This document shows, piece by piece, positions 1 to 64,000 of a DNA stretch of 64,000 nucleotides. Every line of letters starts with the position of its first letter. Within the stretch, counting starts at the first letter, position 1. Source of the DNA: Chitinophagaceae bacterium (GTDB lineage Bacteria; Bacteroidota; Bacteroidia; Chitinophagales; Chitinophagaceae); assembly GCA_037190885.1 (NCBI GenBank), contig JBBCJQ010000006.1, positions 34,190 to 98,189 on the forward strand, read 5' to 3'. A program made the position numbers and the translations under genes. The notes beneath the pieces were generated by a model. The model ran no database searches, was not told the DNA's origin, and saw only the letters and a program-made list of their open reading frames with translations.

Positions 1-139
1 TCTCGCTTACCTGGTAAAATCCGGAACCTTCTTTTGTCCAGGTAATTTCCTTATTTTTAAACTGGGCGGATAACCCTGTGTGGATGGCCAGTATAGCCAG
101 CACGCAAAACAGGCGGCGGAGAAAGAACGTGATCAGCAT
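1..139 (-). CDS. N-terminal part of a secreted protein; the gene continues past the window start
   Basis: ATG at 139-137 on the minus strand opens MLITFFLRRLFCVLAILAIHTGLSAQFKNKEITWTKEGSGFYQVS..., which has a signal-peptide-like N-terminus. The frame stays open to the window edge. It is absent from the ORF track because there is no stop in the window. Confidence 0.35.
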   Translation of the reverse strand, partial: MLITFFLRRLFCVLAILAIHTGLSAQFKNKEITWTKEGSGFYQVSE

Positions 140-282
140 AGCAGAATATATTTTTAGCATGTATTTTAAGAGATAAAATAAAGGAGAAAAACAACAGCCG
201 CCAAAGTTTTTGAGGAAACTATTAACAGTAACCCCGTTTATTATCAAAAGTGGCACACTAAATTGCAGTTCCGGTTTCTATT

Positions 283-672
283 ATGGCAGAAAATAAAGAA
301 AAATTACGATTAGATAAGTACTTGTGGTCCATTCGCGTGTTTAAGACCCGTACGTTGGCTGCAGAAGCCTGCGACAAAGGAAGGGTAAAGATGAATGAAG
401 ACACTGTGAAGGCTTCCCGTTCGGTGAAAGTGGGAGATGTGTATGATATAAAAACGGAGGCCAGGAGATGGAAAATAGAAGTGACGGCATTGCTGCACAA
501 CCGGGTGCAATATACTGAAGCCATTAAATATTACGCAGACATTACGCCGGAAGAAGAGAGAGAAGTACATCCATTCCAGGCTGCCAGCTTCCATACCGGT
601 AAACGCCTGAGCAAGGTGGGGCGCCCCACCAAAAAGGACAGGAGGGATATCGGTGATTTTTTAGGAGAATAA
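283..672 (+). CDS. S4-domain RNA-binding protein, heat-shock protein 15 (HslR)-like
   Basis: 129-aa ORF. The N-terminal LRLDKYLWSIRVFKTRTLAAEACDKGRVKMN matches the S4/Hsp15 RNA-binding fold pattern. The C-terminal tail is basic. Confidence 0.75.
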   Translation: MAENKEKLRLDKYLWSIRVFKTRTLAAEACDKGRVKMNEDTVKASRSVKVGDVYDIKTEARRWKIEVTALLHNRVQYTEAIKYYADITPEEEREVHPFQAASFHTGKRLSKVGRPTKKDRRDIGDFLGE

Positions 673-709
673 GCATAAATGATTCGGAAAATTTTTATAA
701 ATTACTGTA

Positions 710-1774
710 ATGAATAAACGAAGATTTATAAAATCGACCCTGCTTACCGGTGCAGCGGTTTTGGCAAAGTTTAGCCCGGCGGCCGCAGCGGACGGGCAGA
801 AGATCAACAGGAAAAACTGGCTCTGGGTGAACCCCAATCCAAATGATACGGACCAAGCACTTGCAGCACAATACAAAGCGTTTAAGGCTGCCGGCATAAA
901 CGGTATATTTTATGAGGCAGACAGCGAAAGGCATTACCGGCTGGCAAAAGCAAACGGTCTGGAAGCGCACCGGTGGATGTGGATCATGAACAGGGGAGAA
1001 AAAGAGCTGCTGCAGTCGCACCCGGAATGGTATGCGAAAAACAAGCTGGGGGAGAGTTGTGCGGATAAGCCGCCATATGTGGGATATTACCGTTGGTTAT
1101 GCCCGTCCCGGCCGGAAGTGCTGGACTATCTGAAAAGCACGGTAGCCGACACACTGAAAAAAGATTATGTGGATGGTATACACCTGGATTATATACGGTA
1201 CAGCGATATTATCCTGCCCTTTAATTTGTGGGATAAGTATAAGATTGAACAGACGAAGGAGCTTCCCGAATATGATTTCTGCTATTGTGAGGTATGCCGG
1301 GAGAAGTTCAAAGCGCTGAAGGGTATTGATCCGCTGGAGCTTACTTATCCCGATCAAAGCCTTTCCTGGAGAAAGTACCGGTACGATACCATTACCAAAG
1401 TGGTCAACAGTATAGCCGAAGTGGCAAAGCAGCATAAAAAGCCTGTTACTGCCGCTGTTTTTCCTACACCCGAGATCGCGAAGCGCAATGTAAGGCAGGA
1501 CTGGGTGAACTGGAACCTGGATGGGGTATTTCCGATGATCTATCACGGGTTTTATAAGGAAGATGTGCAATGGATAGGAGACGCGGTGCAGGAAGGGGTA
1601 AGCGCCCTGCATGGAAAATTCCCTTTGTATGCAGGCGTGTTCCTGCCGGATTTTAAGAATGAAGAAGAGATAAGCGCCGGGATCAAAGCGGCGTTAAAGA
1701 ACGGCGCTGCCGGCATTTCTTTTTTTGGCAGGGTTGATGAAAAAGTGCTGGCTATTTTAAAGTCTGTAAAATAA
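710..1774 (+). CDS. Tat-signal glycoside-hydrolase-like TIM-barrel protein (GHL10/DUF187, YngK-like)
   Basis: 354-aa ORF. It has a twin-arginine leader (MNKRRFIKSTLLTGAAVLA). CPSRPEVLDYLKSTVADTLKKDYVDGIHLDYIRY resembles the GHL10/DUF187 core as I recall it. Confidence 0.55.
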   Translation: MNKRRFIKSTLLTGAAVLAKFSPAAAADGQKINRKNWLWVNPNPNDTDQALAAQYKAFKAAGINGIFYEADSERHYRLAKANGLEAHRWMWIMNRGEKELLQSHPEWYAKNKLGESCADKPPYVGYYRWLCPSRPEVLDYLKSTVADTLKKDYVDGIHLDYIRYSDIILPFNLWDKYKIEQTKELPEYDFCYCEVCREKFKALKGIDPLELTYPDQSLSWRKYRYDTITKVVNSIAEVAKQHKKPVTAAVFPTPEIAKRNVRQDWVNWNLDGVFPMIYHGFYKEDVQWIGDAVQEGVSALHGKFPLYAGVFLPDFKNEEEISAGIKAALKNGAAGISFFGRVDEKVLAILKSVK

Positions 1775-1834
1775 AAAGCTTGTTCCCGTTATTTCGATGA
1801 ACCCGCCCGAACGTTCAGGGGGGTATTATTCAAT

Positions 1835-1864
1835 AAAAAAGCGGAGTCAAACTCCGCTTTTTTA
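1835..1864. terminator. Bidirectional intrinsic terminator between convergent genes
   Basis: AAAAAA-GCGGAGT-CAA-ACTCCGC-TTTTTT: a 7-bp stem flanked by an A-tract and a T-tract. Confidence 0.7.
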
Positions 1865-1881
1865 CAGGTATATCTTCAATA

Positions 1882-3237
1882 TTAATTTTTCATCCTGTAC
1901 TTTTTATTCACTTTGGGGCTGTTGAAGTATTTATCCAGGTCTGCCTCGGAGTCTTCTATTTCCACGAGGGGTACTTCTATCAGTTGGGTTTGAATTTCCC
2001 GCATGGAATCCCGCATTTTCTGGGTTTTGGCTATTATTTCCGGGTCCCGTTCGCCTACCAGCGCATTGTTCTGCAGAGAATATTCAAGCCTTTTAATGGC
2101 ATTCCTGATCAGTGTGGCGGAGTTTTGTTTTTGTTCCGATGTTTTGCTGGGGGCCACGCTTTCTTTAACGGGTACCATGGCCACCCCGGCGCTTGGCAAT
2201 ATCTTTCCGGCCGTTTTCTGCCCGTCCGTCGGCAGTGAAGAGAATACGGTCCCGCCCAGCGCGGTAGCCGCCGAACTCAGTTCAAACGATGTTCTGGTGT
2301 TCTTTGTTCGTTTTACCTGCTTATCCAGGTGCATAAAGGTAGCCTTCAATTGATTGATATACCTGTTCGTTGCTCTTTTGACATCTTCATGCTCCAGCAC
2401 TTTTTGCGGGTAGTTGATATTTTCCTTAACAACGATATTCACGACTGCTGTATCGCGTACATTAAATTTGTTTGACCCGATAAAGTTTACCACTACTTTT
2501 TTCTCTTTGCCTGCATCGGTACTTTTTACAAAACCATATGGCGGGCTCCAGATAAAATCGTCCCCGCATTTTGTGACCACACCGATCGTTTTCAACGGGT
2601 AATTGCTGGTCATGGTGATCTTTTCTATCGGGAAGCTGCCATCCTCACACTGTACCTTAAAAGCGATGCTATCGCCTTCATCCACATACAATATATTATT
2701 GACAGCCGGTTTTACCCGGGAAGGAATGATCTCCGTATTATAAAACAACAAAATAAAAGACGTGTCGAGCTTGTCCTGGGGATTGTCCAGGTTTTGAATA
2801 CCCAGCTGCACTTTGTATTCCGTATCATATTTCAGCCTGCCCGACAGGAAAAAGCCTTTGTCTGCCTTAAACCTGAGCAGACCGGTATTCCGGTTGATGC
2901 GAAGCCCTACGGGAGCGTTCATCAGGTACCAATAGTAATGCGACTGGTCTTTGTTGATCTCCAGTTCATATTCCAGGGTGGAGTCAACGTGGAGTGTAAT
3001 ATAAGGGTTGAGGTTCCTGATCCTCAATTGTGAATCTTCCTGCTCTATTGGGGTGAAAATAGTATCGTTACCCGTCGTTTCGTTTAAAACCGGGGTTTTT
3101 GATGTGTCTGTAACCGGAACTTTCAATGTGTCTGTGACGGGCGCCGGGACCTTCAGGGTATCAGGTTCCTGTGCAGACACCGGAAGAGAAAAGCCAATTA
3201 CCAGCGCTAAAGCCCAGATCAAAAATTTATTGATCAA
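1882..3237 (-). CDS. Secreted protein of unknown function with a possible Ig-like (cadherin/He_PIG-type) region and a C-terminal helical region
   Basis: 451-aa ORF with signal peptide MINKFLIWALALVIGFSLPVSAQ. DTLKVP short repeats follow the signal peptide. YYWYLMNAPVGLRINRNTGLLRF resembles putative Ig-domain repeats. No catalytic motif was recognised. Confidence 0.55.
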   Translation of the reverse strand: MINKFLIWALALVIGFSLPVSAQEPDTLKVPAPVTDTLKVPVTDTSKTPVLNETTGNDTIFTPIEQEDSQLRIRNLNPYITLHVDSTLEYELEINKDQSHYYWYLMNAPVGLRINRNTGLLRFKADKGFFLSGRLKYDTEYKVQLGIQNLDNPQDKLDTSFILLFYNTEIIPSRVKPAVNNILYVDEGDSIAFKVQCEDGSFPIEKITMTSNYPLKTIGVVTKCGDDFIWSPPYGFVKSTDAGKEKKVVVNFIGSNKFNVRDTAVVNIVVKENINYPQKVLEHEDVKRATNRYINQLKATFMHLDKQVKRTKNTRTSFELSSAATALGGTVFSSLPTDGQKTAGKILPSAGVAMVPVKESVAPSKTSEQKQNSATLIRNAIKRLEYSLQNNALVGERDPEIIAKTQKMRDSMREIQTQLIEVPLVEIEDSEADLDKYFNSPKVNKKYRMKN

Positions 3238-3270
3238 TTTTCCAGTCTTTATGGGTTAAATAATTGAGTG

Positions 3271-3278
3271 CAAAAGTA
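3271..3278 (-). promoter_or_regulatory. Candidate Bacteroidota sigma-A -7 box (TAnnTTTG)
   Basis: The minus strand reads TACTTTTG, about 34 nt upstream of the ATG at 3237. This is a motif match only. Confidence 0.35.
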
Positions 3279-3334
3279 GTGCATTATGCAGTAATTAAAC
3301 TTGTAAAGGCTTTTAATATTGTTTACAGTATTGC

Positions 3335-3379
3335 TAAAAATTAAAAAGGCATGCTGCATGAATTCATGTCAGCATGCCC
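3335..3379 (-). terminator. Intrinsic terminator of the Hsp20 gene
   Basis: 9-bp stem GGCATGCTG/CAGCATGCC (3348-3356 and 3370-3378), followed on the minus strand by TTTTTAATTTTT. Confidence 0.65.
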
Positions 3380-3412
3380 GCCTTACTAATCCAACCACAC
3401 ATCACACTGCGT

Positions 3413-3847
3413 TTAGCTGATGGAGATCTGACGGGTAGAGGGTTGCAGATCTTCTTTTTTAGGTACACGCACTTTTAGCACACCATCCTCGTATTTTGCC
3501 TGGATGGCGTCTGCATTCACTTTATCGCTCAAAGTGAAGCTCCGCTTAAAGCTCTCAAAGCTGAATTCCCTCCGGACAGTTTTATACTCATCACTATTGG
3601 TCTCTTCTTTTTTCTCATACGAAATGGTCAGTAAACCATTGTCTACAGAAATATGGATATCTTCTTTTTTAAGTCCGGGTACACTTACCTCCAGGTGATA
3701 GGCATCTTTGGTCTCGTGAATATTCACCGGTACCTTACTCAAAGCGTTCCAGCCGGTATCTTTTCCCCAGGTTTCGTTAAACAGTTCGTCCAGGAAAGAA
3801 CCCCATACTTTGGGTGTAGCTGTGTTGTTTACTTTCAAAAGTCTCAT
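3413..3847 (-). CDS. Hsp20/alpha-crystallin family small heat-shock protein
   Basis: 144-aa ORF. The alpha-crystallin domain pattern is present: PVNIHETKDAYHLEVSVPGLKKEDIHISVDNGLLTISYEKK ... YEDGVLKVRVPKK. Confidence 0.9.
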   Translation of the reverse strand: MRLLKVNNTATPKVWGSFLDELFNETWGKDTGWNALSKVPVNIHETKDAYHLEVSVPGLKKEDIHISVDNGLLTISYEKKEETNSDEYKTVRREFSFESFKRSFTLSDKVNADAIQAKYEDGVLKVRVPKKEDLQPSTRQISIS

Positions 3848-4045
3848 GGTCTTATTTTTTTAATGGTTTGGAATTGTTTGTTTGACCTTCCATGATCAAA
3901 TGATATTCCAATGGCAACTATGTGAGATTTTTGAGCCAGGATGGCAAGGTGTAGGGATGGTTTATGACAAAATGACCTGATTATTCCCTTCTTGTAGACA
4001 AAATGTCTTTTCGTGTTTGAGCAACTAAGCAAGCAAGCTTTTGCT

Positions 4046-4053
4046 TACCTTTG
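4046..4053 (+). promoter_or_regulatory. Candidate -7 box TACCTTTG (TAnnTTTG)
   Basis: It lies 18 nt upstream of the ATG at 4072. It overlaps the TTG start proposed in the ORF track (4051), which argues for the ATG at 4072. Confidence 0.4.
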
Positions 4054-4071
4054 CAGCTAAACTTTTTAAAC

Positions 4072-4488
4072 ATGTATCCAGCAGAAATAGTAATTCCGAT
4101 GAAGGAGGAGTTGACCGACTACGGTTTTGAAGAATTGTTAACTCCCGAACAGGTGGACAATGCACTTGAGCAAAAAGGCACCACCCTGATAATGATCAAC
4201 TCGGTATGCGGTTGCTCGGCAGGCAGCGCCCGGCCGGGGGTACTGATGGCCGTACATAATGCAGCCAAAAAGCCGGATCACCTTACCACCAGCTTTGCAG
4301 GTTTTGATATAGATGCGATAAAAAAATTAAGAGAGCATCTCTTACCTTATCCACCGTCTTCTCCTGCTATTGCGTTATTTAAAGACGGGCAGCTCGTTCA
4401 TTTTATAGAAAGGCACCAGATCGAAGGACGCCCCGCTCAATTGATCGCGAGTAACCTGATCGCTGCGTTTGATGAGTTTTGTAATTAA
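4072..4488 (+). CDS. Bacilliredoxin (BrxA/BrxB, YphP/YqiW family thiol-disulfide oxidoreductase)
   Basis: Collinear with recalled B. subtilis YphP: PMKEELT..GFEEL, the NSVCGCSAG redox motif, PSSPAIALFKDGQLVHFIERHQIEG. Start moved to the ATG at 4072. Confidence 0.85.
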   Translation: MYPAEIVIPMKEELTDYGFEELLTPEQVDNALEQKGTTLIMINSVCGCSAGSARPGVLMAVHNAAKKPDHLTTSFAGFDIDAIKKLREHLLPYPPSSPAIALFKDGQLVHFIERHQIEGRPAQLIASNLIAAFDEFCN

Positions 4489-4561
4489 GACCGTAAAATG
4501 GTAAGATGGTAAGACTGTAAGATGGTAAGAGGCCATCTTACAGTCTTACAATTTTACGGTC
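4489..4561 (+). repeat. Long imperfect hairpin built of GTAAGA-like units; probable terminator and member of a dispersed repeat family
   Basis: GACCGTAAAAT...GTAAGACTGTAAGATGG-loop-CCATCTTACAGTCTTAC-AATTTTACGGTC begins right after the stop codon. Its 33-nt left arm recurs at 45107-45143 with 3 mismatches. Confidence 0.7.
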
Positions 4562-4605
4562 TTGCCATTTTACAGTAACATTGCGGTTCAATTCAATAAA
4601 AACTT

Positions 4606-5883
4606 ATGTATCCCAATCTATACTTTTTTCTGAAAGATACATTTGGCGTAGAACCCTGGGGCTGGACAAAATATATCAATTCCTTCGGATTTTTTGTTGC
4701 CATCGCATTTGTAGCAGCGGCAGTGATATTGACAAAGGAGCTCAAGAGACGGGAAAGATTGAAGTTGTTGTTCCCGGTAGAAGAGACAGTGACCGTAGGT
4801 AAACCAGCCTCCACCGGAGAACTGATCTCCAACGCGATCTTCGGCTTCCTGGTCGGGTTTAAGTTGCTGGGTATCTTTTTCGGTGACCACGGATTGTCTC
4901 CGCAGGAGTATATCTTTTCATCAAAAGGGAGCTGGCCCGGAGGATTGCTGTTGGCCGGTCTTTTCGTATGGCTTAAATACCGCGAAAAAAATAAGCATAA
5001 GCTGGCGAAGCCGGAAGAACGGAAGGTGAGGGTTTGGCCCCATGAAAGGGTAGGAGATTTTACGGTGTTGGCTGCTATATTCGGGTTTACCGGTGCCAAG
5101 CTTTTTGATAACCTGGAAAACTGGGAGCGATTTATACAAAACCCGATCGAGAACCTGCTATCGCCCAGCGGACTTACCTTTTACGGGGGGCTGATCTGCG
5201 CTACCATTGCTATATTATGGTATGCCCGCAAGAAGAAAATATCGATACGCCACCTGGTGGACTCCGCTGCCCCGGCGCTGATGCTGGCCTATGCCATCGG
5301 AAGGATAGGCTGCCAGGTAAGCGGGGATGGCGACTGGGGGGTGCCTAACAGCGCCTATATTACCAATAGCGAAGGAAAGGCTGTGCTGGCCCAACCGGGT
5401 GATTTTGATAAAGCGGTGGAACAACACAAAGCCATTTTTACCGCGGAGTTCGGGTCAGCGCCCATACCGCATATATATACAAAAGCACCTTCCTTTTTAC
5501 CAACCTGGACAGTAGCTTACCCATATGCCCATAACGTAAATGAAGAAGGGTTCCGCATAGCCGGCTGTGAAGGCGAATATTGCACAGCACTGCCGGTACC
5601 CGCTTATCCGACACCGTTTTATGAAACCATCATGTGCACCATTTTATTTGGTATCCTCATGTTATTGAGAAAAAAGATCTCCATTCCCGGCCAGATCTTT
5701 GCCATTTACCTGGTACTGAATGGGATTGAACGCTTCCTGATCGAAAAGATCAGGGTAAATACCAAGTATGATATATTCGGTTTCCATCCCACGCAGGCAG
5801 AACTCATATCTTCCCTGATGGTGATCGTTGGCGTCGTCCTTTACTTCTGGCTGAAAAAGCTCCCTCTGCCGGTCAGGAAATAA
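4606..5883 (+). CDS. lgt: Prolipoprotein diacylglyceryl transferase (long Bacteroidota form)
   Basis: 425-aa polytopic ORF. Lgt signatures are present: GLTFYGGLI, GRIGCQVSGDGDWG, YPTPFYE. Confidence 0.85.
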   Translation: MYPNLYFFLKDTFGVEPWGWTKYINSFGFFVAIAFVAAAVILTKELKRRERLKLLFPVEETVTVGKPASTGELISNAIFGFLVGFKLLGIFFGDHGLSPQEYIFSSKGSWPGGLLLAGLFVWLKYREKNKHKLAKPEERKVRVWPHERVGDFTVLAAIFGFTGAKLFDNLENWERFIQNPIENLLSPSGLTFYGGLICATIAILWYARKKKISIRHLVDSAAPALMLAYAIGRIGCQVSGDGDWGVPNSAYITNSEGKAVLAQPGDFDKAVEQHKAIFTAEFGSAPIPHIYTKAPSFLPTWTVAYPYAHNVNEEGFRIAGCEGEYCTALPVPAYPTPFYETIMCTILFGILMLLRKKISIPGQIFAIYLVLNGIERFLIEKIRVNTKYDIFGFHPTQAELISSLMVIVGVVLYFWLKKLPLPVRK

Positions 5884-5961
5884 TAATTTGCCTAGCTGCG
5901 CCGGTCATCCTTACCTGGAACCTTCCATGTTAAAACCCTGTTCTATGCATTGCAAAGTACC

Positions 5962-5969
5962 TACTTTTG
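5962..5969 (+). promoter_or_regulatory. Candidate -7 box TACTTTTG
   Basis: TAnnTTTG match 32 nt upstream of the ATG at 6001. It lies inside the TTG-extended ORF of the track. Confidence 0.4.
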
Positions 5970-6000
5970 GCAGGTATTACACAATGCAAAAAGAACTGCG

Positions 6001-8448
6001 ATGAAAAATCTTTTTATATTATTGATAATTATCTCTTTATCCTCATTGGGACAGGCACAGGGTAATAAGATAACCGGTTTGACACAGTCGGATACGCCGC
6101 TGGAAGCGGTTACCGTTTCCCTGCTGAAAAGCCGGGATTCCAGCCTGGTGAAGACAGAAATAACCAACCGGGAAGGGAAATTTGAGTTTACAGGCGTCGC
6201 CGATGGCGTCTACCTGCTACATTTCAGCATGACCGGGTTTCAGCCCTTGTATAGTGAGCAGATACAACTGGATGGCCGGGATTGGGATGCCGGCGTCGTT
6301 ACCCTTTCCCCGCAAAGCAGGGAACTGACAGCAGTAACGGTAACGGCCAAGCGACCATTGATTGAGCAAAAAATTGACAAGCTGGTGGTGAATGTAGATG
6401 CTGCTCCTTCCAATGCAGGGGCTACCGCTATGGAAGTGCTGGAAAAGTCGCCCGGCATTATTGTGAACAACGACGGCGTGATCAGTCTGAAGGGAAAGCC
6501 GGGCGTGGTGATCATGATGGATGGAAAACCTACCTATCTTTCGGAGGCAGACCTTGCCAACCTGCTGAAAAACACACCGGCTTCGAGCATTGACCAGATC
6601 GAAATTATGTCGAACCCTTCTTCAAAATTTGATGCCGCAGGTAACTCTGGTGTTATTAATATCAAAACAAAAAAAGGATTGAAGACCGGCTGGAACGGAA
6701 GCATTATGGTGGGCGCCAGCGCGGGCTTGTTTAAGAGGGGAGATGCTATGCTTGTTATCCCCAGGTCGCAGAATGCGTTGAATTTTAATTACCGCAGGGA
6801 AAAGCTCAACATTTTTGGAAGCTATAACCCGAATTTTAACCGTAACGCGCGGGAACTGAAGCTGGTGCGCAGGTTTTATAACACGGACGGCAGCCTGAAT
6901 TCGTATGCAGACCAGGTAACCGATTTTGACGGCGTGAATAACAACCATAGCGCCAAACTGGGAGCAGATTATTATATCAATAATAAAAATGTGGTGGGAG
7001 TGGTGTTTACCGGTTTCGGATTTTTCGGACGCTTTGAACCGGGTACCACTACCGCTATCAAAGATCCGGACAGCCTTATCATGTCCGGGCTCAATACCTC
7101 TACAAGCAATACACTGCGGTTTTTGAACTATACATCCAACATTAACTACAAGCACAGCTTTGACAGCACGGGCCGGGAGTTTACCGTTGACTTGGACTAT
7201 GTGAGATACGACAACAATTCCGATATGCTGCTGACTACCCTTGTAGTAGACAAACCTGGCAACGAAACGGACCAGACACAATTAAAGGGGGACCTGCCGT
7301 CAAAGATCGATATATATTCCCTGAAGGCAGATTATATTCATCCGCTGGATCAGAAAACAAAGATCGAGGCAGGCATTAAAACCAACTTCATTAAAAATAA
7401 CAACCTGGTGAATTACTGGCGGAGTGCGGAAGGCGGCTGGATACCGGATGCCCGTTCCAACCACTTTATCTACGAAGAAAATATAAATGCCGCTTATTTG
7501 AATGTATCTGCCAAATTGAGTGAAAAATGGAGCACGCAGGGTGGCTTACGGGTGGAGAATACCAATACGAAAGGACACCAGGTGATTTCAGACTCGTCTT
7601 TTACCCGCAACTATACCAACCTGTTTCCATCTGCGTTTGTGAATTATGCCGCTGATAATAACAACCAGGTAACCCTGTCGTATAGCCGCAGGGTGAACCG
7701 GCCGAACTACCAGCATTTAAACCCGTTTATTTATTTCCTGGATTCGCTTACCTACCAGAAAGGCAACCCGTATTTGCTGCCGCAGTTTTCCCATAATATA
7801 GAGCTGGGACATACCTTCAGAAATAAATTCATTACCAGCATCAACTTCAGCAAAACAACGAATGTTATATCCGAGCTGCTGGTGCAAAATACCGGGGAGA
7901 AAACAACTTATGCAACACGGGAGAATATTGCAGGGTTCAGGAACATCGGTCTGTCTGTAACCGCGCCTGCAAAGTGGACCAGTTGGTGGAGCACCAACTT
8001 CTTTGGTAACCTGTATAATAACCACTATAAGGGAAAATACCAGGCTTTTGATATTGACCTGTCCAATACGGCCTTCCTGTTGAATATTACCAACAGCTTT
8101 AGCTTTTCCAAAGGATATACTGCGGAGCTGAGCGGCTTTTACCGTTCCAGAACGGTAGACCAGATGCTGATCATGCACCCGATGTACCAGATGAATATTG
8201 CTTTCCAGAAAACGCTCATGAAAGGAAAAGCAACGCTCCGGCTGAATGTCCGGGATCCGTTTGGGTGGCAGCGGTTCAGCGCTATATCCCGTTACGGCGA
8301 TGTGAATATTACGCTTAAGAATCGCTGGGACAGCCAGCAGGCATCCGCCAGCTTTACGTATCGTTTCGGGAAAAACTCGATAGCCCCGTCCCGGAAACGT
8401 GCAACCGGTGTTTCGGAAGAGATCAACAGGGCGGGACAGTCAAACTAG
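6001..8448 (+). CDS. TonB-dependent-receptor-like outer-membrane beta-barrel protein with an N-terminal carboxypeptidase-regulatory-like domain
   Basis: Signal peptide MKNLFILLIIISLSSLGQAQG. CarboxypepD_reg-like segment (VSLLKSRDSSLVKTEITNREGKFEF). Plug-like motif (MEVLEKSPGIIVNNDGVISLKGK). Long beta-rich C-terminus ending in aromatic-rich strands. Confidence 0.8.
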   Translation: MKNLFILLIIISLSSLGQAQGNKITGLTQSDTPLEAVTVSLLKSRDSSLVKTEITNREGKFEFTGVADGVYLLHFSMTGFQPLYSEQIQLDGRDWDAGVVTLSPQSRELTAVTVTAKRPLIEQKIDKLVVNVDAAPSNAGATAMEVLEKSPGIIVNNDGVISLKGKPGVVIMMDGKPTYLSEADLANLLKNTPASSIDQIEIMSNPSSKFDAAGNSGVINIKTKKGLKTGWNGSIMVGASAGLFKRGDAMLVIPRSQNALNFNYRREKLNIFGSYNPNFNRNARELKLVRRFYNTDGSLNSYADQVTDFDGVNNNHSAKLGADYYINNKNVVGVVFTGFGFFGRFEPGTTTAIKDPDSLIMSGLNTSTSNTLRFLNYTSNINYKHSFDSTGREFTVDLDYVRYDNNSDMLLTTLVVDKPGNETDQTQLKGDLPSKIDIYSLKADYIHPLDQKTKIEAGIKTNFIKNNNLVNYWRSAEGGWIPDARSNHFIYEENINAAYLNVSAKLSEKWSTQGGLRVENTNTKGHQVISDSSFTRNYTNLFPSAFVNYAADNNNQVTLSYSRRVNRPNYQHLNPFIYFLDSLTYQKGNPYLLPQFSHNIELGHTFRNKFITSINFSKTTNVISELLVQNTGEKTTYATRENIAGFRNIGLSVTAPAKWTSWWSTNFFGNLYNNHYKGKYQAFDIDLSNTAFLLNITNSFSFSKGYTAELSGFYRSRTVDQMLIMHPMYQMNIAFQKTLMKGKATLRLNVRDPFGWQRFSAISRYGDVNITLKNRWDSQQASASFTYRFGKNSIAPSRKRATGVSEEINRAGQSN

Positions 8449-8944
8449 TGTTAGATCAATTCAATAATGTCTGTTCTTTTTCCCGCAGATAAGTGCTGAT
8501 TTTATTAAGCTACTTCTGCAAAGATCCGCGAAACCTGCGGGAGATTTATTCGTCACATTTTCATTGAAATGACACCAGGTGTCGGGGTAATATCATTTTA
8601 AATTTATTATTTAAGGTTTATCAGCTTTTCATAATAGATCGTTGACCGTTCCTTAGAAAAAATAGTCGATAACTGCAGATGTCCTTCTCTAAAGTATCAC
8701 TGTAATTTCGATAGCCTGAAGATGAATATTTTTGCAATGTTGAAGCATTTGTGTCTCCGGCTTTTTGGGGTCCGTGGCAATTCAGAAACTCCGGAATGAA
8801 AAACCTGCTCCTGGTCATGCGGGTGTCATACAAGTTATTTGCCGCATAATGGCGGTATTTATTTGTTTTTTTACCGCAAAGGCAGTCCTGTAACCAGGTT
8901 ATCGCCTGCTAAAGACAAAGCCCTGCTCCCTTACCATATACCAT

Positions 8945-8978
8945 ATAAAAGAAAATAGCCCGCAAAGGGGCTATTTCT
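8945..8978 (-). terminator. Intrinsic terminator downstream of susD-like gene
   Basis: AAATAGCCC-GCAAAG-GGGCTATTT stem (8953-8976), followed on the minus strand by TCTTTTAT. Confidence 0.6.
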
Positions 8979-9000
8979 TCATTCAGGTTAATACATATAT

Positions 9001-10299
9001 TTAAAAAGCGGGATCTGCAGGGGTATTGGGATTATTGTCTCTTTCCCTGAAGGGATAAGGCAGCAGGCTCCTTTTCTTTTCTTCATTCGGCCGGGCAAAA
9101 CGGCGCATATCTTCTGTTTTAAGTCCGGACATATACAGCTCAATGCAACGCTGCCGGTATATCTCCGTAAGCAGGACATCAGCAGATACAGCACCGGCAT
9201 AAGCCTCTTCCTCAGCACCTATGCCAAAAGGATCTGTAGCGGCGGTCTTGGTCCTTATTTTGTTTATCTCTACTATGGCATCGGGCAATGAAGGACTGCT
9301 CTGCCGGATATAACATTCCGCTTTTATCAGTGTGATCTCGCCGGGCAGGTAAACCGGCCACGGCGTGCTGATAGCTTCCCCGAAGCCTTTGATCCTCCAC
9401 CTGGGTGGTATTGTTTCATTGATCGACATATAGAAAGTGGTACGCTTGTCTGCCGCTGTCGGCGCCAGGGCCTCCGGTAAGCCGAAGGAAGAATCAACCA
9501 CCTGGAACACATTGTTGGTGGCGGTAGCTACGTTAAAGACCGGGTTGGGACTTACCGCGTCAAAATTCATGGTGCTCTTAACAGTCAGGTCCACATTGCC
9601 GGCTGCTGCCAGCGCCCCGCTGAAATCATTTGTAAACAGCAGGTACCGGGCTTTTAATGCCTGCAGGGTATTCGGTATTTCTATTCCGGCCGGCAGGTTA
9701 TTAAGTAATTGTGAACTGATGGGGTTGGCTGCGATAGTTGCCAGCGCACTGTTAATGGTTGCCAGCGCTTTTCCAAATCCTTCTGTGCGGTTCACAAATC
9801 CTACTTCAGCACCAATGGTATCAGGTATCTGCTCCCAAAACATAGCGAGGTTGCCGTAGGCAAGTGCTTTAAAAACAGACGCGTAACCGATCAGTCCGGA
9901 AGCATATCCTTTGTCGCCAAGGTTTGCGGCATTATTGATCACATTGTTGGCATCATAGATCACCTTCAGGCTCGATGCCCAGAGATTGCCCACTACGCCA
10001 TTATTACCGTCTACATTGGTTCCGCCAACCGAGAGGTTAAACTCATCGGTATTCCCGGCATTCATCAGCCGCAGCTCATTCGTGGAGAATCCATTCGCGG
10101 TAACCAGGTTGTATAAAGCCGACGCGCGGTTAACACTGTATTGTTTTTGTACGCCAACGGCCACTCCTGTTAATCCCACGGAGGAATTCAGGGCCTCATC
10201 AAATTGGGTGGCGCCCGGGTTGGTGAAATTCTTTTTACATGAACTTATACCAAGCCCGGCAATTGCCAGGATGAGTACAGTATATTTTACGTTGTTCAT
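9001..10299 (-). CDS. SusD/RagB-family nutrient-binding outer-membrane lipoprotein
   Basis: 432-aa ORF with a lipoprotein signal (LAIAGLGISSCKK). It sits immediately downstream of a SusC-type gene. TPR-like helical composition and a C-terminal RxxExxxEGxR-like region (IYRQRCIELYMSGLKTEDMRR). Confidence 0.85.
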   Translation of the reverse strand: MNNVKYTVLILAIAGLGISSCKKNFTNPGATQFDEALNSSVGLTGVAVGVQKQYSVNRASALYNLVTANGFSTNELRLMNAGNTDEFNLSVGGTNVDGNNGVVGNLWASSLKVIYDANNVINNAANLGDKGYASGLIGYASVFKALAYGNLAMFWEQIPDTIGAEVGFVNRTEGFGKALATINSALATIAANPISSQLLNNLPAGIEIPNTLQALKARYLLFTNDFSGALAAAGNVDLTVKSTMNFDAVSPNPVFNVATATNNVFQVVDSSFGLPEALAPTAADKRTTFYMSINETIPPRWRIKGFGEAISTPWPVYLPGEITLIKAECYIRQSSPSLPDAIVEINKIRTKTAATDPFGIGAEEEAYAGAVSADVLLTEIYRQRCIELYMSGLKTEDMRRFARPNEEKKRSLLPYPFRERDNNPNTPADPAF

Positions 10300-10323
10300 A
10301 TCGTTCAGTTAAATTGATGAAAA

Positions 10324-13300
10324 CTAAAATTTGGTGCTGAGGGTTAAAGCAAAAGTTCTGGGAATAGGTACGTTACCGAAGTCGATACCACGCGCCAGTG
10401 TGCTGCCGCCCCCTGCATTGGTTTCCGGATCAAAGCCGCTGTAATTGTCCCAACTGATAAGGTTACGGCCGGACAGGCTCAGCGAGAGGTCGCTGATTGC
10501 TTTGTTCAGTCTTCCGAAATTGTAGGTAACAGATACTTCGCGCAGCTTTATAAAGCTGCCGTTGTCCATACGCCATTCCTCGATAGCATATACGCCACCA
10601 ACGTATCCACGCGGAATTAACCCCAGGTGTTCTTTTTCTGCAAACTCTTTTCCATTACCAACACCCTGTCTTGTTCTGAAGTCTGCATTCCATACTTCCA
10701 GTCCTTGTACAGCATCCAGCTGTACCCGTAAGGAAAGCTTTTTATAGTTAAAAGTGTTTACAAGCGTACCGGTCCAGTCGGGGTTGGGATCACCGATCAC
10801 TTTTCTTAAAGCGGTACCGGTGGGAAGTCCGTTGGCATCACGCTGGGGTGTATAAGCAGATACGGAGTTTTGTACCCCTCTTTCCTGCACCGGAATGCCG
10901 TTGGCATTTTTTATTTCAGCGCCATTGTCGTCCCGGGCAAAAAAGAAGCCATAGAATACGCCAACAGCGTAACCGGGTATCAGCGAAGAAGATCCAGCCG
11001 GGTTGTTATACTGAATAAGTCCCTGGGGAATTTCCTCTACCCTGTTCCGGTTCCTGTTATAGATCAGATCTATATCCCAGCTAAAGTTTTTGTTTTTAAC
11101 AGGAGAGCCTCCTATCATTAATTCTATACCCTTGTTGCTGATAGTACCTACATTGCCCAGTAAGCTGCTGAAGCCGTTGCTGGGGGCTATGAACCTGGAC
11201 AGCAGCAGATCGCTCACTCTTTTGTTGTACCAGTTGAAGGTAAGGTTGGCACGTCCGCCAAAAAATGACATATCGGTTCCTATTTCAATTTCCCTTTGCT
11301 TTTCAGGCTTCATCAGCTCGTTGGCGAGGGTAGACGAAGACATAAGGGCTGTTCTGCCAACCAGGGGGCTTGACCCGTATACATTAAACCGGTCGTAAGC
11401 CCCGATGCCGGTAAGGTTACCGCTTTCGCCGTAGGCGGCCCGTATTTTCATATAGTCCCAGAAATTGCTCAGCCCCGCTTTTTCCCAAAACGCTTCATCG
11501 CTGATGATATAGCTGCCGCTTACTTTAGCGTAAAACTGGTTGCGTTCATCTTCACCAAAAACAGAAGAGCCGTCAACACGGCCTGCTGCCGTTAAGAAGT
11601 ACCGGTTTTTGAACTTGAAGTTCTGCTGCAGGTACCCCCCGTTAATGGATATCTCAGATCGTTGGTCCGTACCCGGTAGTACTGTGCTGGCGCCGGAGAC
11701 TGTTTGCACGAAGGGCGCCAGCCCGCGACCCTGCAGCACGGTGAAGTTGGATTTCTCGTATTGCAGGGAATATCCCACCTGGGTAGTGGAAGCCAGGTCG
11801 GATGTGATATTCTTGTTGAGCGTGGCGTTCAATTCGTGGTTGATCAGGAACTGCTGGTTGTTGCCGGCGCTGGCATACCCGTTCAGGGTAGGGTCGAGGG
11901 TCGGTCCGCCGCCCCAGAAATCAGGACTGGCATTGTACGTATAAGGCGGTATATAGGTGGTGCCCATCTGGCTGATATTGTCAACCCCTACTGTATAATC
12001 AACCGTTACGTCTTTTACCGGTTTCAGCTTCAGGCCCAGGGATGAGATCACCCTGTTGGTCTGGTTGCGTTGCTTGATATCCTCAATGATGCTTACCGGG
12101 TTGATACGTCCTCTTTCGCCTACAGCCAGCAGGTTGCCGTTATCATCCCTTCTCCATATGTCATGAAAGTTGCCTATAATGGTAATACTGTTGATGGGAG
12201 AAAAGAAAGAGTTGCCGTCCGGTTTTTCATTGGCAACACTGTTGGTATAGCTGATACCCGCTGCAAGGCTGGCCCAACTCGACAATTCCTGGTCCAGGTT
12301 CAGGCGGAATGAAAAACGCTGGAAATCGGTGTTCCTGATAATACCCTGGTTGTGAAAATAGGAGGCGGAAGCAAAGTATTTTGTTTTGTCTTTTCCCCCT
12401 CTTACCGACAGGTTGTTGTCTGTGCCTATCCCATCCCTGAATATATAATCCCAGTAGTTATAGCGCGTAACCGGGGTAGTTATGGTGGACAAAGTGTCGA
12501 TAAACTCGGTTGGAGAAATTTGCTTGCGCCCGGTTTGAATAATATCCTGCGTCATGGCGCCCGGCCCGTCTGCTCCCGGGCCGAATTTAACCGGGGCTGT
12601 ATTATAGCCGGGGTCTTTCCGCAACTGGTTTACATTCACGCTGGTGCTGAAGCTGACGGACGGTGCGCCGCTGCTTCCTCTTTTGGTAAAGATCTGCACC
12701 ACACCGGCATTGGCGCGGCTACCATAAATAGCTGCCGCAGCCGCACCATTTAGAACCTCAATGCGTTCAATATCGTTGGGATTGATATCTACCATCCGGT
12801 TAGGGGCCGGTGAAATGATACCGTCATAAGCACTTTGAGTATTGGTTACCCTCCGGGTGCTGTTGCTGACAATAACACCATCAATAATATATAACGGCTC
12901 ACTGGAAGAGTTGATGGTGCTGGTACCTCTCAGTCTTACCGACATGCTGCCGCCGGGGTCTCCCGAGTTCTGGCTGATCTGCGCGCCGGGGGTCTTCCCC
13001 TGTAATGCGGCCAGTACATTACCGGTAGCCGCCTTTGCAAGCTGTTCGCCCTTTACAGTGCTGATAAAGCTGCCCAACTGGCGCCGGGTGGTTCCCTGCG
13101 AAGTGCCGGTCACTACCACTTCGTCCATACCTAACGGGTCTGTTTCCAGTTGTACATCCGCGTTGTAAGTATCGGCGTTGCCGATGGTAATGGACTGCTC
13201 GCGGCTTTTAAAGCCTATGCCGGAGAAAACCAGCACATGGTTGCCGGGCTTGATATCGGCAGTTATACTGTAGCTGCCGTCAACTTCGCTGCTGGCGCCG

Positions 13301-13473
13301 GCATTGCTGTTGCGAAGCGATACGGAAATGCCGGCAAGCCCTTCGCCGTTTTTGTCGGTAATTTTTCCGGTAATGCGTACCTGCGCCGCTGCTGCCATGC
13401 ACAGCAGTTGCAGGACGAATACAAAAGAAATCAGCCGGTATTTCTTTTGTGTAAGAAGACGTCTTTTTTTCAT
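10324..13473 (-). CDS. SusC/RagA-family TonB-linked outer-membrane protein
   Basis: Signal peptide after MKKRRLL. CarboxypepD_reg domain (ITGKITDKNGEGLAGISVSL). Plug (IERIEVLNGAAAAAIYGSRANAGVVQIFTKRG). C-terminal barrel ending in F. The start is taken at the internal ATG 13473; the track start is 13518. Confidence 0.9.
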   Translation of the reverse strand: MKKRRLLTQKKYRLISFVFVLQLLCMAAAAQVRITGKITDKNGEGLAGISVSLRNSNAGASSEVDGSYSITADIKPGNHVLVFSGIGFKSREQSITIGNADTYNADVQLETDPLGMDEVVVTGTSQGTTRRQLGSFISTVKGEQLAKAATGNVLAALQGKTPGAQISQNSGDPGGSMSVRLRGTSTINSSSEPLYIIDGVIVSNSTRRVTNTQSAYDGIISPAPNRMVDINPNDIERIEVLNGAAAAAIYGSRANAGVVQIFTKRGSSGAPSVSFSTSVNVNQLRKDPGYNTAPVKFGPGADGPGAMTQDIIQTGRKQISPTEFIDTLSTITTPVTRYNYWDYIFRDGIGTDNNLSVRGGKDKTKYFASASYFHNQGIIRNTDFQRFSFRLNLDQELSSWASLAAGISYTNSVANEKPDGNSFFSPINSITIIGNFHDIWRRDDNGNLLAVGERGRINPVSIIEDIKQRNQTNRVISSLGLKLKPVKDVTVDYTVGVDNISQMGTTYIPPYTYNASPDFWGGGPTLDPTLNGYASAGNNQQFLINHELNATLNKNITSDLASTTQVGYSLQYEKSNFTVLQGRGLAPFVQTVSGASTVLPGTDQRSEISINGGYLQQNFKFKNRYFLTAAGRVDGSSVFGEDERNQFYAKVSGSYIISDEAFWEKAGLSNFWDYMKIRAAYGESGNLTGIGAYDRFNVYGSSPLVGRTALMSSSTLANELMKPEKQREIEIGTDMSFFGGRANLTFNWYNKRVSDLLLSRFIAPSNGFSSLLGNVGTISNKGIELMIGGSPVKNKNFSWDIDLIYNRNRNRVEEIPQGLIQYNNPAGSSSLIPGYAVGVFYGFFFARDDNGAEIKNANGIPVQERGVQNSVSAYTPQRDANGLPTGTALRKVIGDPNPDWTGTLVNTFNYKKLSLRVQLDAVQGLEVWNADFRTRQGVGNGKEFAEKEHLGLIPRGYVGGVYAIEEWRMDNGSFIKLREVSVTYNFGRLNKAISDLSLSLSGRNLISWDNYSGFDPETNAGGGSTLARGIDFGNVPIPRTFALTLSTKF

Positions 13474-13525
13474 GATGCAGTTTTTGTTTGAAGTAAATAG
13501 GTGATGCACGTAAATCATTAAACAA

Positions 13526-14272
13526 TTATAAAACAGTTATACCTGCCTTTTTATAAGATGCTAACTGGACATCTTCGGGATCAAGCTCTGTTACCAGCAC
13601 ATCTACTTTATCCAACCCGCACACTTTGATCTTTTGAGATGAATTCAGCTTTTCAGAGATGGTCAGCGCCACTACCCGCCGCGCAGATGCGACCATGGCT
13701 TTTTTTACCTGCACCACCTCCCAGTCATTATCCGTAATACCGGTTTCCGTATCAATGGCATTGATACCCAGAAAGCAGAGATCTGCCCTGATGTCCTTTA
13801 TTTTTTCAACAGTTTCCGCCCCAATGGCTATTTTGGAACTTTTTGAAATTCTGTCTCCTGTAAATATGACCTCAATATTGGGATGATGAATATACTCGTT
13901 GGCAGCAGGCAGGCTGGCAGTAATAAATGTTGCGTTAAGCTCGGGGGGAAGTGACCTGGCCAGTTCAATAATAGTAGTACCGCCGGTGGTTAAAACAAAC
14001 ATCCCGTTTTTTATCAGGCTTATTGCTTTATGGGCAATTGTCTTTTTACCTGAGGAAGCATACACAAGATTCTCGCTAACGGAAAGGTGAAAGGATTTGG
14101 ATAAGGCGCCACCATGCACTTTGATCAGTTGGTTGTTTTTATCCATTTCATTCAGGTCCCGCCGGATGGTGTCTTCAGAAACGCTCATTTTCTGGCTGAG
14201 GTCAACGGACAATACCCTGTTGTGCAGGTTTACCTCCCGGAGAATAAAAGACTGCCGCTCCTTCTTAAGCAT
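13526..14272 (-). CDS. DeoR/GlpR-family transcriptional regulator
   Basis: 248-aa ORF. N-terminal wHTH (KERQSFILREVNLHNRVLSVDLSQKMSVSEDTIRRDLNEM) plus a DeoR C-terminal sensor domain. Confidence 0.9.
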   Translation of the reverse strand: MLKKERQSFILREVNLHNRVLSVDLSQKMSVSEDTIRRDLNEMDKNNQLIKVHGGALSKSFHLSVSENLVYASSGKKTIAHKAISLIKNGMFVLTTGGTTIIELARSLPPELNATFITASLPAANEYIHHPNIEVIFTGDRISKSSKIAIGAETVEKIKDIRADLCFLGINAIDTETGITDNDWEVVQVKKAMVASARRVVALTISEKLNSSQKIKVCGLDKVDVLVTELDPEDVQLASYKKAGITVL

Positions 14273-14553
14273 GATAATGATGGTTGTTACGGCAAATTAT
14301 GAAAATAAACGCACAAAAATGCATAAACGTGCAATTGTGAATAAATTTTTGCCGGTTTATGCTGATTGTGTTCCCTCTTGTATATTCACAGGTAGCCATA
14401 AAATTATAACCGGTTTCCAATATTGGTGGAATTCGGGTTGACCGGGGGAATGCAGAAGACGTTCACGCCGCCGGTACAGGTGGCGCTGCCGGACATTAAA
14501 AAATAATCTGATTATTGAGTATAAGGCTTTAAACCACCCTCTCTTTTCAGGTT

Positions 14554-15606
14554 ATGCAGGAAAAAGGGTTTTATCCGGATTATGGCTCATACAGTGAAGA
14601 AGAATTGGCCGCGGATGAATTTTTTCAGAAATGGGTGCTGATGCCCGATGAAGAAAACAGCCGTTTCTGGAGTGCTTTCCTGGAAAAGAACCCGGACCAG
14701 GTGGTTGCTGTTGAGAATGCATGTAAACTTGTTAGACACTTGACGGAAACAGGCTTCCATATCCCATTTCTATCTGCTGTTGAAAAGCAGGCGCTCAAAT
14801 CCAGCATTTTTGAAGTGATCGGGCATAAGGAAGATATGCGCCTGCATCCGCCTAAAAAGTTTTTCCCGAAGAAATGGTGGCTACCGGCCGCTGTTGTGGT
14901 GCTGGGGATTACCGCTCTTTTTATTGTCACTATAAAGAACGGATATAGTGTTTTACCGGACATGGTAAAAACAAATACCGATGTGAAGCAGGTAAAAGAG
15001 ATCTTGCTGCCGGACGGCTCGGTGGTGGTGCTGAACGGCAATTCATCGGTCAGGTACAGCCAAGCGTTTAACGCGGATAACAGCAGGGATATTTACCTGG
15101 ACGGGAATGCTTACTTCAGGGTGAAGAAGCATTCCGGAAAGCCTTTTGTGGTACATACACCCCAGGCTGCTATTACGGTTACTGGCACCGAATTTAACGT
15201 GAATACCCGCATTTTCACCACCAATGTGGTGCTTACACACGGAAGCGTGGATGTTGATCTTACCGAAAACACGACCCATGGTACCATCGGATTACTGGAG
15301 CCGGGACAAACCCTGAAGTATAATGCCGGCAATAAGGAGCTGACAACAGGAAATATTCGAACGGATCTGTACACCTATGCCTGGGACAGGGATGAGTGGC
15401 ATTTTGACAATACGCCATTCGTGACCGTCATTGAGCTGATAGAGCAATTTTACGGAACAAACGTTGTACTTAACAATAAAGCATTAAATGATTTAACCAT
15501 ATCAGCGGTCGTTTCAGTGAAAGATTATTCAACCCTTATCAGGGTAATTGAAAAAACACTGGATGTATCGATCACAGAAGCCCGCGATAAAGTTTTTATT
15601 AATTAA
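14554..15606 (+). CDS. FecR-family anti-sigma factor / trans-envelope signalling sensor (FecR + DUF4974)
   Basis: 350-aa ORF with a single central TM (WWLPAAVVVLGITALFIVTI). FecR domain (LPDGSVVVLNGNSSVRY ... YLDGNAYFRV). C-terminal DUF4974-like segment (FDNTPFVTVIELIEQFYGTNVVL). Confidence 0.85.
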   Translation: MQEKGFYPDYGSYSEEELAADEFFQKWVLMPDEENSRFWSAFLEKNPDQVVAVENACKLVRHLTETGFHIPFLSAVEKQALKSSIFEVIGHKEDMRLHPPKKFFPKKWWLPAAVVVLGITALFIVTIKNGYSVLPDMVKTNTDVKQVKEILLPDGSVVVLNGNSSVRYSQAFNADNSRDIYLDGNAYFRVKKHSGKPFVVHTPQAAITVTGTEFNVNTRIFTTNVVLTHGSVDVDLTENTTHGTIGLLEPGQTLKYNAGNKELTTGNIRTDLYTYAWDRDEWHFDNTPFVTVIELIEQFYGTNVVLNNKALNDLTISAVVSVKDYSTLIRVIEKTLDVSITEARDKVFIN

Positions 15607-15641
15607 GCAATCATTCATTATTCACCAACAATCAAAACGTT

Positions 15642-18600
15642 ATGATGAAAGGCCGTTTTTTTTCAAAACGCTGCTTTGGGGCAATCACGGCAACCTTTTT
15701 GTTGCTGGCGATTGTAACCGGAACAATGGCACAGGATGCGCTGTTGTCTCCTCCCGGAGATCAACCAGCTTTAGTTTCGGAAGCAGGAGCCAAAAGTGCT
15801 TCCCTGGAAACTTTTATGAAAGAGTTTAAAAAAATCTATAGTAATGTTTACTATAGCTACCAGTCGAACACCTTAAAGGGAGTGACCGTTTCTTACCCGG
15901 AACTGGACGCAGTCAGGGAAAACAACCCCGATATTGTATTGGAGCGTGTTTTAACGCCGGCGGGGTTAAGCTTTGAAAAGGTAAGGGATGTGTACGTGAT
16001 CAGGAAGGGAACCCTGGTGACAGGCAGCGAAGCAGCTTTGCCTGTGGTAGCCATTTCAACGATCAGCGCAGCAGTCGCTGATTTTGATGTTCGCGGTACG
16101 GTTACCGATGCCAACGGCCCGGTTGCCGGCGTAACCGTTACTGAAAAAGGAACGAACAACGCTACTACCACCGACAACGACGGAAACTTTTCATTAAATG
16201 TTTCCAGTGGTTCGGCCGTATTGGTTTTTTCTTCTATCGGCTACCTTACACAGGAAGTGGCCATCGGAAACAGGAACAGCCTGAGCGTTTTTGTTGAAGC
16301 GGATGCACAGGAACTGGAAGGCGTAGTGGTGACAGCATTGGGTTTGACCCGTGACAAAAGATCACTGGGTTATTCTGTAGGGCAGGTTAAGGGGGATGAT
16401 ATGACCCATGTGGCTAACGAGAATATGCTCACGTCTATGGCAGGCCGCGTTTCCGGTGTTACGATCAATCAGACCAGCGGCGTAGGTTCTTCTATCAGCG
16501 TGATCATAAGAGGCGCGAGCTCATTGATCAATAACCAGCCTTTGTATGTGATTGATGGAGTGCCGATGGGTAGCTCCCTGCAAAACGTGAGTGATAAGGG
16601 AAGCAGCAACAGGGTGGACTATGGAAATGCTATTTCCGATATCAATCCGGATGATATTGAAAGTATATCTGTATTAAAAGGTCCTAGTGCTGCTGCGCTC
16701 TATGGCTCCAGGGCAGGTAATGGTGTAATATTGATCACTACCAAATCCGGCAAAAAGGGAAGAGGTTACGGCGTATCATTCTCAACATCCAATGTTTGGG
16801 AACAACCTTACCGTTACCTGGATTTTCATTATAAGTACGCCAATAATAATCGCGCCACAAATTATTCTCCCAATTCAGCATACTGGGGAGGACCGGAACT
16901 CGATGCCGGCAATTTGGCGGTACAATGGAATAGCCCGCTTGATGCTAATGGAAATCCCATTCCCACCGAGTTAAAGTCGTATCCCGATAACATGAAGAAC
17001 TTTCTCAATACCGGGTTTACCACTACCAATAACGTTTCTGTGGGCGGTTCCACAGACAGAGCCACCTATCGTATCTCATACAATAATATGCAGAACAAAG
17101 GCTTGATACCCAGCCAGGATCTGTATAGAAACAGCATAGCGCTGGTGGGCTCTTATGACGTAAGCAAAAATATTTCTGTAAGCAGTAACATTACCTGGTC
17201 CAGGTCAAATTCCAATAACCGTCCCAATACTTCGGCACCCGGTGGAAACGCGCTGGAAGAGATCTACTTCTCTCCCAATGTTGATTACAGCGAGTTCAGC
17301 TCCATATGGGAACCGGGCCTGGAGCAGATAAGCCAGATCCCTTACGTATTGCACGCTCAAGGCTATCCCCTCAGAAATAACCCCTATTTTTTAGCAAAGG
17401 GAATTCAAAACGGGTTTACAAGAGACCGCTTATTAGGGAATGTAAAAGTTGATCTTAAAATATCTGATGCTGTTACGGCATTTGTAAGAGGTACACTCAA
17501 TACAAGTAATGAAACCAGAGAGTCCAAAATACCCTGGAGCTATACAAATATTGGAGATCCTCAAAATAGAAGAGGGGGCTATTATTTACAGAACCTGTTC
17601 AGTCAGGAAATAAATACGGACTTCCTTATAACATATAAAAAGAAGGTCAGCGAACTGGACTTTAGTGTTTCTGCAGGTGGAAACTATATGCAGGCAAATT
17701 GGACCAACCAGGCAGTTGGTGGAATTTCTTTAACCGTACCGGGATTGTACAATGTTCAAAATTTAGGTGAAATAGACAGAAATAACACTTCAATTACGGG
17801 CAATAACAGGTACAGGAAAAACATCTATAGCTTATATGCAATGGCGTCTGTGGGATTCAAAGACCAGGTGTACCTTGATCTGACGGCCAGGAACGATTGG
17901 TCCAGTACTTTACCGGCCGATAATCGTTCTTATTTCTATCCCTCTGCATCTTTAAGCTGGCTGGCAAATTCCAGCTTCAACCTGCCCTCCACTATTTCTC
18001 TGCTGAAATTCAGGGGCGGATGGGCGCAGGTTGGTAACGATACCGATCCTTATACTTTATATCCCGCTTTGGAAATGGGTAACTGGGGGGGATTGATCAC
18101 CAGTGGTATGCCGGGAGGATTAAATAATCCCAACCTGAAGCCGGAAATATCTACTTCCATTGAAGGGGGTATAGATTTCGCCATGTACAACAATCGCTTA
18201 AGAGTTGATGTTACTTACTATGATGTAAATAACAGGAACCAGATCTTCAACATCACCATGCCGTTTTCAGCGGGTTATACCAGCAAACGTGTAAACGCCG
18301 GGCGTCTAAACAGCCGTGGATGGGAAGTTGGCATTGGTGGTACACCTATCCGAAACAAAAACTGGACCTGGGATCTGAATGCTAATTTTAGCAGGAACAG
18401 GGTTTATCTCAGGGAGTTGCTGGATGGTGTTGATTTTTTTAGTTTCTGGACGGAAGCGAACGGAGGCTCATATACTTATGTAGGTGATCAAATAGGAAAC
18501 CTTTATAGCAGAGGTTATGTACAGGTAGAAGATCCATCTTCTCCGTACTACCGTTGGCCTATTATTGAGTGGGATGGAACACAGGGAGAAATGCAATGGC

Positions 18601-19364
18601 AGGACAAGCCTGGAGGCGCCGGCAATCCCAATAACGAAAAGGTGGGCAACTATAATCCTAAATTCCTGATGGGCTTACAATCAACCCTCACCTGGAAACG
18701 CTGGTCTTTGGGATTGAGCTTTGACTGGAGAAACGGCGGCAATTTCATGTCGTTTACCTATCGCTACGGAGAATCTGACTGGAAGTCACAAAGGCAAATC
18801 GATAACCTGATCCCCGGCGGAAATTACACCAAGGACGAGTTGGTTGCATTGCTGAAATCAGATCCTGAAAAATATATCATACCACAGAATGGCAACTTTC
18901 CGAGGGTTGGAGGGTATACCCAGGCAACCGGAGGATTTCCTCTTCCTGTTGGGAACGGTACCTTGTACGATGGTGTATTTATCCCCGGCGTCTGGCAGGA
19001 TGCTGATGGTAACTATCATGAATGGCTGGGAGGTGACGGCACACAGTATGTACCGATCACAGATGCTTATCCCTGGAACTTTAATAAACAGGTTACCTTT
19101 GATGCATCCTTTATTAAGCTGAGGGAGATCACTTTGAGCTACAGGATCCCCAACCTGTTCAATATTACCCGCAATGCTACATTTTCAGTGTATACCAGAA
19201 ACCTGATGTTGTGGAATGCTGCGAAGATCGGAATTGATCCGGAAAGAGCCTTTTGGGCTGATCCGGGAGCTGCCGGCGGTGGTGGTTTCCGCCAGGGTAT
19301 CGAAAGACAGAACGTAATGCCCTGGACCATTCCGTTTGGCTTTAAGCTGAATGTAGACTTTTAA
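15642..19364 (+). CDS. SusC/RagA-family TonB-linked outer-membrane protein with an N-terminal STN signalling extension
   Basis: 1240-aa ORF. STN-like segment (LETFMKEFKKIYSNVYYSY...LSFEKVRDVYVIRK), CarboxypepD_reg (VRGTVTDANGPVAGVTV), plug (IESISVLKGPSAAALYGSRAGNGVILITTK), and a barrel ending in F. Confidence 0.9.
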   Translation: MMKGRFFSKRCFGAITATFLLLAIVTGTMAQDALLSPPGDQPALVSEAGAKSASLETFMKEFKKIYSNVYYSYQSNTLKGVTVSYPELDAVRENNPDIVLERVLTPAGLSFEKVRDVYVIRKGTLVTGSEAALPVVAISTISAAVADFDVRGTVTDANGPVAGVTVTEKGTNNATTTDNDGNFSLNVSSGSAVLVFSSIGYLTQEVAIGNRNSLSVFVEADAQELEGVVVTALGLTRDKRSLGYSVGQVKGDDMTHVANENMLTSMAGRVSGVTINQTSGVGSSISVIIRGASSLINNQPLYVIDGVPMGSSLQNVSDKGSSNRVDYGNAISDINPDDIESISVLKGPSAAALYGSRAGNGVILITTKSGKKGRGYGVSFSTSNVWEQPYRYLDFHYKYANNNRATNYSPNSAYWGGPELDAGNLAVQWNSPLDANGNPIPTELKSYPDNMKNFLNTGFTTTNNVSVGGSTDRATYRISYNNMQNKGLIPSQDLYRNSIALVGSYDVSKNISVSSNITWSRSNSNNRPNTSAPGGNALEEIYFSPNVDYSEFSSIWEPGLEQISQIPYVLHAQGYPLRNNPYFLAKGIQNGFTRDRLLGNVKVDLKISDAVTAFVRGTLNTSNETRESKIPWSYTNIGDPQNRRGGYYLQNLFSQEINTDFLITYKKKVSELDFSVSAGGNYMQANWTNQAVGGISLTVPGLYNVQNLGEIDRNNTSITGNNRYRKNIYSLYAMASVGFKDQVYLDLTARNDWSSTLPADNRSYFYPSASLSWLANSSFNLPSTISLLKFRGGWAQVGNDTDPYTLYPALEMGNWGGLITSGMPGGLNNPNLKPEISTSIEGGIDFAMYNNRLRVDVTYYDVNNRNQIFNITMPFSAGYTSKRVNAGRLNSRGWEVGIGGTPIRNKNWTWDLNANFSRNRVYLRELLDGVDFFSFWTEANGGSYTYVGDQIGNLYSRGYVQVEDPSSPYYRWPIIEWDGTQGEMQWQDKPGGAGNPNNEKVGNYNPKFLMGLQSTLTWKRWSLGLSFDWRNGGNFMSFTYRYGESDWKSQRQIDNLIPGGNYTKDELVALLKSDPEKYIIPQNGNFPRVGGYTQATGGFPLPVGNGTLYDGVFIPGVWQDADGNYHEWLGGDGTQYVPITDAYPWNFNKQVTFDASFIKLREITLSYRIPNLFNITRNATFSVYTRNLMLWNAAKIGIDPERAFWADPGAAGGGGFRQGIERQNVMPWTIPFGFKLNVDF

Positions 19365-21106
19365 TGCAAACAATCAAAGAAATTACTATGAGACTAATAA
19401 GATCATCTCTACAAATTGTTTTCATTGCCGGCTTGTTTTTGGTCACTTCCTGTAACAAAAGCCTGGATGCGTTCAATGAAAACCCTAATGCGGTAGATCC
19501 CGGCACGGCCGATCCGAACTTGATATTACCCAACGTTCTGAGCGCTACCGCGAACGCCTACCTGGATCTCGGGTATGGAAAAATAGGCGGCGTCGTGCAG
19601 CATATGCAGGAGGATGGCTGGTTCTCCGGCTATAATGCCTACGACTGGAGCGAAGAAGACTGGGGCAACTGGTATGGTATTTTAAGGAACAACCAGTTTT
19701 TGTATGAAAGAGCCACCGAGCTTGACTATACGCTGCACCAGGGCATTTCCCAAACCGTGCGTGCTTTTGTTTTTGGTACCATTGCCGATCTCTGGGGTGA
19801 TGCTCCCTACACGGAAGCGTTACAAGGTGCGGGTGAAATAGCCTTTCCTGCTTTTGATACGCAGGAAACCATATACAAGGGTATTATTGAAGAACTAAAG
19901 GTAGCGGTGAATACGCTGAGCAGCGTGGGGGATGTGTCTGGTTACTATATAACGGGGTACGATATATATTACGGAGGAGATGCTGCAAAATGGAAAAAGT
20001 TTGCAAACACCCTCCTGCTTCGTTATGCCAACCGCTTATCAACAAAATTACCCGATCTGGCAAAAGCCACCTTAGAGGCTGTGTATGCCTCCGGCGATTA
20101 TATCAATTCCCCGGCTGATGATGCAGTGATGGGTTTTGAAAGGCTGGGTACAAATCAGGCAAATATAGCATGGCCTAAAAATACGGTAGCAGACGGTTCC
20201 GAGTCTAACTGGCGGAGAAGAAAACCCTGCGCTACTTTGATTGATAAGCTGACTGACTTAAGCGATCCCCGCAGGGAACTGTGGTTCCAGCCGGTGCATT
20301 GCCAGTGGGTGGCCGATCCGGGCCTGTCTACCGCTGTGGATGAATATATCAGGGAAGACGGGGCGCTTACAACTGTGCAGGCTTATACAGATGCCGAATA
20401 CAGAGGTATGACGGGTAAAGTCTTTACAAGGCATTTCAATCCGAACACCTTTACCCCGGATGGTACGTTTGTATTGTCTGCGCCCAATACTAACAGGTAC
20501 GTAGGTGTGCCGCCGGCTCTTTTATATCCTGACTATTACAACAGCAATCCAAGACCGGGACAGGAGGTGGAAAACCAGCACGTTTCCCAATTATCCCTCC
20601 TCTTTCAAAAAGCAAGCGATGATGTTTTAAAAGCACGGCTGGCTACAGCATCCGAAGCTGCTTTTATACTGGCGGAAGCTGTACTGAGAGGCTGGTCTGC
20701 CGGCAACGCCGAAACCCATTATAATAATGGCATAAAATTTTCGCTTGAATCATGGGGTATAGGCAACGCATATAACGACTATATTGACAATGCCGGTGTG
20801 GTGTACGACGGAACAGAGGAACAGATATTGGAGCAGAAATGGATTGCGGGATTTGCAAATGCTTTGGAATCATGGTTTGACTGGAGAAGGACCGGTTTCC
20901 CCGTTCTGGCGGCACCTGGTGTCGGCTCTGCACAACCTGTACCTGCTGTAAGATTGATATACGGTAATAATGAAATTAATGTGAATGCGGCCAATGCAAG
21001 CGCTGCCATTGGCAGGCTTACAGAAACGCAGTATAGTACGCTCAGGGGTAAGAACAGCCAGTGGGCCAAACCCTGGATCATTGAAGGTACCGGCAAACCC
21101 TGGTAA
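19364..21106 (+). CDS. SusD-like (SusD_2-type) outer-membrane lipoprotein
   Basis: Its start overlaps the susC stop (TAATG). Lipobox LFLVTSCNKS. An alternative start at 19388 (MRLIRSS) is equally plausible. Confidence 0.8.
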   Translation: MQTIKEITMRLIRSSLQIVFIAGLFLVTSCNKSLDAFNENPNAVDPGTADPNLILPNVLSATANAYLDLGYGKIGGVVQHMQEDGWFSGYNAYDWSEEDWGNWYGILRNNQFLYERATELDYTLHQGISQTVRAFVFGTIADLWGDAPYTEALQGAGEIAFPAFDTQETIYKGIIEELKVAVNTLSSVGDVSGYYITGYDIYYGGDAAKWKKFANTLLLRYANRLSTKLPDLAKATLEAVYASGDYINSPADDAVMGFERLGTNQANIAWPKNTVADGSESNWRRRKPCATLIDKLTDLSDPRRELWFQPVHCQWVADPGLSTAVDEYIREDGALTTVQAYTDAEYRGMTGKVFTRHFNPNTFTPDGTFVLSAPNTNRYVGVPPALLYPDYYNSNPRPGQEVENQHVSQLSLLFQKASDDVLKARLATASEAAFILAEAVLRGWSAGNAETHYNNGIKFSLESWGIGNAYNDYIDNAGVVYDGTEEQILEQKWIAGFANALESWFDWRRTGFPVLAAPGVGSAQPVPAVRLIYGNNEINVNAANASAAIGRLTETQYSTLRGKNSQWAKPWIIEGTGKPW

Positions 21107-21186
21107 TCTGACCATATAATTATTTTCCTTAAAAAAACCTGTGAGGCCGGCGTGAGCAGCCTTGCAGGTTTCCTTTTTATACTTAT

Positions 21187-23064
21187 ATGAAAGCATGGAT
21201 GATCGCGTGGATATTAACTCCTTTTGTCGCCTGCGGACAGGACTCCCGGTTTTTGGTAAAGCCCTACCTGCAATATGCTACCCAAACCGGCATAAGGGTG
21301 CATTGGGAAACAACAACAGCCGCTGAAAGTTATGTGTTGTCCGGTCCGGCATTGCCGCATTCCGGTAAGGCTGTATTGAACCGGAAAACAGCAGCTTCCA
21401 CTATGGATAACATACATCACGCTGTGCTGGACAACCTGCAGCCGGAGGCTGTTTATTTTTATCAGGTAGTGTCCGTCCTGGCAAACGGAGACACGCTCAG
21501 ATCTGCTGTAAACACCTTTAAAACTGCCGTAAAAGACAGTTCGGCTTTTGCATTTACCGTGTTCAGCGATTCGCAGAACAACTGGAAGAATCCCGAAGCA
21601 TGGAAACGGATCAGTGAGCAGGCGTTTAAAGAACGGCCGGATTTCGCCCTGCACGCCGGCGACCTGGTAGACCTTGGCTATATGAAGGACGACTGGGTAA
21701 ATGAGTTCCTCGGGCAGGGTAATCAATTTATGCAAACAGTACCCGTGTTTTCCATTCCCGGCAATCATGAGCATGATGCAGCATATTACTACCGGTATAT
21801 GTATGTACCGCAGCCTTATTTTTACAGTTTCCGGTATGGCAATGCGGAATTTTTTATGATCGACACAGATCAATACCAGGAGGAGGGCACCGATATGTAT
21901 AATGCAATAGAAATAGCATTGGCCCGGTCGGATGCTTATTGGAAGTTCGTGGTGCATCACCACCCGCCGTTTTCTTCAGACAATGATGATTTTGGCAACA
22001 CGTTTTACGAAGCTTCCGGATTGGGAGATGATGAAGCCCGGCTGTTAATACCGCTATACGAAAAGTACGGAGTGGATATTGTATTCTACGGACATATACA
22101 TGCTTATGAACGTAGCTGGCCGATAAGGGACCACAAGCCGGTGAATGAGAACGGGGTATTGTATATCAATATCGGTGGGGCAGGGGGAGGACTGGAAGAT
22201 CCTGCGCCTACCCGCTCGTGGTTTACCAGTAAGTTGAGAACAGTACATCATTTTGGTTATGTTACGATCCATGAAGATGAGCTGAATTTTCAGGCGATTG
22301 ATGAAAACGGACAGCTGTTTGACCAGTTTTCGCTTAAGGGAAGCAGAAAATCCTTTGCTCAGAATATCACAGCCGCGGCGCCTGTGACGCAAACCAATAA
22401 AAGGTTGATGACAGATACCCTGCATATACAGTTCCTCACAGCACACCCGGATGACAAAGTATTTTATACCACGGATGGCACGGAACCGGGGCCTGACAGC
22501 AAACTTTACCGGGAGCCGGTTATACTAAAGGATGCTGCGGTGTTGAAAGCGGTTGCTTATAACAAAGCAGGACCAGGTAGGGTGAATACTTTCCGGTTTG
22601 AAAAAGAAAAGCTGTACAGGGCGGTAAAAAATAAAAAATTTAGCAGCGGATTGGTATTTGGCTATTTCCCCGGAGAATACAGTGACGATGATGACCTGTT
22701 TTTTGATAAAGCCAGATACATATACCAGGGATCTGTCCCTGTGCCTGCATTCGAGGGGATTCCCCACCAGGAACAATTCTGGAGCGTTGTTTTTTCAGGT
22801 TATTTTTTGGCGCCGGCAACGGGATATTACAGGTTTGATGGACATGCTGAGCATAGGGTCCGCCTGCATATACAGGATAAATTGCTGTTTGATGAAAAGA
22901 ACCGGGAGATTAATTATGCCGGAGAGATCTACCTGGAGAAAGGGTATCATCCCGTAAAAATTGAGTATTACAACAAACGCAAAGAACGCGCTTTTATCGA
23001 ACTATTTTACGAAGGACCGGGCATACCGCGACAAGCCATCCCGGCAACCGCCTGGTGGAAATGA
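21187..23064 (+). CDS. Secreted purple-acid-phosphatase-like metallophosphoesterase fused to chitobiase/hexosaminidase-C-like and PA14 domains
   Basis: Signal peptide present. PAP N-terminal region (PYLQYATQTGIRVHWETT). Metallophosphoesterase motifs GDLVDLG, GNHEHD, GHIHAYER. FYTTDGTEPGPDSKLYREPV (CHB_HEX_C-like). The C-terminal GYFLAPATGYYRFDGHAEHRVRLHI is PA14-like. Confidence 0.8.
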   Translation: MKAWMIAWILTPFVACGQDSRFLVKPYLQYATQTGIRVHWETTTAAESYVLSGPALPHSGKAVLNRKTAASTMDNIHHAVLDNLQPEAVYFYQVVSVLANGDTLRSAVNTFKTAVKDSSAFAFTVFSDSQNNWKNPEAWKRISEQAFKERPDFALHAGDLVDLGYMKDDWVNEFLGQGNQFMQTVPVFSIPGNHEHDAAYYYRYMYVPQPYFYSFRYGNAEFFMIDTDQYQEEGTDMYNAIEIALARSDAYWKFVVHHHPPFSSDNDDFGNTFYEASGLGDDEARLLIPLYEKYGVDIVFYGHIHAYERSWPIRDHKPVNENGVLYINIGGAGGGLEDPAPTRSWFTSKLRTVHHFGYVTIHEDELNFQAIDENGQLFDQFSLKGSRKSFAQNITAAAPVTQTNKRLMTDTLHIQFLTAHPDDKVFYTTDGTEPGPDSKLYREPVILKDAAVLKAVAYNKAGPGRVNTFRFEKEKLYRAVKNKKFSSGLVFGYFPGEYSDDDDLFFDKARYIYQGSVPVPAFEGIPHQEQFWSVVFSGYFLAPATGYYRFDGHAEHRVRLHIQDKLLFDEKNREINYAGEIYLEKGYHPVKIEYYNKRKERAFIELFYEGPGIPRQAIPATAWWK

Positions 23065-23130
23065 CCGGCAGGGCAACTTTCCCCTTGAGCGTTTTTTGAA
23101 CCGACAGGCTTAAAGTATTTAACACTTGCA

Positions 23131-23216
23131 GCGTCTCGTCATGCAGGGACGGAAGGTTTGTGGAAAAGTAATCAAACACGTATAGGCGTGCCGTAGGTAC
23201 GCAAGGTGATAACCAG
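23131..23216. repeat. Copy 1 of an ~85-bp dispersed intergenic repeat
   Basis: GTCTCGTC...AAGGTTTGTGGAAAA...GCGTGCCGTAGGTACGCAAGGTG. A direct-orientation partner lies at 23798-23884. By eye roughly three quarters of positions are identical, including a 21-nt identical core. Confidence 0.6.
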
Positions 23217-23797
23217 GAAAGCTTTTGGGGCGCTGCGAAGTAGAGAAAACTTTTTCCATTCAGATCCCTCCGTTTCGCTTCCCGATGCCGGAGGTATGCA
23301 CTTCAGGGAATAACGATGGTAGACCGGTGCGAATGATCGAACGGCAAATAATATGAATAAAAAAAGGGCTGCATAGAAATGCTGCCCGTCTAAATCCAAT
23401 ATCCTATGAAAAACCGACTTTAAATTAGTTATATGTGAGGTTAGTATTTTAACCGGTGCATGTTTTCAATATTTGTCACTATATCCCTGCCGGGAATGAA
23501 TTGTTACCCCCGGATATCTTTTTTTAAAAAAAAATAATTTGGCTCTGTAATAGAAAGTTCCCGGATGTGTGGAACGTCTTTGAGGGAGGAAGGAAAGACT
23601 GAAGTAATGTCCTGTATAGAGGGTTTTGATCATCGTTAGATATCTCCCTGCGGTCGATATGACCTACCCGGCACGGGTGCTATGGGTATGATAAGGTGGT
23701 TGTGTACACCTGCGACTTGTAACCACCTGTTCGACGCCATTACCGGCACGCAACCAGGCTACCTGTTCTGCCCGGTATGCCCCCACCTGGATAAATA

Positions 23798-23884
23798 TTG
23801 TCTCGTCCCCTAGGAACAAAAGGTTTGTAGAAAAACAACAAAATATGCATAAGCGTGCCGTAGGTACGCAACGTGGGCACAGGA
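23798..23884. repeat. Copy 2 of the ~85-bp repeat
   Basis: GTCTCGTC...AAGGTTTGTAGAAAA...GCGTGCCGTAGGTACGCAACGTG. Confidence 0.6.
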
Positions 23885-23907
23885 TCACATGTGTTTGTGT
23901 TACCAGC

Positions 23908-23946
23908 AAATAAAAGAGGCTGTACCGGAATTCCTGATACAGCCTC
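23908..23946 (-). terminator. Intrinsic terminator of dnaA
   Basis: GAGGCTGTA/TACAGCCTC 9-bp stem (23916-23924 and 23938-23946), followed on the minus strand by TTTTATTT. Confidence 0.7.
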
Positions 23947-23968
23947 CTGATATTTTTCGGGTATTCGT

Positions 23969-25402
23969 TTACATGGCAGCCAGTTGCACCTTTTGCTGCA
24001 GGTCTACCACGCTTTCTTTGAACAGGCTGTCTGTATCCATCAGATCCTTGACGGTTTGACAGGAATGGATCACCGTTGTGTGATCTCGCCCGCCGAAGTG
24101 TTCACCGATGGTTTTCAAAGAGTTTTTGGTAAACTGCTTGGCCAGGTACATGGTGATCTGGCGCGCCTGCACGATCTCCCGTTTGCGTGTCTTTTGCAGC
24201 AATCTTTCGTAGGGAAGATTGAAATAATCGCATACCATCTTTTGTATGGTTTCGATCGTGATCTCCTTGGAAGATGTTTTCACAAAATTGCGCAGCACCT
24301 TCTTGGCGAGCTCCAGGTCTATTTCCCTTTTATTAAGGGATGATTGTGCCAGCAGTGAGATCAATGCGCCTTCCAGTTCCCTTACATTGCTTTGAATATT
24401 AAATGCTATATACCTTATTACATCTTTTGGCATATCCAGCCCGTCGTTCTTCATTTTCTTCTCCAGGATGGCCATCCGTGTTTCATAATCCGGCAACTGC
24501 ATATCCGCGCTCAGTCCCCAGCGGAAGCGGCTTAATAAGCGTTCCTGTACACCTTCCAGGTCTTTGGGCGACTTATCGGAGGTAAGCACCAGTTGTTTAC
24601 CGCTTTGGTGCAAATGGTTGAAAATAGCGAACAGAGCATCCTGTGATTTTTCCGCCCGGTTGAAAAACTGTACGTCATCCACGATCAGTACATCGATCAT
24701 CTGGTAAAAATGAATGAAATCATTGATCGCATTATTACGGCTATGATCCTGGAACTGGTTAATGAATTTTTCAGAGCTGACGTATAGTACGATCTTGTTG
24801 GGATGAAGCTTTTTTACTTCGTTGCCGATGGCCTGCACCAGGTGCGTTTTCCCCAGTCCCACACCGCCGTATACAACCAACGGGTTGAATGAGGTGGTTC
24901 CGGGCTTTTCAGCTACCGTTTTACCGGCCCTACGGGCAACACGGTTGCTGTCGCCTTCAATAAAAGAATCGAAGGTATAGGCAGGATTGAGCTGCGGGTC
25001 AATCTGCATTTTTTTCAATCCCGGAATAACAAAGGGATTTTTAACCGGTGTATTTACTACCAAAGGAAAGTCCATCTCATTATTAGAATATGTCTTAAAA
25101 CCGTGTGTAGGTACATCCATGGTAAGCGGCTTGTTCTTTTCATTACCGCTGTCCACCATAATTCTATATTCCAGTCTTGCTTCTTTGCCCAGTTCCCGGG
25201 TTAATGTCTTCGCTAATAAATTTACGTAATGTTCTTCAAGGTACTCATAAAAAAACTGACTCGGTACCTGAATTGTGAGAACTTTATCATTTAGTGCTAC
25301 GGGTTTGATCGGTTGAAACCAGGTTTTATAGTGTTGCCATTCTACGATATCTTTAATAATAGTCAGACAGTTTTGCCATACGATTTCGAATGATTTATTC
25401 AT
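23969..25402 (-). CDS. dnaA: Chromosomal replication initiator protein DnaA
   Basis: 477-aa ORF. Walker A GGVGLGKTHL, Walker B LIVDDVQF, sensor motifs, and the C-terminal DNA-binding signature (GGRDHTTVIHSCQTV). Confidence 0.97.
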   Translation of the reverse strand: MNKSFEIVWQNCLTIIKDIVEWQHYKTWFQPIKPVALNDKVLTIQVPSQFFYEYLEEHYVNLLAKTLTRELGKEARLEYRIMVDSGNEKNKPLTMDVPTHGFKTYSNNEMDFPLVVNTPVKNPFVIPGLKKMQIDPQLNPAYTFDSFIEGDSNRVARRAGKTVAEKPGTTSFNPLVVYGGVGLGKTHLVQAIGNEVKKLHPNKIVLYVSSEKFINQFQDHSRNNAINDFIHFYQMIDVLIVDDVQFFNRAEKSQDALFAIFNHLHQSGKQLVLTSDKSPKDLEGVQERLLSRFRWGLSADMQLPDYETRMAILEKKMKNDGLDMPKDVIRYIAFNIQSNVRELEGALISLLAQSSLNKREIDLELAKKVLRNFVKTSSKEITIETIQKMVCDYFNLPYERLLQKTRKREIVQARQITMYLAKQFTKNSLKTIGEHFGGRDHTTVIHSCQTVKDLMDTDSLFKESVVDLQQKVQLAAM

Positions 25403-26043
25403 TATCTGTCAAGCAGTTTATAATTGAGTTAAGAATATTAAATTTTATAGTCTTCAAGTATTTTTGGTGTGGGCACCAAAAAAAGGGGTAGGGCGGCGAA
25501 TATCAATATATTACTGTTGAAAAAAAAATTTTTTATTCTCTTGTTTTTTCCTTTGTTGAATGGGTGTTGGTTTTCATGGCTTTTAAATTTTTTCACGGTT
25601 TAAAAAAAGGTACAAATCAGGTAAAAAAAATCTTTTTTTGCACACCGGTTTTTGTCAAAAACCGGTCATAAAAAAGTATTTTTCTTTTATTGCTTTCATT
25701 ACAACAAAAAGCGTACAAGGTTTTTAGGGAAGGATTAAAAAAAACAGCTTTTGTTTTGGTCATGGTCAGCGTATTGTCTGTTTATTGCCGGATAACATGG
25801 CTATCCTGCATTTTACTAAAAAAATAGATCAGCAAGCTAAATAGATCAGCTTGCCATACAGCAACCCTGCGATCACTCACTAAAAAATGTCAACCTTTTT
25901 CTGTAAGATTGACACAGGCCTTTTAGGATGGTAAAGTTTGACATACGGATTAATTGTATGTAGATATCAGCTTTTTTGAAAGGTAGTTTTTTTTAGCCCA
26001 AAACAAAAATAAATTTTGGGTGTTTTACTGCCGGAATACTTTA
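25403..26043. other. Candidate oriC / dnaA control region (AT-rich, gene-free)
   Basis: 640 bp without a credible ORF, directly upstream of dnaA. Multiple A/T tracts (for example 25519-25540 and 25600-25640). One relaxed DnaA box TTTTGCACA at 25636-25644. Perfect palindromes at 25461-25482 and 25644-25666. 12-bp direct repeat AAATAGATCAGC at 25822 and 25839. I found no perfect TTATCCACA box by eye. Confidence 0.35.
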
Positions 26044-26051
26044 TAAATTTG
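26044..26051 (+). promoter_or_regulatory. Candidate -7 box TAAATTTG
   Basis: TAnnTTTG match 18 nt upstream of the ATG at 26069. Confidence 0.4.
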
Positions 26052-26068
26052 TCGCTCAATTATTTATA

Positions 26069-26449
26069 ATGAGCTATGAAATTACCGGGAAATTAATTGC
26101 CCGCTATGAGACCGTTCAACGGACCGCCAGTTTTAAGACCAGGGAGTTTGTGATTGAAAAAACAGATGATATTGGAGGTAAATTGATAACCAATTATGCT
26201 AAATTCCAATGTGTTCAGGACAGGACAAGTTTGCCTGACCGGTTTACCATTGGGGAAACCGTAAAGGTCTATTTTAATATAAAGGGAACCCGGTGGGAAA
26301 AGAACGGACAGGTAAACTATATAACCAACCTGGATGCGTGGAGAATGGAAAGTGTAAACCTGAATGCCGGTGCCGGTGATAATGCAGATGAACCGCCCAC
26401 GGGTACGGGCGGCTTTACGCCGGTTACCGAAGACGATCTTCCCTTTTAA
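26069..26449 (+). CDS. DUF3127-family protein (small OB-fold-like, SSB-related) with an acidic/Gly-rich tail
   Basis: 126-aa ORF. The pattern GKLI...FKTREFVIEKTDD...KFQCVQDRTSL...GETVKVYFNIKGTRWEKNGQVNYITNLDAWRME matches DUF3127 sequences as I recall them. Confidence 0.7.
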   Translation: MSYEITGKLIARYETVQRTASFKTREFVIEKTDDIGGKLITNYAKFQCVQDRTSLPDRFTIGETVKVYFNIKGTRWEKNGQVNYITNLDAWRMESVNLNAGAGDNADEPPTGTGGFTPVTEDDLPF

Positions 26450-26485
26450 GCCGGTAAAAGTTTTAGGATAAATACCTAACCTTGC

Positions 26486-28054
26486 ATGATAAAGAAACTC
26501 TCACTGCGCCTGCTTCCGACGGAAGCAGGCGCCGATACGATCATTACGCAATATGTGGCTGCCGCCTGCGGTGTAACAGCAACCCGTATATCGGGATTTG
26601 TCGTTAGGAAAAGGTCTTTAGACGCACGGGGACGGCAGGTGTGGATCAACATCACGCTGGAAGCTTTTATAGATGAACCTTTCCGTTCGGGCGAAACAAT
26701 TCATTTTCAATACAGGGATGTCCGGAACAGTCCCCGGAGAGTGGTTATTGCAGGCGCCGGGCCTGCAGGTCTTTTTGCTGCTTTGCATTTGCTGGAAGCC
26801 GGTATACAACCTGTCCTGCTGGAACGTGGTAAAAAAGTACGTGACAGGCGGCGCGACCTGGCAGCGTTGAATAAAACAGGTATTGTAAATCCTGAAAGCA
26901 ATTATTGTTTTGGAGAAGGAGGAGCAGGTACCTATAGCGATGGCAAGCTGTACACCCGCAGTAATAAAAGAGGCGACATTAACCGTATACTGCATCTTTT
27001 CCGCCATTTTGGCGCGGAGGAAAATATCCTTTACGACGCGCACCCGCATATCGGTACCAACAAGCTTCCGGATATCATCAGCGCTATGCGGAAAACGATT
27101 GAAGATTGTGGCGGGCTGTTTCTATTTGAAAAAAAGCTGACCGGGCTGGATATCGGTAATGACAGGATAACAAAAGTGACTACCGCTGATGGTGATGCAT
27201 TTGATGCGGATGCCTTTATCCTGGCAACGGGACATTCGGCGCGGGATATATTTACGTTATTATCGGGAATGGGGATCGAGATATTCCTGAAGCCTTTTGC
27301 CCTGGGCGTAAGGGTGGAACATCCCCAGGAGCTCATCAATACCATACAATATCACAATCCTTCTGTAACAGATCAGTCCTTTCTGCCGCCTGCTTCATAC
27401 AGCCTGGTAGAGCAGGTGCATCAGCGTGGCGTATTTTCCTTTTGCATGTGCCCCGGCGGCATTATAGCGCCTGCTGCCACCGGGGCAGGCGAATTGGTGG
27501 TGAACGGGTGGAGCCCTTCTAAAAGAAATAATCCTTTTGCCAATAGTGGTATGGTGGTGAATATCGAAGAAAAAGATGTGCAGGCGTTTAAGCAATATGG
27601 TCAGTTGGCCGCTATGTATTTTCAACAGGCGGTAGAAAAGAAAGCGTTCGCGGCTGGTGGCGGTGGTTTTGTAGCGCCGGCACAACGCATGGTGGATTTT
27701 TCCAACGATAAGCTGTCGGCATCTTTACCTGCCTGCTCCTATATACCCGGTGTAACACCGGCACCGCTGAAAGAAGTGCTTCCCGGCTTTGTGTATAAGG
27801 CATTGCAGGAGGGATTTAAGGCATTTGGAAAGAAGATGCGGGGGTATTACAGCAACGAAGCAATTGTAGTGGCCACCGAAAGCAGAACATCCTCACCGGT
27901 ACGGATACCGCGGGATCCCGAAACACTGGTACATACACAAATACAAAATCTTTACCCCTGCGGAGAGGGTGCGGGATACGCAGGAGGCATCGTAAGCGCA
28001 GCCATGGACGGAGAACGGGTTGCCCGCATTATCACTGAGAAATACCGGAAGTAA
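26486..28054 (+). CDS. FAD-dependent oxidoreductase (COG2509-type NAD(FAD)-utilising dehydrogenase)
   Basis: 522-aa ORF. Dinucleotide-binding motif VVIAGAGPAGLFAALHL. C-terminal GEGAGYAGGIVSAAMDG, typical of this family. Confidence 0.8.
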   Translation: MIKKLSLRLLPTEAGADTIITQYVAAACGVTATRISGFVVRKRSLDARGRQVWINITLEAFIDEPFRSGETIHFQYRDVRNSPRRVVIAGAGPAGLFAALHLLEAGIQPVLLERGKKVRDRRRDLAALNKTGIVNPESNYCFGEGGAGTYSDGKLYTRSNKRGDINRILHLFRHFGAEENILYDAHPHIGTNKLPDIISAMRKTIEDCGGLFLFEKKLTGLDIGNDRITKVTTADGDAFDADAFILATGHSARDIFTLLSGMGIEIFLKPFALGVRVEHPQELINTIQYHNPSVTDQSFLPPASYSLVEQVHQRGVFSFCMCPGGIIAPAATGAGELVVNGWSPSKRNNPFANSGMVVNIEEKDVQAFKQYGQLAAMYFQQAVEKKAFAAGGGGFVAPAQRMVDFSNDKLSASLPACSYIPGVTPAPLKEVLPGFVYKALQEGFKAFGKKMRGYYSNEAIVVATESRTSSPVRIPRDPETLVHTQIQNLYPCGEGAGYAGGIVSAAMDGERVARIITEKYRK

Positions 28055-28168
28055 CGGAGCAAGATTGTAGTGATACAGATAAATGATCAGTAATAACAAA
28101 CCCGGCAGCATTCCCGGGTTTTCGATCACCTCAGAAAAATAGAGTATATTCATGCAATATTTTTAGAA

Positions 28169-30502
28169 ATGCACACCTGCTTTTTCCGTATAGCGTCCAT
28201 CGCGCTATTGCTTGTATGTTGTGGTGGGTTATACGCGCAGCAGGCTACTATATATGGTTATGTTTACGATGCCCGAAGCGGGGAAAGGCTGGCCGGTGCA
28301 TCGGTGTCAATTCCGGAACGATCTGCAGGTACTACAACAAATGCGTATGGATTTTACTCTATCAGCACAAATGAACAAGCCGATTCCGTAACTGTGCTGG
28401 TGACCTATATCGGTTATACCGCCGCCATCAGGAAGGTGGCTTTGCGTGCAAGCCAGGAAATTGTTTTTCGCCTGGAAGCAGGAACGGTTTTGGAGGAAGT
28501 GGTGGTATCTGCAAAAGCAGGTACCCGTATTCAACACAATACCCAGATGAGTACCATCGGGTTATCGCCGGCAACCATCAAGGCATTGCCTGCATTTTTG
28601 GGAGAAACGGATGTGCTGAAAGCGCTGCAGTTATTACCGGGCATACAGGCCGGCGCAGAAGGCAGCAGCGGACTGTATGTAAGGGGCGGTAGTCCTGATC
28701 AGAATCTTATTTTGCTGGATGGTGTACCGGTGTACAATGCTACTCACCTGTTTGGTTTCTTTAGTGTTTTCAATGCCGATGCGATCAACGGAGTGGATGT
28801 AATAAAAGGAGGTTTTCCGGCAAGGTATGGCGGCCGGTTGAGCAGTGTGATAGATATCAGGATGAAGGAGGGAAATAATCAGTCTTACCATGGTGAAGGC
28901 AGCATAGGGCTGATTGCCAGTAAGATTACCCTGGAAGGTCCGATCAAAAAAGAACAATCAAGCTTCATGGTCAGTGCCCGCAGAACCTATGCAGATATCT
29001 TTATGCGGCCGATCCTGCGAAGGCAATCGAACGGAGAATCTGACGCCGGGTACTATTTTTACGATCTGAATACGAAGCTTAATTTTAAGATGTCAAAAAA
29101 AGATCACCTGTACCTGAGCGGTTATTTTGGAAATGACCGGTTTTCGGCCCGGAATGATAATGTCTATACGACGGGGGAAGACAAAACAGAAACCGGCATC
29201 CAATGGGGGAACGCTACCGCGGTAGCCAGGTGGAACCACCGGTTCAGTAAAAAGCTGTTCAGCAACTTTACGGCGAATTTTACACAATACCGGTTCAGCC
29301 TTTTTAACAACGCCACCACCAAAACATATGATCCCCCGGAGGAGGAAAGATATAGTGAGAGGTATTTTTCCGGTATCAGGGACTGGTCTGTAAAAGCAGA
29401 CCTGGACTGGTTGCCGTCGCCTGCCCACTTCATAAAAATGGGTGTATCACATACCTGGCACCGTTATAGTCCCGGAGCGCTTCAGTCTACCTCGCTCAGC
29501 CTGCCCGTTAATTTTAGCAGGTCTGAAATAGATAACCGTGAGATGGATCTGTATATTGAAGACGATATAAAGATCAACCGGAATATAAAAAGCAACATAG
29601 GACTACATTACACCTTGTTCAGCGTTCCGGAGAGAAGCTTTTCCTCCCTGCAGCCGAGAGTATCTCTTTTGTACCTGCTCAATAACAATATGAGCCTGAA
29701 GGCGAGCTATGTGCAAATGAGCCAGTTCATTCACCTGCTTACCAATAGTACGGTCGGGTTGCCAACAGACCTTTGGTTACCTGCCACCGTTAAAGTGCCC
29801 CCGCAGAGAAGTACACAATATGCGTTGGGTTGGGCATACGATCTGAACCGGAAGTATGAATTCAGTGTGGAGGGGTATTACAAATCACTTCATAATGTGA
29901 TGGAATATGCGGAAGGTTCCGGGTTTTTATCCGGCATCAGTAACTGGGAAGACAGGATAGAGAGGGGCAGGGGCGTGTCTTATGGTGGTGAGTTTTTTAT
30001 ACAACGGAAAACAGGTAAAACCACCGGTATGGCAGGATATACGCTGAGCTGGACGAACCGGCAATTCGACAACCTTAACAATGGCAAATGGTTCCCGTTT
30101 AAGTATGACAGGAGACATGATTTTAAAATAGCGGTAGCCCATAACATAACGAAGAGGATACAGGTGAGCGGAGACTGGGTTTTTTCGAGTGGCGCAGCCA
30201 TCACCCTTCCGGAGAGTATTTACATGCTTGAGGGAAGGGAGATCATCCAGTACGGGGAACGTAACAGTTACCGGATGCCCGCTTATCACCGCATGGACCT
30301 CAGCGTGAAGTTTATGAAGCAGAAAAAAAAGTTTGAAAGGGCCTGGGTCATCAGCGTGTATAATGTTTATAACAGGCTGAATGCTTTTTACATCGATATG
30401 GATACGGAGTACAACCACACAACGGGATCGCAGAAAAATGTTTTAAAACAGGTAACACTTTTCCCCATTATCCCCAGTATAAGCTACCAATTCAAATTTT
30501 AA
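28169..30502 (+). CDS. TonB-dependent receptor (CarboxypepD_reg + plug + barrel)
   Basis: 777-aa ORF with signal peptide. IYGYVYDARSGERLAGASVSI, a plug (GETDVLKALQLLPGIQAGAEGSSGLYVRGGSPDQNLILLDGVPVYN), and a terminal YQFKF. Confidence 0.85.
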   Translation: MHTCFFRIASIALLLVCCGGLYAQQATIYGYVYDARSGERLAGASVSIPERSAGTTTNAYGFYSISTNEQADSVTVLVTYIGYTAAIRKVALRASQEIVFRLEAGTVLEEVVVSAKAGTRIQHNTQMSTIGLSPATIKALPAFLGETDVLKALQLLPGIQAGAEGSSGLYVRGGSPDQNLILLDGVPVYNATHLFGFFSVFNADAINGVDVIKGGFPARYGGRLSSVIDIRMKEGNNQSYHGEGSIGLIASKITLEGPIKKEQSSFMVSARRTYADIFMRPILRRQSNGESDAGYYFYDLNTKLNFKMSKKDHLYLSGYFGNDRFSARNDNVYTTGEDKTETGIQWGNATAVARWNHRFSKKLFSNFTANFTQYRFSLFNNATTKTYDPPEEERYSERYFSGIRDWSVKADLDWLPSPAHFIKMGVSHTWHRYSPGALQSTSLSLPVNFSRSEIDNREMDLYIEDDIKINRNIKSNIGLHYTLFSVPERSFSSLQPRVSLLYLLNNNMSLKASYVQMSQFIHLLTNSTVGLPTDLWLPATVKVPPQRSTQYALGWAYDLNRKYEFSVEGYYKSLHNVMEYAEGSGFLSGISNWEDRIERGRGVSYGGEFFIQRKTGKTTGMAGYTLSWTNRQFDNLNNGKWFPFKYDRRHDFKIAVAHNITKRIQVSGDWVFSSGAAITLPESIYMLEGREIIQYGERNSYRMPAYHRMDLSVKFMKQKKKFERAWVISVYNVYNRLNAFYIDMDTEYNHTTGSQKNVLKQVTLFPIIPSISYQFKF

Positions 30503-30506
30503 TACT

Positions 30507-31382
30507 ATGTACACCAGGTATCTCATATGTTGTTGGTTGGGTTGCTTCCTGGGCGGGTGTACCAGGGAGGTGGTGATTGATGTGAAAGAATCGCCTTCTA
30601 AAATAGTCGTTCAATCCGTTACGGCTGCCGGCGACCTGTTTGAAGTGTATGTAGGTAAATCTTACAGCATTTTTTCAGAGCGGACAAATGTGTGGAATGA
30701 TGCCGCGGAGAATGCCGTTGTTTCGGTTTATGAAAATGGGGTATTGGCGGAAGTGCTGCCCTTTTCGGAAAGCAGCAGAACATATAAAGCTGTGTATGCC
30801 CGGCCGGTTGCCGGTAATAGCTACCGGATAGAAGTGAGCCGGCCGGAGTATGCTACAGTTACGGCTACCAGCATTGTGCCCGAGATAGTGCCCATTGATT
30901 CATTGATAGTAGAAAATGAGATCCGGCAGTTGAACGGGCAATACCAGACTGGATTGAGGATTTCCTTTACAGATATAGAGGGTGATAATTACTACAGCAT
31001 CGTGCTTACGGACCCCGGTGGCTATAGCCCCTGTTTATATTGCAGGGATGCAGCTATTGAAAAGGTGAACGACCTGGATTTATTTGAGCTGGAGTTTTGT
31101 TATCGCCCGGGTGAGCTGTTGCTTAGCGATCAAAGTTTCCAAAACCGGGAGAAACAGGTGCAAACCTACGTGGATGAATACTACGTTACACCCAACCCGG
31201 ATCATGCAACCATAGCGCTGCAGCATATTACGCACGACTATTTCAGGTTCCTGGCAACCAAAAACCTGAACCGGATGACCAGTGGGAATCCCTTTGCCGA
31301 ACCGGCCAATGTTGTGAGTAATATCACCAACGGCTTCGGAATTTTCACGGTTTACAGCAGCAGCGTGAGGAATGTTGAATAA
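30507..31382 (+). CDS. DUF4249-family lipoprotein (usual partner of this TonB receptor type)
   Basis: 291-aa ORF with lipobox LGGCTRE. It starts 4 nt after the receptor gene. The C-terminal NITNGFGIFTVYSS motif is characteristic of DUF4249 as I recall it. Confidence 0.65.
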   Translation: MYTRYLICCWLGCFLGGCTREVVIDVKESPSKIVVQSVTAAGDLFEVYVGKSYSIFSERTNVWNDAAENAVVSVYENGVLAEVLPFSESSRTYKAVYARPVAGNSYRIEVSRPEYATVTATSIVPEIVPIDSLIVENEIRQLNGQYQTGLRISFTDIEGDNYYSIVLTDPGGYSPCLYCRDAAIEKVNDLDLFELEFCYRPGELLLSDQSFQNREKQVQTYVDEYYVTPNPDHATIALQHITHDYFRFLATKNLNRMTSGNPFAEPANVVSNITNGFGIFTVYSSSVRNVE

Positions 31383-31626
31383 CCGGCTTATTTATCTTCA
31401 CCCATTACACCGGTTATGCAGCCATTCATGGTTTCACAGGCCGTTTTTTCTATATTCAGGAATACTGCCGGCCGATACCTTTATTTGCATAACTAAAAAA
31501 TAGTATCAGATATTGGAATGAAAATAACAGGTACGGAAAAAATAGGGCAGTAAATTTGGTGCCGGGGTTATATTATTTTACCGGTTTGTTTACCCCCAAA
31601 CTGATCCACGGCTTTTTTCAACAAAT

Positions 31627-33135
31627 ATGTTTAGACTCTTACAAGCAAATACGCCCGCGGGACTGGAATTTTTAGACTGGCTGGTGATACTGATATACGG
31701 AATCGGAATGTTGTGGATTGGCTGGTACTATTCCAAACGAAATAAAACGAAGGAAGACTATTTACTGGGGGGACGAAAAATGAACCCGGCAGCAGTAGGG
31801 ATATCCCTGTTTGCCACACTGCTGAGCACCCTGAGCTATCTTACGTATCCCGGCGAAATGATCCTGAACGGCCCCATGATATTTGCCGGCATCCTCTCTT
31901 TTCCGCTGGTATATTGGATAGTGGGCTGGTGGCTGATCCCCCGGATCATGAAAACAGGGGTCACGAGCGCTTATGAGATACTCGAACAGCGCCTGGGACT
32001 GAGCGTGAGAATGCTGGCTACCGTCATGTTTTTGTTGCTTCGTTTGCTGTGGATGGCCACCATTATTTATGTGACGGTAGATGTAGCCTTGTTTTCCGTA
32101 GTAAAATTTGACAAATCCTGGGTGCCTGTGATCGGTATCCTGCTCACGGTCATTACCATTGTGTACACATCTATGGGAGGAATGAAAGCCGTGGTCATTA
32201 CAGATGTGGTGCAGTCTGCTATTTTCATGGGCGGTGCATTATTGAGTGTGATCATCGTCTGCTACCAGCTGCATTCGTTCAGCGCTATTTTTCCCGCTTC
32301 GTGGCCGGAGCATTGGGGGGAGATCAGGCTGGGGTTCGATCCGCAACAAAGAACTACCCTGGGTAATGCCATGCTGGTGCTGCTGGTATGGTATGTATGC
32401 ACCAATGGTTCGGACCAGATGGCGGTGCAGCGCTACTTGTCTACTTCCGATATCAAAACAGCCCGTAAGTCTTTCCGGATATCTTTATACTCTAACGTCA
32501 TAGCCTACCTGATACTGGCGTTGGTAGGACTGTCAATGCTGGCATATTTTACAAGCAACAATCACCTGCTGATGGAAGGAAGATCTTTGAATGAGCAGGC
32601 TGACACTTTGTTCCCGAGGTTTATCCTGATCGGCCTGCCGGCGGGCTTATCCGGCCTGGTAATAGCAGGATTGCTGGCAGCCGCCATGTCCAGCATGTCA
32701 TCGGGGCTGAACAGCGTGTCTTCCGTCATTTCAGAAGACTTTATCAAAAGGTTCAGGAAGAACAAGTCAGGTGATTTTGATTCATTAAAGCAGATCAAAC
32801 GGCTGTCCTATATCACCGGCGCCGCCGTGATGGTATTAAGCTTACTGGTGGGGCAGGTGCCGGGTAATCTGCTGGATATTATCATGAAGGTGGTCAATCT
32901 TTTTGTAGCGCCGCTCTTTGTATTGTTTTTTATGGCATTATTTATACCTTTTGCTACCAACAGGGGAACCTTCTGGGGAGGTGTCCTGTCGGTGGCCGTG
33001 GCGATTGCGGTCGCATTCTGGGGCGTATTTGGCATCACCGTGCTGTGGATCATGCCTGCCTCGCTGGTGGTAGGGATCGTGAGCGCTGTAATACTGAGTT
33101 ATATTGACACAAGATGGTTTAAAAAGAATACCTAA
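31627..33135 (+). CDS. Sodium:solute symporter (SSS) family transporter
   Basis: 502-aa polytopic ORF. SSS-like motifs: YLLGGRKMN, TSMGGMKAVVITDVVQ. Confidence 0.85.
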   Translation: MFRLLQANTPAGLEFLDWLVILIYGIGMLWIGWYYSKRNKTKEDYLLGGRKMNPAAVGISLFATLLSTLSYLTYPGEMILNGPMIFAGILSFPLVYWIVGWWLIPRIMKTGVTSAYEILEQRLGLSVRMLATVMFLLLRLLWMATIIYVTVDVALFSVVKFDKSWVPVIGILLTVITIVYTSMGGMKAVVITDVVQSAIFMGGALLSVIIVCYQLHSFSAIFPASWPEHWGEIRLGFDPQQRTTLGNAMLVLLVWYVCTNGSDQMAVQRYLSTSDIKTARKSFRISLYSNVIAYLILALVGLSMLAYFTSNNHLLMEGRSLNEQADTLFPRFILIGLPAGLSGLVIAGLLAAAMSSMSSGLNSVSSVISEDFIKRFRKNKSGDFDSLKQIKRLSYITGAAVMVLSLLVGQVPGNLLDIIMKVVNLFVAPLFVLFFMALFIPFATNRGTFWGGVLSVAVAIAVAFWGVFGITVLWIMPASLVVGIVSAVILSYIDTRWFKKNT

Positions 33136-33147
33136 ACAGAGATATAT

Positions 33148-33954
33148 ATGCAAATGCGCAAAAGCAGGGTGCTGCAAAAACTTCGTTCAGGCGAAAACGT
33201 GAGTTGTATAAAGATCAACCTTACAGATCCCAAAGTGTGTGAAATGGCTGCCCTGGCAGGTTTTGACTGCGTATGGGTAGACCAGGAGCATATCGGACAG
33301 AACTGGTCTGCGCTGGAAGCTTCCGTTTGGGCAGCCAGGTCGCACAATACGGACATCCTGGTCCGGACACCCAGGGGCGCTTATAATAATTATATTAAAC
33401 CGCTGGAGCTGGATGCCACCGGCATTATGGTGCCGCATATCATGAACCTGGCGGATGCGAAAGAGATCGTGCACCATACCCGCTTTCACCCCGTGGGCAG
33501 AAGGGCCATCGACGGCGGAAATGCCGACGGCGGCTATACCGGTATAGACTTCAATGAATACCTGAAGCAGGCTAATGAACAACGTTTCGTGATACTGCAG
33601 ATCGAAGACCCTGAACCGCTGGATGAACTGGAAGACATTGCGGCGTTGCCGGGCTATGATATGCTGTTCTTTGGTCCGGGTGATTTCAGCCAGGGAATAG
33701 GGGCGCCCGGTGTATGGGACCACCCTAAGCTGATAGAAACAAGAGCCAGGGTATCTGCTCTGGCTACAAAGCACGGCAAGTTTGCCGGCACCGTGGGAAG
33801 TCCGGCCAACCTGAAAGAGCTGAATGAAATGGGATACCGGTTTGTAAGTGTTGGGGCGGATGTGGTAGGACTGAAGAATTATTATGCGGATCTGCTGAAA
33901 GCGGTGGGTGCTGCTACGGGAACATCAGGCAGTTCTTATCTTGAAAAGCAATAG
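33148..33954 (+). CDS. HpcH/HpaI-family 2-keto-3-deoxy-acid aldolase
   Basis: 268-aa ORF. Collinear with the HpcH/YfaU class II aldolase pattern (FDCVWVDQEH, LVRTP, GIMVPHI, ILQIEDPE, MLFFGPGDFS). Confidence 0.85.
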   Translation: MQMRKSRVLQKLRSGENVSCIKINLTDPKVCEMAALAGFDCVWVDQEHIGQNWSALEASVWAARSHNTDILVRTPRGAYNNYIKPLELDATGIMVPHIMNLADAKEIVHHTRFHPVGRRAIDGGNADGGYTGIDFNEYLKQANEQRFVILQIEDPEPLDELEDIAALPGYDMLFFGPGDFSQGIGAPGVWDHPKLIETRARVSALATKHGKFAGTVGSPANLKELNEMGYRFVSVGADVVGLKNYYADLLKAVGAATGTSGSSYLEKQ

Positions 33955-33956
33955 AT

Positions 33957-34910
33957 ATGCAGAAGCGGTTTTTAGGAAATACAGGATTGCAGGTATCGGA
34001 GATCGCTTTTGGCGGCGTGGAGATCGGGTTGCCTTATGGTATGGGTGTAAAGGGTGCGGAGGATATGATATCCGAGAAGGATGCGGTAAGGCTGCTGCAT
34101 ATTGCCGTGGAAAAGGGATTCAATTTTTTTGATACGGCCAGGATGTATGGTGTCAGTGAGCAGATCATGGGAAAAGCTTTTAAGCATTACCGTCAGGATA
34201 TCGTGCTGGCTACCAAATGCCGGCATTTCCGTGATGCGGAAGGAGGCTTGCCGGACGATCATGATATCCGAAAGATGATACACCGGTCGGTACGGGAAAG
34301 CCTGGCGGCATTGCAAACAGATTATATTGATGTATATATGCTGCACCAGGCAGATGCAGAAATACTCGGGCGGGAAGTGATCCGTGATGAAATGGTGAAG
34401 CTCAAAGAAGCCGGTGTGGTGAAGGCTATCGGTGTGTCTACCTATAGCGTGGAGGAAACCCGCAAAGCCATTGAGTCGGAAGTGTGGAACGTGGTGCAGA
34501 TGCCTTTTAACCTGATGGACCAGCGCCAGGCAACGCTTTTTGAGCTTGCTGCCGCCTGGGGTACCGGCATTGTGGTCCGTTCGGTGTTGCTGAAAGGATT
34601 ACTGAGCACCCGGGGAACCGGTTTGCATGAAGCGCTGCAGCCTGTGGAGCAACATATCAGGCAATACAAACAATTGCTGAAGCCGGATGAATCCTTGCCG
34701 GAAGCAGCGATAAAATTCGCCCTGTCGTTTCCACAGGTATCTTCTGTGCTGGTGGGAATTGATAAGCCGGAATACCTGCAGGAATCCCTGGAGGCAGCAG
34801 ACGGGCATTATTTTGATGATGCCAGGCTGCAGGCAGCGCGGAAACTGGCATATCCGGATCCTGCATTTCTCGATCTTCCCTACTGGGATAAAATGGGATG
34901 GTTGAGTTAG
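33957..34910 (+). CDS. Aldo/keto reductase
   Basis: 317-aa ORF. AKR signatures: GNTGLQVSEIAFGG, FFDTARMYG, LATK, YIDVYMLH. Confidence 0.85.
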   Translation: MQKRFLGNTGLQVSEIAFGGVEIGLPYGMGVKGAEDMISEKDAVRLLHIAVEKGFNFFDTARMYGVSEQIMGKAFKHYRQDIVLATKCRHFRDAEGGLPDDHDIRKMIHRSVRESLAALQTDYIDVYMLHQADAEILGREVIRDEMVKLKEAGVVKAIGVSTYSVEETRKAIESEVWNVVQMPFNLMDQRQATLFELAAAWGTGIVVRSVLLKGLLSTRGTGLHEALQPVEQHIRQYKQLLKPDESLPEAAIKFALSFPQVSSVLVGIDKPEYLQESLEAADGHYFDDARLQAARKLAYPDPAFLDLPYWDKMGWLS

Positions 34911-34987
34911 TGGTAAGTAGTTAGTCTCAAGTTGCAGGACACAAGTTGGTAGAGTACCGGAACGAAAGGAGCAATAAAACAGCGATC

Positions 34988-35908
34988 ATGATCAAAATAG
35001 GTATAACGGGAATGAGTGCGGGGAATGCGCATCCGTATTCCTGGTCGTCCATTATCAACGGAAAATATGCTGGTGCGGAAATATCCCGCCTGGGCTACCC
35101 GGGGGTGACCGCATATCTTGATGCCAACCGGGATACGCTGGGCCTGCCGGATGTGAGGGTAACCCATGTATGGACGCAGGAAGAAGCTATCTCGAAAAGC
35201 ATCGCTGCTTCTTCCGGCATTGAACATGTGGTAACGAATGCTGCGGATATGATCGGGCAGGTAGATGCGGTGATACTGGCCCGTGATGATGCTGAATTTC
35301 ACGTGGAAATGGCAAAACCCTTTATAGCGGCCGGCGTGCCGATATTTATTGATAAGCCGCTGGCAGTAACACAGGCCGACCTGGACTGGTTTGAAGAGCA
35401 GCACGCGGCGGGAAAATTTATCATGTCCTGTTCATCCATGCGTTACGCTAATGAATGCCGGATAGTGAAACAGGAGTTGCCGTCACTGGGTAATCTGGAG
35501 CTGGTAACCGCGGTGGGTAAAAAGGACTGGTTGAAATACGGTGTGCATATGGTAGAAGCGATGTTTGCAACACTGGATGATCCGGAGGTTGCCAGCGTGC
35601 AGCATACAGGTGAAAAAGGAAAGGACGTGGTGCATATTGTTTTCAGGAACGGGTTGCCGGCTACCATTCATTTGTTTATGGATATTACCGGTACTTTCCA
35701 GTTGAGCTTTTTTGGCCGGCAGGCCTGGCGGCTGGCGGATATCCGGAATTCTTATTCCATGTTCAGGGATAATATCATAGAATTTACCAGGAGTGTGCAG
35801 GAAGGACAACCCCGGCTGTCGTTTTCCAAAACGAGGAATATTATCAATACGATCGTAGCTGCAGAAAACAGCCGGATGCAGGGTGGTAAAATTGTTTATC
35901 TAAAATAG
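34988..35908 (+). CDS. Gfo/Idh/MocA-like oxidoreductase (atypical N-terminal dinucleotide motif)
   Basis: Begins MIKIGITGMSAGNAHPYSW. The IFIDKPLA motif is typical of the family. Start taken at the ATG 34988; the track uses TTG 34946. Confidence 0.6.
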   Translation: MIKIGITGMSAGNAHPYSWSSIINGKYAGAEISRLGYPGVTAYLDANRDTLGLPDVRVTHVWTQEEAISKSIAASSGIEHVVTNAADMIGQVDAVILARDDAEFHVEMAKPFIAAGVPIFIDKPLAVTQADLDWFEEQHAAGKFIMSCSSMRYANECRIVKQELPSLGNLELVTAVGKKDWLKYGVHMVEAMFATLDDPEVASVQHTGEKGKDVVHIVFRNGLPATIHLFMDITGTFQLSFFGRQAWRLADIRNSYSMFRDNIIEFTRSVQEGQPRLSFSKTRNIINTIVAAENSRMQGGKIVYLK

Positions 35909-35913
35909 CAGAC

Positions 35914-36693
35914 ATGCATGTAATGGATCTATTCAGCCTGAAGAGTAAGGTGGCGTTGGTAACCGGCGGTGCAGGTAATTATGGCCGCCCGATAACGGAA
36001 GGACTGGCAGAGGCCGGCGCCACAGTGATCATAGCGTCCCGTAACCCGGATTCTATTGAAAAGGCCGCCGGCGATTTCAGATCTAAGGGCTTTGACGTAC
36101 ACGGAATGCAGGTAGACCAGGCCGATGCCGGCTCCGTACAGGCATTGAAAAAAGCTATCGGGGACAGGTTCGGGAAACTGGATGTGTTCATCAATAATGC
36201 GGTGGCGCGGCCGATGAAGGGATACAACGCACCCATTGAACAGTTTGATGAGTCGATGCGGGTGAACGCAACCGGTATGATGGATATACTCAGGGAGATG
36301 ACGGACCTGATCATCCGGTCGGGTGGCGGCAGCGTGGTCAATATCAGCTCCATGATGGGAATGTACGCCCCCATGTATTCCAATTATGACGGCGTGCCGG
36401 GCATGGGCGATATTGCACCGGATTATTGTTTCCACAACGCAGGACTGATCATGCTGACCCGGTTCATGACGAAAGCACATGCAGGTAAAAATATCCGTTT
36501 CAATTCCATCAGCCCGGGAGGGTTGTTCAATAACCAACCGGGGAAATTCGTGGAGAATTACTGTAAAAAAGTACCCCTGGGCAGAATGGCCAACAATGAT
36601 GATATCAAAGGATTGATCGTTTTGTTGTCTTCAGACGCCGGCGCGTATATCAATGGAGAGAATATTTTGATAGACGGCGGCCTGTATGCATAG
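35914..36693 (+). CDS. SDR-family oxidoreductase
   Basis: VALVTGGAGNYG cofactor motif, NNAV, and a glycine-rich C-terminus INGENILIDGG. Confidence 0.85.
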   Translation: MHVMDLFSLKSKVALVTGGAGNYGRPITEGLAEAGATVIIASRNPDSIEKAAGDFRSKGFDVHGMQVDQADAGSVQALKKAIGDRFGKLDVFINNAVARPMKGYNAPIEQFDESMRVNATGMMDILREMTDLIIRSGGGSVVNISSMMGMYAPMYSNYDGVPGMGDIAPDYCFHNAGLIMLTRFMTKAHAGKNIRFNSISPGGLFNNQPGKFVENYCKKVPLGRMANNDDIKGLIVLLSSDAGAYINGENILIDGGLYA

Positions 36694-36769
36694 CATGTAT
36701 TGTGAAACGAATGAACAAATCCTTGGCAACATTACTTAATGGCATACTTTTCCCAAAGCAGGAGCAGCA

Positions 36770-37900
36770 ATGAAAATAAAAGCAGCCATATTATACGAAA
36801 GCGGAAAGCCGCGACCATATGATGTATCGGCTCCGCTGCAGGTAGAGGAAGTGTACCTGAGCAGTCCCGGTCCGGGGGAAGTATTGGTGAAGATCAGGGC
36901 GGCAGGACTCTGTCATTCTGACCTGTCTGTAATAGACGGGAACCGCCCGCGGCCATTACCTATGGTGATAGGGCATGAGGCATCCGGTGAAGTTGTGGAA
37001 TGTGGGGCAGGCGTCAATGACCTGCGGCCCGGGGATCATGTGGTATTTTCATTTGTACCGATGTGCGGACATTGTTTGCCCTGTGCAACCGGCCGACCGG
37101 CCCTGTGCGAGCCCGGGGCAGCAGCCAATACTCATGGCGCCTTGCTGGGAGGCGGCCGGCATCTGAAAAACCTGCAGTTGAAAGACCTTTATCATCACCT
37201 GGGTGTATCGGCGTTTGCAGAGTATGCGGTCGTATCCAGGCAGTCCATAGTAAAAATAGAAGAAAACATTCCATATGAGGTGTCCGCCCTGTTTGGTTGT
37301 GCGGTGTTAACCGGCATGGGGGCGGTGGTGCATACGGCAGGATTATCGGCAGGACAAACCATACTGGTAGTAGGGTTGGGAGGTGTGGGACTGGCCGCTG
37401 TGCTGGCAGCGTTATCTGCCGGGGCCGGCAGGGTGATTGCAGCGGATACAAATGCGCAAAAAAGGAAAACAGCATTGGAGTGGGGTGCTCATTATGTGAT
37501 AGACCCCAATGAAGAAAAAGCGGTGGAAAAGCTGAAAGACCTGACCGGCGGCGGTGTGGATATAGCCGTTGAATTTGCGGGTGTGGTGCCGGCGCTGGAG
37601 TTTGCCTGGGCTTGTACCAAACGGGGAGGGATAACCGTTACTGCCGGACTACCGCACCCCGGCGTCAGTTTCTCCTTGTCGCCAACGCTGCTGGTGGGAG
37701 AGGAACGGACATTGAAGGGATCCTACCTGGGCAGTTGTATCCCGGGCAGGGATATCCCTGCTTTTATCAGGTTGTATATGAACGGGCAGCTTCCGGTAGA
37801 CAAACTATTGACGCATTCAGTTCAACCGGAGGAAATCAATACGGCGCTGGAGCGGCTGGCTGCAGGTAATGCGTTGCGGCAGGTGATCACATTTTTGTAA
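36770..37900 (+). CDS. Zinc-binding medium-chain alcohol dehydrogenase (MDR family)
   Basis: GLCHSDL, GHEASGEVVECG, structural-zinc cysteines CGHCLPCATGRPALC, Rossmann VVGLGGVGL. Confidence 0.85.
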   Translation: MKIKAAILYESGKPRPYDVSAPLQVEEVYLSSPGPGEVLVKIRAAGLCHSDLSVIDGNRPRPLPMVIGHEASGEVVECGAGVNDLRPGDHVVFSFVPMCGHCLPCATGRPALCEPGAAANTHGALLGGGRHLKNLQLKDLYHHLGVSAFAEYAVVSRQSIVKIEENIPYEVSALFGCAVLTGMGAVVHTAGLSAGQTILVVGLGGVGLAAVLAALSAGAGRVIAADTNAQKRKTALEWGAHYVIDPNEEKAVEKLKDLTGGGVDIAVEFAGVVPALEFAWACTKRGGITVTAGLPHPGVSFSLSPTLLVGEERTLKGSYLGSCIPGRDIPAFIRLYMNGQLPVDKLLTHSVQPEEINTALERLAAGNALRQVITFL

Positions 37901-37911
37901 ATGAAGAGGGA

Positions 37912-38697
37912 ATGAAAGAAGATACATCATTTTACAGCCTGGAAGGCAAACGGGTGTGGGTCATCGGCGGGGCAGGATACCTGGGACAGGCAACAGTTCG
38001 ATTGCTGGGGAAAGCCGGTGCTCAGGTAGTTTGTGTAGACGTCCACGACCGGGCGCAGCAATTTGTGTCCGGCGAAAAACTGACCAACACAACAGCCGCA
38101 ACCTTTGATATCAACGATACGGAACAGGTGCCTGCTTTTGTACAGGCACTTATAGCAGAGCACGGTACCCCGGATGGACTGGTGAACCTGGCGTTTGGTT
38201 CTACCGCTAAAAAGCTGGAGGACCTGACCGCCGATGATTTTGACCGGGTAAACCACGCGGGGCTGACGGCTACGTTTATATTTGCCCGTGAGACAGCCGG
38301 TCATATGATAGCCAAAGGTGGCGGCAGCATCGTATTGTTTTCCAGCATGTATGGTATGGTGTCGCCCCATCCGGATGTGTATGCCGCCCCGATGAACAAA
38401 AATCCGGTTGAATACGGAACAGGTAAGGCCGGGGTAATACAGATGACAAAATATTTGTCTGTACACTGGGCAAAGCAGGGTGTAAGGGTGAACTGCATTT
38501 CCCCGGGTCCATTTCCAAATCCCGGTGTACAACAGCAGTACCCGGATTTTATTGAACGGCTGGCTATGCAGTCACCGATGGGCAGGGTAGGGTCGGCTAA
38601 AGAAATTGCCGGCCCGGTTGCTTTCCTGCTGTCCGATGCTGCCGGTTATATTACCGGGCACAACCTGGTGGTGGACGGGGGATGGACAAGCTGGTAA
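37912..38697 (+). CDS. SDR-family oxidoreductase
   Basis: VWVIGGAGYLGQA, a YGTGKAG catalytic Y-x3-K region, VRVNCISPGPF, ITGHNLVVDGG. Confidence 0.85.
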   Translation: MKEDTSFYSLEGKRVWVIGGAGYLGQATVRLLGKAGAQVVCVDVHDRAQQFVSGEKLTNTTAATFDINDTEQVPAFVQALIAEHGTPDGLVNLAFGSTAKKLEDLTADDFDRVNHAGLTATFIFARETAGHMIAKGGGSIVLFSSMYGMVSPHPDVYAAPMNKNPVEYGTGKAGVIQMTKYLSVHWAKQGVRVNCISPGPFPNPGVQQQYPDFIERLAMQSPMGRVGSAKEIAGPVAFLLSDAAGYITGHNLVVDGGWTSW

Positions 38698-38967
38698 CAA
38701 CATGCCGGGCAGCGAAACGAACGATGCAGTGTGCGACGCAACGACAGTTTCATAGTCATTCTGCAGTCGGTCATACAAAACATTATTACCTGGGAACACA
38801 ATTAGTTCCTATAGTAATCATTAAGGAGTTAAGAAATTAAGTAAAAACCTTACTGTATCTTAACTTCTTAATGCCCGCCCGGATGACCAGTCGGACGGGG
38901 TTTGCAACAGCAGATATCGTTCGTTTTTGTACGAACTAAATATAGTTCCTGTTAATAACTTTACACC

Positions 38968-39735
38968 ATGGCGGAAAAAACAGTAATAATAACCGGAGCG
39001 GCGGGTGGTATCGGTCTTTCCATAGCAAAAGCATTTTTGAAAAATAACTATCGGGTGGTGATCCTGGACCTGTCTCAGGAGAGCGTTGATGCGGCCGTAT
39101 CCGGAACCGGTAGCGCACTGCTTTCAGGGTATGCCTGCGATGTGACGAATGAGAAGGATATGCAGCGGATCATCAAAAATGTGCATGAGGCGTATGGCAG
39201 CATTGATGTGCTGGTAAACAATGCCGGTCTGCAGCATGTGGCTCCGATAGAAGAGTTTCCTGTTGATAAATTCCGGTATATGCTGGATGTGATGCTGACG
39301 GCTCCCTTTATTGCGATCAGGCATGTGCTGCCATACATGAAACAAAAAGGATTTGGAAGGGTCATTAACATGGCTTCTGTAAACGGGCTGATCGGTTTTG
39401 CCGGTAAGTCCGCTTATAACAGTGCCAAGCACGGGTTGATCGGCCTGACGAAAGTGGCTGCCCTGGAGACCGCCACTTCGGGGATAACGGTGAATGCCGT
39501 ATGCCCGGGTTATGTGGATACGGCGCTGGTGAGAAACCAGTTGTCTGACCTGGCAAAAACAAGAAATGTTCCCCTGGAAAAAGTGCTGGAGGAAGTAATC
39601 TACCCGCTGGTGCCGCAGAAAAGGTTATTACAGGTGGAGGAGGTTGCAGGCATGGTGCTGTTCCTTTCCGGTGAGCAGGCGGCGGGCATTACCGGGCAGG
39701 CGATGGTGATTGACGGCGGGTATACGGTACAGTAA
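38968..39735 (+). CDS. SDR oxidoreductase, 3-hydroxybutyrate-dehydrogenase-like
   Basis: VIITGAAGGIG, NNAGLQHVAPIEEF, YNSAKHG, NAVCPGYVDTALV. Resembles BdhA-type enzymes. Substrate not established. Confidence 0.8.
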   Translation: MAEKTVIITGAAGGIGLSIAKAFLKNNYRVVILDLSQESVDAAVSGTGSALLSGYACDVTNEKDMQRIIKNVHEAYGSIDVLVNNAGLQHVAPIEEFPVDKFRYMLDVMLTAPFIAIRHVLPYMKQKGFGRVINMASVNGLIGFAGKSAYNSAKHGLIGLTKVAALETATSGITVNAVCPGYVDTALVRNQLSDLAKTRNVPLEKVLEEVIYPLVPQKRLLQVEEVAGMVLFLSGEQAAGITGQAMVIDGGYTVQ

Positions 39736-39785
39736 GCAGGTGAAACGGAGGATCAGGCCAGGAAAGCAGCCATCCGGTATCCCGG

Positions 39786-40652
39786 TTATATCTCCAGCAT
39801 TTTCCGGTATTCTGTCGGTGTCATCTTTTTCAGTTTCTTGAACTGGCGGTTAAAGTTGGCCAGGTTGTTGAACCCGCTTTCGTAGGCCGTTTCCACAATG
39901 TTTTTGGTCGGGTCGCTCAATAATTTGCAGGCGTGTCCTATTCGTATTTCCGTCAGGTATTCCACAAACGTGACCCGGTAGTGGTCTTTAAAAAAGTTGC
40001 AGAACGTGGTGGTGGCCATATTGGCTACAGCCGCTATTTCCGATAATTTGATTTCCGTATCGAAATTGCGCATAATGTACTCCGTGATCTTGTTGAACTT
40101 ATCAGATTGTCCAAGATTGGTATTCTGTACAAATGCGGGACTCGCCAGGGTTTCATATTCGCGGGTGGTAGACAAAATATCAAAAATGCTGAACAGCAGG
40201 CTTAATCTTTGCAGACCGCTGGCGTTCAGCATTTGCTTCATCAGGTTATTTATTTTTTTCCGGGTCTCTCCCTTAAATGCCAGCCCGTTGGTAGATGCCT
40301 GGAGTATCTTTTTCAGCGCAAGGATCTCGGGGAGCTGCAAAAAATTCTCTCCCAGGAAGTCCTCCACAAATTGAACCACGATCGCATCTGCCGCATCTTT
40401 TTTATTGCCGGTCATGTACTGGTTGTCATTCACCCACACGTGTGGTAACATGGGAGCCATCAATACCAGGTCGTCTTCTTCAAAATAGCCGATATGATCG
40501 CCTACCATTCTGCGGCCGGTACTTTTGGTCACCTGCACCAGTTCATATTCCGGGTGATAGTGCCAGGGTGCGGGGAAAAAGCATCCTTTCTCTCTGAAAA
40601 CGATAAAGGACTTATCGAGTTCCCTGGGTAATCTTTTCTCTACAGCTTTCAT
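39786..40652 (-). CDS. AraC-family transcriptional regulator (cupin-like N-terminal domain plus HTH)
   Basis: 288-aa ORF. N-terminal WHYHPEYEL cupin-like segment. C-terminal AraC HTH (GFNNLANFNRQFKKLKKMTPTEYR). Confidence 0.9.
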   Translation of the reverse strand: MKAVEKRLPRELDKSFIVFREKGCFFPAPWHYHPEYELVQVTKSTGRRMVGDHIGYFEEDDLVLMAPMLPHVWVNDNQYMTGNKKDAADAIVVQFVEDFLGENFLQLPEILALKKILQASTNGLAFKGETRKKINNLMKQMLNASGLQRLSLLFSIFDILSTTREYETLASPAFVQNTNLGQSDKFNKITEYIMRNFDTEIKLSEIAAVANMATTTFCNFFKDHYRVTFVEYLTEIRIGHACKLLSDPTKNIVETAYESGFNNLANFNRQFKKLKKMTPTEYRKMLEI

Positions 40653-40754
40653 TCTTCTTTTTTTAACACCGTCGCAGCGATCACACTTAGACCGCTTTTG
40701 ATCTTTTAAATTTATTCAAAAGAATGATTCCCGCAGCAAAATTTCACTGATTTT

Positions 40755-41810
40755 TTAGTCGGACCGGCTGCTGCTTGCTGCAGTGGCTTTTCTTATTTGC
40801 GGCGCTATCCCTGTACCGAACAGTTCAATAGATCTCATCATGTCCTTATGGCTGGGACTACCCACATCCATGTGTCCTATAAACCTGGTCAGTCCTCCTA
40901 ATGTTTCGTGCAACTGCAATATTTTATCGGTTATTTCATTTGCATCTCCGTAAAACAACGCCCCGCGTTCACCTCGTGCATGGTTGAACTGCGTCCTGGA
41001 ATAGGGCGCCCAGCCCCTGTCTTTTCCGATACGGTTCATTTGCGCGGCATAATTGTCAAACTGTGCATCTATACCCCCGGGCACATCACTTACAAAGCTG
41101 TGCGCATGCACACCGGTCTGTATTTTGCTGATATCGTGCCCGTGCCTTGCGTATTCCTGGCGGTAGTAATCCATAAACGGTTTGAACTGTGCCGGATCGC
41201 CGCCAATAATTGCCAGTATTAATGGTAAGCCCAGCCGGGCAGCTCTTGCCACAGATTCGGGTGTGCCTCCTACGGCTACCCATACCGGTAATTTGCCACT
41301 GTTAACAGCCCTGGGGTATACGGACTGCTCTACCATGGGTGGCCTGAGCTTACCGTTCCAGGTAACTACTTCATTGTTGTTGATCTTCAGCAGCAGGTCC
41401 AGCTTTTCTTCAAAGAGCTGGTTATAGTCTTTGAGGTCGTACCCGAAGAGGGGAAAAGACTCAATAAAGCTCCCACGACCCACACCGATCTCAGCCCTGC
41501 CGCCGGAGATCAGGTCGATGGTGGAGAAGTCCTGGTACACTTTTACCGGTTCTGCCGAACTCAGCACAGTCACCGTACTCATCAGTTTGATGTTTTTGGT
41601 GATGGCCGCCGCCGCTGCCAGAACGATCTCGGGCGAAGAGACTGCATAGTCCGGCCGGTGATGCTCTCCCAGCCCGAATACGTCCAGCCCCACTTCATCG
41701 GCCAGCTTTATTTCTTCCAGTATTTCATTCAGTTTCAGTTTGGGATCATAAAATTTACCAGTGGCTGTATCAAAGCGCAGATCACCAAACATACCTATTC
41801 CTAATTCCAT
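40755..41810 (-). CDS. LLM-class (luciferase-like) flavin-dependent oxidoreductase
   Basis: 351-aa ORF. MELGIGMFGDL, GLDVFGLGEHH, GGRAEIGVGRGS: a typical luciferase-like monooxygenase pattern. Confidence 0.85.
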   Translation of the reverse strand: MELGIGMFGDLRFDTATGKFYDPKLKLNEILEEIKLADEVGLDVFGLGEHHRPDYAVSSPEIVLAAAAAITKNIKLMSTVTVLSSAEPVKVYQDFSTIDLISGGRAEIGVGRGSFIESFPLFGYDLKDYNQLFEEKLDLLLKINNNEVVTWNGKLRPPMVEQSVYPRAVNSGKLPVWVAVGGTPESVARAARLGLPLILAIIGGDPAQFKPFMDYYRQEYARHGHDISKIQTGVHAHSFVSDVPGGIDAQFDNYAAQMNRIGKDRGWAPYSRTQFNHARGERGALFYGDANEITDKILQLHETLGGLTRFIGHMDVGSPSHKDMMRSIELFGTGIAPQIRKATAASSSRSD

Positions 41811-41871
41811 ATGTGCTCCTTTTTATGGTACAAATATCGGTGTCGCACCCGGCATCCATCTTATTATATGT

Positions 41872-41912
41872 TAAGAAAGCAAGTCCCACCCCGGTAAATG
41901 AGGTGGGACTGC
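41872..41912 (-). terminator. Probable terminator closing the rtcB-prfH operon
   Basis: AGTCCCACC/GGTGGGACT 9-bp stem (41882-41890 and 41902-41910), followed on the minus strand by TGCTTTCTT. Confidence 0.45.
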
Positions 41913-41924
41913 TTTGCCGGAGGA

Positions 41925-42539
41925 TCAGCACAGGCTTTCGCGGATGGTTTTCACCGGGTTCCCTCTTTCCAGTATGTTGTGCTCCTGCCATTGCTCCTGT
42001 TTTTGTTTGGTGAGTTCGCCTGCATACCAGTCTTCCACTTTTTCTTTCAAACGCTGCAGGCATACCTTTTTGTTCTGTACCTGCGACCGGCTATCCATCG
42101 CCAGCACCTGTATGCCGGAGGGGATATGCGTGCCCCGTACTGCCGTTTCTACTTTATTCACATGTTGCCCGCCAGGCCCGGAAGCCCTGCAGGTTTCCAG
42201 CACGATGTCCTTTTCATTCCATCGCTGCTGTTCCTGTATCCCGAAAAAGGCAACGCCTGCAAACCAGTTCTTTCGTTTGTGCATGGTACGGTAAGGGCTG
42301 GGGGCTATCCATTGTATAGTGCCTTCCCAGGTTGCCCGCAGTGATCCGGACTTACCCGTATACAGCAGCGTAGTGGAAAGCAATGTTCCTTTCAAGGTAC
42401 CTTCTATACTGTCGAGTACCGTTATTTCGCCACCCGTTTCCCGCGCCTGCTTTATGATCTTTTCCTGCACTTTCGCCACGACGCGGGTGCATTCTACCGG
42501 GCCGCGGCCGGCTGTTATCTGTATCAATATTTTGTCCAT
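41925..42539 (-). CDS. prfH: Peptide chain release factor H (PrfH)
   Basis: 204-aa ORF collinear with recalled E. coli PrfH: QITAGRGPVEC, GTIQWIAPSPYR..RKNWF, the GGQ motif SGPGGQHVNK, ERGNP. It is adjacent to rtcB. Confidence 0.9.
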   Translation of the reverse strand: MDKILIQITAGRGPVECTRVVAKVQEKIIKQARETGGEITVLDSIEGTLKGTLLSTTLLYTGKSGSLRATWEGTIQWIAPSPYRTMHKRKNWFAGVAFFGIQEQQRWNEKDIVLETCRASGPGGQHVNKVETAVRGTHIPSGIQVLAMDSRSQVQNKKVCLQRLKEKVEDWYAGELTKQKQEQWQEHNILERGNPVKTIRESLC

Positions 42540-42542
42540 AGT

Positions 42543-43940
42543 TTATTCTTTATTCATTCTTACGATCCGGGGCATAAATATGCCTTCAGTTTCTACGAGG
42601 TGCTGCTGTGCCTGCATCACTTTGTGAATGTCCTTATATGCCAGCGTGTTTTCTTCCACGCTTCCGCCTATGAGGGTGACACCGGCATTTGACAGCATTT
42701 TTTTCATGGCGCTGACGGTCATGGATTCCTTCGCTTTTTTCCGGCTCATGGCCCTGCCTGCACCATGTGAAGCTGAGTTGACCGCCCTGTCGTTGCCCTT
42801 GCCTCTTACGAGAAAAGCGGGTGTGGTCATGCTGCCGGGGATGATGCCCGTTTCTCCGGTGTGTGCCGGTGTAGCGCCTTTCCGGTGTACGATGCATTCC
42901 CTGCCGTTCACCTGTTCTTTCCAGGCAAAATTGTGGTGGTTTTCCACGCAACCCAGCGACTGCAGCCCCAACGCTCTCAGCAGGTTGGCATGTATCCTGT
43001 CGTGACAGGCTTTTGCATAGGCGCCCGCCAGGTTCATGCTCAGCCAGTATTCCTGTCCGGCCTCGCTATCCATATCCAGCCAGGCCAGCGATCTTGCTTC
43101 CGAAGGCAGGCGACATATGTCCATAGCCTGTTTGGAATAATGCATGGCAATATGGGCGCCCAGTCCCCGGCTGCCGGAGTGAGACAGGATAGCCAGGTAT
43201 TCCCCGGCGGGTAAAGCCAGGGAATTCTGCGTATACAATTCTACCAGTCCGAACTCCACAAAATGATTGCCGCTGCCGGAGCTGCCCAGTTGCTTCGCCG
43301 CTTTCCCGTGCAGGTTTTTCAGTAACCCGGTGGCTCCAAATCGTGGGTCGTCCAGTACCGCATGCTCCTGCTTTTGTTCCAGGTGGCCTTCTGTGCCGAA
43401 ATGTGTGTGTTCTTTCAGTGCCATTTTTGCCTGGTGTGCATACTGCTTCAGAAAACCTGCACCTGCATCGGTAATAGTCAGCGCCATCCTGCACCCGATG
43501 TCCACACCTACGGCATAAGGAATAACAGCGTTTTCCGTTGCCAGCACGGCTCCTATCGGTAATCCATACCCGGTGTGAGCATCGGGCATCATAGCCCCCT
43601 GTATAGCCACCGGCAGCGACATGGCAACTTCCATCTGTGTTTTGGCAGAACGTTCGATACCGGCGGCTCCGAATATATGGAGCTGCCCAGCCGCCGTCAG
43701 CAGGTCGAAGCTTTTAAAACTCATTTCCTTTTCTTCGGGTGCCAACGCCACCGCTACTTTTCCCCACACTTCATGCCGGCGGTATTGCTCCGGTCGGGCC
43801 TTAAGCGTGCTCAGTATTTCCAGCAGTTCCTGCCGACCGGTGTGTTTACAATGTTTGGCAATGGTATTTACGAGCAACGATCTTGTCTGGTTGTCGGTAA
43901 ATCCCAGCTTGCTTAATTCTTTTAATTTTATTTGTGTCAT
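42543..43940 (-). CDS. rtcB: RtcB-family RNA 3'-phosphate ligase (PrfH-associated)
   Basis: 465-aa ORF. Metal and GMP-histidine motifs: MPDAHTGYGLPIG, GSGNHFVEFG, HSGSRGLG, ENHHNFAW, HGAGR. Confidence 0.95.
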   Translation of the reverse strand: MTQIKLKELSKLGFTDNQTRSLLVNTIAKHCKHTGRQELLEILSTLKARPEQYRRHEVWGKVAVALAPEEKEMSFKSFDLLTAAGQLHIFGAAGIERSAKTQMEVAMSLPVAIQGAMMPDAHTGYGLPIGAVLATENAVIPYAVGVDIGCRMALTITDAGAGFLKQYAHQAKMALKEHTHFGTEGHLEQKQEHAVLDDPRFGATGLLKNLHGKAAKQLGSSGSGNHFVEFGLVELYTQNSLALPAGEYLAILSHSGSRGLGAHIAMHYSKQAMDICRLPSEARSLAWLDMDSEAGQEYWLSMNLAGAYAKACHDRIHANLLRALGLQSLGCVENHHNFAWKEQVNGRECIVHRKGATPAHTGETGIIPGSMTTPAFLVRGKGNDRAVNSASHGAGRAMSRKKAKESMTVSAMKKMLSNAGVTLIGGSVEENTLAYKDIHKVMQAQQHLVETEGIFMPRIVRMNKE

Positions 43941-43941
43941 A

Positions 43942-44673
43942 TTATACTTCGTTAATGAGATCCATTATTTTTTCTACGGGCTGCTTAAAAATGCTTTTCA
44001 GCTTTTTTTCTTCCGGGGGACGTTGCCTCCACTTGTAGGATTTTCCGTATACCAGCCTGTTAATGTCGTTCCTCAGGTGTTTACGAACGATGGTATTATC
44101 CAGGCTCTGGCGTTCAGCCATCAATTTCTTATCCAGCTTTTTAACATGGGTGATCATATGTGGCGCTATCCTTAGCCTGTAACGCCAGGGATCGTTGAAT
44201 ACATACACGATGAAAATCCCCTTTTTGTGAACTTGCACAACCGGATGAAAATGCATTTTTTCTTTTTCATCCAGCTTCAGCTTGTTGTGTAACCATTCCC
44301 ATTCCGTAATTTCCCTTAGCTTCTGTTCACGGGCCACCCGGATGCGTTTCCCGTGTTTTAGTTTTTTCTTTTTAAAGTCACGGTTATTGCTGTACGATAC
44401 TGTGTTGATCTTTTGCAGCAACGATTGATAGAAACCGGCCATCCTGCTGCGGGCTACATCTTCCCGCAGGACAAAAAAGCGTTTCCATCCTTTCTGATAG
44501 GGTTGCTCCAACGGGATCATGGGCAATGCTCTTATTTGCTGGTCAATTGCTCTTTCTTCCCGATGCATCGCTATCAGTTGCTTGTCCCGTTCTTTTTTTA
44601 CCAGGCGTTTTTTCTGTCTTTTGGTTTTGAGTGTATACGACAAAAAGTCCCCCTGTTCTATATGTGTGCACAT
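43942..44673 (-). CDS. Hypothetical lysine/arginine-rich protein, first gene of the rtcB-prfH operon
   Basis: 243-aa ORF. Its stop is 1 nt from the rtcB ATG. No recognisable family motif. Strongly basic runs: KRQKKRLVKKERDK, KKKKLKHGKRIR. Confidence 0.6.
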   Translation of the reverse strand: MCTHIEQGDFLSYTLKTKRQKKRLVKKERDKQLIAMHREERAIDQQIRALPMIPLEQPYQKGWKRFFVLREDVARSRMAGFYQSLLQKINTVSYSNNRDFKKKKLKHGKRIRVAREQKLREITEWEWLHNKLKLDEKEKMHFHPVVQVHKKGIFIVYVFNDPWRYRLRIAPHMITHVKKLDKKLMAERQSLDNTIVRKHLRNDINRLVYGKSYKWRQRPPEEKKLKSIFKQPVEKIMDLINEV

Positions 44674-45106
44674 ATGAACCTATATAAAACCGATAATCAG
44701 TTACAGGTTATGTTCGTCCTTTACAGAAAGGAGATAGCCCGCGCTACTGCATTACAAAACAAGTAACCGTATACGTTACACTTAACAGGAAAACGAATGC
44801 ATGAAGTAAATCTGCCTGATCAGGCGTGGATTACAAGGGGCGATATGTAGTATTGTTCCAGCATGGTAATTGTGTATTTAAAGGGTTACACAATTATTGT
44901 TTGAGGGTGCAAAGTTGGAATATTATTTTTAATAAAACAATAGCCGCTTATTCTTTTTTCAAAAGATAATATAAATTGAATCTGCATCCCACGGCATGGG
45001 GGAATCTATGTATCCGGCGGGTGGAGACCCGTGGGACACCTGCCGCCTAAAAGACGCCGAGCCCCCTTTGGGAGACATCGGCGATGAAGTGGTTCTTAAG
45101 TTGCGA

Positions 45107-45143
45107 CTTGCAGTCTTACCATTTTACCATTTTGCGGTCTTAC
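45107..45143 (-). repeat. Second copy of the GTAAGA-type repeat seen at 4489-4521
   Basis: The minus strand reads GTAAGACCGCAAAATGGTAAAATGGTAAGACTGCAAG. 30 of 33 positions match copy 1. It lies just 3' of the PSP1 gene stop, in that gene's sense orientation. Confidence 0.65.
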
Positions 45144-45162
45144 AACTTTCACTGCAGGCTTC

Positions 45163-46503
45163 TTATCCCTTCTTATTGCGCGGGTTATTGTTGCGGTTTT
45201 GATTACTGTTATTTCCCTTATTGTTTGGATTATTGGGATTGTTGCCCCTGTTATCGTTCCGCCTGGATTGCTGCGGTTTTTCGCGGTCGTTCCGGTTGCG
45301 GTCTTTGTTCCGGTTATCACTGCGTTGTTCACCCCTGTTATCACTGCGCTGCTCGTTCCTGTTATCGCGGTTTTTGTTCTGGTTACGCTTTGCTTTATTT
45401 TTCCTGCTGTTCCTTTCCAGGGTACCCAGGCTGATCTGTCCCACCACATCTACAAATTCGGGCTCCACTTCTTTCGGGTGGTTGCTTTGCACTTCTTCCG
45501 ACTCCAGTGTTTCCACTTTGGTGCCTTTCAGGTTCTGGGATCTTATATGGCGTACCGTGGCAATAGACAACGCGTATTGCCGGGTGCTGTCCGGGAGGGT
45601 GTACCACATCATGCTCCGGAAAATATCTTTCTTGATCAGGAGGGCATTTCCCTTCAGTGTTTCCAGGATATCGGCATTATCCGGAAATCCCTGCAAAGCA
45701 TCCAGGTAGGTATCCAGCTCATAGTTCAGGCAGCATTTCAGCCGGCCGCACTGTCCGCTGAGCTTGGTTTGATTGATGCTCAGGTTCTGGTATCGGGCGG
45801 CAATAGTAGTTACACTCTTGAAGTTGGTCAGCCAGGTGCTGCAGCAGAGCTCGCGTCCGCAACTGCCGATGCCGCCTACTTTGGCTGCTTCCTGACGGGT
45901 ACCGATCTGCTTCATTTCCACCTTTACCTTAAACTCGGAAGCATATGCTTTGATCAGCTCACGGAAGTCAACCCGCCCGTCCGCCGTATAAAAGAAAGTA
46001 GCTTTCCGTCCGTCTGCCTGTATCTCTACTTCAGAAAGCTTCATTTCCAGGTTCAGCTTTCTGGCGATCGACCGGGCCCGCATCAGCGCTTCAGGTTCCC
46101 GGAGCTTGGTCTGGCGGTACAATTCCAGGTCGCGGTCGCTGGACCGGCGAAGTATCTTTTTGATCTCGGGATTGTTTTCGTCTATCCCCCTTTTCTTCAG
46201 TTGCAACCGTACCATTTCGCCGCTCACACTCACTTCTCCCACGTCAAAGCCACTCACTCCTTCCACGGTTACCAGGTCACCTTTTTCGTATAACTGAACG
46301 GTGGAATTACGGTAAAAGTCCTTCCGGCTGCCATTGTTAAAGCTTATTTCCACTATGCGGCAGGCGCCGTCATCATCCGCCAGGGGGAGATTTCTCAGCC
46401 AATCGTGAACATTCATACGATTACAACTGCCCGTACTGCATCCGCCATTGCTCTTACATCCTCCGGGTTTTCCCGAGCTAGTGCCACAACTACTACAACT
46501 CAT
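45163..46503 (-). CDS. PSP1-domain protein (RicT/YaaT homologue) with a Cys-rich N-terminus and a low-complexity R/N/D-rich tail
   Basis: 446-aa ORF. Cys cluster MSCSSCGTSSGKPGGCKSNGGCSTGSC. PSP1 core (GGIGSCGRELCCSTWL ... CGRLKCCLNYE). C-terminal ~90 aa of NR/DN repeats. Confidence 0.85.
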   Translation of the reverse strand: MSCSSCGTSSGKPGGCKSNGGCSTGSCNRMNVHDWLRNLPLADDDGACRIVEISFNNGSRKDFYRNSTVQLYEKGDLVTVEGVSGFDVGEVSVSGEMVRLQLKKRGIDENNPEIKKILRRSSDRDLELYRQTKLREPEALMRARSIARKLNLEMKLSEVEIQADGRKATFFYTADGRVDFRELIKAYASEFKVKVEMKQIGTRQEAAKVGGIGSCGRELCCSTWLTNFKSVTTIAARYQNLSINQTKLSGQCGRLKCCLNYELDTYLDALQGFPDNADILETLKGNALLIKKDIFRSMMWYTLPDSTRQYALSIATVRHIRSQNLKGTKVETLESEEVQSNHPKEVEPEFVDVVGQISLGTLERNSRKNKAKRNQNKNRDNRNEQRSDNRGEQRSDNRNKDRNRNDREKPQQSRRNDNRGNNPNNPNNKGNNSNQNRNNNPRNKKG

Positions 46504-46815
46504 ATGAGTTTATTGTATTAATTTGAAATGAATGGCCTGAAAGGAAGAATAATCCATTATAGGAGAACACACCATTATCCTGTGAACAGTCACCCGCGGG
46601 AGACGCTATACTTTACAATGTTATACAATAGACTATATATAACAATTTGATTCAGAATAATTTATTATAGAAATAGATATAGACAGTTTCTATTTTTTCT
46701 CTCTCACAAAAACTCCTGCAATGATATATATTGATTCCTTTTCAGGAAATATCACCAAAAATAACGAAATTATTGCTATATATAGTTCATCCGGGTGAAA
46801 CTATTGGGTTCACTA

Positions 46816-47550
46816 TCAGGAAAAAATATCCTGTAGTATGGGAAGCGACTTCATATGAGAGAAGTCCTGTATATGGAATTGGTAAAAGCGAAGCATGGCA
46901 TCCATGATCCTTCGCCGCAAGGCGTTGTTCAGCGGAACTTCTTCAGACTCCGCCGGCTGCCTGACATGTAGCAGTTCGCAGATATATTCTGCAGCGCCGG
47001 CGTCCGTGTAGTAGTCATGCTCAGGCGCTGTAGCCACAAAACGGCCGTTTCTCAGGTCCAGGATGGAATTGGTTTTGGAAAAATTGTCCTGGATGCTGAA
47101 GCCCAGGAATTCCGGCAGGTGCACCAGGAAAAACAGGGGATAATTAGCTGCTGTTTTTTCCCCTGCACGGTCAAGCTCCATCAAAGCGTCTTCAATGAAA
47201 TCATACAGGGCGGTGTTTTGCTCGGGCTGCCGGATCGTTTTTTGGAGCAGTTCCACCATGAACAGAACTATGGCATTTTTATACACATTGAACAATATGT
47301 CGCGGTAAATATAATGCCAGCGCGCTTCTTTTACTCTTTGCAGTTTTTTAAGATCGTTGTGGTATACTTCCATCTCGATAATGGAAGCCGGTTGAAACAG
47401 GTTGACCTTTGTATTCCCTTTTTTCCCGCCCCGCGCTCCGTTTACCATGTATGACTGCAGGCCGAACAGTTCCGTATACACCAGTGCGATCACGGATGTT
47501 TCGCCATATGCTGTTGTGCGCAATACAATTCCCCTGGTTGTATGTATCAT
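46816..47550 (-). CDS. recO: DNA repair protein RecO
   Basis: MIHTTRGIVLRTTAYGETSVI... OB-fold N-terminus and helical C-terminus typical of RecO. Start taken at the internal ATG 47550. Confidence 0.8.
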   Translation of the reverse strand: MIHTTRGIVLRTTAYGETSVIALVYTELFGLQSYMVNGARGGKKGNTKVNLFQPASIIEMEVYHNDLKKLQRVKEARWHYIYRDILFNVYKNAIVLFMVELLQKTIRQPEQNTALYDFIEDALMELDRAGEKTAANYPLFFLVHLPEFLGFSIQDNFSKTNSILDLRNGRFVATAPEHDYYTDAGAAEYICELLHVRQPAESEEVPLNNALRRRIMDAMLRFYQFHIQDFSHMKSLPILQDIFS

Positions 47551-47695
47551 GATATGCTGAAATGCCTGACAGACCGGGCACAATGATAATCATTAGTTCT
47601 CAATACCCCTGAAACAGTTATTTAATATGCCATAATAGTGCTGAAAAAGCTTCAAAATAAGTTTCTTTGCAGTTTTAATCAATTCTATCCTCCAC

Positions 47696-50065
47696 ATGTG
47701 GAAACAGTTGGGTAAGTTTTTATTGCGCCACAGGGTTTTATTATTGTCAGCATTAACGGTTGTAACAGGCTTTATGCTCTACTGTGCCATAAAGGTTACC
47801 ATCAGCTATGAATTTCTCCGCACCATACCCGTTGATAATCCCTTATACAAAAGATACCTGGATTTTAAAGAAGAGTTTGGAGATGACGGCAATACGGTGG
47901 TGATCGGCTTTATAAAGAATGACCTGCTGCAGAAAGATGTGTTCAATGATTTTTCCGCGCTTACATCGGAATTCAAAAAAGTAGACCAGGTAGAAAGCGT
48001 GCTGAACCTTACTTCTGCCATCAACCTTGTGAAGAACGACAGTACACAGAAACTGAATGTGGTGCCGGTGTTTCAATCCCGTTACGACAGCCAGGGCCAA
48101 CTGGACAGCGCTGTGCAGCTTTTTCACCGGCTGCCTTTTTACAGCTATCTCTTATATAATCCCGAAACCAATGCCTACCTGACCGCTGTGAGGGTAAACA
48201 AGGACGTGTTGGGTACCAAGGGCCGTGAAAAGCTGATCGCAGACCTGGAGGGGCTTGCGTACGGCTTTGGAGAAAAGCACAATGTGGATGTTCATATCAG
48301 CGGGCTGCCACTGATCAGGACCAATATGGCCATTAATGTGAAAAAGGAAATGAAATGGTTCCTGATCGGATCCATCATCATTTCTGCGGCGATACTGATG
48401 CTGTTTTTCCGCTCGGTGAGCGCCACCGTGCTGTCGCTCGGGGTGGTCATCATCGGGGTGATATGGAGTATGGGCATCCTGTATTTGTGCGGGTATCATA
48501 TTACATTGCTCACGGCTTTGGTGCCGCCGCTGGTGGTGGTGATCGGTATACCTAATTGTATCTACTTTTTGAATAAGTATCATACCGCATGGACAGACTT
48601 TAAGCAGAAGGAGCAGGCGCTGGTGGAAATGGTGGGACGTATGGGTATTGTTACCCTGTTCTGTAATATTGCGGCCGCTATCGGCTTTGCCGTGTTTGCC
48701 TTTACCAAAAGTGTGGCGCTGCAGGAGTTTGGAGTGGTAGCCGGCACCAGCATTATGTCCATTTTCTTTATTTCGCTGATAGCCATCCCGGGGGTATTGA
48801 GCTACCTGCCTTCTCCAAAACCCAAACACCTGCGTTATCTTGACAACCGGTGGCTGGAAGGAACGCTGAACCATATTGAAAAATGGGTGTTTCACCATAA
48901 AAAAACAGTGCATGTCGTAACCATACTGGCTATCCTGTTTTCTGTATCCGGCATGCTGCGCCTGCAGTCTGTGGGCCATATGGTGGATGATATTCCCAAA
49001 ACAGACCGCATATATGTAGACCTGAAATTTTTTGAGAAAAATTTTAAAGGTGTCATGCCGCTGGAGATCATCGTGGACACCAAAAGAAGAGCGGGCTTTT
49101 CAGGTATGAGAGCACTGACCGTGTTTGATAAGATAGACTCCCTGGCACAATACATCAGCGGGCGCCCCGAGATGGCCAAACCCTTATCCCTGGCCGAAGG
49201 ACTGAAATTTGCCCGCCAGGCTTTTTATGACGGAGACAGCGCTTATTACAGCATTCCCAATAGCTTTGACGGTGCATTTGTGGGCGACTATCTGCGGGCA
49301 AGAAGGGATACAGGCGCGGCGGGCAACAATGTGTTTCAGCAACTGATGAACGCTTTTATGGACACCGCCCGCAGCAAAACCCGCATCAGTGTGAACATGG
49401 CGGATATCGGCAGTAAAAAATTACCGGCCGTGCTGGAGGATATAGAGCAGAGAGCCCATCAATTGTTCGACTCCACGCAATACCGGGTGGAATTCACCGG
49501 CTCCAGCATTACCTTCCTGGAGGGCAGCCGTTTTATTATTGAAGGGCTTAAGGAAAGCATTATCCTGGCCTTTATCCTCATCGCGGTATGTATGCTCTAC
49601 CTGTTCAGGTCATTCCGCATTTTGTTGTGTTCCCTTATACCGAATATTGTTCCGCTGATGCTCACCGCCGGTATCATGGGCTGGACAGGAGTGCCGTTGA
49701 AGCCGTCCACGGTGATCGTGTTCGGTATTGCGCTCGGGATAGCCATTGACGTTACCATACGCTTTCTGGTCAATTACCGGCAGGAGCTGCCGGCATACGA
49801 AAACAGGCCTTTGCCCACGATCGTGCAAACCATTCATCATACGGGCATCAGCATCATTTATACCTCCCTGGTGTTGATAGCGGGCTTCAGTATATTTATT
49901 TTCAGTGGTTTCGGGGGTACCAAAGCATTGGGATGGCTCACATCGCTGACCCTGGTGATCGCCACCGTTACCAATCTTATATTGCTGCCGGTGCTGCTGG
50001 CGTGGCTGCATAAGCCAAAAGAAAAACCGGGGCACCAGGAAAACCATTCAGCCCGGTTCAGTTGA
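47696..50065 (+). CDS. RND-superfamily exporter (MMPL/COG1033-type, two 6-TM bundles)
   Basis: 789-aa ORF. Two sterol-sensing-like TM bundles are separated by a soluble domain. Confidence 0.8.
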   Translation: MWKQLGKFLLRHRVLLLSALTVVTGFMLYCAIKVTISYEFLRTIPVDNPLYKRYLDFKEEFGDDGNTVVIGFIKNDLLQKDVFNDFSALTSEFKKVDQVESVLNLTSAINLVKNDSTQKLNVVPVFQSRYDSQGQLDSAVQLFHRLPFYSYLLYNPETNAYLTAVRVNKDVLGTKGREKLIADLEGLAYGFGEKHNVDVHISGLPLIRTNMAINVKKEMKWFLIGSIIISAAILMLFFRSVSATVLSLGVVIIGVIWSMGILYLCGYHITLLTALVPPLVVVIGIPNCIYFLNKYHTAWTDFKQKEQALVEMVGRMGIVTLFCNIAAAIGFAVFAFTKSVALQEFGVVAGTSIMSIFFISLIAIPGVLSYLPSPKPKHLRYLDNRWLEGTLNHIEKWVFHHKKTVHVVTILAILFSVSGMLRLQSVGHMVDDIPKTDRIYVDLKFFEKNFKGVMPLEIIVDTKRRAGFSGMRALTVFDKIDSLAQYISGRPEMAKPLSLAEGLKFARQAFYDGDSAYYSIPNSFDGAFVGDYLRARRDTGAAGNNVFQQLMNAFMDTARSKTRISVNMADIGSKKLPAVLEDIEQRAHQLFDSTQYRVEFTGSSITFLEGSRFIIEGLKESIILAFILIAVCMLYLFRSFRILLCSLIPNIVPLMLTAGIMGWTGVPLKPSTVIVFGIALGIAIDVTIRFLVNYRQELPAYENRPLPTIVQTIHHTGISIIYTSLVLIAGFSIFIFSGFGGTKALGWLTSLTLVIATVTNLILLPVLLAWLHKPKEKPGHQENHSARFS

Positions 50066-50350
50066 TTCGTATTTTTTGATGATGCTTTTGATCAGCGCCA
50101 TCCTGGAAGCAAAGCTTTCCAGCTCGTTATTGCGCAACCATTCTGCATTGATGCGGATATTATTGTCCATGGCCTCTTTCACAGCGATCAGTACTGCTTT
50201 GGATATCGACTTGGTTTGGGTTCCCATAAATTGCAGGTTGCCTTTATACCACCCGGCAAAAGTGTAACAGGCACCGTTTTTTCCAACGTGTAGTACGTCT
50301 CCGGGTTGTAGCTTTTCCACCAGGTTGTTATAAAAATTTTCTGCGGTCAT
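50048..50350 (-). CDS. Hypothetical 100-aa protein
   Basis: Starts at the ATG 50350 (MTAENFYNNLVEKLQPGD...). No motif recognised. Its 3' end overlaps the convergent exporter gene by 18 nt. Confidence 0.4.
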   Translation of the reverse strand: MTAENFYNNLVEKLQPGDVLHVGKNGACYTFAGWYKGNLQFMGTQTKSISKAVLIAVKEAMDNNIRINAEWLRNNELESFASRMALIKSIIKKYESTEPG

Positions 50351-50524
50351 GGATAAAAGTTTAAGGATTTGAACAGTCGTTATCTGAAGCAGCAGATATC
50401 CGGAACTTAGTAAACTTACGTAAGATTTCGGAAAATCACTATTACTTATCGACGGTATGCGCAATGAGAGCGCGTTGTTTTACAAATGATAAAAAATTAG
50501 TGAATAGCGGTTATAGGTTGCTGT

Positions 50525-50556
50525 TGATAAAAGCGGACGGTTAGACAACCGTCCGC
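50525..50556 (-). terminator. Intrinsic terminator of the IS1595-like gene
   Basis: GCGGACGGTT-AGAC-AACCGTCCGC 10-bp stem, followed on the minus strand by TTTTATC. Confidence 0.6.
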
Positions 50557-50643
50557 GTTAAACATGAGAAAACTCCTTCAGTAAAAGTTGATTGATCCGG
50601 AAGTGACTGAAGGAAAAATGAAATTTGAAACCCCCGGAGTAAT

Positions 50644-51297
50644 TTATACAAACGGTATTCTTTCGGTTTGTTCCTGCCATCGAACACCTGTGCTTTCTTT
50701 GCCGCTGTTGCGGATGGTTTCTACCAGCAGGGAAAATATATCATGGTCGCGGTGATTATAACGGAACTCTGATTCCTTGATGTGCAGGTAGGTGGTGTTT
50801 TTGTTCATACCCCTGAACTTCTGCAATCTTGCCTGGGTAAACATCCAAAAGGTTGAAATGTCTTCCTGCACGCCGGACAGATCCACACCATCACCTTTTG
50901 CCCAGTGTAAATTCCAATTGCTGCTGTTGGCAACTGCATGGTAGTGCAGCGGTCCGGCAGTGATATCACCTGTTTCCGGCAGCACAAAGCTATGGTCCAG
51001 CCATTCAGACATCACCTTACCGTTCTGGTAATAAAAAGCATAATAGCTCCCTCCCTGAAATCCGCTGTCCGGCAATTTGTTACCCTGGCGGAGTGGCATG
51101 GAATACCGATGACAATAGGTTACGATCAGGGAGCGTATCAACCGGCAATAATTATTGATGGTTACCCGGCTCACATTACTGGCATCAGCAATTTCGGTTG
51201 CCGTCAGGTCTTCACAAAACAACCGCAATATCTCCAGGCATTTTTTTTCAGACAGATGCCCGCCTTTCAGCAATTTTTTCCTGATATTCATGCGCAA
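50644..51297 (-). CDS. IS1595-family (ISXO2-like) transposase-related protein, apparently degenerate or domesticated
   Basis: 217-aa ORF. N-terminal HTH (LTATEIADASNVSRVTINNY). The C-terminal ISTFWMFTQARLQKFRGMNKNTTYLHIKESEFRYNHR mirrors the conserved IS1595/ISXO2 tail (INGIENFW...KFNGI...FYLHLKECE[WF]RFNNR) as I recall it. The central DDE region is short and divergent. No terminal inverted repeats were seen. Confidence 0.5.
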   Translation of the reverse strand: MRMNIRKKLLKGGHLSEKKCLEILRLFCEDLTATEIADASNVSRVTINNYCRLIRSLIVTYCHRYSMPLRQGNKLPDSGFQGGSYYAFYYQNGKVMSEWLDHSFVLPETGDITAGPLHYHAVANSSNWNLHWAKGDGVDLSGVQEDISTFWMFTQARLQKFRGMNKNTTYLHIKESEFRYNHRDHDIFSLLVETIRNSGKESTGVRWQEQTERIPFV

Positions 51298-51480
51298 GAC
51301 TATTTATCATGTTATGGTGCCGCTAAAGTCTATTGATTTGCATGCAGAAAAAATATAAAATACAGCAACGGACAATCTAAAGGGTGAGCGAGCGTACAAG
51401 ATTAATTGCGGAAGTACGGGCATAAAAAAACACTTTTCATATTTCCACGAAAAGTGTTCTTCCAGTAAATGGTATGTAAT

Positions 51481-51585
51481 TTACCAGGAAAGATACGTGA
51501 TCAGCCCTATTGCCCCATACACCAGTATAACAATCAAGGCTATTTTAGCACTTTCCCCAACCTGTAAAGAATTAAAAATCTTCAT
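51481..51585 (-). CDS. Possible 34-aa single-TM small protein
   Basis: ATG...TAA reads MKIFNSLQVGESAKIALIVILVYGAIGLITYLSW. It is followed on the minus strand by the hairpin ACACTTTTC/GAAAAGTGT (51431-51458). Below the ORF-track cutoff. Speculative. Confidence 0.3.
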   Translation of the reverse strand: MKIFNSLQVGESAKIALIVILVYGAIGLITYLSW

Positions 51586-51819
51586 AACATACAATTTTAA
51601 GATGTAGAAATGAGGACAGGATTTACCACTAATGCGTTTTCAAAGGAAGGGGACGGATCGATAACATCGTTTACATTCAAATTTACGAAAAATTTTGAGG
51701 GAAAGTTTCAATTTATTGTGTGCCAACGGAATGATGTTCATATGTTGTTTAAATTTATTTGTTTATATTTGATATATAGATTATTGCATGTTATTTTATA
51801 TAAATTTGGAAAACGATTT

Positions 51820-51827
51820 TACCTTTG
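51820..51827 (+). promoter_or_regulatory. Candidate -7 box TACCTTTG
   Basis: 18 nt upstream of the GTG start at 51845. A second match, TAAATTTG, lies at 51801-51808. Confidence 0.4.
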
Positions 51828-51844
51828 GATAATTTCATAAAGAA

Positions 51845-53188
51845 GTGATATACGCGGTAGTTGATATAGAAACCACGGGAGGATATGCTTCGGGCAACCG
51901 GATCACTGAAATAGCCATACTTGTGTTTGATGGCAATTCGGTGATCGACCGCTTTGAAACGCTGGTAGATCCGCAGCAGACCATTCCTTATTTTATACAG
52001 TCCATGACAGGCATCACCGACGAAATGGTGGCCGGGGCACCGGTATTTGCCGAAATAGCCGGAAAGGTACACGACCTGCTGAACGATAAAATATTTGTGG
52101 CGCACAATGTCAATTTCGACTATTCATTTTTGAAGCACCAATTGTCAGATTGCGGTTACCGGCTGGAAGCGTCCAGGCTTTGTACGGTAAGGCTCAGCCG
52201 CAAAGTGTTTGCACATTTCTCTTCTTACAGCCTGGGTAATCTTTGCTGCAGCCTGGATATCATCATACAAAACCGGCACCGGGCAGGTGGCGATGCAGAC
52301 GCCACGATGCTTTTGCTGAAGCGTTTGCTGGAAGATGGGGCATTGCCCCATATAGAAAAGGCATTGAAAAAATCATCCCGGGAGCAGTATTTGCCTTTGC
52401 ATGTGCCGAGGGAGCAGATAGAGCAGTTGCCAAAAAGACCCGGTGTGTATTATTTCCGTAACCAGAAAGGAAAAGTGATCTACGTGGGAAAGGCCAAAAA
52501 TCTACGCAGCCGGGTCAGCAGTCATTTCTCGCATAATGGCGCCTCCCGGCAGAAGCAGGAGTTCATCCGAAATGTATACGACATCAGTTGCCAGGTATGC
52601 GGTACGGAATTGATGGCGGCAGTGCTGGAAGAGACCGAGATCAAAAAGCTGTGGCCGGTATATAATGTTGCAAGCAAGCAGGCAACCATCCAGTATGGGT
52701 TGTATGTGTTTGAAGACAGGAAGGGCTATGCAAGGCTGGCGATTGAGCGGAAGAAAAAGCACCTGCGCCCCATATATACGTTTGGGCTCCTGTGGGACGG
52801 GTACCGGATGCTCTGGAACATGATAGAAAAGCACAACCTGTCGCCCCGGCTTTGTTTTGTAGACAAATCCCGTGAAGCCGCTCCGGAAGAAGTGCCCTGT
52901 GACGACCCGGGCGTGTATAATAAAAGGGTGGAAGAGGCGCTCAACGTGCTGCACGATGCATTACCGAGCTTTGCGTTGCTGGGCGAGGGTTTAACGGATG
53001 CAGAAAGAAGCTGTATGCTGATGGAAAAAGGAAAATTTTATGGTATGGGATATATACCGGCTGGTATGAAAATGGATATTGACCGCCTGAAAAAAATACT
53101 GACCCCTTATCCCGACAACGATAATATCCGCCATATGCTGTATAAACATGCGGAAAGCAATCCCTACCGGAAGGTGGATTTTAATTGA
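51845..53188 (+). CDS. DEDDh 3'-5' exonuclease (DnaQ-like) fused to a GIY-YIG nuclease domain (Cho/UvrC-N-like)
   Basis: 447-aa ORF with a GTG start. Exo I VVDIETTG, Exo II VAHNVNFD, Exo III HRAGGDA. Then the GIY-YIG motif GVYYFRNQKGKVIYVGKAKNLRSRV. Confidence 0.85.
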   Translation: MIYAVVDIETTGGYASGNRITEIAILVFDGNSVIDRFETLVDPQQTIPYFIQSMTGITDEMVAGAPVFAEIAGKVHDLLNDKIFVAHNVNFDYSFLKHQLSDCGYRLEASRLCTVRLSRKVFAHFSSYSLGNLCCSLDIIIQNRHRAGGDADATMLLLKRLLEDGALPHIEKALKKSSREQYLPLHVPREQIEQLPKRPGVYYFRNQKGKVIYVGKAKNLRSRVSSHFSHNGASRQKQEFIRNVYDISCQVCGTELMAAVLEETEIKKLWPVYNVASKQATIQYGLYVFEDRKGYARLAIERKKKHLRPIYTFGLLWDGYRMLWNMIEKHNLSPRLCFVDKSREAAPEEVPCDDPGVYNKRVEEALNVLHDALPSFALLGEGLTDAERSCMLMEKGKFYGMGYIPAGMKMDIDRLKKILTPYPDNDNIRHMLYKHAESNPYRKVDFN

Positions 53189-53294
53189 GCAGGCTGTTTC
53201 TTCCCCGTGTATTTTACGCTTTTCTTCGCATAGTCAAACCAAATCATTTTTCCAAGTTTTTGTTTTCGGATACAGCTATTAGTTTCGCAGCCTT

Positions 53295-55538
53295 ATGGAA
53301 TTCGCAATCACGATCGCATCGAAGCTGAACCTGCGTACGCCGCAGGTAGAAGCCGTATTGACACTGCTGGAGGATGGCGCCACCATCCCGTTCATAGCCC
53401 GTTACCGTAAAGACAAGACCGGGGGACTGGATGAAGTGGTCATTCAACAGATAGAAGATGAAAACAAAGCCCTGAAAGCTTTTGCCGAAAGAAAAGCGGC
53501 TATCGAAAAATCGATCACCGAGCAGGGTAAAATGACGGAAGCGTTACAGGAAAAGCTGGATAAGGCACAAACCCTGGCTGAGCTGGAAGATATTTACCTG
53601 CCCTATAAGCCCAAACGCAAAACCAGGGCGCAGACCGCCAAAGAGAACGGACTGGAGCCGCTGGCTATACTGCTGCTGGAGCAAAAGGAAAACGATCCGC
53701 TGACAAAGGCGGCCGACTATATTACCGATACCATAAAAACGGTGGAAGAAGCGCTGCAGGGCGCCCGTGATATCATTGCGGAGCAAATCAATGAAGACGC
53801 CAGCCTGCGGGCACAAATGCGCCGTTTATTTGAAGAGAAAGCCACGCTGCAGAGCAAAGTGGTAGCCGGAAAGGAAACCGAAGGGGTGAAATTTAAAGAT
53901 TACTTCGACTACAGTGAACCCGTGATGAAAGTGCCCTCGCACCGGGCGCTGGCGGTGCTGCGTGGTTTTGTGGAAGGGGTGTTGCGTATGGCCATTGCCC
54001 CGGAAGAAGAAACAGCCCTTACGCTTATAGAAGACCAATTTGTAAAAGGCGAAGGAGAAAGCAGCCAGCACGTAAAGAAATCGGGTAAGGATGCTTACCG
54101 CCGCCTGTTGCAGCCCGCGCTGGAAACAGAATTCCGTTCGCAACTAAAACAAACGGCAGACGAAGAAGCCATCAATGTATTTGCCGAGAACCTGAAGCAA
54201 CTGTTGCTGGGCTCACCGCTGGGCAGCAAAAGGGTATTGGCCATCGACCCCGGTTACAGAACCGGTTGTAAAGTGGTATGCCTGGATGAAAAGGGTGAAC
54301 TGAAAAAGAACGATCTTATTTATGTGCATGAACCGGGTAAGCTGGCGGCGTCGGAACATACCATACGCCACCTGGTAACCACCTTCGGCATAGAAGCTTT
54401 TGCGATCGGCGATGGTACTGCCGGAAGGGAGACGGAGCAGTTCATCAAAGGACTGCAACTGGGATTACCGGTATTCCTGGTGAATGAAGACGGCGCTTCC
54501 GTATACTCCGCATCCGAAAACGCCCGGGAAGAATTCCCGGACCATGATATTACAGTACGCGGCGCCGTTAGTATCGGGCGTCGGTTGATGGATCCCCTGG
54601 CTGAGTTGGTGAAAATAGATCCCAAGAGCATAGGCGTAGGGCAGTACCAGCATGATGTGAACCAGTTCCGTTTAAAAGAGCGGCTCGATCAGACGGTGGT
54701 CAGTTGTGTGAACCAGGTGGGTGTCAACCTGAACACGGCCAGCAAGCACCTGCTGTCCTATGTGAGCGGTATCGGCAGCACCCTTGCGGATAATATTGTA
54801 AAATACCGGAATGAAAACGGCAGCTTCACCAGCAGGGAGCAGTTGCTGAAAGTGCCGCGCCTGGGTGGAAAAGCTTTTGAGCAATGTGCAGGGTTCCTGC
54901 GCATCAAAGCCGGCGATAACCCGCTGGATGGCAGCGGCGTTCACCCGGAAGCCTATGGGCTGGTACTACAAATGGCCGCCGATCAGCAGGTGGAAGTAAC
55001 GACCCTGATCAACAACGAAGCGCTGGTCAAAAAAATAAATACAAAACAATATGTAAGTGAACAGTTCGGAGAGCTGACCATACAGGATATCCTGAAAGAG
55101 CTGCAGAAGCCGGGACTGGATCCGCGCAGTGAAGTGCAACAGTTTGAATTTGCCGGTATTTATAAAATAGAAGATGTGCAGACAGGTATGATCGTACCGG
55201 GCATTGTTACCAATATCACGCGTTTCGGTGCTTTTATAGACATTGGGGTAAAGCAGGACGGACTGGTGCACGTATCGGAAATAGCACATAAGTACATCGA
55301 GGATCCCAATGAAGTACTGAAGCTGAACGACAAGGTAATGGTAAAGGTACTGGAAGTGGATATGACACGGAAGCGGATAGCCCTGTCCATTAAGCAAACA
55401 CAGGACGCTCCTGCCCGGCAGGGTGGCGGGCAGCGACCGGCCGGTAAAAAATTCGACAAAAAGGAAAAGCAGCCGGATCTGTCATCCGCTTCTATGTCGG
55501 ATGCGTTGCAGGCCCTGAAGAGGAAATTCGGTAAGTGA
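53295..55538 (+). CDS. tex: Tex-family RNA-binding transcription accessory protein (YqgF/HhH/S1 domains)
   Basis: 747-aa ORF. N-terminal TIPFIARYRKD, YqgF-like VLAIDPGYRTGCK, HhH region, C-terminal S1 domain (GIVTNITRFGAFIDIG...DGLVHVSE). Confidence 0.92.
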   Translation: MEFAITIASKLNLRTPQVEAVLTLLEDGATIPFIARYRKDKTGGLDEVVIQQIEDENKALKAFAERKAAIEKSITEQGKMTEALQEKLDKAQTLAELEDIYLPYKPKRKTRAQTAKENGLEPLAILLLEQKENDPLTKAADYITDTIKTVEEALQGARDIIAEQINEDASLRAQMRRLFEEKATLQSKVVAGKETEGVKFKDYFDYSEPVMKVPSHRALAVLRGFVEGVLRMAIAPEEETALTLIEDQFVKGEGESSQHVKKSGKDAYRRLLQPALETEFRSQLKQTADEEAINVFAENLKQLLLGSPLGSKRVLAIDPGYRTGCKVVCLDEKGELKKNDLIYVHEPGKLAASEHTIRHLVTTFGIEAFAIGDGTAGRETEQFIKGLQLGLPVFLVNEDGASVYSASENAREEFPDHDITVRGAVSIGRRLMDPLAELVKIDPKSIGVGQYQHDVNQFRLKERLDQTVVSCVNQVGVNLNTASKHLLSYVSGIGSTLADNIVKYRNENGSFTSREQLLKVPRLGGKAFEQCAGFLRIKAGDNPLDGSGVHPEAYGLVLQMAADQQVEVTTLINNEALVKKINTKQYVSEQFGELTIQDILKELQKPGLDPRSEVQQFEFAGIYKIEDVQTGMIVPGIVTNITRFGAFIDIGVKQDGLVHVSEIAHKYIEDPNEVLKLNDKVMVKVLEVDMTRKRIALSIKQTQDAPARQGGGQRPAGKKFDKKEKQPDLSSASMSDALQALKRKFGK

Positions 55539-55581
55539 AGTAAAAAAAGAGAAAAAAATTTTGCAGAATTAAAGCAAGGCT

Positions 55582-55589
55582 TATCTTTG
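55582..55589 (+). promoter_or_regulatory. Candidate promoter of the tRNA transcript (-7 box TATCTTTG with TTG about 19 nt upstream)
   Basis: TAnnTTTG match at 55582-55589. TTG at 55561-55563 is at -33-like spacing. Confidence 0.45.
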
Positions 55590-55614
55590 CACTCCCAATT
55601 GAAAAACGGGATAA

Positions 55615-55700
55615 GGGAGCATAGCTCTCCCGATCCCGAAGGTTCGGGACGGGAGGTTCAGAGCATCCCGCTTGCGGCGGGAGGGTCCTCGGTTCAAACA
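55615..55700 (+). pseudogene. Degenerate tRNA-Val-like copy carrying GC-hairpin insertions (not a functional cloverleaf)
   Basis: GGGAGCATAGCTC is identical to the 5' 13 nt of the downstream tRNA-Val. Shared segments GGTTCAGAGCAT and GGGTC remain. A 27-nt hairpin (TCCCGATCCCGAAGGTTCGGGACGGGA) sits in the D-loop position. The anticodon arm is replaced by TCCCGC-TTGCG-GCGGGA. There is no T-stem or acceptor 3' strand. Confidence 0.45.
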
Positions 55701-55719
55701 AAAGAGTTCTAAAAATATT

Positions 55720-55794
55720 GGGAGCATAGCTCAGTTGGTTCAGAGCATCTGCCTTACAAGCAGAGGGTCCGCGGTTCGAGCCCGTGTGCTCCCA
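55720..55794 (+). tRNA. tRNA-Val (anticodon TAC)
   Basis: Hand-folded cloverleaf: acceptor GGGAGCA/TGCTCCC, D stem GCTC/GAGC, anticodon stem TCTGC/GCAGA with loop CTTACAA, T arm CGCGG-TTCGAGC-CCGTG, discriminator A. CCA is not encoded. Confidence 0.9.
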
Positions 55795-55808
55795 CTCAAT
55801 AAGAAAAG

Positions 55809-55840
55809 GGTTTCATGAAAATGGAACCTTTTTTTGTTTT
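55809..55840 (+). terminator. Intrinsic terminator after tRNA-Val
   Basis: GGTTTCAT-GAAA-ATGGAACC stem-loop followed by TTTTTTTGTTTT. Confidence 0.75.
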
Positions 55841-55891
55841 AGATCACTGAAGCGTTGGTTACTTGAAAGAATATCCTACTCAGTAAGCAGT

Positions 55892-55956
55892 AAACCTATA
55901 AGGTTTCAGGGAAGTCTTTCCTCCTTCAGTCGGTATATTCTAAACCTTATAGGTTT
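55892..55956. repeat. Palindromic element A (15-bp perfect arms AAACCTATAAGGTTT / AAACCTTATAGGTTT, 35-nt loop)
   Basis: The arms are exact reverse complements. A related element lies at 56870-56936 in the opposite orientation. The right arm overlaps the stop codon of the 55947-56849 gene. Confidence 0.7.
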
Positions 55957-56849
55957 TCCGTTATTATCTCCTCCAGGTAACCCGTATCTGCCCCTGCCGG
56001 CACAAGTGCTTTTACAGAAACGGTATCTCCCGGTGTTACCTGCGGTTGATGGAAGCTGAGCAGGAGGTAATCGCCGATGCGTATATAATATCGGTACCTG
56101 ATGGCTGCACGGCTGGCCATAACCCTTACGGTGAATGTTTCCGTGACTGATCCGTTTATTTGCAACTGTTTGCCCTTCCTTTTTTCTTTTCTTTCTGATG
56201 AAGCAACCATGTAAACGATCAGGAAAACCACCACAACAGTGGCAGACAATATGTAAAAGGATATCCGGTCCAGGATATTGACGACCATGAGCAGGGTCAT
56301 CAGCACGAGTGCTGCACCGGCAATAACCAGCGCTACTCTGAGATAACCCGGGATGGCCAGGATAGTATTTTCCATGGCTTTCACGGTAGCTTCTTTTCCC
56401 GGGTAGCGGATGGCGAGCATAGTGTTGCTACCTGTTGTCTTTTGGAGGGATACGGGACCTCCGACGGTTTTGAATGCAATGATATGATAATCGTAGTGAG
56501 CAGTGGGAAGCTTTACGCTTATTTCTTTCCTGTCAATGGTATAACGGATATCTGTTCCTTTCGTGTATGCTGCCGTCAGTTCACCTTCCAGTAAATGCTT
56601 ATCACCTGATCGAATATCCTGGTGAATGCGATTGCGTTGTTTTCTGTAAAAGGAAAAAATAAGGTGTATAAAAACCACAAAGCTTATTCCCAGTCCCCTG
56701 GCTACGAGGTTCATATAGGGCGATACGACCAGGAACAACGCCGGGATACTGAATAGCACCTGGCCGATCATGGAAGCCCGGCGATTGCCTGCGATCTTTT
56801 TGAGCAGAGAGATGTCTTCTTCGCTTAGCGGGATGGTTTGTTCTTTCAT
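55947..56849 (-). CDS. Membrane protein of unknown function with an internal duplication (two [2-TM + soluble beta-rich] modules)
   Basis: 300-aa ORF. Hydrophobic pairs at about residues 28-70 and 165-215. Each is followed by a basic juxtamembrane stretch (RKQRNR; ERKEKRKGK) and a ~70-aa soluble segment. Confidence 0.6.
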   Translation of the reverse strand: MKEQTIPLSEEDISLLKKIAGNRRASMIGQVLFSIPALFLVVSPYMNLVARGLGISFVVFIHLIFSFYRKQRNRIHQDIRSGDKHLLEGELTAAYTKGTDIRYTIDRKEISVKLPTAHYDYHIIAFKTVGGPVSLQKTTGSNTMLAIRYPGKEATVKAMENTILAIPGYLRVALVIAGAALVLMTLLMVVNILDRISFYILSATVVVVFLIVYMVASSERKEKRKGKQLQINGSVTETFTVRVMASRAAIRYRYYIRIGDYLLLSFHQPQVTPGDTVSVKALVPAGADTGYLEEIITENL

Positions 56850-56869
56850 AAGTGCCGGCCGGAAGAACT

Positions 56870-56936
56870 AAACCTATAAGGTCTACGGCAGCCATTCCCT
56901 CTTTTGGGAGACTTCGCTGTAAGACCTTATAGGTTT
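56870..56936. repeat. Palindromic element B (arms AAACCTATAAGGTCT / AGACCTTATAGGTTT)
   Basis: 15-bp perfect arms sharing the core AACCTATAAGGT with element A. The loop contains GAAGTCT on the opposite strand relative to A. Confidence 0.7.
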
Positions 56937-56947
56937 TCTTGTCACGG

Positions 56948-57745
56948 TTATTTCTTTCTTTTCTTATACTGTTTGGACAGGTCTATGATCTCTACCTTCC
57001 GGAATTCCACCGGGTGACTTTCGCTTTGCAGGGATATATAACCGGAAGACAGGAGTTGTCCGTCTTTTTTCTGATCGGGATCAAAATCGCTGACAGCACC
57101 GCCCCCGATCTGCGGTTTCTGGTAGGTGAGTACGGTATCACCGTTCGCGATATGGTGAATGATGGAGTCGCCGAGCACTACCACTTCAGCCCTTACCCAT
57201 TCTTCGTTCCGGAACGTCCTGGAACTGGAGTTGATGCAATGCGGTGTGAACAGCTTTCCATCCATTTCCACATTGGTGCCCGGTGTGCAAAGGTTGCAGG
57301 TGGTACGTTCACCGGTGTCGTCTCCGCCCAGCAACTGTACCTCGATGGAGATGGGGAAATCCTGGTTTTGTCCCATGGTGGCAGGATCCTGGCAATGTAC
57401 CATGATGCCACTGTTCTTATAAGCCCATCCGGGTCCTTCGTTTGCCTGCTTGCCCACAAAACGGTATTCTACCGCAAAAATGTAGTAGGAGTAAGGTGTT
57501 TTATAAAACAAATGCCCGAAGCGCTCGTCAAATTTGTCATATGCTTCGTATCCCACTGTTATTTTTCCATCAGTGACCCGGAAGGTATTGCCGAAATTAT
57601 CTCCATAGGCATGCCCTCTTATTTTGGGTGTCCAGCCCTTCAGGTCCTTACCGTTAAAAAGCTGTTTCCATTTCTTTTTGCGTACATCCTGCGCACTTAT
57701 TTGTAAGGTTATCAGCAGGAGCAGGAGGGAAAGTATATACTTCAT
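56948..57745 (-). CDS. DUF1080-domain secreted protein (3-keto-disaccharide hydrolase-like, concanavalin-type fold)
   Basis: Signal peptide MKYILSLLLLLITLQISAQ. LFNGKDLKGWTP, FRVTDGKITVG, GHLFY, NSGIMVH, EVQLL, GYISLQSESHPVEFRKVEI. Start at the internal ATG 57745. Confidence 0.8.
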   Translation of the reverse strand: MKYILSLLLLLITLQISAQDVRKKKWKQLFNGKDLKGWTPKIRGHAYGDNFGNTFRVTDGKITVGYEAYDKFDERFGHLFYKTPYSYYIFAVEYRFVGKQANEGPGWAYKNSGIMVHCQDPATMGQNQDFPISIEVQLLGGDDTGERTTCNLCTPGTNVEMDGKLFTPHCINSSSRTFRNEEWVRAEVVVLGDSIIHHIANGDTVLTYQKPQIGGGAVSDFDPDQKKDGQLLSSGYISLQSESHPVEFRKVEIIDLSKQYKKRKK

Positions 57746-57789
57746 GCAATCTGTTTTATATTGTAGACACTGCAATATACGGAGATATT

Positions 57790-57835
57790 CCTCACCCTCC
57801 TTCTCCCTCGCCCTGCAAGGGCGAGGGAGCGGTGC
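57790..57835. repeat. GC-rich REP-like palindrome (CCTCACCC...CTCCCTCGCCC-TGCAA-GGGCGAGGGAG)
   Basis: 11-bp perfect stem at 57803-57813 and 57819-57829. A related inverted copy lies at 57953-57994. Confidence 0.6.
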
Positions 57836-57948
57836 TGTAGGGCAAATCCAAACGATATAACTACCACATCGCCTTTAGAATATATTCAGGCAAAGATGTG
57901 GAATTTTCACATTCCCACACTCTCACATTTCCACATTAAGCCTTGTTC

Positions 57949-58527
57949 TTAGGCACCCCTCTCCGCAGCGGGGAGAGGGGCCGGGGGTGAGGTCAAATTT
58001 TCCATCAGCGCTTCCGGTGTGTCGGAGAAGCTGATCCTGTTTTCCACATCCGTATACAGGAACCCTTCGGCTTCCATATGTTCCAGGTGTTCATTCAGGT
58101 AATGGTAAAAGTTATTGGTGTTCAGTACATATATCCGCTTACTGTGAATACTCAACTGGTTCCAGGTGAGCATTTCAAACATCTCATCCAGTGTACCGTA
58201 GCCGCCCGGTAATATGATGGCTGCGTCGCACAATTCATACATGGTCCGCTTGCGTTCATGCATACCGTCCGTTATGATCAGCCGGGTCAGCCCGTTGTGC
58301 TTTCTTTCTCTTTCCGCCAGTATCCGGGGCATTACCCCCGTTACATGCCCGTTTCTTTCCAGGGCTGTATTGGCAACAGCCCCCATGATACCCGTATTAC
58401 CACCCCCGTATATGATGGCAATACCGGCATCTGCCAGCAATTTTGCCAGCAAAACCGAATGTTCCATATAAGCGGGACTGTTACCTGCTTTTGAGCCACA
58501 GAAAATGGCTACAGATTTTGTATGCAT
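57949..58527 (-). CDS. LOG-family (TIGR00730) nucleotide 5'-monophosphate nucleosidase / cytokinin riboside 5'-monophosphate phosphoribohydrolase-like protein
   Basis: AIFCGS, IIYGGGNTGIMGAVA, PGGYGTLDE motifs. Start at ATG 58527; the track start at 58575 is a TTG. Confidence 0.85.
   Translation of the reverse strand: MHTKSVAIFCGSKAGNSPAYMEHSVLLAKLLADAGIAIIYGGGNTGIMGAVANTALERNGHVTGVMPRILAERERKHNGLTRLIITDGMHERKRTMYELCDAAIILPGGYGTLDEMFEMLTWNQLSIHSKRIYVLNTNNFYHYLNEHLEHMEAEGFLYTDVENRISFSDTPEALMENLTSPPAPLPAAERGA
57953..57994. repeat. GC-rich REP-like palindrome, inverted copy
   Basis: CCCCTCTCC...GGAGAGGGG stem plus GGGGGTGAGG (reverse complement of CCTCACCCCC). It overlaps the last ~15 codons of the LOG gene (tail ...LTSPPAPLPAAERGA). 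Confidence 0.6.
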
Positions 58528-58673
58528 ACGTTCCGGGTTTCTTTTTACCAATATCTTTACGAGTCGCTGTTGCAATAATACAAACCTGTGGCGTAGTGCA
58601 ATAATATTTTTCTGTAAAGAATGCGGGTTTGTTTTTATCTTCCGTTTTTAACAGAAACAGATTTACCAAACAT

Positions 58674-60227
58674 ATGTCTACCTGGATATTATTTACCTGC
58701 GTTATGAGTTACTTCGCTATCCTCCTGGGGGTGGCCTGGTACACTTCCCGGAATTCGAACAACGATACTTTTTTTATAGGCAATAAAAGCAGTAACTGGA
58801 TGCTGGTGGCCTTCGGTATGATCGGCACCTCCCTGTCGGGCGTAACCTTTGTGAGCGTGCCGGGCGGCGTGGGCGATTTTGCAGAAGGCAGCTTCAAAGG
58901 CTTTGCCTATATGCAGGTTACCATCGGTTACCTGATCGGGTATGCCGTGATCGCCTTTGTGTTGCTGCCTTTGTACTACAGGATGAACCTGACCTCTATC
59001 TACAATTATCTGCAGACCCGTTTCGGTACGGTGGCATATAAAACAGGCGCTTTGTTTTTTATCATCAGTCGTACGGTGGGAGCTACGGCCCGTCTCTACC
59101 TGGTTATCAATATTCTTCAGTTCTTCATTCTCGACAAGCTGGGTGTACCTTTCCTGGTGACGGCCGCGTTTATATTACTGATGATACTGCTTTATACCTT
59201 TGAAGGAGGGGTAAAGACCATCGTATATACCGATACGCTGCAAACCACCCTGATGGTGGCCGGACTGATCGTATGCGTGGTATATATATTACAGCAGTTG
59301 AATATCAGCGGCGGTGAGGCATTGAGCCAGATGAGCGACAAAGGATACCTGAATATTTTCAATACGGATGTGCAGAGCAAGGGATTTTTTGTGAAGCAGA
59401 TCGTCGGTGGCGCGTTTATTACCATTGCCATGACAGGGCTTGACCAGGAAATGATGCAGAAGAATATCAGTGTAAAAAGACTGGGCGATTCGCAGAAAAA
59501 CGTGATGACCATGGCGGTCGTAATGACGGGGGTGCTTTTCCTGTTCCTGATGCTGGGCGGGTTGCTGTATATGTATGCCCTGTCGCAGGGTGGAGAATAC
59601 GTGCAGATAGAGATTGACGGAAAGACAGTGAACCAGTTGCTGTTGACCCACCCGGCTACCGGGGAATCCGTGAATGTGATCGGCGATAAAATGTTCCCCT
59701 CTGTTGCCATGAACTTTCTGCCGCCGGTCATCGGGCTGATATTTATCATCGCTCTTATTTCTGCCCTCTTCCCGAGTGCGGATGGCGCGTTAACCGCCCT
59801 TACCTCCTCTTTTTGCATAGACATCCTGGGTTTGCAACGGCGTACTGACATGGATGAAAAGGCAAAGAAAAGAAAAAGGCTTACCGTTCACTTCACATTC
59901 GCTTTCGTGTTCTTGGTATGTGTATTTATTTTTTATATCATCAATAACAACAGCATCATAGATGTGATCCTCGACCTCGCGGGCTATACCTATGGTCCGT
60001 TGCTGGGATTGTTTGCTTTTGGTATCCTCACCAAACGGAGCCTGCCGGATAAGGGTATTATTACCGCCATTTGCCTGGTAGCGCCCGTGCTCAGCTATAT
60101 ACTCAGCCGGAATGCTGCGCAGTGGTTCGGTGGTTTCCAGATCGGGATAGAGCTGTTGCTGATCAATGGTTTGATAACCTACCTGGGACTGCTGGCCATC
60201 TCAAAAAGAAAGGTTTCTGTAAACTAA
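58674..60227 (+). CDS. Sodium:solute symporter (SSS) family transporter
   Basis: Polytopic ~517-aa protein from ATG 58674. SSS-like YTFEGGVKTIVYTDTLQ segment. Confidence 0.8.
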   Translation: MSTWILFTCVMSYFAILLGVAWYTSRNSNNDTFFIGNKSSNWMLVAFGMIGTSLSGVTFVSVPGGVGDFAEGSFKGFAYMQVTIGYLIGYAVIAFVLLPLYYRMNLTSIYNYLQTRFGTVAYKTGALFFIISRTVGATARLYLVINILQFFILDKLGVPFLVTAAFILLMILLYTFEGGVKTIVYTDTLQTTLMVAGLIVCVVYILQQLNISGGEALSQMSDKGYLNIFNTDVQSKGFFVKQIVGGAFITIAMTGLDQEMMQKNISVKRLGDSQKNVMTMAVVMTGVLFLFLMLGGLLYMYALSQGGEYVQIEIDGKTVNQLLLTHPATGESVNVIGDKMFPSVAMNFLPPVIGLIFIIALISALFPSADGALTALTSSFCIDILGLQRRTDMDEKAKKRKRLTVHFTFAFVFLVCVFIFYIINNNSIIDVILDLAGYTYGPLLGLFAFGILTKRSLPDKGIITAICLVAPVLSYILSRNAAQWFGGFQIGIELLLINGLITYLGLLAISKRKVSVN

Positions 60228-60250
60228 ATTGTATAAATATTCGTTGTAGC

Positions 60251-60284
60251 AGTAAAGCCATCCACTTTTTTGGATGGCTTTACT
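60251..60284 (+). terminator. Strong hairpin between the transporter and the second LOG gene (possible terminator or attenuator; no U-tract)
   Basis: AGTAAAGCCATCCA-CTTTTT-TGGATGGCTTTACT: 14-bp perfect stem. Confidence 0.45.
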
Positions 60285-60309
60285 ATCGCAAGTACAATTA
60301 TAGAAACCA

Positions 60310-61005
60310 ATGAATGCTACAATCAAAACACTCCAGGCACAGCACTGGAACGAGACCTCCACCCAAAGCACCTGGCAGATATTAAAGATCATCTCTGAAT
60401 TTGTGACCGGTTTTGAGTCCCTGTCGAATGTGGGACCCTGTATATCTATTTTCGGATCGGCACGTACCGCATCCGGCGCTCCTTATTATGAGCTGGCAGC
60501 AGCAATAGGACAAAGACTGGCGGCTGAAGGGTATGGTATTATCACCGGTGGCGGCCCCGGCATTATGGAGGCCGGCAACAAAGGAGCTGCTTCTGCTAAC
60601 GGAAAGAGCATCGGGCTGAATATTCTCCTGCCTTTTGAACAATACGATAACAAGTATGTGGACCGCGACAAGCTGCTGCAGTTTGATTATTTCTTTGCCC
60701 GTAAGGTAATGTTTACCAAGTACTCCCAGGCATTTGTGGTAATGCCCGGTGGTTTTGGTACCCTGGATGAGCTGTTTGAAGTGGCTACGCTGGTGCAAAC
60801 CGGCAAGCTGAAGCAGATGCCTATTATACTGGTAGGAAAAAAATACTGGCGGGGACTGGTGGCGTGGATAGAAGAAGTAATGCTGGCCGAAAAAAATATA
60901 AACCCGGAAGATATAGACCTGTTCTACCTGGCAGATACAGTTGACGAGGTAGCGGATTATATTACCGGATACTACAGCGACCGGGAACTGTTGCCCAATT
61001 TTTAA
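60310..61005 (+). CDS. LOG-family (TIGR00730) protein, second paralogue
   Basis: SIFGSAR, IITGGGPGIMEAGNKGA, PGGFGTLDELFE motifs. Confidence 0.85.
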   Translation: MNATIKTLQAQHWNETSTQSTWQILKIISEFVTGFESLSNVGPCISIFGSARTASGAPYYELAAAIGQRLAAEGYGIITGGGPGIMEAGNKGAASANGKSIGLNILLPFEQYDNKYVDRDKLLQFDYFFARKVMFTKYSQAFVVMPGGFGTLDELFEVATLVQTGKLKQMPIILVGKKYWRGLVAWIEEVMLAEKNINPEDIDLFYLADTVDEVADYITGYYSDRELLPNF

Positions 61006-61051
61006 GAGGAGTGCGGGGTAGTAAATACCGGTAACTGTTACCTTTGCCGGT

Positions 61052-61699
61052 ATGAGTGAAGTAGCAGTACTGCATCCGCTGGCAGAGCAATACGCCTTGC
61101 AGTTCACTTCGGCAGAGGATGAGCTGCTGAAGGAAGTAGCCGCTTTTACAACTGCCACTCACCCGAAATGGCATATGCTGAGCGGTGCTTTACAGGGTAA
61201 GCTGCTTGAGATGCTGACCCATATGATACAACCGGTAAGGGTGCTGGAAATAGGTACATTTACCGGTTACAGCGCTTTATGCATGGCAAAGGCATTGCCG
61301 GTTAACGGGGAGCTGCATACCATTGAGCTGAGGGAAGCTGATGCTGCAACGGCGCAGGGATTTTTTAACAAAAGCGCTGAAAAGGATAAGATACATTTGC
61401 ATACGGGCAATGCCATGGAAATGATCCCTGTATTGGAAAAGCAGTGGGATATGGTGTTCCTGGACGCGGATAAGGTGAATTACATTGCCTATTACGAAAT
61501 GGTGCTGCCGCTGCTGCGGCCCGGGGGGTATATCATAGCAGACAACGTATTGTTTCACGGGCAGGTGCTGGCGGATGAGATAAAAGGAAAAAACGCGAAA
61601 GCGATACATGCTTTCAATGAACATATTAAGCAGGACGACCGGGTGGAGCAGGTAATGCTGACCGTGAGGGACGGACTGTTATTAATTCGCAAAAAATGA
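61052..61699 (+). CDS. Class I SAM-dependent O-methyltransferase (family 3, caffeoyl-CoA OMT / YrrM-like)
   Basis: VLEIGTFTGYSALCMA SAM motif, FLDADKVNY, GGYIIADNVLFHG. Confidence 0.8.
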   Translation: MSEVAVLHPLAEQYALQFTSAEDELLKEVAAFTTATHPKWHMLSGALQGKLLEMLTHMIQPVRVLEIGTFTGYSALCMAKALPVNGELHTIELREADAATAQGFFNKSAEKDKIHLHTGNAMEMIPVLEKQWDMVFLDADKVNYIAYYEMVLPLLRPGGYIIADNVLFHGQVLADEIKGKNAKAIHAFNEHIKQDDRVEQVMLTVRDGLLLIRKK

Positions 61700-62922
61700 A
61701 ACCCATTTTACTGACACTAACAAGCCTCATTTTTTATTGTACCCTGCAGGCGCAGAATCCCGCGATCATCCAATATATCAACCGGTATAAGCTGGTGGCC
61801 ATCGAAGAAATGAAACGTACCGGCGTACCGGCATCCATTAAGCTGGCGCAGGGTATCCTGGAAACACAGGCGGGCGTCAGCGACCTGGTGATGCGTTCCA
61901 ATAATCATTTCGGCATCAAGTGTAAAAGCTCGTGGGTTGGGGATAAAGTGTACCACGATGATGATGCAAGGGGCGAATGCTTCCGGGCCTATTCCACAGA
62001 CAGGGATTCTTATAAAGATCATTCGGATTTTCTGAAAAGTAACCAGCGCTATGCTTTCCTGTTCAATATAGATGCGGAGAACTATAAAGGCTGGGCACAG
62101 GGGTTGAAAAAAGCCGGTTACGCCACCAATCCCAGGTATTGGCAGCAACTGGTGAATTATATAGAGACCTACAACCTGAACCTTTACACGCAGATCGCCC
62201 TCGAAAAAAAAACATTTGATGATGAAGACATTGTATATGCACAGTACGGTGTTCCGGCGGTGGCAGACCCCGTTCCGGCGGTAGTGCCCGCCAGCAACCG
62301 CAGCATGGCCACCACGGTACAGCCACCGGTGCCGGTTGTGAACAGCAACGTTCCGGTGATTCAATACCCCGACGGCGTATTCAGGATCAATAACACAAAA
62401 GTGATGTTTGCACCGGCCGGCACTTCATTGCTGGCGATCGCAGACCAATACAGGATCAAATACAGGCACCTGCTTGACTTTAATGAGCTGCCGGATAATG
62501 AAGATATACTGCTGGAAGCACAATTGGTGTATCTGCAGAGAAAAAGGAAACAGGGAACCAGGGATGTGGTAATAACGGCAAATAACGAGATGGTGTACAG
62601 CATAGCGCAACGGGAAGGTGTGCGGCTGGAAAGTATACTGGAATACAATGACCTGGAGGAGGATCAGGCCCTGCCGGGCGGAAGGAAAATATACCTGCAG
62701 AAAAAGGCAGCCGAAAAAGCCGTGCGGGAAACAGAGATCAATGGAACTCCCGTGCAGTCTAAACATGCCACGCAATATACCAGACACGTAGTGCAGCCTA
62801 AAGAAACCCTGTATGCCATTGCCAAAAAATACAATGTGGCAACGGACAATATTAAACAATGGAACAACCTGCAGGATGACCTGATAAAAGTGGGGCAGGA
62901 GTTGCGGATCTATAAAAAATAG
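61696..62922 (+). CDS. Secreted GH73 glucosaminidase-domain peptidoglycan hydrolase with C-terminal LysM repeats
   Basis: Signal peptide. Glucosaminidase core (AQGILETQAG, NNHFGIK, YATNPRY). LysM-like segments (HVVQPKETLYAIAKKYNV...IKQWNNL). Confidence 0.8.
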   Translation: MKPILLTLTSLIFYCTLQAQNPAIIQYINRYKLVAIEEMKRTGVPASIKLAQGILETQAGVSDLVMRSNNHFGIKCKSSWVGDKVYHDDDARGECFRAYSTDRDSYKDHSDFLKSNQRYAFLFNIDAENYKGWAQGLKKAGYATNPRYWQQLVNYIETYNLNLYTQIALEKKTFDDEDIVYAQYGVPAVADPVPAVVPASNRSMATTVQPPVPVVNSNVPVIQYPDGVFRINNTKVMFAPAGTSLLAIADQYRIKYRHLLDFNELPDNEDILLEAQLVYLQRKRKQGTRDVVITANNEMVYSIAQREGVRLESILEYNDLEEDQALPGGRKIYLQKKAAEKAVRETEINGTPVQSKHATQYTRHVVQPKETLYAIAKKYNVATDNIKQWNNLQDDLIKVGQELRIYKK

Positions 62923-62924
62923 CC

Positions 62925-63479
62925 ATGTCTTTTAAAAAAGTACACGATAAGCTCTTCAAGCCTTTTATCGGCCGGCAGGAGATACAGGACAGGATAGCGT
63001 TCATCGCCCGTCGCCTGGAGGAAGATTACCAGGATAAGCATCCCCTGTTCATAGCTATTTTGAACGGTTCTTTTATGTTTGCCTCCGACCTGTTTAAAGA
63101 GCTGAATATTCCGGCGGAGATCTGTTTTATCAAGCTGGCTTCTTACAAAGGCACCAAATCCACCGGTCATGTGATCACTTCCATAGGGCTGGATGCAGAT
63201 ATTCACAACCGGCATGTGGTTATCGTGGAAGACATTATTGATACCGGCAAAACGATGAACCAGTTTTTACCGCAATTGTTACACCAGCAACCCGCTTCAC
63301 TGAAAATATGTGCCCTGTTGTTCAAGGCCGAAGCCAACCGCTTCCCGGTACAAATTGACTACCTGGGTTTTGAGATTCCCGATAAATTTGTGGTGGGCTA
63401 TGGACTTGACTACGACGGCTACGGGCGAAACATAGGGGAAATTTACCAGGTAGTGGATGAAAATACCGGTTACGCATAA
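62925..63479 (+). CDS. hpt: Hypoxanthine(-guanine) phosphoribosyltransferase
   Basis: 184-aa ORF. PRPP-binding motif VVIVEDIIDTGKT. Flexible-loop and C-terminal FVVGYGLDY motifs. Confidence 0.9.
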   Translation: MSFKKVHDKLFKPFIGRQEIQDRIAFIARRLEEDYQDKHPLFIAILNGSFMFASDLFKELNIPAEICFIKLASYKGTKSTGHVITSIGLDADIHNRHVVIVEDIIDTGKTMNQFLPQLLHQQPASLKICALLFKAEANRFPVQIDYLGFEIPDKFVVGYGLDYDGYGRNIGEIYQVVDENTGYA

Positions 63480-63637
63480 CTGTCTGGTACTTAGCAGCCT
63501 GCCCTGATCTGTCCCTTTCAAAATGACCAGACTCATAAAGCATTGTAATACAATATTCTGTATTTTTAAACGTTTGAAAAACAGACGGATTTATATAGTG
63601 GAATATTAATGACCGGTAATTTTGAATCATAAAAGGT

Positions 63638-64000
63638 ATGGAGATGAAAAGCCTGTTACAAAGGCTTATAGTTTTAATGGCTGTACTGACTGGCGCTCAA
63701 ACGGTTGTTGCACAGTACTATCTGAGGGGGGACGTAACGGATGAAAAAGACAAACCCCTGCAGAATGTGCGGATCATTTTGCATTCTACCGGTTACCCTT
63801 ACCTGAGCGGTGTGGGAGGCGCTTTCGGGATAGCCGTGTCTAAAAGAACGGACAGTGCCAGTTTTATACTGGATGGTTATGAAACCTTGTCCTGCAAGAT
63901 CGAGAATACTTCGGAATACCAGAAGATAAAAATGAAGATGTTGCCCTATACGGCAAGTCTGCAGAAACAGTATTTACTATCCTATACCAGCGCAGAGGAG
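63638..64000 (+). CDS. N-terminal part of a secreted protein with a CarboxypepD_reg-like first domain; the gene continues past the window end
   Basis: ATG 63638 (or 63644) opens MEMKSLLQRLIVLMAVLTGAQTVVAQYYLRGDVTDEKDKPLQNVRIILHS..., open to position 64000. Absent from the track because there is no stop. Confidence 0.5.
   Translation, partial: MEMKSLLQRLIVLMAVLTGAQTVVAQYYLRGDVTDEKDKPLQNVRIILHSTGYPYLSGVGGAFGIAVSKRTDSASFILDGYETLSCKIENTSEYQKIKMKMLPYTASLQKQYLLSYTSAEE

Follow-up and report, generated by a model that had tools for sequence, protein, structure and literature searches.

The basic protein of 243 residues encoded directly upstream of rtcB and prfH in the window (the whole stretch of 64,000 nucleotides that was analysed) represents an unnamed family of Bacteroidota, and it is RtcB, not PrfH, to which this family is tied. 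Its gene, called the orphan here, is real and no chance ORF, because it has homologues with a conserved start and length and a confident AlphaFold2 model. We consider, at a probability of about 0.4, that the protein binds RNA or ribosomes and assists the RtcB-centred repair of the translation apparatus as an accessory subunit, its synthesis being controlled by a leader and kept in step with that of RtcB. The upstream ORF in this leader, the architecture of the operon and the patterns of co-occurrence are direct observations.

Organization of the operon

The orphan ORF occupies positions 43942..44673 of the minus strand, is the first cistron of the operon, and encodes a protein with the N-terminus MCTHIEQ. 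A single base (43941) lies between its TAA codon (43944-43942) and the ATG of rtcB (43940-43938). The rtcB gene (42543..43940, minus strand) ends with TAA at 42545-42543, and three bases further on the ATG of prfH (41925..42539, minus strand) starts at 42539. The operon is closed by an intrinsic terminator-like hairpin at 41882..41910 of the minus strand, which has 11 pairs, seven of them G-C, and a loop of 7, followed by TGCTTTCTT. The first-pass annotation had described a tight minus-strand operon with gaps of 1 and 3 nt and this hairpin, and all of these features were confirmed. In related loci the distance from the orphan stop to the ATG of rtcB ranges from -14 to +15 nt (71/71 loci), and the two genes overlap in 15. 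This stop-start overlap means that the orphan protein and RtcB would be synthesized at similar rates.

RtcB from the window, an RNA 3'-phosphate ligase of 465 residues (Pfam RtcB, E=9e-74), contains the motifs DAHTGYG, GSGNHF, NHHNF, and SHGAGR, as read in the translation. It has an additional N-terminal segment of about 94 residues; NCBIfam matches begin at residue 95, and the score against TIGR03073 (release_rtcB) is 134.7 bits, under the cut-off of 271.8. PrfH, of 204 residues, scores 231.5 bits against TIGR03072 (release_prfH; cut-off 166.65), and its translation contains the GGQ motif (SGPGGQHVNK). PADLOC gave 0 families for all three proteins. The composition of the region is ordinary and its flanks are of the housekeeping type (PSP1, RecO, and a luciferase-like protein). 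A horizontally transferred island was considered and rejected, the composition being unremarkable, and no integrase or transposase was found near the locus.

The orphan family

A first search gave 159 homologues, and an exhaustive profile search gave 1,035 cluster representatives at E<=1e-3; in other words, the family comprises about 1,000 clusters at 50% identity in Bacteroidota. It is conserved across the orders of this phylum, with a steady divergence of sequence. The protein from the window has 59 Lys and Arg versus 28 Asp and Glu residues, 13 of the basic ones within residues 1-50, and a pI of 10.3. The first-pass annotation had called it conspicuously basic, and this property extends to the family, whose members are all strongly basic (median pI 9.97, net charge +24). 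Such a charge fits RNA or ribosome binding.

The AlphaFold2 model has a mean pLDDT of 89.2 and a pTM of 0.69, so the protein is a folded domain and more than a charged tail. In the model, a long basic helix is predicted at the N-terminus (residues 18-49), further basic helices are predicted at the C-terminus, and the predicted β-rich core carries the invariant Gln, Gly, Trp, Arg, Asn, and Phe residues. Conservation falls mainly on Arg, Lys, Trp, Phe, Asn, and Gln residues, which form neither a catalytic triad nor a metal site. Gln60, Arg65, Asp72, Asn90, Glu138, and Asp181 are the invariant or nearly invariant polar residues. At position 172, many members have Asn in place of His (PHMI/PNMI).

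The protein had 0 matches in Pfam, NCBIfam, PADLOC, and PHROGs, and no recurring family was found when 30 members were searched against Pfam at E<=10. The top match of the family profile among PDB sequences was uS4m, which was not significant (E=0.47). The best Foldseek matches of the model in the PDB and BFVD had E values of 0.7 and 0.2 with TM scores of 0.17 or less, which means that there is no fold match. The failure to place the protein in any family from its sequence holds for the searches of Pfam, NCBIfam, and PDB sequences and for Foldseek alike, and the structural search gave no confident match to an unrelated housekeeping family. No homologue was present in 2.9 million viral contigs. 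A relationship to the Zn-ribbon accessory protein that co-occurs with the orphan was rejected (hhalign probability 0.1%). Fused domains were also rejected for the longer members (300-420 residues), whose extensions had no Pfam match and look like read-through.

Gene neighbourhood

The neighbourhood was surveyed for 80 orphan loci, in which rtcB was sought within 6 kb. It was found within this distance in 54 loci and directly adjoins the orphan in 46; in 24 there is no rtcB within 6 kb. The synteny of the orphan with rtcB spans many Bacteroidota genera, as expected from a conserved co-operonic partner. The arrangement with both rtcB and prfH is seen in only 32/80 loci, whereas nine have rtcB without prfH, five have the order rtcB then orphan, and eight are RlaP islands in which rtcB lies 2-5 kb from the orphan. 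Two loci (L083 and L085) have the orphan followed by prfH without rtcB, and in five Pedobacter loci the orphan stands alone between katG and SusC/D. About 17 loci (14 from gene maps and three more from tblastn) have the order orphan, RtcB, a Cys-rich protein of 203 residues, PrfH, and TPR protein; the TPR and Zn-ribbon accessory genes of PrfH operons thus adjoin the orphan in related loci.

In Chitinophagaceae, arrays of 8-14 tRNA genes are located directly upstream of the orphan, and a third type of upstream ORF follows the arrays in these repair islands. The immediate partner of the orphan there is a PF04308 RNaseH-like enzyme; two RlaP proteins as well as AAA, Band-7, and WYL proteins are the other partners.

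The reverse survey covered 56 informative related PrfH modules, of which 28 have the orphan and 28 do not; it is present or absent even among close relatives. Since only half of the modules have it and only 32/80 orphan loci have the arrangement with prfH, the orphan is not a constant component of the PrfH-RtcB2 module. The first-pass annotation had proposed an undescribed third component of the rtcB-prfH module and a census of homologues immediately 5' of the pair. The co-operonic partnership stands, and the adjacency to rtcB is common, but the component is not dedicated to the pair. "Undescribed" was too strong, because a fitting charged accessory protein is found in Burroughs and Aravind 2019. 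The roles offered in that annotation (targeting of damaged 30S/70S particles, regulation, and immunity) are not told apart by the evidence, none of which favours a toxin or immunity function.

The leader and its upstream ORF

The block most conserved 5' of the leader in the alignments is located at 44910..44917 of the minus strand, about 45 nt upstream of the upstream ORF, and reads CAACTTTG in the window and TAnnTTTG in the relatives. As TAnnTTTG is the -7 promoter consensus of Bacteroidetes, this box is a candidate promoter element. It is followed by the hairpin P1 (44867..44896, minus strand; TAATTGTGTA ... TACACAATTA, 10 bp), which is predicted in both the MFE and the centroid folds of the window leader and ends 2 nt before the ATG of the upstream ORF. 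A hairpin is found at this position in 42/42 unique leaders; its distance from the ATG is 0-8 nt, and 0-5 nt in 41 of them. The stems comprise 28 different sequences, and z averages -2.5, with -9 for the hairpin in the window.

The upstream ORF itself (44820..44864, minus strand; MLEQYYISPLVIHA, stop TGA) has 14 codons and encodes a putative leader peptide. It occurs in 45 loci with 37 unique DNA sequences and 31 unique peptides, in which Met1, Ile7 (always ATA), Ser8, and Ala14 are invariant. Synonymous variation is seen at the conserved residues (GAA/GAG 16:15, TCG/TCA 22:15, and all four GCN codons). When 161 sequences were scanned on both strands, 48 matches were obtained, all on the strand of the module and at most one per locus, and none was obtained in 20 shuffled windows. 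Judged from these comparisons, the ORF has a coding signature of fixed length and synonymous variation. A conserved leader with such a 14-codon ORF appears not to have been described before, and the short coding sequence probably senses failing translation.

The stop codon of the upstream ORF is in the loop of a palindrome or hairpin, P2 (44814..44825, minus strand; GCCTGATCAGGC), whose helix was kept by RNAalifold in 26/26 aligned leaders. Closer to the orphan there is a conserved box (44713..44740, minus strand) made up of GGGCTAT, a hairpin TCCTTT/AAAGGA, and CGAA, which is near-invariant across genera. The complementarity between codons 7-10 of the upstream ORF and the 5' half of this box is accompanied by compensatory changes. 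Duplexes between cognate ORFs and boxes have a mean energy of -8.11 kcal/mol, versus -7.48 kcal/mol for non-cognate pairs (permutation p=0.003) and -4.55 kcal/mol for shuffled boxes. RNAalifold yielded only two short helices from the full-length alignment, because the middle of the leader aligns poorly.

The overall fold of the window leader was no better than that of shuffled sequence (z = -0.60), and the long-range helix P3 seen in the relatives is not evident in it. A classical terminator was rejected for the window-type leader, as the hairpins in it have energies of only -1 to -6.7 kcal/mol and no conserved position; in the window, GTAAC/GTTAC plus TTGTTTTG gives -3.0 kcal/mol. Rfam identified no leader family in the window leader and four related loci, and its matches elsewhere were Flavo-1 repeats and a tRNA. 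The leader also carries Shine-Dalgarno-like sequences and an internal hairpin of the Shine-Dalgarno/anti-Shine-Dalgarno kind (TCCTT/AAGGA). The use of Shine-Dalgarno sequences is largely avoided in Bacteroidota; in the leader, they could allow the sensor to respond to the condition of the 16S 3' end directly.

The same leader and upstream ORF are found before the orphan, before rtcB (L082, L084, L086, L089, and L092), or before a solitary orphan (L002, L006, and L018). The leader precedes the unit whichever gene comes first, and therefore the orphan, rtcB, and prfH belong to one regulon.

A variant of the Flavobacteriia type has an upstream ORF of 27 codons, with a conserved coding pattern like that of the 14-codon type in the sequence comparison. 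An intrinsic terminator follows 23-28 nt later in 41/48 matches. The alternative pairings 1:2, 2:3, and 3:4 have energies of -10.3, -16.0, and -18.7 kcal/mol, respectively, and by computation the antiterminator stays unless a ribosome gets to codon 17 or beyond. As predicted from these pairings, this variant is a textbook leader-peptide terminator/antiterminator.

Proposed function

In the accessory-subunit reading, expression of the operon would rise when ribosomes translate the short upstream ORF poorly, as upon ribotoxin damage or other translation stress. The cationic orphan protein, with its basic N-terminal helix and β-rich core, might then bind broken RNAs of the translation apparatus, the candidates being the 16S rRNA of 30S subunits and/or tRNA, in each case after cleavage. 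The protein would hold the RNA ends or present them to the enzyme encoded alongside; in most loci this enzyme is RtcB, and in the tRNA-array islands its place is taken by the PF04308 RNaseH-like protein. Where PrfH is present, it would first free the peptide from the damaged ribosome. The orphan would be an optional enhancer or adaptor and no obligatory component.

This reading is based on the conserved operonic coupling to RtcB (71/71 gaps; 46/80 adjacent), on the fact that all other partners of the orphan belong to RNA repair or translation, and on the leader shared across gene orders, which in its Flavobacteriia type combines an upstream ORF with a terminator/antiterminator. The strong basicity of the family, the conserved residues unlike a catalytic triad or metal site, and the confident model further support it. 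In addition, Burroughs and Aravind 2019 (PMC6514570) independently proposed an interaction with rRNA for charged accessory proteins of RFH-RtcB operons. Several observations count against it. The orphan is dispensable for the core reaction, because half of the related PrfH-RtcB modules lack it and RtcB2-PrfH of E. coli works without it (PMC9304027). No homology or fold match backs any activity of the orphan. The 24/80 loci without rtcB within 6 kb, including the five from Pedobacter, could mean a function independent of the ligase. Finally, leaders of the window type have no consistent terminator, and the fold z of the window leader is -0.60.

A bolder form of the accessory-subunit reading is doubtful. 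According to it, the orphan would be a specificity factor of new fold that guides RtcB, or else the RNaseH-like enzyme of the tRNA-array islands, to breaks in 16S rRNA or tRNA, and a regulon of the orphan, rtcB, prfH, and tRNA arrays would be induced by at least three unrelated leader-peptide families acting as "ribosome-health sensors". If true, this would be the first described case in a bacterium in which damage to its own translation machinery is detected in cis and induces ribosome repair.

It is unlikely, but worth weighing, that the orphan is a ribosome factor independent of the ligase, which binds damaged or stalled ribosomes or subunits in parallel to PrfH and splits or separates subunits, shields the decoding centre or the 16S 3' end, or parks ribosomes. 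The orphan lies directly before prfH in L083 and L085, which have no rtcB, the solitary orphans keep what may be a translation-sensing leader, and the basicity resembles that of ribosomal proteins. RtcB2 of E. coli repairs the 30S subunit but not the 70S ribosome (PMC9304027), and therefore the pathway has a step at the subunit level. However, the tightest and dominant link is that to rtcB, all 71 gaps being 15 nt or less, and includes the nine loci without prfH. The RNaseH-like partner in the tRNA-array islands points to free RNA substrates, and no ribosome-binding factor similar to the orphan was found by Foldseek.

RNA-repair operons typically pair a ligase with end-healing enzymes, which raises the question of whether the orphan is a new-fold end-processing enzyme (a nuclease, cyclic phosphodiesterase, kinase, or transferase) that makes RNA ends suitable for RtcB or trims RNA after damage. 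The confident globular core of no known fold could hide an active site, and the six (near-)invariant polar residues might contribute to it. We regard this as quite unlikely, because the protein has no HxT/S pairs, P-loop, DxD, or metal cluster, His172 is Asn in many members, and extreme positive charge is commoner in binding proteins. Moreover, RtcB requires no end healing at the 2',3'>P/5'-OH breaks made by toxins of the colicin E3 type.

Wherever the orphan is present, no other gene stands between it and the leader, and the box GGGTATATCCTT...AAGGACGAA seems too invariant to reflect structure alone. This position and the long basic helix of residues 18-49 would suit a regulator of the operon, that is, an RNA-binding protein acting on the conserved leader, for example on this box, or a DNA-binding repressor. 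Nevertheless, the leader and box are unchanged in loci without the orphan (L082 and L084), which, together with the lack of an HTH or known RNA-binding regulator fold among the matches, makes a regulator improbable. Synthesis at a rate similar to that of RtcB would be unusual for a regulator, and the upstream ORF already seems to be a self-sufficient cis-acting sensor.

Although the PrfH-RtcB unit is sporadic and regarded as a counter-conflict module (PMC6514570), and the presence of the orphan varies among close relatives, it is hardly credible that the orphan is a toxin, immunity protein, or mobile-element passenger merely travelling with RtcB, given 0 PADLOC and PHROG matches, no homologue in the viral contigs, no nearby integrase or transposase, the ordinary composition and housekeeping flanks, and its conservation across Bacteroidota orders with steady divergence.

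About half of the sampled PrfH modules of Bacteroidota have the orphan as an extra, highly conserved, and very basic protein. To our knowledge, no pathway other than PrfH-RtcB first rescues a ribosome cleaved by a ribotoxin and then repairs it; work on this pathway, in E. coli and Capnocytophaga, has dealt with a system of two proteins. Since the orphan occurs in these modules and also with other RNA-repair enzymes and arrays of spare tRNAs, it is a concrete candidate for substrate recognition or presentation. The leader peptides give a directly testable model of induction, in which the operon would be switched on when translation slows, and might serve as ready-made reporters of ribosome damage in Bacteroidota.

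Comparison with known systems

Compared with the PrfH-RtcB2 module of E. coli ATCC 25922 (Tian et al. 2022, PMC9304027; PMC9223846), the window likewise has rtcB then prfH, tightly spaced, with prfH above the TIGR03072 cut-off and containing GGQ, rtcB containing all catalytic motifs, and a terminator of its own. The known module mends 16S rRNA that has been cut at A1493, following release by PrfH. The differences are the third cistron upstream, the N-terminal extension of about 94 residues in RtcB, which is under the release_rtcB equivalog cut-off, and the leader with its conserved upstream ORF; such a leader is not described for the E. coli module in these papers.

Burroughs and Aravind 2019 (PMC6514570) list an unnamed charged accessory protein of PrfH-RtcB operons. 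Compared by description only, their "RFR" resembles the orphan: both lack homologues in known families, contain highly charged helices, and are encoded in RFH-RtcB operons, and the loci with the order orphan, RtcB, Zn-ribbon protein, PrfH, and TPR protein hold two other accessory genes from the same paper. The link to RtcB that is stronger than that to PrfH, the occurrence outside PrfH operons (in tRNA-array and RlaP islands, or solitary), the predicted globular fold, and the leader peptides are absent from the text of that paper.

The leader, not the protein, resembles attenuators of the trp/his and erm/cat types in its conserved short upstream ORF with a coding signature and, in the Flavobacteriia type, in a canonical terminator with mutually exclusive 1:2, 2:3, and 3:4 pairings. 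Unlike these, it would control an operon for ribosome and RNA repair instead of amino-acid biosynthesis or resistance genes, and its upstream ORFs have no runs of a single regulatory codon. The 14-codon type of the window has no convincing terminator, and the core of its upstream ORF is predicted to pair with the distal box.

In archaea and eukaryotes, RtcB has a known protein cofactor, archease. The likeness is conceptual only, both being small proteins that could boost ligation by RtcB; archease is acidic, whereas the orphan family is very basic. The orphan was rejected as an archease, since 30 members had no Pfam archease match and none was among the Foldseek PDB matches (E>0.7, TM<=0.13).

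Under translational stress, rtcB and long arrays of tRNA genes are regulated jointly in Anabaena (Santamaria-Gomez et al. 2021, PMC8421152). In Chitinophagaceae, similarly, the orphan comes directly after an array of 8-14 tRNA genes, and RNA-repair genes, rtcB among them, lie downstream; spare tRNAs and RtcB are paired functionally in both cases. The Anabaena system is cyanobacterial, is regulated by direct repeats in the promoter, and has no orphan homologue (PMC8421152), whereas in Chitinophagaceae the arrays and the repair island form one physical unit, and the third type of upstream ORF comes after the arrays.

Organization of the operon

The orphan gene (43942..44673, minus strand) encodes 243 residues and ends with TAA at 43944-43942, one base from the ATG of rtcB at 43940. 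The rtcB gene (42543..43940, minus; 465 aa; Pfam RtcB, E=9e-74) ends three bases before the ATG, at 42539, of prfH (41925..42539, minus; 204 aa; Pfam RF-1 domain), and a terminator-like hairpin at 41910-41882 (minus) forms the 3' end of the operon. The layout drawn in the first-pass annotation was re-found in each of these parts. PrfH is an NCBIfam equivalog (231.5 bits; cut-off, 166.65), and the catalytic motifs of RtcB and the GGQ of PrfH are legible in the translations. About 94 residues at the N-terminus of RtcB (1-94) form an extension that lies beyond every RtcB model, and the score of the protein is below the 'release_rtcB' equivalog cut-off. This extension is common to all Bacteroidota RtcB examined, with or without the orphan.

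The region is of ordinary base composition and the flanks are unrelated to the operon: upstream are a PSP1-domain protein and RecO, and downstream a luciferase-like monooxygenase and an AraC regulator. The PSP1-domain protein (45163-46503) carries a long, Asn/Arg/Gln-rich, low-complexity C-terminal tail at 45163-45420 (NRNEQRSDNRGEQRSDNRNKDRNRND...NNPNNPNNKGNNSNQNRNNNPRNKKG).

The orphan protein family

The orphan is a real gene and a member of a family. The first search gave 159 homologues; all of them lack a Pfam domain, and those that are named are called 'hypothetical protein'. In an exhaustive profile search the cluster representatives numbered 1,035 with E<=1e-3, of which 732 reached E<=1e-10 and 245 reached E<=1e-30; nearly all have 230-260 aa. 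In GTDB data (one genome per species), 82 stretches contained a relative, and 80 were retained as homologue loci. All 80 belong to Bacteroidota (Sphingobacteriales, Chitinophagales, Cytophagales and Saprospirales, with a few MAGs of Flavobacteriales and Bacteroidales). Q60, G62, R65, I89, N90, F100 and F142 are invariant in the alignments, and the conserved blocks are PYQKGWKRFFVLRED, LLxKINT and EPWRFxLxxxPH/NMI. The protein had been called conspicuously basic; its pI is 10.3 and its net charge +31, and the whole family is uniformly very basic (medians 9.97 and +24).

That the protein has no motif of any known family was borne out: it matched nothing in Pfam, NCBIfam, PADLOC or PHROGs, 30 family members searched against Pfam at E<=10 showed no recurring family, and the family had no significant match among PDB sequences. 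Extra domains were not found in its longer members. The AlphaFold2 model, built from a 116-sequence alignment, is confident (mean pLDDT 89.2, pTM 0.69). Its predicted parts are a basic N-terminal helix of considerable length (18-49), a core rich in beta structure (52-178), and C-terminal helices with a low-confidence basic linker. Foldseek found no match for this model in the PDB (best E=0.7, TM<=0.13) or BFVD (best E=0.2); the predicted fold is novel.

Association with rtcB and prfH

The order of the window, orphan-rtcB-prfH, was found in 32 of the 80 homologue loci. Nine loci have orphan-rtcB without prfH (one, L043, keeps a prfH remnant only), two are truncated after rtcB, in five the orphan comes after rtcB, and in eight rtcB lies 2-5 kb downstream. 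The remaining 24 show no rtcB in the available flank, where absence within 6 kb of the orphan does not mean absence from the genome. Twelve of these still lie in RNA-repair-type islands, and five are Pedobacter loci with a solitary orphan between katG and SusC/D. Where rtcB follows, its ATG is at -14 to +15 nt from the orphan stop in 71/71 loci of two data sets, with overlap in 15. One of the 32, from a Saprospirales MAG (L031, 31-2773), is frameshifted, with rtcB and prfH broken into several frames; this decayed module could be due to pseudogenisation or an assembly error.

For the reverse census, 80 metagenome loci were collected around PrfH proteins that share 45-67% identity with that of the window; 56 of these loci had sufficient upstream DNA for a verdict. 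The orphan was upstream of rtcB in 28 and absent in 28. It directly precedes prfH, without rtcB, in L083 (3255-4618) and L085 (1777-3140), and is reduced to a 61-aa remnant in L081 (3813-4618). These counts carry the bias of their starting points, one peptide motif in the forward scan and window-PrfH peptides in the reverse scan, and the gene calls are simple ORF calls plus tblastn. On these counts, the orphan is a frequent yet optional cistron, bound closer to RtcB than to PrfH. Of the earlier proposal of a third rtcB-prfH component, the shared operon with rtcB stands, but the orphan accompanies only part of the PrfH modules, and the pair only part of the orphans.

Other partners

In the Flavobacteriia-type clade, whose PrfH has 229 aa, the order is orphan, RtcB, (203-aa Cys-rich protein), PrfH, TPR protein. 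The Cys-rich (Zn-ribbon-like) protein, whose C-terminus is basic, lies between rtcB and prfH in 21 loci, and the TPR protein, which has 177 aa and a tail rich in Lys, is 3' of prfH in 58 (3393-4004 and 4668-5201 in L104, L107, L110, L113, L123 and others). By hhalign, the orphan and the Zn-ribbon protein are not related (probability 0.1%). A two-component pair, histidine kinase plus OmpR-type response regulator, is conserved directly upstream of the leader in 34 such loci (L101-L159; e.g. L155, 522-1901); it may be a second control layer or just synteny. Copies of Flavo-1 RNA (RF01705) flank these modules (L101, 1363-1439, minus, and 7129-7269; L129, 7183-7324), and one sits between response regulator and leader.

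In a set of Chitinophagaceae loci, a gene for a PF04308 RNaseH-like protein follows the orphan after about 10-20 nt. Beyond it are variable mixes of AAA ATPase, Band-7/SPFH, WYL/WCX regulator, two RlaP nucleotidyltransferases, DUF6169 and RtcB. Directly upstream of the orphan are 8-14 tandem same-strand tRNA genes, the final ones usually Ser-GCT, Phe-GAA and Trp-CCA (L016, L029, L046, L050-L055, L062-L065 and L067, about 3000-5870). Array, orphan and repair genes form a joint spare-tRNA/RNA-repair island. The recurring partners are all of RNA repair or translation, except for the two-component pair and, at the solitary Pedobacter copies, katG and SusC/D.

Leaders upstream of the operon

The intergenic gap 5' of the orphan is about 490 nt long and contains a block conserved across genera. 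This leader (about 44917 to 44674, minus, as are all its elements) starts with a -7-like candidate promoter box (44917-44910), followed by the covarying hairpin P1 (44896-44867), which ends 2 nt 5' of the ATG of a 14-codon upstream ORF, MLEQYYISPLVIHA (44864-44820). A nearly invariant distal box (44740-44713) abuts a TCCTT/AAGGA hairpin. All 42 unique leaders have a hairpin at the P1 position, and 28 distinct versions of its stem occur among them (mean z -2.5). The ORF, of constant length, was found in 45 loci across genera (37 unique DNA sequences). Both strands of 161 sequences gave 48 matches, all on the module's strand and never more than one per locus, and 20 shuffled windows gave none. 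M1, I7, S8 and A14 are invariant, and conserved residues vary synonymously (GAA/GAG 16:15, TCG/TCA 22:15, four Ala codons, three stop codons).

The stop codon is within the loop of a conserved hairpin, and codons 7-10 are complementary to the distal box. This pairing is supported by compensatory changes (CTC/GAG, TTCC/GGAA, GTCCC/GGGAC, GCCC/GGGC); cognate duplexes have -8.11 kcal/mol versus -7.48 for non-cognate ones (permutation p=0.003), and shuffled boxes average -4.55 kcal/mol. Since the leader sequences differ so little from one another, covariation support for the leader is modest. The stability of the window leader is not unusual (z = -0.60), and a consistent terminator was not found in leaders of this type. 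Such a leader precedes whichever gene is first, be it the orphan, rtcB in loci lacking the orphan (L082, L084, L086, L089, L092) or an orphan standing alone (L002, L006, L018).

Codon 7 is always ATA, never ATT or ATC, in the 37 unique sequences; codon 6 (44849-44844 with codon 7) is NAY (Tyr, Asn or His) in 33 of them. The tRNAs reading such codons are targets of known anticodon nucleases. The bias may reflect these targets or a constraint from pairing with the box. The Shine-Dalgarno-like AAGGA(AT) lies 6-8 nt 5' of the ORF in most leaders, and AAGGAGG in three (L038, L066, L074); Shine-Dalgarno sequences are seldom used in this phylum. The conserved TCCTT/AAGGA hairpin (44717-44732) looks like an internal SD:anti-SD mimic.

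The Flavobacteriia-type leader (L097-L160; e.g. L129, about 2040-2300) is nearly invariant, unrelated to the first, and present with either orphan or rtcB as the first gene. Its 27-codon ORF (MFVLTSTSQSFTPNEFGAALLRGLFQS; 37 unique versions) varies synonymously at conserved residues. In 41 of 48 matches, the stop is followed at 23-28 nt by a canonical intrinsic terminator (GCCCGAAGAC...GTTTCGGGC, then a T-run). Mutually exclusive, trp-like pairings were calculated: 1:2, -10.3; 2:3 antiterminator, -16.0; 3:4 terminator, -18.7 kcal/mol. A co-transcriptional snapshot gave the antiterminator as the structure of lowest energy, except with a ribosome at codon 17 or later. On this model, termination would follow where ribosomes translate the ORF efficiently, and read-through where translation is slow, stalled or absent.

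A third conserved ORF (MKKxxQFIM...MVQWHRSFRTEQ..., about 63-67 codons) occurs in tRNA-array loci (L016, L029, L045, L050-L055, L062-L065 and others). It starts about 90 nt 5' of the orphan ATG and overlaps the orphan start in another frame. None of the three leaders matched Rfam, and none of the papers searched brings PrfH together with attenuation, leader peptides or upstream ORFs.

Possible function

Reading function from sequence, we favour the following model, at a probability of roughly 40%. Poor translation of the leader by ribosomes would induce the operon; the orphan protein would bind damaged translation RNAs or subunits and aid the adjacent enzyme, usually RtcB; and PrfH would free the nascent chain. 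A role as a ribosome factor independent of the ligase seems unlikely, at about half that weight, and a new end-processing enzyme is more doubtful still. The orphan might instead be the regulator of its operon, a reading rated slightly below the enzyme. This idea is weakened because leader and box are retained where the orphan is missing. A passenger of a conflict system is very improbable because defence and phage signals are absent (2.9 million viral contigs held zero homologues) and the context is housekeeping.

Comparison with published systems

The E. coli RtcB2-PrfH system was handled as a two-gene operon (PMC9304027), and a 2026 study of a tailed PrfH from Capnocytophaga leaves extra genes unmentioned (PMC12829566). 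Burroughs and Aravind (2019), who call PrfH RFH, described four accessory genes accreted around RFH-RtcB. Since their TPR and Zn-ribbon proteins sit beside the orphan in Flavobacteriia-type loci, the orphan is very probably the fourth of these proteins. The word 'undescribed' in the first-pass annotation thus probably goes too far, although the protein is unnamed, missing from domain databases and uncharacterised. For the tRNA-array islands there is a precedent in Anabaena, where spare-tRNA arrays are paired with rtcB under translational stress (PMC8421152). To our knowledge, four points are new: the primary tie of the orphan to RtcB rather than PrfH, its occurrence both within tRNA-array islands and as a lone gene behind a leader, its confidently predicted novel fold, and the three putative types of leader peptide.
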